Below, piece by piece: positions 1 through 26,494 of a stretch of 26,494 nucleotides of DNA (within the stretch, counting starts at the first letter, position 1; every line of letters starts with the position of its first letter). The notes under the pieces were generated by a model. That model was not told the DNA's origin. It searched no databases and saw nothing but the letters and a program-made list of their open reading frames with translations. The position numbers were made by a program, and so were the translations under genes. Origin of the DNA: an archaeon (lineage in GTDB: Archaea > EX4484-52 > B79-G9); assembly GCA_043813875.1 (NCBI GenBank), contig JBDRKP010000079.1, forward strand, positions 1-26,494, written 5' to 3'.

Positions 1-3000
1 AACATCACCTCATATCACTGGGATTTTGGGGACGGAAAGACATCCACCCAGCGCGCCCCCACGCATAGCTATTCTGCCAGCGCTGATTACTCTGTGACGC
101 TTATCGTGACTGACAATGACAATCTTAAGGCGACAAAAACAGAAGTCGTACATATCCGTGGCGTAGCGCTCTCACGCGTCACTCATCCCCATGACATCCC
201 TGTCGGCGCTGAACTATCTGTCAGTGTAACAGCAAACCAGGTGACAGACATAACACTGGATATAGGCACATTCCACGAAACAAGACACGGAAATGAAATC
301 ACATTCCATGTAGACACCAATGCATTGCCCAAAGGCGAGAACACACTGACAGTAACTGCCGAATCCGATACATACACGGATTCTGTCATAGTCTACGACC
401 CTGCGATATACCGCTCAATCACCAAAGGAATTGATGACCTCGGAGTATATTCAAAAGCCGAGATGCGCGAGATATCCGGTATTACAGGATATACGCTTAC
501 CAATCACGTATATAGTGTACTACAAAATGTAAAAATACATGAAAACATCACTGTGAGCAAAGTAGTGAATGAGTTAAGGAATAATCTGAACTATGTAAGT
601 GAGAATATCACCTCAGAACTTGAAAAATTCAAAGATATTGCCAAAACAATCGATTCGGCAACCGGCATACAACTGGATGGTATGGATTCGGTCGTCAATA
701 CGATAGTAAGCCTAAGAAACGCGATTGATGACTTCAGCGACATGATTAGCGAACAAAACATCGTTCCGACAATAAATAGATACGTGACGACTCCAGCCCT
801 ATATGCAGTGACAAGTTCAGATGAGGGAAACTTAATTGATGAGCGCACGCAGTCTGCAAAACACAGCCTCAACCCCTATTATACACAGCAGGAACTGGAT
901 GAGGTGAATGCAATATTATTGATCGGCAAAGAAGCAATTTCCAACACTGATGATGAGGAGATATATCGGCTGGACATAGGCACAATCTTTGGGCATGACA
1001 TCGCTTTGAATCCGACACTTGATTACTTTTCAGAAAGACAGTCAGAGTCAATTAATCCACCTAATGCTACATGTATTCTGGATATATGTATAGAAGGCAA
1101 GTATAATCCATCATGGGTATATCATATGACCGTTGCAGATATTGAGTCCGTATTGACAGTACCAGCATATATCGGCTGGATTCCGGCAACACCAGAAGAT
1201 GAGACCATTCAACCCTCCTTTACGATTATGTTTGATCCAATTACGGTGACGGTTCAGGCAATAAGAACGTATATGAAGTACGCAGATATGGTTGAGAAGG
1301 TATCCCCATGGGTCATAGATGGCGGGATGATCATATCGACGGATCTGCTGGCAAAAGAAGTCAATGAGGAGCACGGCGATATAATACAAGCCATCGCCGA
1401 CATAACAGAGACAATGAATATCAACAGTGTCGGGAAGCCAGGGATAATGAATGATCGTTTGTATATCCCAAAAGGCAATATGCTTGTTACGACATCTCCT
1501 GACGGGAAAATAAGGGATTTCAAGTATGCAAAGTCCGATTCGCTGACCCAAAAGCCCAAGACCGGAAGCATGATTTCATTGAACACCGGATGGTCTCAAT
1601 CGTTTACTCAAGAATCTCAAAATATAGACGTCATCCTATTATCAGACAAATCAGAGTACAGCTTAAATGACACTGTTTACCTGACTGTAAGCATCTATTC
1701 TGACGCATACATTGAAGATGCGATGATCTGGATTTTTGTACCCGAGGAAAACCTGACAATAAAAGACATTGTCACTCTGGGAATTGGAAACACAACACAT
1801 AATTACAATTTCACAATACATGCTGGAACATGGCATGTCCCAAGAGTTTATGTAAGTGATTTCGGGACAGTCCTTGGTGAAAGTTATACGACGTTTTCTA
1901 TTGGGTCAGAAAGCCGCGAAAGCGGCCTTATTATGATTGATTATGATGAGTTCTATACTCCTGGTACAATTGATCTCAATGTGACAGTCTATAATACGGG
2001 TAATATCGCATTAGATTCAGAATTGTATTATTTCAGCCCAGAGATGAATCTGCGTGATTTTATCGATGTACAAACGATGCAGCCGCAAGAGCAGATAACA
2101 GAGAAATTGTCATTTGACCTGTTGACACCGGGTGTGTATGAAGTATACTTCGCCCTGAACTCAATTACGGGTGTTCTTGATTACAATGCGGTGCGCTTCA
2201 CTGTGAGTGCGCTTGGCACGCTGCTCGCATTTCCAGAGACAGATAAGCCGATATATGCAGCCGGTGAAAATGTGGATGTCGCTGTTGCAGTCAAGAATAT
2301 CACGTTGAATGTTGTTGATTTTCCTTATGCGCTTGATGTGGTGGCGCCGTCTGGTGATACGAACAGAGATATCTCTTTTGTCCCCGCTGACAACGGGACA
2401 TACATCGTGAAAGCAAGGCCGATTGCAGACGGGTATTATAATGTGGAAGGCGAGACGCTTTTTATTGTCGAAAGGCAAAGTGATCTTGTTGTCGAGGCAG
2501 AAACATCTGGCAATGTGACCGTAATTCACGTGAGAACAGATATTGGCGGCGCGGTTGAAGGCGCCGATGTCATCGTGAACGGATATGTCTTAAAAACAGA
2601 TGAAGATGGCGGTGTTGAGTTCATACCGTCTAATGCGACGCAGTTGTTCATACAGGCGGAAAAATTCGGTTTCAATCCAGCTGTGGCATCTCTAAATCTA
2701 TCTTCGGGATATGAAGAATCAACGTCATTTGATATTGTACCGATGGAGTTGAATATTGTTCCGGAAGGCATGGGGTATACTGATGTAAAAGTGACTCCCT
2801 CAGGAATGCATTCTGTTGAGATCAGGTCGGAAATATGCCGGGATCTTGATTTTGATTATGATTGTGATGAGGTCCTGCCCAATATGAATGGAGAGATATC
2901 GGTTTTATTTGAAGATAGCGGTGGTTTAACTGCGGCGACAGATTCAGCTGGTGAGGCTGCCATCAGGATAAAGGCCTTTCCGTCAGCACCGTCAGGTGCA

Positions 3001-3162
3001 AGGTATCTCTATTATGTCAGATTGGATGGTGGTGACTGGAAAGAAGCTTATGTGAATGTTGGGACAACCGGAATCCCTGAATACCCGTTTGCTTTTCTCA
3101 TCCCGATCGTGGTTGTACTTTACATCACGAGAAAATATCTTGTCAACCTCAAAGCCATTTGA
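1..3162 (+). CDS. Large cell-surface protein, 5'-partial: PKD domain, helical segment, several Ig/CARDB-like beta domains and a C-terminal PEF-CTERM-like anchor
   Basis: Frame 1 is open from base 1 (NITSYHWDFGDGKTSTQRAPTHSY...YSVTLIVTD, the PKD WDFGDG signature), so the gene starts upstream of the window. The C-terminus is GIPEYPFAFLIPIVVVLYITRK (IPE-aromatic, hydrophobic helix, basic residues). Confidence 0.85.
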   Translation, partial: NITSYHWDFGDGKTSTQRAPTHSYSASADYSVTLIVTDNDNLKATKTEVVHIRGVALSRVTHPHDIPVGAELSVSVTANQVTDITLDIGTFHETRHGNEITFHVDTNALPKGENTLTVTAESDTYTDSVIVYDPAIYRSITKGIDDLGVYSKAEMREISGITGYTLTNHVYSVLQNVKIHENITVSKVVNELRNNLNYVSENITSELEKFKDIAKTIDSATGIQLDGMDSVVNTIVSLRNAIDDFSDMISEQNIVPTINRYVTTPALYAVTSSDEGNLIDERTQSAKHSLNPYYTQQELDEVNAILLIGKEAISNTDDEEIYRLDIGTIFGHDIALNPTLDYFSERQSESINPPNATCILDICIEGKYNPSWVYHMTVADIESVLTVPAYIGWIPATPEDETIQPSFTIMFDPITVTVQAIRTYMKYADMVEKVSPWVIDGGMIISTDLLAKEVNEEHGDIIQAIADITETMNINSVGKPGIMNDRLYIPKGNMLVTTSPDGKIRDFKYAKSDSLTQKPKTGSMISLNTGWSQSFTQESQNIDVILLSDKSEYSLNDTVYLTVSIYSDAYIEDAMIWIFVPEENLTIKDIVTLGIGNTTHNYNFTIHAGTWHVPRVYVSDFGTVLGESYTTFSIGSESRESGLIMIDYDEFYTPGTIDLNVTVYNTGNIALDSELYYFSPEMNLRDFIDVQTMQPQEQITEKLSFDLLTPGVYEVYFALNSITGVLDYNAVRFTVSALGTLLAFPETDKPIYAAGENVDVAVAVKNITLNVVDFPYALDVVAPSGDTNRDISFVPADNGTYIVKARPIADGYYNVEGETLFIVERQSDLVVEAETSGNVTVIHVRTDIGGAVEGADVIVNGYVLKTDEDGGVEFIPSNATQLFIQAEKFGFNPAVASLNLSSGYEESTSFDIVPMELNIVPEGMGYTDVKVTPSGMHSVEIRSEICRDLDFDYDCDEVLPNMNGEISVLFEDSGGLTAATDSAGEAAIRIKAFPSAPSGARYLYYVRLDGGDWKEAYVNVGTTGIPEYPFAFLIPIVVVLYITRKYLVNLKAI

Positions 3163-4096
3163 GGTGCCTGAAGTACAATACGAGACTTGTGACTGCTAAA
3201 AGCATGATGCACAAAAGGATGTAGAAACCCTGCGGATGGTCTGCCAGGGGGATATATCTGAAATTCATACCATAGATGCCGCTTATCAATGTCGGTACCA
3301 TTATGATGGCGGCGATAGCGGTTATTTTTTTCATGACAACGTTCAGTTCGTTTGAGACGATTGTAGATTGCATCTCGAAGAGGTTATTTATGATGTTTCT
3401 TTGTATTTTAACCACGTCGATGAGTTCCATGACATCAAGATATATGTCTTCAAAAAGTCCGAGATATTCGCCTCGGAATGGCTTTAGATAACCTTTTCTG
3501 AGTATCTTTGCAACCTCCAGATTTGCTGAAAGGGAACTGTGGAAGTATGCAAGCGTGGTATTCAATGAAAGTATCTTTTGTACATTCTCTTTGCTGATCT
3601 CAAATATCTTTTCCTCGATGAGGTCCGAGGTGTCTCCGACCCTGTTGATGACATTCAGATATTCTTCGTTTATCTTGTCGATGATGTTGAAAACAATGCC
3701 TGGCGCAGCGTTCTTGAAAATGAATTTTCCGCGTTTATAGTTGATCAGTTTTACAAGCTGTTCCACGCTGTTTACTGATTTTCTGGATATCGTTATGACT
3801 ATGTTTTTCTTTATGATGAAACCGACCGGGATGGTGACTATGTCGTCTTCTTCATAAAATGGCGCCCTGTAGATTATCAGGACGTAGTCTTCGCTTTCTA
3901 TCCTTGATCTTTCTGTTTCGTCGAGGGTGTCTTCGAAAATATCGAGATCTATATTTGTCATGTCTGAGAGTGTCTTGAGTTCATCGGGTGTCGGATCAAT
4001 TGCGCGAATCCATGTAAGCCCAGACTTGAGAGTGATGTTTTTCAAGTCGTGTTCTATGACATTCTGGTTTTTCAGGCTGTAAGAACTTATTGCCAT
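3149..4096 (-). CDS. corA: CorA-family Mg2+/Co2+ transporter
   Basis: 315 aa with GIYGMNF signature at the end of TM1, LNVVMKKIT stalk helix and two C-terminal TM helices. Confidence 0.95.
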   Translation of the reverse strand: MAISSYSLKNQNVIEHDLKNITLKSGLTWIRAIDPTPDELKTLSDMTNIDLDIFEDTLDETERSRIESEDYVLIIYRAPFYEEDDIVTIPVGFIIKKNIVITISRKSVNSVEQLVKLINYKRGKFIFKNAAPGIVFNIIDKINEEYLNVINRVGDTSDLIEEKIFEISKENVQKILSLNTTLAYFHSSLSANLEVAKILRKGYLKPFRGEYLGLFEDIYLDVMELIDVVKIQRNIINNLFEMQSTIVSNELNVVMKKITAIAAIIMVPTLISGIYGMNFRYIPLADHPQGFYILLCIMLLAVTSLVLYFRHLKWL

Positions 4097-4189
4097 CTGT
4101 AATAGATGTGTTTCATACTTTATAAAAATTGTTCTTTCTTGATGGCATTTTGGTAAAAGTACTTATCTCTTATTGTTCAATTATAGGAT

Positions 4190-4768
4190 ATGGGTAAATC
4201 TATAAATATGGTTGTTGTGTTTGTATTGGTTGTATTCCTCTTTGTTCCATCGGCAAATGCCTTTGGTTTTGATATATTCAAATCCCTTAAAAAGCAGCCC
4301 GTTATTGCATGCGAGCCAGATGAAGCGCTCGATTCTTTAGTATATTCTTATAATGCTTCTAATGTGAGTGAGAAGGTCTTTGATTTATACTCAAGGCATG
4401 AAATAAATGAACAAAATTCAACAAAAAACCAAATTGCCTTGATGTATATGGCAAGGCACGTTACTCAATTAATTCGTGCCTTGACTATAGTAAGAGAGAA
4501 TGGCTATTGGAATATCGACGTTATGATAGAAAAAGATTATTGCGCCTATGAGTACACTGTGACGATGACAGATTCCGGGGAGGTCTTAATAAGTGATGGT
4601 CTCCTTGATGTTGAACTGAAAATATCGACGACGTACGATAATGTCTTTTTTGCGCATAAAAGCTATGTGGAACACGACAGTCTGGGGGTTCTGAAATCCT
4701 CTTTAAGGGTTAAGATGCCAATCAAGGCCAAGATTAAGGCTATTCTATTTCTTAGGTCTTATGTCTGA
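4190..4768 (+). CDS. Secreted hypothetical protein
   Basis: 192-aa ORF with a signal peptide (MGKSINMVVVFVLVVFLFVPSANA/F) and an AT-rich upstream region. Confidence 0.75.
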   Translation: MGKSINMVVVFVLVVFLFVPSANAFGFDIFKSLKKQPVIACEPDEALDSLVYSYNASNVSEKVFDLYSRHEINEQNSTKNQIALMYMARHVTQLIRALTIVRENGYWNIDVMIEKDYCAYEYTVTMTDSGEVLISDGLLDVELKISTTYDNVFFAHKSYVEHDSLGVLKSSLRVKMPIKAKIKAILFLRSYV

Positions 4769-4888
4769 CATTGTGGCTCTTTCTAATGATTTCTTGGCGG
4801 GCATAATTTTCTGATTTTACAAATACTTAAGTTATATATATGTTTGATGCAATAAATTACAAGTAAGTTATGATATATTGGTGTGTCA

Positions 4889-5818
4889 ATGGATAAGAAA
4901 CTTTTTTTTCCACTTTTTGTGCTGGTGATGTTGGTATCCGGATGCAGTGGCTCTTCTATCGATTATGATCCGAATGCTGGCGCAGTATTGCGGGACGCAG
5001 CTTTTGATCTTCCAAAGGTTTATGATGATGATGAGACTGCTCTTATGTTTGATGTTGTGAATGTAGGAGGAAAATCTTTATCAAACGTTGATGTCTACGT
5101 TTACGGCCCGACTATGGGTACAGGGACTGAAGTATGGAATCCAAACTCCACTGGAGGACTGACACTTAATAGTGGTGGTTATCTGTCTGGGTCAATAACA
5201 GGAGTGAATCTGCCGCCTCCCGACCCTTCTATCGGCACCCCAGGCGGGAGCAGGTCGTTTGAAATTGTTTTTGATCCGGCAAATGTTCTTGATGGTGTTG
5301 AGATACCAACAACTTTTTATATTGGACTGTGTTTTCCTTATAGCACTTCGACAATAACACAGGTAGAAGTAACTTCGAAGAATGAAATCAGAGCGACCGG
5401 AGTTCGCGGTTCAAGAACAGATACAATAAATGCGGCAGGACCAATTCATCTGAATGTCCAGGGCGAAGGAAATATAAGGGCTGGAGGGATAGTGCCTCTT
5501 GTTTTCAAGGTAAATAATGTTGGTGGCGGTTTTCCAACTTTGGCAACTTGTGGCGTGGATATAGCTACAACGAATAGGAATGAAGTATCGATAAATGTGA
5601 CAGTTGATGGTTTAACTACAGGAATTGATTGCAATTCTGCCGGTCCTTCAGGTAATGTGAAGATAAGAAATGATGTCGGCACTTTTTTCTGTACATACAC
5701 GCCGACAACGACATCTACTGCACCGCGACGCACATATAGTGTGAAAGCAACAGCAACTTATAATTATTATCTGACAAAACCATTAACAGTGACCAATATC
5801 GGTTCATCATTGTCATAA
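4889..5818 (+). CDS. Putative lipoprotein, beta-rich extracellular protein
   Basis: MDKKLFFPLFVLVMLVSGC carries a lipobox. ATG 4889 follows a GGTG RBS, whereas the ORF track starts at GTG 4883. Gly/Thr/Val-rich with several Cys. Confidence 0.8.
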   Translation: MDKKLFFPLFVLVMLVSGCSGSSIDYDPNAGAVLRDAAFDLPKVYDDDETALMFDVVNVGGKSLSNVDVYVYGPTMGTGTEVWNPNSTGGLTLNSGGYLSGSITGVNLPPPDPSIGTPGGSRSFEIVFDPANVLDGVEIPTTFYIGLCFPYSTSTITQVEVTSKNEIRATGVRGSRTDTINAAGPIHLNVQGEGNIRAGGIVPLVFKVNNVGGGFPTLATCGVDIATTNRNEVSINVTVDGLTTGIDCNSAGPSGNVKIRNDVGTFFCTYTPTTTSTAPRRTYSVKATATYNYYLTKPLTVTNIGSSLS

Positions 5819-5850
5819 GAATATTCAAGAACATGATTTTAATCCAGGGG

Positions 5851-8457
5851 TTATTTGAGGTTATTCTCAATGCTTTCCCTGAATGTCTCAATCTCTTTTT
5901 TGAATCTTTTCAGTGTGTTGATTATGTGCTCCTGCTGGACTTTAAGTATTTCTGCTGTTTTCCTGATGGCTTCGGCCGAATCTTTTGGGTGTTCTGAGTT
6001 TGCTTTTTCTTCTTTTGCGGCTGTCGTCTTCCTGTACTCCTCGCGCATCTTTTCGATTCCTTCCTTGTCGCCTGATTTGATGAAGTAGAAGACCTGCCCG
6101 TTGATTTTCCTTAGCTCTTTCCATTCTTTGAATAGGGATGCAGATCCTTTTGGAGCATCTTTGATGTCGCTGATGTTGAGTTCTTTTTTGATATCTTTTG
6201 CGAGCTTTTCAATTTCTGATCCGATGCTTTTTACAAGATCGCCGACGAGGAACTCGACCCTTATGACGCCGTCCTGGATCTTATGGGTTTTTGCGATTTT
6301 TATTGCGCAGATGTCGCCTGTGGACTTGACGTGCGTACCGCCGCAGGCTTCAACGTCGTGGTCTCCTATCTTGATGATCCGTACCATTTTTCCGGGGCTG
6401 CCACCGCCCTGGTAGATGATGAAGCCGTATTTGCTTTCTGCCTCGCTTCTTGGAATGTTGGTGATGTCTAATTTTATGTTTTCTTTGATTATCTTGTTTG
6501 CCGCTTCTTCGACTTTTTTTATCTCTTCGTCAGTGAGGTTATCGTAATGGGTTATGTCAAGCCTTGCGCCACCCTCTGATTTATGGGCGCCTGCCTGCCA
6601 TATGTGAGGACCGAGGACAGATCTTAGAGCGCCGCCGAGAACATGCGTTCCCGTGTGGAACTGGGTTATTATCTTCCTTCTTCTCTCATCGACCTTGCCG
6701 CTTATGACGGCACCGGCTTTTAAGCCAATCGGTTCTTTCACTTCATGCAATATGACGCCGTCGACTTTCATCACGTTTGTGACATTGATGCCGTTTATGG
6801 TACCGACGTCATGGTCCTGGCCGCCGCCTGTCGGATAGAATGCTGTCTTGTCAAGGACTATCCATTTGCCACAGATTATCCTCTCTATTTTTGCAGTAAA
6901 GTCCGGTTTTTCGGATTCGTAATATAGCGCTCTTGTTGCTTGCAGCCCTGATACGTCTATGTCTATTTTCTTTATCTTCGCGCCTCCGGATTCATGCTTT
7001 TGCGCAACCTGCATATAGAAATCACCCGGTATGTGCACATCGATTGATTCGTCAGATGCTACTTTTTCTATCAGTTCCGGTGTGATGCCGTGCGATTCGT
7101 ATAGCTCTGTCAGCTTGGATTCTGTGAATGTGTTGGTTTTCTGGAGAAGGTTGGATACGATTCTTTTTGATCGTTGCATCGTCTTCTTGTATTTCTCTTC
7201 TTCAATAGAGACAATCTTTTCTACGTTGGCTATATTCTCTTTGAGTTCCGGATACATGGGCTTGAGATAATCCGCATGCCATGATGCTACGTCGTGGATG
7301 GTGAAGTCGAAATTGTACCTGTCGATGAAGTTCAGGGCTCTTCTGAGTATTGCTCTTAAGTTGTATCCGCCGCCGACATTTGATGGTATGCCGCCATCGG
7401 ATATCGCAAAGAGCAGGGTTCTTGCGTGGTCTGCCACTGCATAGAGCGCCTGCATGGGCTCGACAGTCTTCTGCATCTCCCGGACAGTTACGCCGACGGA
7501 TTTCGCTGCATCTATCCTTGCCTTTTCTATGTCTTTTACTTCATCCATGTTGAGGTTGCCGGCGATGACCGAATATCTGTCGAATGCGTCCTGGTCTATA
7601 TCGATGCTTGAGAGTTTCTTCATTTTCGGGGTGACAGGTCCGAAAAGGGAATCATAGGCTGCGGGGGTCCCGTTTGAGAACCAGACGAGCCGCTCGTGAC
7701 CCCAGCCGACGTCAATCACTTTCAGCGGGAGGTCCACGTATGTCTTCATGTCTTTTGACTGGAACTGCATGAATACGGAGTTCACCAGTTCAAGCCCTCT
7801 TGAGAATGTCTCCATGGACGGGCCGAATGCGGAAAAGTCAGGCATCGCCCAGACATCTTCTGCATAGACGAGCTCTTCGCCCGGGATGCCCATGACACTG
7901 TTTAAGAATTTGTAATTGAGTTCGATGCATCGGTCTTTGAAGTAGCCGTCTTTCGGGTAGCCGAATGCATGCTGGCCGGACATGACGAATGATGTCAGGT
8001 GCCTACCTGTGACGCCGACGTTCGGGATGTCCGGGAATCTCAGGCATACCTGCGGCACTATGAGCGGATTTGCCGGGTATTCGAAGGTCATGTTGCCGTT
8101 CTCGAGTCTCTGGAAGTCCTGGATAGATGCGATTGTGAAGTACAGGTCCGGCCGCCAGCGGTCGACGACAGGGTACCTGGGTATAGACGTGTGACCTTCT
8201 TTTTTGAAGAATCTTTCGAATTCCTTCCACATCTCTATATAGTCCCACTTGCGTTTTGTGATCGTGTTGTTGATGAAGCTATAATTTTCGCATGGAGGGT
8301 CGGCGCATCTGACTCTTTCAGGGTCCAGTGTCCAGAAGTTCTTGCCGCAGCCAGGACATGTCTTTCTTATGAAGCCTTTTTCACGGAATAGTTCAACCTG
8401 GTAGTGTTTTTTCCAGTCTTTAGAGAATTCTTTTTTTATTGATGGTTTTGAGAGCAT
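5851..8457 (-). CDS. alaS: Alanyl-tRNA synthetase, archaeal type, with editing domain and atypical C-terminus
   Basis: N-terminal CPGCGKNFWT zinc knuckle, FTIASIQDFQ, QVCLRF, GRHLTSF, DVGWGHER, ADHARTL, TAFYPTGGGQ, editing motifs HTGTH and CGGTH. A GGTGAT RBS lies upstream. Confidence 0.98.
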   Translation of the reverse strand: MLSKPSIKKEFSKDWKKHYQVELFREKGFIRKTCPGCGKNFWTLDPERVRCADPPCENYSFINNTITKRKWDYIEMWKEFERFFKKEGHTSIPRYPVVDRWRPDLYFTIASIQDFQRLENGNMTFEYPANPLIVPQVCLRFPDIPNVGVTGRHLTSFVMSGQHAFGYPKDGYFKDRCIELNYKFLNSVMGIPGEELVYAEDVWAMPDFSAFGPSMETFSRGLELVNSVFMQFQSKDMKTYVDLPLKVIDVGWGHERLVWFSNGTPAAYDSLFGPVTPKMKKLSSIDIDQDAFDRYSVIAGNLNMDEVKDIEKARIDAAKSVGVTVREMQKTVEPMQALYAVADHARTLLFAISDGGIPSNVGGGYNLRAILRRALNFIDRYNFDFTIHDVASWHADYLKPMYPELKENIANVEKIVSIEEEKYKKTMQRSKRIVSNLLQKTNTFTESKLTELYESHGITPELIEKVASDESIDVHIPGDFYMQVAQKHESGGAKIKKIDIDVSGLQATRALYYESEKPDFTAKIERIICGKWIVLDKTAFYPTGGGQDHDVGTINGINVTNVMKVDGVILHEVKEPIGLKAGAVISGKVDERRRKIITQFHTGTHVLGGALRSVLGPHIWQAGAHKSEGGARLDITHYDNLTDEEIKKVEEAANKIIKENIKLDITNIPRSEAESKYGFIIYQGGGSPGKMVRIIKIGDHDVEACGGTHVKSTGDICAIKIAKTHKIQDGVIRVEFLVGDLVKSIGSEIEKLAKDIKKELNISDIKDAPKGSASLFKEWKELRKINGQVFYFIKSGDKEGIEKMREEYRKTTAAKEEKANSEHPKDSAEAIRKTAEILKVQQEHIINTLKRFKKEIETFRESIENNLK

Positions 8458-8718
8458 GATATCACCAGAAAGGTTATTTATATAGCATATAGCACACTTA
8501 ACCTTTATTAAATTTCTTTTGCTTTAGATGTGGATATTTAGTATATCTGTAGTATCCAAAAATTCCTGTAAAAATGGACTTTTTGATGGTGCAAAACAGG
8601 GATTTCTGAGGACAAAATGCACACATTTAACCGCCTCTGCGCTGGAAATACAGGTTGTTGGATTGGCTGACCATCACGAAAAAATTTTGCAGACCCTATT
8701 TGAAAGAAAATATATTAT

Positions 8719-9698
8719 TTACCCATGCCTCCACTCTGAGCCTGAGAATTTCACCTTTGCTTTCGAAGGCTCAAATTCGAAATAATGCCTGTTATCAAAC
8801 CATGCGCATCTGAAATTCTTCATCTTGATTCCTGTCCGAAACGACAATCCGGACGCATAAAAGAACATCTGAGAAGCCACCTTTTGCTCGTTCTCAAGAA
8901 TGGCATCCGGCTTGAAGTCAAGAATGTAGACCAATCCGTTTCTTATCTGCAGGAGATCGACATGGCCGCTTATCCCTTGATTAATGTTCTTCTCCCACAA
9001 CCATACAGGAACCTCGCAGGCGATTGTGGATGAATCGTTTATGAGCATGAAGTCCTCGACTAACTTGTGTCTCTCCTGTTGCGTTCTGCCGCCTTGATTG
9101 CAAGATTAGCAAGCCTGCATGCATTATTGTATCTGCCTTCTTTCCGTATGGCGATATTGATCTTCATCTGCGAGCACCTGCCATCGATATTGTCAAAAAA
9201 CGTCGGGCAGCCATCCTCAAATCCCTTTATGTATTTTTCAATACCAAGGAAACCATTGTCGCACAAAAGTTCAAGCTTCGGCGCATGATACTGGAAATCG
9301 TATTTTAAGCCGTTGTGCTCAAAAGTTTTGCCGCATATGAGGTTTTTTATCGCGTAGCTTTCAAGTATTTCTTCCCTGAGCGTGGCATACGTGCATATGT
9401 CCCGGAATTCTTTTACCCATCCGTGAACTGCGCTTTTTGATAGTTTCGTTTTGAAGCGGCTGTTTGTGGCTTTTGCGGCTTTTTCGAAGGTGTTTCCAAG
9501 ATTATAAGCACTTATAGCGGCATTGATAATTTTCGGGGAATATGTTTTATTGCGCATGAGTTTGGTTGAGAATTTCCTGCAGCAGTTCTTGCAGAAGAAT
9601 AGCTGCTCTGCGCTGAATTTTGTTTTCTGCCAGCCCTTCCGGATTATGTCTTTGCTTTTGCAGTACCTGCACAGGATTTGAGTTTTTGTGTTTGACAT
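8719..9698 (-). pseudogene. Split or frameshifted gene: IS1-InsA-like Zn ribbon plus HTH (9060-9698) and PD-(D/E)XK nuclease domain (8719-9048)
   Basis: ORF1 has CRYC...CKNC and an HTH-like SKSAVHGWVKEF. ORF2 has E(VPVW)...GHVDLL...ILDFKP...QMFFYA (E..D..DxK..QxxxY). The -1 frame at ~9075 reads ERHKLVEDFMLIND, so adding one base joins the two ORFs. Confidence 0.75.
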
Positions 9699-9749
9699 AT
9701 ATATTATTATGTAAATTAAGCATAAATTATTTGCGCCAAAAATTCAGTC

Positions 9750-9956
9750 AGACCCGAATTATGGAAAATACGGGTCTTGTATTTTGGACGAAAAAGCCCA
9801 TGATTCTGTATCCAGACTGGGCGCCAGCCTCTGGACGCAATTGGATAAGCGTATTTTTGCAAAAGCGCATTGCATGAATTGGTGAAGTCCTTGATAGCAG
9901 ATGCGGCCCATTTGGGATATAGTTTTGCTTTGCACTTCCGTTTGATAAAGCAAAAC
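9750..9956. other. Cluster of inverted repeats (possible structured RNA or regulatory DNA)
   Basis: AGACCCG..CGGGTCT (9750-9777), TCCAGA-CTGG-gcg-CCAG-cc-TCTGGA (9811-9835) and a perfect 10-bp GTTTTGCTTT..AAAGCAAAAC (9922-9956). Confidence 0.55.
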
Positions 9957-9989
9957 ACTGCGGCGGACGAAACGATGGCATAAGTGAGG

Positions 9990-10306
9990 TGGCGCAGGAG
10001 GTGACCAACTTCAGTCATCGAGCAGGACACGAAGCCCACGTCGACCTTATGATGGTGGCGCAATAAGTAACAGCTTCGCATCTACCACGACGCGCACGCG
10101 ATTCCTGCTGGCGCAATAAGCAACCTTGATCAGGGACTATAAAAATCACAATATCCGGTAGTATGAAGACGTAATAAGCAACCATCGGCTGAATAGCATC
10201 ATGACGTTCATCGGAAAGGTGATATGAGGCGAACTGGCGCTGGATGCGCAAGAGGTAAATTCCGCCGGATGTTAGGAAAAGGTCTTATGATGGCGTTATA
10301 AACGCG
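9990..10306. repeat. Degenerate interspaced direct repeats, consensus about (TATGA)TGGCGCAATAAGYAAC
   Basis: Best copies: 10056 TGGCGCAATAAGTAAC, 10109 TGGCGCAATAAGCAAC, 10167 AGACGTAATAAGCAAC. Weaker copies at 9990, 10244 and 10291. The intervening sequences are unrelated. Confidence 0.5.
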
Positions 10307-10505
10307 TTATATACACTGCACGATAATGACGCATCAGCGCCCGAAAATTCAATTGATGGAATCTTTATATAAGTTGTAATTCTAATTTTTGATTAGCATT
10401 TTGTTAGTTAGTTAATTATTAATATCCAGATAAATCGGGACATGTGAGATAAAATCCGTATTGAAATTAAAAATATTAACCCTAAGCTGAAATAAGTGGT
10501 CTAAT

Positions 10506-11261
10506 ATGAGTGAAATAACAAAAAAGAGACTGATAATTGAAGGAGAGAAAGTCCATGATGTTGGCTATAGATTGTTTCTCATGGATTTGGCAGATGACTT
10601 TCTGATTCCTTATTTTAGTGCAAAAAACAAGATAAATGACGGAAAGCAACAGGTAGTAGTGCTTATAGGTGGCGAAAAACAGGAAATTGAAAATTTTATT
10701 GCTTCAGCAAGAAAAGAATACCCTCCAAATGCGAAGGTTGATGATGCCTTTGTATCTGATTATGACGGGAAGATAAGGTCTATTGAATCCTTTTCAAGAA
10801 GTTTTTCGACATCGCAATTGTCAAAAATAGCAAACGCAGGAGTTCATATGCTTGGCAAGCAGGATCAGACAATTAAAGAGATAAGTAATCTTGGTTTGAA
10901 GCAGGACAAGACGCTGGATAATCAGGATAAATCTATCACCCTGCAAAAGCATGCGGCTGAGAAACTGGATGATATTCACAAGGATCTGTCTGAAAAACAG
11001 GATAAGACTATAGAAATACTTGCTGAAACAAAAAAGGACCTATCAGGTAAACTGGGCAATATCCACAATGATCTGTCTGTCAATCTGAAATCATTTCATC
11101 AGGACACAATCAGCAGATTTGATATAGTCGATAAAAAATATGGAATGATTGCACAAAACATGGAGAAAATCTTCAGGGAAATGAAAGAGGAAAGAATCGA
11201 AACAAGAAAGACGATGAAGGAGCTTATTGGCGCTGTTTTGAAAGTCGCTGAGAAGAAATAG
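10506..11261 (+). CDS. Acylphosphatase-like domain fused to a repetitive coiled-coil tail
   Basis: GEKVHDVGYR resembles the acylphosphatase GxVQGVGFR loop, a conserved Asn follows (FSAKN), and the tail has KQDQTI/KQDKTL/NQDKSI/KQDKTI repeats. Confidence 0.85.
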   Translation: MSEITKKRLIIEGEKVHDVGYRLFLMDLADDFLIPYFSAKNKINDGKQQVVVLIGGEKQEIENFIASARKEYPPNAKVDDAFVSDYDGKIRSIESFSRSFSTSQLSKIANAGVHMLGKQDQTIKEISNLGLKQDKTLDNQDKSITLQKHAAEKLDDIHKDLSEKQDKTIEILAETKKDLSGKLGNIHNDLSVNLKSFHQDTISRFDIVDKKYGMIAQNMEKIFREMKEERIETRKTMKELIGAVLKVAEKK

Positions 11262-11324
11262 CTCTTTATTGTCTTGTTCATGTTAATGTTAAGAGCGAAA
11301 ATACGTCATTAGAGGGGTTGTATA

Positions 11325-11803
11325 GTGATCGTGTCGAAAGTAACGCGGGAAGTAAATCAATTTATGCTGGTAGCCTTGCTCATGATCATATTTTCCGGTT
11401 CAGTAAATGCGTTTTCATTTCTGAATTGTTTTCATTCTCATTTTTCGGCGTTTCTTCTTCTGTCTCTGAGGATAATCCGGCGCACCACACCGTTTATCTC
11501 GTAACTCCTTTGAATAATTCCTACACGAGCCAGACGAACGATACTTTGCAGTTTGTGTATAATCATACAGGCTCGCTTGCGGGTGTTGTGAACTGCACTT
11601 TGCTTATCGACGATGTTGCGGTGAATTACACGGAAAACGTTGCGGCGGATACGAACACTGCCGTTCTTTCGAACCAGACGATTTCCGAATCACAGCATAG
11701 CTGGTGGGTGAATTGCACGAACGGGACTGATACTGAATCGTCCGTTGATATTTGATGGAATTTTACGTTCAGGAAGTATATAAGAATGGAACGCGTAACT
11801 TGA
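11325..11803 (+). pseudogene. Disrupted 5' fragment of an Ig-like surface protein gene
   Basis: A GAGGGG RBS precedes GTG 11325, which encodes a signal peptide (MIVSKVTREVNQFMLVALLMIIFSGSVNA/FSF). A frameshift in the T-runs at ~11412-11421 leads into the frame encoding an Ig-like domain (VYLVTPLNNS...VNCTLLID...SWWVNCT). An in-frame TGA at 11753 is followed by WNFT. Confidence 0.7.
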
Positions 11804-11816
11804 ATAGGTGGCAATT

Positions 11817-13202
11817 GTGGCTGATGAAGGAATAATAAAAACAATAAGGAAAGGCGAATCAGAAGTCATAGAACTCAAAAAGTCCACTGCACAGATGGAG
11901 AGAGCCTTGAAATCGACGTGCGCATTTCTGAATCATAAAGGCGGAACGATTTATTTTGGCGTATCTGACGGCGACGGAAAAATAGTCGGGCAGGAAGTTT
12001 CTGATTCTACATTAAAATCAATCTCGCAGAAAATCAGGCAGAGGATAAAACCTGAGATATCACCGGAAATCAAGGTTTTGGAGCTTGAAGGAAAGAATGA
12101 TATCGAGGTCAAAATAAAGGAAGGGAACAATAAGCTGTATTATCTGGACGGAATCGCCTACAAACGGGCAGGAACAGAGAATCCAGTAATTTCTCCTGAT
12201 GAAATTGAAAAGATAATTCTTGAGAAGAAGAAAAAATATTGGGATTCTGATATCTGCGAAGGGGCAACGCTGGCAGATATTGATGCAGAAAAAGTGAAAT
12301 GGTTTTTGAATGAGGCCAAAAAAGAAAGAGGTTTGGACATATCAGAAAGCAGTTCTATAAAAGATGCCCTGCTAAAGCTAAAGCTCACACATGTCGGAAA
12401 TTTAACAAATGCAGCTATTCTTTTATTCGGGAAAAAACCGCAGGACTTCTTCTTTTCAGCAGAAGTAAAATGCATCCGTTTTAAGGGGAAAAATGTTACT
12501 GAACCCATGATTGATATGAAGATTATTTCGGGCAATATAATCGATCATGTTACGGAAATAGAAAAATTCATTTTTGACCATATCCGGCTGGAATCATGGA
12601 TAGAGGAAAGGAAAATTCAAAGGCAAGAAAAATGGGAGTATCCGCCAAAGGCAATCAGGGAAGCCATAGTAAATGCGGTCTGCCATAGGGATTACACCTC
12701 TCAAAGCAATGCGCAGATAAGAGTTTTTGATGACAGGATGGAATTCTGGAATCCTGGAAGCCTTCCTATCGGATGGACTGTTGAGAACCTGAAGCATGAA
12801 CATGAATCCAAGCCGTTCAATCCTCTAATAGCAAAACAGTTTTTCTGGATAAAATACATAGAGGATGTAGGTTCTGGAACAAACAAGATCCTGAATTTGT
12901 GCAAAAGCTGGGGCTTTCCGGAGCCTGTTTTTGAGTTTACGGGCACAAGCATAGTTGTTAATATCAGAAAGCCGTTGGCGAAAGAAGAATTACTGAAGCT
13001 TGGATTAAACGAGAGGCAGATTAAGGCTATCGAATATGCAGAAAAAAGCGGTTTAATAACTAACAGGCATTACCAGGAGCTAAATAATGTTTCAAAGTGG
13101 ACTGCAATAAGGGACTTGGCTGATTTGGTTGAAAAAGGCGTTTTTATCGCCAGTGGAAAGGGTAGAGAACTAAAATACCTGTTGGTGCAAAATGCACCGT
13201 AA
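11817..13202 (+). CDS. Schlafen/AlbA_2 domain, HATPase_c_4 (RecG-C-like) domain and C-terminal winged HTH
   Basis: GESEVIELKKS (ExxxxExK), AFLNHKGGTIYFGVSD, REAIVNAVCHRDY, EFWNPG, IEDVGSG, TAIRDLADLVEKG. An AGGTG RBS favours GTG 11817, and a TATA-like GTATATAAG lies at ~11776. Confidence 0.9.
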   Translation: MADEGIIKTIRKGESEVIELKKSTAQMERALKSTCAFLNHKGGTIYFGVSDGDGKIVGQEVSDSTLKSISQKIRQRIKPEISPEIKVLELEGKNDIEVKIKEGNNKLYYLDGIAYKRAGTENPVISPDEIEKIILEKKKKYWDSDICEGATLADIDAEKVKWFLNEAKKERGLDISESSSIKDALLKLKLTHVGNLTNAAILLFGKKPQDFFFSAEVKCIRFKGKNVTEPMIDMKIISGNIIDHVTEIEKFIFDHIRLESWIEERKIQRQEKWEYPPKAIREAIVNAVCHRDYTSQSNAQIRVFDDRMEFWNPGSLPIGWTVENLKHEHESKPFNPLIAKQFFWIKYIEDVGSGTNKILNLCKSWGFPEPVFEFTGTSIVVNIRKPLAKEELLKLGLNERQIKAIEYAEKSGLITNRHYQELNNVSKWTAIRDLADLVEKGVFIASGKGRELKYLLVQNAP

Positions 13203-13222
13203 ATGCACCGAAAAATGCACCG
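13184..13222 (+). repeat. Three tandem AAATGCACCG copies plus an inverted half-copy spanning the stop codon
   Basis: Copies at 13190, 13201 and 13213. GGTGCA-aaa-TGCACC palindrome at 13184-13198. Confidence 0.85.
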
Positions 13223-13353
13223 AAGAAAAATATCGTAGGCTTCAGAAAAAGGGGCATCATGGAAGAAGTGGAAAAGGCACGAATGATTATCATGCGCTCA
13301 AATAATGCAACGCATTAATGAAACGAAAATGAAATGAACCTGAAACGAATGAG

Positions 13354-16300
13354 ATGATTAGTATGAAAAAATCACAGACAAAAGTACAGTTTTCCGCGCT
13401 TGGTTTAGCTTTAGTGCTCTTTATTTCTCTTGCGTATTTTGCATTCGCTCTTCCCATAGTTACGTTTCAGCCGCCGACGCTTTCGGACAACGCCACAACC
13501 GGCGCGAACTGGGTTTTTATCAATGTGACTTCTTCCGAGCCGCTGAACCAGTCGCTTCTGGAGTGGGGCAACGCGAGCGGATTCACAAACGTTTCTATGT
13601 CAAACTCCTCGATGACCAACTGGTACAGGAACATGACCGGCTTGGCGGACGGCGCGTACAATTATACCGTGTGGGCGCAGAATACAACTGGCGCCTGGAA
13701 CCAGACAGGGAGGAGCTTTGTCACTGTAGACATTACAGCACCGACTTTAGTCAATGCAACAGTTGATAAGACAACCGTGAATGTTGGTGAGGATGTAACC
13801 TTTACAGCGTATTGGTCAGATCCAGAAGACACAGTTAAATTATTGATAGCAAACAATACTGCTTTCACAAGTTGTAATTATACAAATACAAGCGGCTGTC
13901 TTTGTTCTTCCGGAGCGGATACGACAAGCCCTTTAAATTGTTCTTATAAGGCGCAATCTTCTGATGTGACGGTGACTTGGCTTGCCAGGGTTTGTGATGT
14001 TGGGGGTTTATGCTCTGAGCTTTGTGAGGGAGGGGGGTGTTTTCTGAAAATGTATAATTTCACGGATACGGTGAATAATACTGCATGGAATAATACACTA
14101 TATGAGCCAGGTGATCCTCCTGATTATGATTCCGGGACAGAGTTTTCAGGTGGTGCTTACACTAACATAACCTCATCCGAAAATTCTTATGCGTATAACA
14201 ACTATGCCGGAAGTGCAGGCGGCGGATATGTTTCACATAACTTCAGGTTTCACATAAACGAGTCTGTTTCATCAATAGCCAGACTTAACATAAGCTGGGA
14301 AGGATATGCCGCCCAATTGGATAACACAAATGGTTTTAAGAAAACCCAAATTAGAAATCAGACCGGCGGAGATATTGATATAACAGATATCACAACTTCA
14401 GATACAACACATATGAAGGAAGTCAACAGCAGTATAGGTGATTACATAAATTCAATAACAGGAGACATTTCAATAAGGGCAGCAGTTTATGATGATGGTC
14501 CAACTTATGATGCAAAGATATATACGGATTTCATTCAGGTAATCGTGTTTACTGGTGAAAACTTTTCAGTGAATCATGCACCAGCAGTTCAAACACCTCA
14601 CGCCTACGACAACCCCGCCCTAACAGCGAAAATAATCTTTATAAGAAACGATGGGATGTTCATCAATGTTTCTGTAACCGATGCAGAGGGAGCAAGTGAT
14701 ATAGATGCTGTTTTAATAACGATTCTAAACACAACCGGGGGAGTTATTATTGATAATGCCACGATGATTCAGGATGGTTCTATCACGGAGGGTTATGTCT
14801 ATAATTATTCCTGGACTGTGCCGGATGATGCCGGCCTCGGAACCTGGACTATCACTGTTTATGCCAACGACAGCCAGAATGCTTGGGGAGGCAATACAAC
14901 TACTTTCGAGGTAGACACCCCCCCGCCCCACCTTAACCTGATCCAGTGCGAGGTGAACGCAAGCGATAACTGGATAGAATGCGGTAATATACTTTATGGT
15001 TCTACTCTCCTGGGTGTAAGGGTGAACTGCACAGGTATAAGCCAGATAACAAATGCGACATTCAGATTAGAGAATCTTCCCGATTCCAATATATTCTTCA
15101 ATGTAACAAATGCAACCTCTGTTTCAGGGGATTGGTGGATCCACGATAATGACGATATAACAATCCAGGATTCCGGTGACTGGAACCTGAGTGCTTCCTG
15201 TATCGATCAACGCTCAAATCAGAACAGCAGTTCCGTGAACTGGTCTGTTCCCTGGGGTCATCTGGAACCCTACCTGATAGATCCTGTATCAGATAAATCT
15301 GTTGCCAGAGACCGGTTCTTCACCTTCCAGAGCGGTGTCAGATGCGTCGGCGGAGAGTGCGGTGACGTTAATGTTACGTTGGATCCTGAAGAAAGTAAAG
15401 TTTACCAAATCCTCGTATCCCATTGGGGTTCAGATGACTGGGGGGGTGAATTAACCCTAGCATTAAATCAGACGGGTATCAATTATAATCTATCATGGTA
15501 TGATAATGGGGTGGACGATTTCACTCCTATCACACCCTCTGATTACGATCTAATTATTTTCCAGGATCCGGACACTGATGGAGGTATCACTCAGGCTGAA
15601 TTAGAGAACGCAATTGCCACAACAAATACAATGTTTGTGTTTTGGTCACTGTAGTACATATATGTTGATAGCTTCTTATTAGAGAATACAACATCATTTG
15701 ATGAGTACGACAATACCGACTTTACGCAAATATACAAAGAGAGTAACCATTACATTACCCAAAACCTTCCAGCCGGTTGGACTACTTTTAATGACACAGA
15801 CGGTAGTTACTGGGGCACCTTCTTTACGAGCGCTTCTGATTTTACACCGTTAGTAACCAATACAAATATTAGTTATCATGAGTTCATTAGCATAAGAGAC
15901 GGTGATAAGAGGACAAGCTTGTTTGGTGGTAACATTGCTTATGATAATATCGAACCGGATACAGTTGGTTGGGATTTATGGAAAAGAACCCTTTTGTGGA
16001 CAATTCATGCCAATCTAAAAATCAACTCCATAACAACTAATCCAGGTATAGTTGGTGTTAACTCTAATGTGATATGCCAGGCAAACGTTACAGATAATAA
16101 TGTCTCTGTTAACTTCACGATAACCGATTCTGAGGGCAATAAAATAATCGATAACGTGAATGGAACCCAGTCAGGGGATATCTGGAGTTCTCCCTCTTTC
16201 ACAGTGGATAGGGCGGGAACATGGTACTGTAATGTTATTGCTTCAAATAATCTCGCAAGCACCATAAGTGATTTTATCACCTTTGTCCCGGGAGACAAAA

Positions 16301-17592
16301 GTGGGGCGGTTTCAACAGTTGTGGGGGCAACACCGTTCTACACGACCTCGAATAATCCGCAAACCTGTTCCGGTATGAAACTGGGGGATATATGTGAAAA
16401 AACATGGACTGTGAATGCAACCGGAGATGCGGAAACAATCTGGATGTTCTATACAATATTCAATCCAACTACATATTCCTCATATATTCAGGGCAACCAG
16501 ACAGAGATTGTTAATATCACTATTAGTCTTGATACAACCCCGCCATCTGTTTCCCTATCTTTATCAACATCCTCCATCTACGCAGGCTATTCTGTAACAA
16601 TCTCCTGCTCGGCTTCTGATTCATATCTTTCATCAACATCCCTGTCAGTAACAAAGCCATCAGGCTTGCAGGCATCGGCAACATGCGGGCAAGCATTTTC
16701 AGACACATCAGCAAGAGGAACATACACAGTAACTTATTCGGCAACAGACACTTCTGGTAATTCAGCATCAGCATCACAGGCATTTACCGTCAGTCTGGTA
16801 GGTGGGGGCGGAGGGATTGTTTTACCACCAGTAGTTCATGAATGCGAGACAGACGCCAACTGCACATCCGTCCAGGTATGCAGGAACTACAAATGCATCG
16901 AGTTAGTATGCAATTCCTGCGAATACATAAAAGACCGCCAGTGCACAAAATACGAATGCTGCTCTGATGCTGAATGCAAGACAGGCGAAATATGCAGGGA
17001 AAATAAATGCATAAAAGAAGAAAAGCCCGCCATTCCAGACACAGAAAAAGAAGAAGCAGAAAAAGCGATCAGTGAAGCAAAGAGCATCATCCTGAAATAC
17101 ATCACGCAAAAAGACACAAAAGAGGCAGAAGGCATCCTGAAAGAAGCAGAATCCGCCTTCGCAAAAGAAAACTACGGAGAGGCAAAAGAGATCGCTCTTA
17201 AAGCAAAGCTTTTGGTAGAAAACGCCCCACTACTGCCCGAAAAAGAAACCCCGAAAGAGGGCACAAACTGGTCTAAGGGCGCGGCAATACTCATCCTCTT
17301 AATCCTTCTTGTTATTGCATACCTCAAAAGAGACATGATAAAGATCCTCCTGGCCGGACAATTACAAAACCAGCATAAGATAATGGAACTGGAGGACTAT
17401 CTGGATCAGGTGCGTTCAATCATAGCGAATCTTAAAAACAAGGACTATGATGCGAAACTTCTTGAGATAGAAGCACAGAAAGACGACGCAAAAAAAATGG
17501 TAAAAGAGAATAACCCCCTTGCAAGAGAACAGATAGAGATGGTTATCGATAATCTGGTCGAACTCAAGAAAGAGATTGAAGGGCAAAAATGA
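13354..17592 (+). CDS. Giant membrane-anchored surface glycoprotein (~1412 codons) with one in-frame TAG at 15652-15654
   Basis: Track ORFs 13354-15654 and 15919-17592 share a frame, and 15655-15918 has no stop. Signal peptide, many N-x-S/T sequons, Ig-like modules, GGGGG linker, Cys-rich repeats, helical stalk, TM helix GAAILILLILLVIAYL and a coiled-coil tail. Confidence 0.8.
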
Positions 17593-17760
17593 TTTTATCA
17601 CTCTAAAAAAAAGCCTTTATTTACATGGCAGCATCGATATCAATAGCCAGTTGTAGAAAATCAATGCTGGTTTCTTTTGTCAGTTCTGATAATTCTGATA
17701 TCAATAGCATATATAATGATGTTGTTCATAATTTTAAATATCTATTCAATGAACCTATAA

Positions 17761-19365
17761 ATGATGACATCTGGTGCCGGAGCAGAGACAATGATGACAG
17801 AAAAAGAGAAGATAAAGCTGATTTCAAGACAGATTATAGAGCGCATAGTGGCAGGAGAGATAACGACCATGCGGAAGCTTGATTATGAGAAGCGGATGCA
17901 GTCGAAAAAATATAATCTTGTGCGCATGCTGAAGAATTCAGAGATACTCTTCTTTGCCAGGAAGGCGGAGAAGGAGAAGGTGCGCCTTCTGATCAAGAAG
18001 CCGGTGAGATCCATTTCAGGTATCTCTGTCGTTGCTGTGATGGCAAAGCCGACCCCGTGCCCGGGGAAATGTATCTATTGCGCACAGGGCGAGAATTCGC
18101 CGAAATCGTATACGGGCCTTGAGCCGGCAGCAAGGCGCGCGAGGATGTTTGATTATGATCCTTACCGCCAGACAGAGAACCGTATCAGACAACTGGATGC
18201 TATCGGCCATTCGATTGAGAAAATCGAGCTGATCATCATGGGCGGAACATTTCTTTCTTGCGACAGGGATTATCAGGAGTGGTTTGCAAAGAGGTGCTTT
18301 GATGCGCTAAACGGCAGGGATTCACTGTCGCTTTCAGAGGCCCAGAAGGTGAATGAGACTGCCCGCTCGCGCTGCGTAGGTTTGACAATCGAGACGCGGC
18401 CAGATTATTGCAGGCCGAAGCATATAGACTGGATGCTTAGGCTAGGGGCCACGCGTGTTGAGCTTGGGGTGCAGACGCTTTCGGATGAAGTGTATAGAAA
18501 GATCAACCGCGGTCATACTGTGAAAGATGTCGTGGATGTGACCAGGGCGCTCAAGGATTCGGCTTTCAAGGTAGTCTACCACATGATGCCCGGGCTTTTC
18601 CAGGATGATGATGAAGACATCCGCATGTTTGATGATCTCTTTTCAGATTCCCGCTTCAGGCCCGATATGCTCAAAATCTATCCTGTGCTTGTGATTGAGG
18701 GTACAGGGCTATATGACCTTTATCGCAGGGGTGAGTATAGGCCGCTTACAAATGATACTGCCAAGGTGCTTATCGCGAAGATGATGCAGAACGTGCCGCC
18801 TTATGTCCGGATCATGCGCTGCCAGAGGGATATACCGATGGAGAAGATAGTCGCCGGACCGACTGCCGGTAACCTGCGCGAGATGGCGGAAGATGTGCTG
18901 CACAAGAGCGGGAAAGAGTGCGGATGCATACGATGCCACGAGGCGGGACATCTGTTCTATAAGAAGGGGATTATCCCGGGAAAGGTAAAGATCAATGTCC
19001 TTAAGTATGAGGCATCGGGAGGACTGGAGTTTTTTATCAGTCTTGAGGATAAGAGGCAGAAAGTCATTGTCGGATTTTTGAGGCTTCGTATGCCCTCTTC
19101 AGCTGCCCACAGGAAGGAGATTGATGACAAGACTGCGCTCATACGTGAGCTCAAGGTCTTCGGTACGGCGCTTGATATCGGCGGTAATCTCTCTGATTCT
19201 TTCCAGCACAAGGGCAGAGGTAAGCGTCTGATGTATGAGGCGGAAAGGATTGCCAGGGATGTAGGGGCTATCAAAGTTCTTGTGATCTCTGCAATCGGCA
19301 CCAAAGAGTATTACAGGAAGCTTGGATATGTTGACGATGGGCCTTATCTTTCCAAGAAAATCTAA
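17761..19365 (+). CDS. elp3: Elp3 radical SAM/GNAT tRNA U34 carboxymethyltransferase
   Basis: KKPVRSISG, CPGKCIYC, PKSYTGLEPAARRA, MGGTF, ETRPD, VELGVQ, DMLKIYP, FQHKGRGKRL, YYRKLGY. The start is uncertain (17761 or 17791/17794). Confidence 0.96.
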   Translation: MMTSGAGAETMMTEKEKIKLISRQIIERIVAGEITTMRKLDYEKRMQSKKYNLVRMLKNSEILFFARKAEKEKVRLLIKKPVRSISGISVVAVMAKPTPCPGKCIYCAQGENSPKSYTGLEPAARRARMFDYDPYRQTENRIRQLDAIGHSIEKIELIIMGGTFLSCDRDYQEWFAKRCFDALNGRDSLSLSEAQKVNETARSRCVGLTIETRPDYCRPKHIDWMLRLGATRVELGVQTLSDEVYRKINRGHTVKDVVDVTRALKDSAFKVVYHMMPGLFQDDDEDIRMFDDLFSDSRFRPDMLKIYPVLVIEGTGLYDLYRRGEYRPLTNDTAKVLIAKMMQNVPPYVRIMRCQRDIPMEKIVAGPTAGNLREMAEDVLHKSGKECGCIRCHEAGHLFYKKGIIPGKVKINVLKYEASGGLEFFISLEDKRQKVIVGFLRLRMPSSAAHRKEIDDKTALIRELKVFGTALDIGGNLSDSFQHKGRGKRLMYEAERIARDVGAIKVLVISAIGTKEYYRKLGYVDDGPYLSKKI

Positions 19366-19521
19366 GTCATGTTTAACTTTAATGAATCTATATATATTGT
19401 CTGTGAATTACGAAAATATAATCACTATTTAATAGGTGGCTTTTTGTCACAATTTTTATATCATGATTGCGGCAGTCATTGCCATATTATACCTGAAATC
19501 GGAATTTGTCGGGCGCATATC

Positions 19522-20097
19522 TCACGTGATCAGTTTCTTTGCTACGCCTGCCACATGCCTTCCAAGATTCTTTGCTGTCTCAAGCCCGAATTCGTCTGAT
19601 TCTATGGCGCCCGGCGGTCCTGCATGGCCTGTGCCTCCGTAGTGGGCGGTCTTCTCGTCTGAGACCACTATCATCTCCTGTATGAGAAAGAAGTTATGTA
19701 TCTGCTGGATCGTCGTCTCCTGGCCGCCGTTTCGGGTCGCTCCGACCGCTATCGCGCCGCCGACCTTGTCTTTTAGGGCGCCCCGTCTTCTCAACGCTCT
19801 TGTCCTGTCCATGAATGCTTTCAATTGAGCGCTCGTACCTCCGAAGTAGACAGGGGATGCGAAGATGATGCCGTCTGCGGACTCCAACGCTTTCTCTGCT
19901 TCCCTGAAGTCATCTTTTATTATGCATTCGCCTGTCTTTTTGCATGCATCGCATGCCTTGCAGGGGGCGATCTTCATCCTGCCTATGTGGACCAGTTCTG
20001 TTTCTGCGCCCATGGATTCTGCTTCTTTCAGAGCGATTTCAGTCAGTTTTTTTGTGTTGCCGTCTCTTGGAGAGCCGACGAAGCCGATTATTTTCAT
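19522..20097 (-). CDS. Iron-sulfur flavoprotein (Isf)/flavodoxin-fold NAD(P)H-dependent FMN reductase family
   Basis: GSPRDGNT, CKACDACKKTGEC (CX2CX2CX5C), ASPVYFG, RNGGQE. ATG 20097 is preceded by a GGTGA RBS that overlaps the eno stop. Confidence 0.92.
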   Translation of the reverse strand: MKIIGFVGSPRDGNTKKLTEIALKEAESMGAETELVHIGRMKIAPCKACDACKKTGECIIKDDFREAEKALESADGIIFASPVYFGGTSAQLKAFMDRTRALRRRGALKDKVGGAIAVGATRNGGQETTIQQIHNFFLIQEMIVVSDEKTAHYGGTGHAGPPGAIESDEFGLETAKNLGRHVAGVAKKLIT

Positions 20098-20106
20098 GGT
20101 TTTCAC

Positions 20107-21390
20107 CTAGTCTGCGAAGCTGAGTCTTGCGTATCTTGCATCGCTTCCAAGTGTTTCTTCTATCCTCAAGAGCTCGTTGTATTTCGCGCATCTGTCGCTT
20201 CTTGCAGGCGCGCCGAACTTGGTCTGGTTTGCGCCGATACCGACTGCAAGGTCTGCTATGAACGGGTCTTCAGTCTCGCCGGACCTGTGGGAGACGACGA
20301 CTGTCCAGTTGTTTTTGAATGCAAGGTTGGCTGATGCTATCGCTTCTGTCAGTGTGCCGACCTGGTTGACTTTCAGGAGCAGGGAGTTGCATGCCTTTGT
20401 CTTTAGTGCTTGCGTTATGCGCTCGACATTTGTGACCAAGAGGTCGTCGCCGACTATCTGCATCTTGTGGCCTGCTGCTTTCGTCATGGCTGCAAATCCT
20501 TCGAAATCGTTTTCCGCGAAGCCGTCTTCGATTGAGATTATCCCGTATCTTGCTGCCAGTTCTTTGTAGAAGTCGACCATCTCAAGAGAGGTCATCTCTT
20601 TGCCGTGTATGTTGTATATGCCGTCATGATAGAATTCGGTTGCCGCCGGGTCGAGCGCGAACTTTATTTTTCCTTTGTAGCCTGCTTCTTCGACTGCTTT
20701 TGTCATTAGTTCGAGGCGTTCTTCCACGCTTTTTACAGGAGGCGCAAACCCGCCTTCGTCCGCGATGTTTGTGCCGGTCGCCCCGAACCTTTTCTTGAGA
20801 AGGCCCTTTAATGTGTGGTATGTCTCAGCGCACATCCTTGTAGCCTCTTTGAAGCTTTTTGCGCCGACAGGCATTATCATGTGCTCCTGGGGATCGTTTT
20901 CCATCCCTGCGTGCTTGCCGCCGTTCATCACGTTCATCATGGGAACAGGCATGGTGAAGCCATTCTTATATGAGGCAAGGTACGCGAGACGTTCGATGAG
21001 CGGGACGTCAAGAAGCCTTGCGGATACTTTGGCTGTTGCGATGCTTACGCCGAGGATAGCGTTTGCGCCAAGCACGGCTTTGTTCTTTGTGCCGTCGAGT
21101 TCTATCATGACCCTGTCAATGTCGTCCTGTTCACGGCAATCCATGCCGATTATTTTTTTTGCGATTATGCTGTTCACATTGTTTACTGCTTTCTCTACGC
21201 CCTTTCCCATGTATCTCGTGCCGCCGTCTCTCAGTTCGACTGCCTCGTAGCTGCCGGTGGATGCGCCGGATGGGATGAGAGCGCGCTCAAGGATATTTCC
21301 TGCTTTCACATCGACTTCGACTGTGGGGTTCCCCCTTGAGTCGAGTATCTCTCTTGCTCTTATCGCTGTAATTTCGAATCCGTCTGCCAT
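20107..21390 (-). CDS. eno: Enolase
   Basis: ILDSRGNPTVEVD, PSGASTG, DEGGFAP, VGDDL, LLKVNQ, SHRSGETED, with a GGAGG RBS upstream. Confidence 0.99.
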   Translation of the reverse strand: MADGFEITAIRAREILDSRGNPTVEVDVKAGNILERALIPSGASTGSYEAVELRDGGTRYMGKGVEKAVNNVNSIIAKKIIGMDCREQDDIDRVMIELDGTKNKAVLGANAILGVSIATAKVSARLLDVPLIERLAYLASYKNGFTMPVPMMNVMNGGKHAGMENDPQEHMIMPVGAKSFKEATRMCAETYHTLKGLLKKRFGATGTNIADEGGFAPPVKSVEERLELMTKAVEEAGYKGKIKFALDPAATEFYHDGIYNIHGKEMTSLEMVDFYKELAARYGIISIEDGFAENDFEGFAAMTKAAGHKMQIVGDDLLVTNVERITQALKTKACNSLLLKVNQVGTLTEAIASANLAFKNNWTVVVSHRSGETEDPFIADLAVGIGANQTKFGAPARSDRCAKYNELLRIEETLGSDARYARLSFAD

Positions 21391-21507
21391 GTTAACCGTG
21401 CCTCCTTTTTTAAAGAATTAATATGTTGTATTACTTAATCATACAATTTAGTGCTGGTTTTTTTATATGTTGCGTTGGGTGAATAGGAATGATTGCCATT
21501 TGATAAA

Positions 21508-21526
21508 ACATATAAAGACATATAAA
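21508..21526 (+). promoter_or_regulatory. Tandem ACATATAAA TATA-box-like elements upstream of aRF1
   Basis: Copies at 21508-21516 and 21518-21526 (10-bp period) in the divergent eno/aRF1 intergenic region. Confidence 0.5.
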
Positions 21527-21601
21527 ATTAGATGTTGATATAAATTATCTTAGAAAAGGTGTTGCGTATTTGACAAATCATCAAGAAGGGATCTTACAAG
21601 A

Positions 21602-22777
21602 TTGATAAAAACTCTTTCTAAAATAAGGGGCAGGCATACTGAACTTGTTAGTGTTTACGTTCCAGCCGGCTATAATATCAATGAGATGAAGAACTTAATA
21701 ACAAATGAACTTGGCACGGCAACGAATATCAAGTCAAGGGCTACCAAAAAGAACGTGCTCTCGTCTCTTGAGCGGGTTGCGCAGAAGCTGAAAGGTTATA
21801 AGGAGACGCCTCCTAACGGGCTTATCATATTTTGCGGCAATGTTTCTCTAAAAGAAGGTATCCCTGACATAAAAATATGGGATTTTGAGCCGCTGGAACC
21901 GATGAACCAGAGGCTATACAGGTGTGACCAAAAGTTTGTTCTTGAGCCGCTAGAGGATCTGGTACGCGAGAAGGAGATATTCGGATTGCTGACGATTGAC
22001 AGCGTTGATGCGACCATCGCATTTCTTAGAGGCAAAAGCATCACCATATTCAAGAAACTAACATCTTTTGTCCCGGGAAAGACCGGCAAGGGCGGGCAGT
22101 CAGCGCAAAGATACGAGCGTGTAAGAAAGGGGCTTCTTCTGTCGTTTAAGAAGGAGGTCGGAGAGGTTGCGACCAAGGCGTTTGAATCGGAGAAGGATCT
22201 TTTAGGCATCATTATCGGCGGACCTGGGCCTATCAAGGATGAGTTTGTCGAGGGCGATTTTCTGTCGGAGGCGCTGAAGAAGAAGATATTGGGCGTAAAA
22301 GACATCGGATATGCTGATCTGAACGGGGTCAAAGAACTTGTAGACAGGTCAGATGATCTCCTTCGGGAGACAGGCATCATCTATGAAAAAAATCTTTTGA
22401 ATAAGTTTTTCTTCAATCTGCAAAGAGATACTGGTCTTTCTGTGTACGGAATGCGGGAAGTCAAGATCGCCCTGGATGCAGGAGCTGTTGATACGTTGAT
22501 CATATCGGAAGCTTTCGAGTTCGGTCATTTTGAGATCAAGTGCAAGAAATGCTCATATAAGGAGACAAAGATTATACGGAAGGATAAATTGCCATCAAAA
22601 TGTCCTCAATGCGAATCAGATCTTGATGTAGATTCCAAGGACATTTTTGAAGAGATTGAAAATCTTTGCAATCTTACAGGTGCGAAGATGGAGATTGTTT
22701 CAGAAGATACCCCTGAAGGCGTCTCTTTTTTGAGGCTCGGTGGCATTGGCGCGATTATGAGATATCGGTTGTCGTAA
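21602..22777 (+). CDS. prf1: Archaeal peptide chain release factor aRF1; the true 5' end probably extends upstream to ~21559-21572
   Basis: RGRHTELVSVYVP, TATNIKS, YRCDQKF, GKGGQSAQRY, a C-domain zinc ribbon CKKC..CPQC and GGIGAIMRY. Confidence 0.98.
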   Translation: MIKTLSKIRGRHTELVSVYVPAGYNINEMKNLITNELGTATNIKSRATKKNVLSSLERVAQKLKGYKETPPNGLIIFCGNVSLKEGIPDIKIWDFEPLEPMNQRLYRCDQKFVLEPLEDLVREKEIFGLLTIDSVDATIAFLRGKSITIFKKLTSFVPGKTGKGGQSAQRYERVRKGLLLSFKKEVGEVATKAFESEKDLLGIIIGGPGPIKDEFVEGDFLSEALKKKILGVKDIGYADLNGVKELVDRSDDLLRETGIIYEKNLLNKFFFNLQRDTGLSVYGMREVKIALDAGAVDTLIISEAFEFGHFEIKCKKCSYKETKIIRKDKLPSKCPQCESDLDVDSKDIFEEIENLCNLTGAKMEIVSEDTPEGVSFLRLGGIGAIMRYRLS

Positions 22778-22836
22778 TTTTTGGTTCCTTTGCAGAACGT
22801 TTATCTGAAGAATGTGCGCGTAACTTCAGTTTAGTA

Positions 22837-23298
22837 TCATTTTTCCCCAAGGTCGATTACTACGTCTGCTGCTCTCTGGAGGCCCTGTGAGAAGCCAGGT
22901 TTTTGTCCTAGGATTATTATTTTTTTGCCCATTTCTTTGGCGCGCTGGACGACCGGTAAGAAGTCGGCGTCTCTTGTTCCTAGTGCAATAATATCTATAT
23001 TTTTGTTGTATGCCGCATCCATCGCTGCGACAGACACATAAACATCTACGTCAGTCTGATCGTGTTTTGTGCCACCCATGCCGATTACCGGTTCAAAGCC
23101 CTGGTTTGTGACCGCTTCGACCAATTTGCTCGGAGCAAACTGGTTCAAGAATACGCGTGCAATGACTATATTGCCGTGCTCTGCCAGTCTCAGCCTGATT
23201 TTATTCAGATCTATTGAAAACTCTTTTCTTAGGAGATTAGGGCCGTCTATAAAGAGGGCAATTCTTCGTTTGTTTAATGCCTTCATAAAGTTGAACAT
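22837..23298 (-). CDS. NYN-domain (PIN-like, TIGR00288/LabA-type) protein
   Basis: IALFIDGPN, DVDV, TRDADFLPV, GFSQGLQRAAD, with a GGAGG RBS upstream. Confidence 0.92.
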   Translation of the reverse strand: MFNFMKALNKRRIALFIDGPNLLRKEFSIDLNKIRLRLAEHGNIVIARVFLNQFAPSKLVEAVTNQGFEPVIGMGGTKHDQTDVDVYVSVAAMDAAYNKNIDIIALGTRDADFLPVVQRAKEMGKKIIILGQKPGFSQGLQRAADVVIDLGEK

Positions 23299-23508
23299 AT
23301 GGTATCCTCCAAGAAATTATTTTCGTTTATGGTTTTTCCATAGATATAGGATTAATCCTATTTTTAGATTCGACAATCCGTTCGTGCCAAAAATCAGTAA
23401 TTATTTGTCCTTTAGTTATATATTACCGGATTTAATTGGATTCTTTGTCAAATAAATATATACTGCAATTAAATATATATATGGGGTAACAACTAATTAT
23501 CTGATAAT

Positions 23509-23862
23509 ATGAATCTTCAAATAAGGTTTTCTGGCATTCTTGCCTGGATGGTGCTTGGGTTAGTTGTCGGGTTCGTAAGTTATTCTGTGCTGATACTGTA
23601 TTCGATGTCAGGCCTTACGATTGCATTGTTTGCCGGCGCTTTCAGTACTGTTATTACCATTCTTCTATTGAAAGAGCAGGAGTCTGATAGCGACAAGTTT
23701 TTCATCGGGCTTTGTGGCCTTTCTATTGCTGCTCTTGCTTCCGGGGTGAAGTATTTCAATTATGAAAGAGCCATGGATTTAAGTGTTAGTGCCCTGGTTG
23801 TCGGTGTGTTGATGGGCATCATTGTGTCGATGGCGCTTGTTGTCTATCTGATTAATGACTAG
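23509..23862 (+). CDS. Small hypothetical membrane protein (about 4 TM helices)
   Basis: 117 aa with four hydrophobic segments and a TATA-rich upstream region. Confidence 0.75.
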   Translation: MNLQIRFSGILAWMVLGLVVGFVSYSVLILYSMSGLTIALFAGAFSTVITILLLKEQESDSDKFFIGLCGLSIAALASGVKYFNYERAMDLSVSALVVGVLMGIIVSMALVVYLIND

Positions 23863-24401
23863 CCGGATGTTATCTTTCTCTGGAGGTGTTTCAGGTAATC
23901 CGGCTCGAATCTGTCGATGATCTCTTCTTCTTTTTTTCGCTCCAGGAATATAATCTCTTTTCTTCTTACTTCTTCTATGTCTTTTTTTGATGTGAACATC
24001 TGGGTGAGATAGCAGCCTATTCTTTCAGAACTTATCAGTTTCGGAAGTATCACGTAGTCTGCGCCTTCGTCATAAAGCTCGAGAGCTTCATCGATTGTAT
24101 TTGCAGTAACGAGTATGTCTGTTTTCTTGTTTATGTTTTTGGATTTATCGATCAGCAGTTTGTTATCATCAAGTTCAGGTATTGTTGATATTATGATTTT
24201 TGCCTGCTTGAAGTTCAGCTTTTCGAGGACTTCCATGTGGCCTATGTCGCCGTACATGCAATGTATTTTTTTGTCGATAAGCTTCTTTATGACAGCGGGA
24301 TTGAAGTCCACAACAATGAACTGTTGATTGTATTTCTGCAATACCTCTATGATTCCCTGTCCCATCGTGTGTGCGCCGCAGAAGGAGATAGAAAGGCACA
24401 C
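23859..24401 (-). pseudogene. Orphan RCK (TrkA_N) domain, likely the 3' remnant of a Kef-type antiporter gene; possibly expressed alone
   Basis: CGAHTMG, VVDFNP, YGD, IISTIP and GADYVILP are colinear with the C-terminal domain of the adjacent antiporter. Similarity starts abruptly at ~24385. Confidence 0.7.
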
Positions 24402-24436
24402 TACTCAAATTATTAGTGCTTTACTGTAGATAAGCA

Positions 24437-26155
24437 TTATCTATCTTCATGAATAGGATGATTACGACCTGATTGCTTTCGATAATATAACTGCACCAAG
24501 TGTGCAATTTTTTCTTTTAAGAATTTATTCACATCCAATTTATTTTCTTCTATCATCATGGAGAAATGTTTTCCTCCTAAAAAATGAGGCATTAATACAT
24601 AAGTTGCACCCCGTTCATATAATCTAACTGCATCGTCAATCTGATGTGACACTACTGCAATTATGGCTTTTTTATTTTCTTCCTTTACTTTATTAATCAA
24701 TAATAGATTAGTATCAATCAGGGGTATTGTTGAGATTATCATTTTTGCGTTTGAAAAATTAATCTCATTAAGCAGTTCATAATTCTCAGCATCTCCATAT
24801 CTGCAATCATAACCTTCTTTTGATAATCTAGTAATAACTTCAGGATTATGATCAATAATCAGAAATTTCATTTTTATTTTTTTAAGTGATTCTAATATAT
24901 CGAATCCTATTCTATTATAACCAACAAGGATTATCTCATAATCCTCATCCACATGATGCTTCTGTTCATCAACTTTTTTACCTTTTCTCTCGAATATTGT
25001 TAAATATTTTGATAATATGATATACAGTTTATTTGAATATAATATCATGTAAGTTGAACCTGCAAAAGTTATCAAACCAACTGCGGTCACTAAAGAGAGT
25101 ATTTCATTTGTTATATGACCTACTGAGACACCCATAGCAACAACAATCAAAGAAAATTCGCTTATCTGTGCAACAGTAAGACCCGCCAAAAAACCATTTC
25201 TTTTTGTGTAACCCAATAATCCCATCAAAATCATTACTATCAGTGGATTGCCAATTAGCACGAAAAAAGATAATATCAAAATCAGCCATATATTTTGGTA
25301 TATGTTGGAAAAGACCATCTGAGATCCTAACATAATGAAGAACAAGATCAGGAAAAAATCTCTTAATGGCTTCATTTTTGAACTTATCTCATAATGATAA
25401 GGGGATAATGATAAGGTCATTCCTGCAAGCAATGCCCCTACTTCAATGGAAAAATTCAGATAATGAAATATCGTTGCAATGGCGAAACACCAACTAATAG
25501 AAAACAATAGCAAGTATTCCTGTGATTTTGCAATGATTTTAGTTAATGGCGGGATTGCATATAACGTTAATATGAATAATACTATAATCGCTCCAATACC
25601 TTTAAGAGTTGATTCTATGGCTAAAGAAGTTAGACTACCACCCTTATTAATGGAAGATATGATCAGTAGTATTCCGATTGCCATAAAATCCTGAACAATC
25701 AAGAAACCAATAGATATCCTCCCATGAAGAGATTCTAACTCTTTTTTGTCAGATAATAACTTCATAATGATGATTGTACTACTGAATGCAAGAGCAATTG
25801 AAACATATAATGAAACGATGGTAGATAATCCTAGTAATCTTGAAATTATGAATCCAATCGCGCTAGTGAAAATGACTTGACCAAGGCCAGTAATCAGGGA
25901 AATCTTTCCAACATCTTTTATGACTTTCGGATTCAAATTTAGTCCTACGAAGAACAATAATAATGCTATTCCTATCTGTGAAAAGACAATTAAAGTATTT
26001 GTAGAATCAATTATATTGAAAACAAAAGGACCTGCAATTATACCGCTCAAAATATATCCAATAATTGCCGGTTGTTTAAGAAGCAGCATAAAACCCGTTA
26101 TCACCACAGTTACAGCGAGTATCTTACTCAATTCAATAAATATCTCTGGATTCAT
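24437..26155 (-). CDS. CPA2/Kef-type cation:proton antiporter with C-terminal RCK domain
   Basis: About 12-13 TM segments, LKQPAIIGY, AFSSTIII, LIVQD, LRDFF, AQISEFS, and RCK motifs VGYNRIG and YGDAE. The DNA is visibly AT-rich. Confidence 0.95.
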   Translation of the reverse strand: MNPEIFIELSKILAVTVVITGFMLLLKQPAIIGYILSGIIAGPFVFNIIDSTNTLIVFSQIGIALLLFFVGLNLNPKVIKDVGKISLITGLGQVIFTSAIGFIISRLLGLSTIVSLYVSIALAFSSTIIIMKLLSDKKELESLHGRISIGFLIVQDFMAIGILLIISSINKGGSLTSLAIESTLKGIGAIIVLFILTLYAIPPLTKIIAKSQEYLLLFSISWCFAIATIFHYLNFSIEVGALLAGMTLSLSPYHYEISSKMKPLRDFFLILFFIMLGSQMVFSNIYQNIWLILILSFFVLIGNPLIVMILMGLLGYTKRNGFLAGLTVAQISEFSLIVVAMGVSVGHITNEILSLVTAVGLITFAGSTYMILYSNKLYIILSKYLTIFERKGKKVDEQKHHVDEDYEIILVGYNRIGFDILESLKKIKMKFLIIDHNPEVITRLSKEGYDCRYGDAENYELLNEINFSNAKMIISTIPLIDTNLLLINKVKEENKKAIIAVVSHQIDDAVRLYERGATYVLMPHFLGGKHFSMMIEENKLDVNKFLKEKIAHLVQLYYRKQSGRNHPIHEDR

Positions 26156-26164
26156 AATATGCCT

Positions 26165-26290
26165 GACACTTTTTTAGTAAATTAATAATGCCGCTTGGAA
26201 TAATAACGCCTGCTATTTTGTCATTTTTATCTAAAACAAGTATATATCCAGTCCCTCTTTCCAAATAGTGGTAGCATTATGAATTTGTTC
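26165..26290 (-). pseudogene. Possible degraded CBS-domain gene fragment
   Basis: The minus strand reads LERGTGYILVLDKNDKIAGVIIPSGIINLL (CBS-like hhVhD..gkh.Ghh pattern), preceded in another frame by IHNATTI. No intact ORF. Confidence 0.4.
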
Positions 26291-26353
26291 CAGCTTTCCC
26301 CCAATATTATTATCACTGAACAAGTTTAAGTATTTTATCTGCCTGAATGGCAT

Positions 26354-26494
26354 TGTATTATCCCGTTTTCATTTCCCCCCTATTGGCTGAATATTCATCG
26401 TTCATCTATATCACCTAAAACCAGTGCTTTGCGCGGCAGAACCACACTTCCGGTCTCATTTTACGTATGAATGCTTCAGATGGCGTTTCTGCTT
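26354..26494 (-). mobile_element. Probable right end of an IS481-like insertion sequence: transposase C-terminus (26415->26494) and terminal repeat
   Basis: The minus strand reads AETPSEAFIRKMRPEVWFCRAKHWF*, resembling the TP..AF tail of IS481-type integrase-core transposases. The putative end TGTATTATCCCG at 26354 fits the family's 5'-TGT...ACA-3' termini. Only 25 codons are visible. Confidence 0.55.

Follow-up and report, generated by a model that had tools for sequence, protein, structure and literature searches.

A candidate +1 recoding site at the 5' end of the aRF1 gene in an archaeal phylum

How does an archaeon begin synthesis of its only class-I release factor when the reading frame holds no start codon where the protein begins? 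The question is raised by the aRF1 gene in a 26,494-nucleotide stretch of archaeal DNA, called here the window. A stop codon stands directly ahead of the coding sequence, one base out of step with it, behind a ribosome-binding sequence. The comparisons described below suggest that a +1 frameshift at this stop codon may be part of how the protein is made.

The aRF1 gene and its 5' end

The gene encodes a true class-I release factor of the TIGR03676 family. A profile search assigned it to the family with an E-value of 6.1e-134 (446.8 bits against a cut-off of 234.7), and the alignment is full-length, residues 12-405 matching profile positions 3-402 of 403. The Pfam domains eRF1_1, eRF1_2 and eRF1_3 were all detected, and the ORF (P0001) carries the motifs NIKS at 58, YRCDQKF at 122 and GGQ at 180. 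It is the single aRF1 of the window and of its genome, which is 91.5% complete; the second match in that genome is pelota-like. The aRF1 frame has 407 residues with no internal stop, and terminates with a stop codon at 22775-22777.

Upstream, the frame is closed by a TAG at 21551-21553, after which it reads AAA AGG TGT TGC GTA TTT GAC AAA TCA TCA AGA AGG GAT CTT ACA AGA. Between this TAG and the TTG at 21602-21604, the first canonical start in frame on the plus strand, there is not a single ATG, GTG or TTG. The initial annotation had pointed this out, and both the sequence and the frames bear it out. The homology and the coding signal of aRF1 start at about 21572-21587. The arginine encoded at 21587 is position 3 of TIGR03676, and the profile start falls at about 21581, before TTG 21602. 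The first 10-14 codons after the site change in a coding-like manner, with a bias to third codon positions: up to 21602 the changes at the three positions number 20, 22 and 36, and 29 of the 61 changed codons are synonymous. The length of this stretch differs among relatives by whole codons (10, 12 or 14). TTG 21602 was rejected as the real start. A protein begun there would have only 8 residues ahead of RGRHTEL, where plain aRF1 genes have 14-30, and the homologous codon is TTA in six of the seven other members of the window's clade.

The element AAAAGGTG-TTGCGT-ATT-TGA-C spans 21554-21574, and its ATT-TGA sits one base behind the aRF1 frame. The Shine-Dalgarno-like (SD) sequence AAAAGGTG (21554-21561, plus strand) has the core AGGTG at 21557-21561, complementary to CACCU in the 3' end of the 16S RNA of the same genome (...GGATCACCTCCT). 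One frame back from aRF1, GTG (21559) and TTG (21562) are followed by CGT, ATT (21568-21570), TGA (21571-21573) and then C at 21574. This GTG lies inside the SD and the TTG comes immediately after it, at spacing 0. A +1 step off ATT leads to TTT (21569) and GAC (21572), that is, into the aRF1 frame; the coding sequence in this +1 frame covers 21572-22777 of the plus strand, and GAC would be its first post-shift codon. The short ORF GTG TTG CGT ATT TGA (21559-21573, plus strand), its +1 exit into the aRF1 frame and the distance of 6 nt from AGGTG to ATT had all been described in the initial annotation and were found as described. Sites of the form GGTG-N5-7-ATT-stop number just 13 on both strands of the genome. 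Of these, it is the aRF1 site that opens into the longest +1 frame, by a wide margin (402 codons), and no other is followed by C. The predicted RNA fold of 21550-21650 was no better than those of shuffled sequences (z 0.09). Among the public runs listed for 21300-22800 there was no RNA run.

Further upstream, AT-rich TATA-like repeats (CATATAAAG, ACATATAAAAT and GATATAAAT; 21510-21548, plus strand) lie in the intergenic region shared with a divergent neighbour on the minus strand (20107-21390), a 427-aa ORF that, from its translation, we take to be an enolase. The sequences ACATATAAA and TTGATA(A/T)A are also present in clade relatives. Upstream of 1,928 first-ATG ORFs of the genome, base composition showed a weak A/T enrichment at -33 to -23 and a G enrichment at -12 to -6. 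The TATA-like boxes upstream of aRF1 are too numerous and too AT-rich to place the transcription start, and the presence of AGGTG in the mRNA is an assumption.

A layout of this kind could be produced by a one-base assembly error in the T run or by decay of the gene into a pseudogene. The window comes from a draft bin of 90 contigs, and the depth of the public contigs is about 2. This explanation is nevertheless very improbable. Two public runs yielded contigs (X1 record 2, 21377-21604; X2 record 6, 21300-21598) that match the window with 0 differences and 0 gaps over the site, although both runs come from one study, at that depth of about 2, and one is possibly the source sample. The same frame layout recurs in all eight independently assembled sequences of the window's clade, with differing spacers and stops, and it is chiefly this recurrence, more than the identical public contigs, that argues against an assembly error. 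The out-of-frame layout is real. The ORF is otherwise intact, with all motifs present, and is the sole aRF1 of its genome. The initial annotation had also cautioned that the window holds other single-base lesions; a Pfam scan of 23 other ORFs of the window, which was not exhaustive, found no obviously split gene.

Conservation of the site within the phylum

The comparison covered 38 distinct aRF1 5' ends from one archaeal phylum, eight of the sequences being from the window's clade; two close relatives (L051 and L053) were added by collection scans with the single protein. The motif T-ATT-T(AA/AG/GA)-C with the aRF1 frame at +1 is present in 28 of the 38. ATT is invariant in all 28, and the codon behind it is always a stop (TAA in 19, TAG in 5, TGA in 4), never a sense codon. 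The alignment of related 5' regions, which the initial annotation had put forward as a check, thus returned a conserved ATT-stop-C with a fixed ATT and a variable stop. The +4 base is C in 25 of the 28 and T in L008-L010, of genus g3. GGTG stands 5-7 nt before ATT in 24 of the 28.

Within the window's clade the motif and the frame layout are present in 8 of 8 sequences, with varying spacer, stop and flanks. Of 14 clade representatives, 13-14 retain T-ATT-T and 13 have the +4 C, while the adjacent columns are unconserved, which points to more than chance. In genus g6 the block AAGGTGTTCTTATTTAACGA is near-invariant, and the upstream DNA and downstream codons diverge.

The aRF1 frame is open from TTT to the RG of the conserved protein start in 28 of 28, though closed 2-5 codons upstream in many. 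An in-frame start upstream of the motif is absent from 8 of the 28 5' ends, including the window, and from six of the eight in the window's clade. In L005, a member of that clade, and in L026 and L066, the whole stretch before RG (RGRHTEL in L005) lacks a canonical start in frame. In L066 a TAG replaces the GTG of its relatives and both frames lack a canonical start, yet the rest of the gene is intact over 406 aa; this is one draft genome, 68% complete, and an assembly error there is possible. In 17 5' ends a GTG or TTG stands in the aRF1 frame at spacing 5, and an in-frame start is found farther upstream in L051 (GTG at 5 codons) and L007 (TTG at 15 codons). The codon preceding TTT in the 17 is always NTA (TTA, GTA or ATA); in the window's genome NTA codons make up 0.26 of Leu+Val+Ile, TTT 0.40 of Phe and AGC 0.23 of Ser.

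On the tree, the motif occurs in five of the eight families of a monophyletic phylum clade (support 100/99), and in another DPANN phylum none of 30 sampled genomes has this layout. ATT TAA A ATG in L045 and L046, and matches at 3 of 30 outgroup loci, were rejected as chance matches, with the end of an upstream gene or a plain in-frame ATG adjacent. The element (A/G)GGUG-N5-7-AUU-stop-C appears to be ancestral to the phylum. Genes in which a gene caller finds a GTG in frame probably use it as well.

Probable initiation on ATT and the competing readings

The spacing of SD sequences and start codons in the window's genome bears on the role of ATT. The distance from GGTG to ATG peaks at 5, 6 and 7 nt (59, 38 and 35 counts), and after (A/G)GGTG an ATG occurs 61, 63 and 39 times at these spacings against a background of 5-28. 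GTG and TTG at spacing 0 after the same sequence are at background frequency (5 each of 783). ATT at spacing 5-7 gave genome-wide counts of 19, 18 and 5 against a background of 3-29; there is no clear enrichment, and most of the matches lie inside ORFs. Real-looking ATT starts were found in ribC, in ubiX and in one more ORF (C88:1134-2306) only. In ribC, GGAGGTG(A/G)-N5-7-ATT is present in all six orthologs having a 5' end, and residue 3 is profile position 2. In ubiX, with the arrangement TAA AGG TGx xTT xAx ATT, ATT is the inferred start in 8 of the 17 displayed orthologs; L093 and L096 have ATG at the codon where the others have ATT. The SD-positioned codon of aRF1 itself is ATG in L014 and ATC in L017, whose sister L015 has ATG, and in L025 and L011 the SD-positioned ATT lies in the aRF1 frame with no stop behind it. 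Two features of SD-led initiation on ATT were therefore found, an SD at start distance and an ATT where some orthologs have ATG. Loss of aIF1 as the cause of a relaxed start choice was ruled out by the presence of SUI1. Since AGGTG lies at the normal SD distance of the genome, and since ATT starts occur in ribC and ubiX, the ATT at 21568-21570 is probably an initiation codon; as the start of a one-codon "start-stop" ORF it is a candidate with about an even chance of being right.

From the layout, its conservation, the SD spacing, the ATT starts of the lineage and the coding character of the codons behind the site, as they emerge from sequence comparison, we infer a shift, initiation on AUU in aRF1 and feedback. 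In the proposed mechanism the SD, AAAAGGUG, would pair with the 16S tail and bring AUU 21568, a near-cognate initiation codon, into the P site. The A site would then hold UGA, where termination by aRF1 and the shift would compete; with C as the next base, the context for termination would be weak. With aRF1 plentiful, the one-codon ORF would be terminated with no product. With aRF1 scarce, the A site would stay empty and the ribosome would step one base forward, its P-site tRNA poorly paired and its E site without tRNA. Asp-tRNA would read GAC 21572, and aRF1 would be made as (M)DKSSRRDLTRLIKTLSKIRGRHTEL....

Because the stop at the shift site is one that aRF1 itself reads, the feedback would be negative. 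As a family, aRF1 proteins read all three stop codons, and a site that always holds a stop, of all three kinds, suits such a factor. Considering the start-less, out-of-step layout behind a stop that most of the phylum has kept, aRF1 probably regulates its own synthesis in the manner of bacterial RF2. The core idea of the initial annotation, a +1 shift at a stop read by aRF1 that would enable feedback, finds support in the comparison, which accords with it best. The full proposal, that aRF1 synthesis requires a +1 frameshift at AUU-UGA-C (21568-21574), with initiation on AUU and with negative feedback, would by our estimate deserve half of the total weight. That some form of +1 recoding occurs at the site, whether on an initiating AUU or behind a short ORF, is quite likely.

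Several observations do not sit easily with initiation on AUU. Initiator tRNA on UUU would keep just the middle base pair, and we know of no description of a +1 shift by initiator tRNA on AUU. The aIF1/SUI1 factor is expected to disfavour near-cognate starts, and the genome-wide counts lack a clear excess of ATT. One of the TATA-like boxes would put the transcription start near ATT itself, and AGGTG would then lie outside the mRNA. The 17 5' ends with GTG or TTG in frame could simply initiate there. In L019 a GTG-to-TTG change retains the in-frame start yet weakens the SD. Finally, every one of the eight sequences in the window's clade carries, 2-3 codons upstream, a canonical start that is in frame with ATT.

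The last two points fit better with a prfB-like short ORF, a possible but unlikely alternative. Translation would start at GTG 21559 or TTG 21562 and pass CGT and ATT to TGA, where peptidyl-tRNA-Ile would slip from AUU to UUU to give a product M(L)RI-DKSS..., with feedback as in RF2. Recoding would take place only where the spacer puts the start out of frame, in the window's clade and L026, and the remaining lineages would initiate normally at the in-frame GTG. Six clade members read ATG CGY/TGT ATT TRA C, the window GTG TTG CGT ATT, L053 GTG AAT TAT ATT TGA and L026 GTG CTC TAT ATT TAG C. By standard pairing rules tRNA-Ile (anticodon GAU) would keep two of three pairs on UUU. In addition, NTT-stop-C with an upstream SD-like tract corresponds to the prfB consensus published as YTT_TRA_C (PMC3711429). 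The short ORF does not, however, explain why T-ATT-stop-C is retained at the nucleotide level in the 17 5' ends with in-frame GTG or TTG, why ATT rather than any NTT is invariant, or why the motif is found in those 10 of 28 5' ends whose ATT frame lacks a canonical start. It fails for L066, startless in both frames, and for L025, in which GTG is out of frame and ATT in frame. Its start codons follow the SD at 0-1 nt, a spacing at which starts in this genome are no more frequent than background, and the SD is 5-7 nt from the shift codon as against 3 nt in E. coli prfB.

An upstream zero-frame start, present in 18 of 28, was rejected as a general feature of the site. The initial annotation had favoured this short ORF, aided by a prfB-like SD. 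The ORF is there, but with its starts at spacing 0, with ten relatives lacking such a start and with ATT used as a start elsewhere in the lineage, it may not be the zero frame; and the SD-like tract stands at the SD-to-start distance of the genome and not at the 3 nt of prfB.

It is improbable that there is no frameshift at all, with initiation in frame at TTG 21602, at the leucine codon at 21593 or at a non-canonical codon, and with AGGTG...TATTTRRC as a promoter, initiator or 5'-UTR element. In the window's clade the block, which is AT-rich, does follow a TATA-like box at a distance of 20-26 nt, and T-A at -1/0 resembles the archaeal initiator dinucleotide. Five of eight clade members have TTG or ATG at the leucine codon 11 codons before RG, and 17 relatives have an ordinary GTG or TTG in frame. 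Yet that leucine codon is CTG, CTG and CTT in the other three, and L005, L026 and L066 offer no canonical start in frame before RG. The stretch between the site and 21602 behaves as coding sequence, in its third-position bias and whole-codon length differences, the TIGR03676 profile begins before TTG 21602, and the frame is open from TTT to RG throughout. A promoter element, moreover, needs no stop codon and C in one fixed frame. Non-canonical starts right before TTT (GTA, TTA, ATA or GCA) were rejected, the codon being unconserved and 3-4 nt from the SD.

Repair of the frame at the RNA level, through transcriptional slippage or editing that deletes one U from UUU, is very improbable, although the site does contain a run of three T. 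Known transcriptional slippage needs far longer homopolymers. Slippage is linked to homopolymeric runs of A or T in one published account (PMC3711429). Such repair would leave the conserved stop and C, and an SD at start distance, unexplained.

Significance and comparison with known systems

No report of aRF1 frameshifting or autoregulation in archaea was found in the freely accessible literature searched; the initial annotation, too, had known of no archaeal precedent. A more far-reaching reading, with slightly less than an even chance of being right, is that a whole archaeal phylum controls its sole release factor via the shortest possible recoding ORF, including the 17 normal-looking genes with an in-frame GTG inside the SD. 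If true, autoregulation of an aRF1 would be seen here for the first time, as would gene control through a frameshift on an initiating ribosome; bacterial prfB would have a convergent counterpart, and the rare cases of archaeal +1 frameshifting would gain another. If the version with initiation on AUU holds, it would represent a new way of frame choice at initiation, testable with small reporters. Current aRF1 annotations in the phylum are truncated or started at the GTG inside the SD, and SD-N5-7-ATT-stop-C would provide a simple rule to correct them. The apparent use of ATT and ATC starts in this lineage also has a bearing on gene calling.

The nearest parallel is prfB. Autoregulation of RF2 by frameshifting is the textbook case in bacteria, and the SD of E. 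coli prfB lies 3 nt from the shift codon. In both systems a stop that is read by the gene's own product interrupts a class-I release factor gene close to the 5' end, with an NUU codon before the stop, a C after it and an SD-like tract upstream; the +1 move onto UUU and the logic of negative feedback would also be shared. The differences are several. The P-site codon is AUU in 28 of 28 rather than CUU, and tRNA-Ile re-pairing on UUU would be mismatched at the first position. TAA, TAG and TGA all occur at the aRF1 sites. The SD is at start distance, the zero-frame ORF would have 1 to 4 codons as against about 25, and the shift may occur on an initiating ribosome. The product is aRF1 and not a homologue of RF2, which makes the site an analogue of prfB and not a member of its family. 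aRF1 is described as unrelated to RF1/RF2 apart from GGQ (PMC3521657). The resemblance would therefore be convergence, and a conserved archaeal site would show that a factor of separate descent, and one able to read all three stops, came under the same control logic independently.

Parts of the proposed mechanism have counterparts elsewhere. Bacterial infC, encoding IF3, is autoregulated through an AUU start codon, and the factor regulates start-codon choice. The aRF1 site would likewise place a near-cognate AUU start in a translation factor gene, but the factor would be sensed through termination at the codon that follows. Minimal start-stop uORFs (AUG-stop) hold ribosomes and share the direct succession of start and stop; they are not known to pass ribosomes into the main ORF by a shift. 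In antizyme (UCC UGA) and in Euplotes (AAA UAA), +1 shifts are driven by slow recognition of a stop in the A site. The stop dependence would be common to all three, whereas antizyme senses polyamines and Euplotes shifts genome-wide.

Within the eRF1/aRF1 family, autoregulation by frameshifting was previously reported for two giant viruses only, in the account given in PMC3521657. The eRF1-like genes Mimivirus R726 and Megavirus mg280 have internal stops that are bypassed, which the authors read as autoregulation, and they state that such mechanisms are absent from the eukaryotic and archaeal homologues (PMC3521657). The aRF1 gene shares with them the protein family and the need to bypass a stop. 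The viral genes, however, have two internal recoding steps, one frameshift and one readthrough, whereas the archaeal gene would have a single event at its 5' end, in cellular organisms.

Frame layout ahead of the aRF1 gene

The product of the window's gene is a bona fide archaeal release factor aRF1. It matches TIGR03676 (E 6.1e-134) and three eRF1 Pfam domains, carries the NIKS, YxCxxxF and GGQ motifs, and is encoded by a single-copy gene in a genome rated 91.5% complete. Domain 3 has a CKKC...CPQC four-cysteine insert (22541-22612, residues 330-353); two relatives of family f6 (G020, G031) align without this stretch (query 8-321 and 363-405). Elsewhere in the window three large plus-strand ORFs of 1022, 766 and 557 aa (94-3159, 13354-15651 and 15919-17589) have no Pfam match at E 1e-4.

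From 21554 on the plus strand, the leader and site read AAAAGGTG TTG CGT ATT TGA C AAA TCA.... The aRF1 frame is closed at TAG 21551, and the first ATG, GTG or TTG that follows in it is TTG 21602. The frame one base back, also on the plus strand, consists of GTG 21559, TTG 21562, CGT, ATT 21568 and TGA 21571. A +1 step off ATT, to TTT 21569 and GAC 21572, leads into the aRF1 frame. The frame reading agrees with the initial annotation on the missing start and on the second frame joined by a +1 slip. Its proposal that the residues ahead of 21602 form the first helix of aRF1 is supported as well, the profile match running from the arginine at 21587. Since position 3 of TIGR03676 already aligns there, a start at TTG 21602 would cut the helix.

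Contigs from two public groundwater runs are identical to the window over 21377-21604 and 21300-21598; the runs are of low depth, belong to one study and may include the source sample. Comparison among relatives, which show one layout throughout the clade, is the stronger argument against error, and an assembly error or pseudogene is highly improbable.

Conservation in the clade and the phylum

The window's clade comprises eight sequences with 75-100% protein identity. In each of them a start codon is followed by one or two sense codons, then ATT, a stop and C, and aRF1 lies in the +1 frame. The site is ATG CGY/TGT ATT T(G/A)A C in six, GTG TTG CGT ATT TGA C in the window and GTG AAT TAT ATT TGA C in L053. 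The sequences are independent witnesses to one layout, because spacer bases, stop codon and flanks differ among them. Six of the eight lack a canonical aRF1-frame start upstream of the motif; the other two are L051, with a GTG 5 codons before it, and L007, with a TTG 15 codons before it, within AT-rich promoter-like DNA.

The stretch behind the site is, by its pattern of substitution, coding. Among equal-length clade members, compared over the 10-14 codons from the site to the homologue of TTG 21602, differences fall on codon positions 1/2/3 as 20/22/36 and 29 of 61 changed codons are synonymous, both counts coming from pairs that are not independent. Length differences within this stretch are whole codons. 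L005, L026 and L066 lack any canonical in-frame start ahead of the conserved RGRHTEL, so a start further downstream cannot account for the genes in general. It is unlikely that aRF1 simply starts in frame, at a downstream or a non-canonical codon, and that the conserved block is a promoter or UTR element. One bin, G010, holds two aRF1 genes: L004 (contig C58), of the window's-clade type at 78% identity and needing +1, and L065 (C51), of its own genus type at 58% identity with GTG in frame. The pair reflects either paralogy or bin mixing.

The phylum was sampled from a species set where the window's phylum, class and order coincide in a single set of 42 genomes, together with two metagenome contigs. 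This gave 38 distinct aRF1 5' ends; L012 and L016 were also found and run off the contig edge. The initial annotation proposed looking in relatives for a conserved NTT TGA C with an upstream out-of-frame start. The motif did recur, ATT and a stop lying one base behind the aRF1 frame in 28 of the 38, and the upstream start held in part, a canonical start in the ATT frame being absent from ten of these 28. The stop is TAA in 19, TAG in 5 and TGA in 4, never a sense codon, and is followed by C in 25 and T in 3. Of 14 clade representatives, 13-14 keep T-ATT-T and 13 keep the C, and the flanking columns are unconserved on both sides except for a G-rich tract at -9 to -6.

In 24 of the 28, GGTG stands 5, 6 or 7 nt ahead of ATT. 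A distance of 5 nt puts the GTG of AGGTG into the aRF1 frame (17 5' ends, TTG in one), 6 nt into the ATT frame (the window, L053 and L026) and 7 nt into neither, those six sequences having an internal ATG. Two of the ten 5' ends lacking the motif, L011 and L025, carry an ATT that is in the aRF1 frame and is not followed by a stop; the others start with ATG (seven) or ATC (L017).

In a maximum-likelihood tree of 40 aRF1 proteins, from which the seven partial loci L066-L072 were left out as too short, the phylum is monophyletic (100/99). The motif looks ancestral with several losses, because it is spread over five of eight families. The layout was found in none of 30 sampled genomes of a DPANN outgroup phylum, nor in Thermococcus, Methanobacterium, Pacearchaeota, Woesearchaeota, Altiarchaeota or Nanoarchaeota, all with a plain in-frame ATG. 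Many aRF1 genes of the outgroup phylum (L049 and L064 among them) align in two parts, breaking at query residue ~183, directly after GGQ (180-182). Both parts lie within one open frame of 498-801 aa in G136, G147, G165, G079 and G108 and on different contigs in G160. The insert of L049 has weak Hint/intein Pfam matches below cut-off; these interruptions of the catalytic loop are probably due to an intein.

Possible initiation or slippage at ATT

A stop fixed one base behind the aRF1 frame in a weak +4 context is, by analogy, the signature of prfB-type control. aRF1, the main product, would be made only through a +1 shift that competes with termination by aRF1 itself. This core idea, already put forward in the initial annotation, is probably correct. 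RNA-level repair of the aRF1 frame is very unlikely to account for the site.

The shift could be made in two ways. ATT may be the initiation codon of a one-codon start-stop. Alternatively, as the initial annotation had it, ATT is the last codon of a short ORF started at GTG 21559 or TTG 21562, and a prfB-like slip occurs there. We favor the start-stop, with about even confidence, because of the SD distance, other ATT starts in the lineage, the codons of L014, L017 and L025, constraint on the motif, and the startless ATT frames, including that of L066. AGGTG is complementary to the 16S tail of the same genome, ...GGATCACCTCCT, and its 5-7 nt distance to ATT is the genome's own SD-to-ATG distance. 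In this genome GGTG counts at spacings 5, 6 and 7 are 59, 38 and 35, and ATG counts behind an SD at these distances are 61, 63 and 39, where the background is 5-28. GTG 21559 and TTG 21562 follow the SD at spacing 0, a position at which start codons are no commoner than background.

ATT appears from ortholog comparison (L076-L082 and L084-L091) to be the start codon of two other genes of the lineage. Archaeal riboflavin synthase (ribC; G000:C23:8339-8797, minus strand, = L073:143-598) has GGAGGTG(A/G)-N5-7-ATT in all six orthologs whose 5' end is present; upstream there is either a stop or no start codon, and the match to the family profile runs from residue 3. UbiX (G000:C57:4761-5324, minus strand, = L074:65-625), with ATT 5-7 nt after AAAGGTG, keeps the context TAA AGG TGx xTT xAx ATT in eight genomes of three genera, and two relatives have ATG at the equivalent codon. 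Gene callers restricted to ATG, GTG and TTG would misplace both starts. In L076, L077 and L080-L082 a small ORF ahead of ribC ends in a stop that shares bases with the ATT (TAT TAG A or AAT TAA A), which puts ribC in the +1 frame of that stop. Coupled initiation at ATT is the preferred reading, with a +1 shift at that stop as the alternative.

Among the aRF1 genes themselves, L014 has ATG at the codon positioned by the SD. L017 (G022:C30) has ATC where its sister L015 (G027:C72) has ATG (ATC AAT CCA AAT vs ATG AAC CCA AAT); the ATC lies 5 nt past the GGTG of GGTGAT, a canonical in-frame start is absent, and ATC is the probable start. In L025 (G025:C4) the GTG of AGGTG opens GTG TTT CTA TTT TAA, out of the aRF1 frame, and the in-frame codon is ATT, 5 nt past the SD (ATT TTA AAA ATA...); it looks as if this lineage kept the ATT start and lost the stop and shift. 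L066 has TAG in place of GTG and a canonical start in neither frame, the rest of the gene being intact. The motif is also kept at the nucleotide level in 17 genes whose in-frame GTG or TTG would make it useless. There the codon ahead of TTT is TTA, GTA or ATA, different amino acids and always -TA, and synonymous sites do not vary; as a rough yardstick from one genome, the window's, NTA makes up 0.26 of Leu+Val+Ile, TTT 0.40 of Phe and AGC 0.23 of Ser.

The prfB-like slip is a more doubtful reading, with several points in its favor. Throughout the window's clade a canonical start stands 2-3 codons ahead of ATT and in its frame; tRNA-Ile would pair with UUU more readily than initiator tRNA; and in L019 GTG has become TTG, which keeps the start and weakens the SD. 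Genome-wide enrichment of ATT behind SDs is not clear, and the start-stop assumes that the SD is part of the aRF1 mRNA. We know of no precedent for a shift by an initiating ribosome. Under the start-stop, initiator tRNA would sit on AUU with the stop codon in the A site. Plentiful aRF1 would abort this complex; when aRF1 is scarce, the next tRNA would take GAC, AAC or AGC, one base further on. +1 shifts are known to be favored when the P-site tRNA is weakly paired and the E site is empty.

Comparison with known recoding systems

Recoding in the eRF1/aRF1 family was found in print, in open-access text without supplements, only for Mimivirus and Megavirus. Their genes have one frameshift and one readthrough inside the gene, mechanisms that the paper describes as missing from the homologues of archaea and eukaryotes (PMC3521657). 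In the GeneTack survey of 77 archaeal genomes, the part consulted mentions release factors for bacterial RF2 only (PMC3711429). A term search of a 2021 archaeal recoding review gave no mention of aRF1, RF2 or prfB (PMC8211752), nor do the 300,000 characters covered of a 2016 frameshifting review mention aRF1 or eRF1. No paper combining "archaeal release factor" with "frameshift" was found in open-access text without supplements, in line with the initial annotation, which knew of no description of such a feedback loop in archaea.

The site as observed is real, conserved and unusual; the shift, the ATT start codon and the feedback are proposed from comparison alone. Release-factor autoregulation by +1 frameshifting is itself known, and here it would extend to a new domain and a new protein family. 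The aRF1 site would act like prfB without belonging to that family; aRF1 and RF2 are unrelated proteins. AUU takes the place of the CUU of prfB as shift codon, all three stops occur, the SD stands at start distance instead of 3 nt, and the zero-frame ORF, unlike that of prfB, has 1-4 codons. This architecture may be new in itself.
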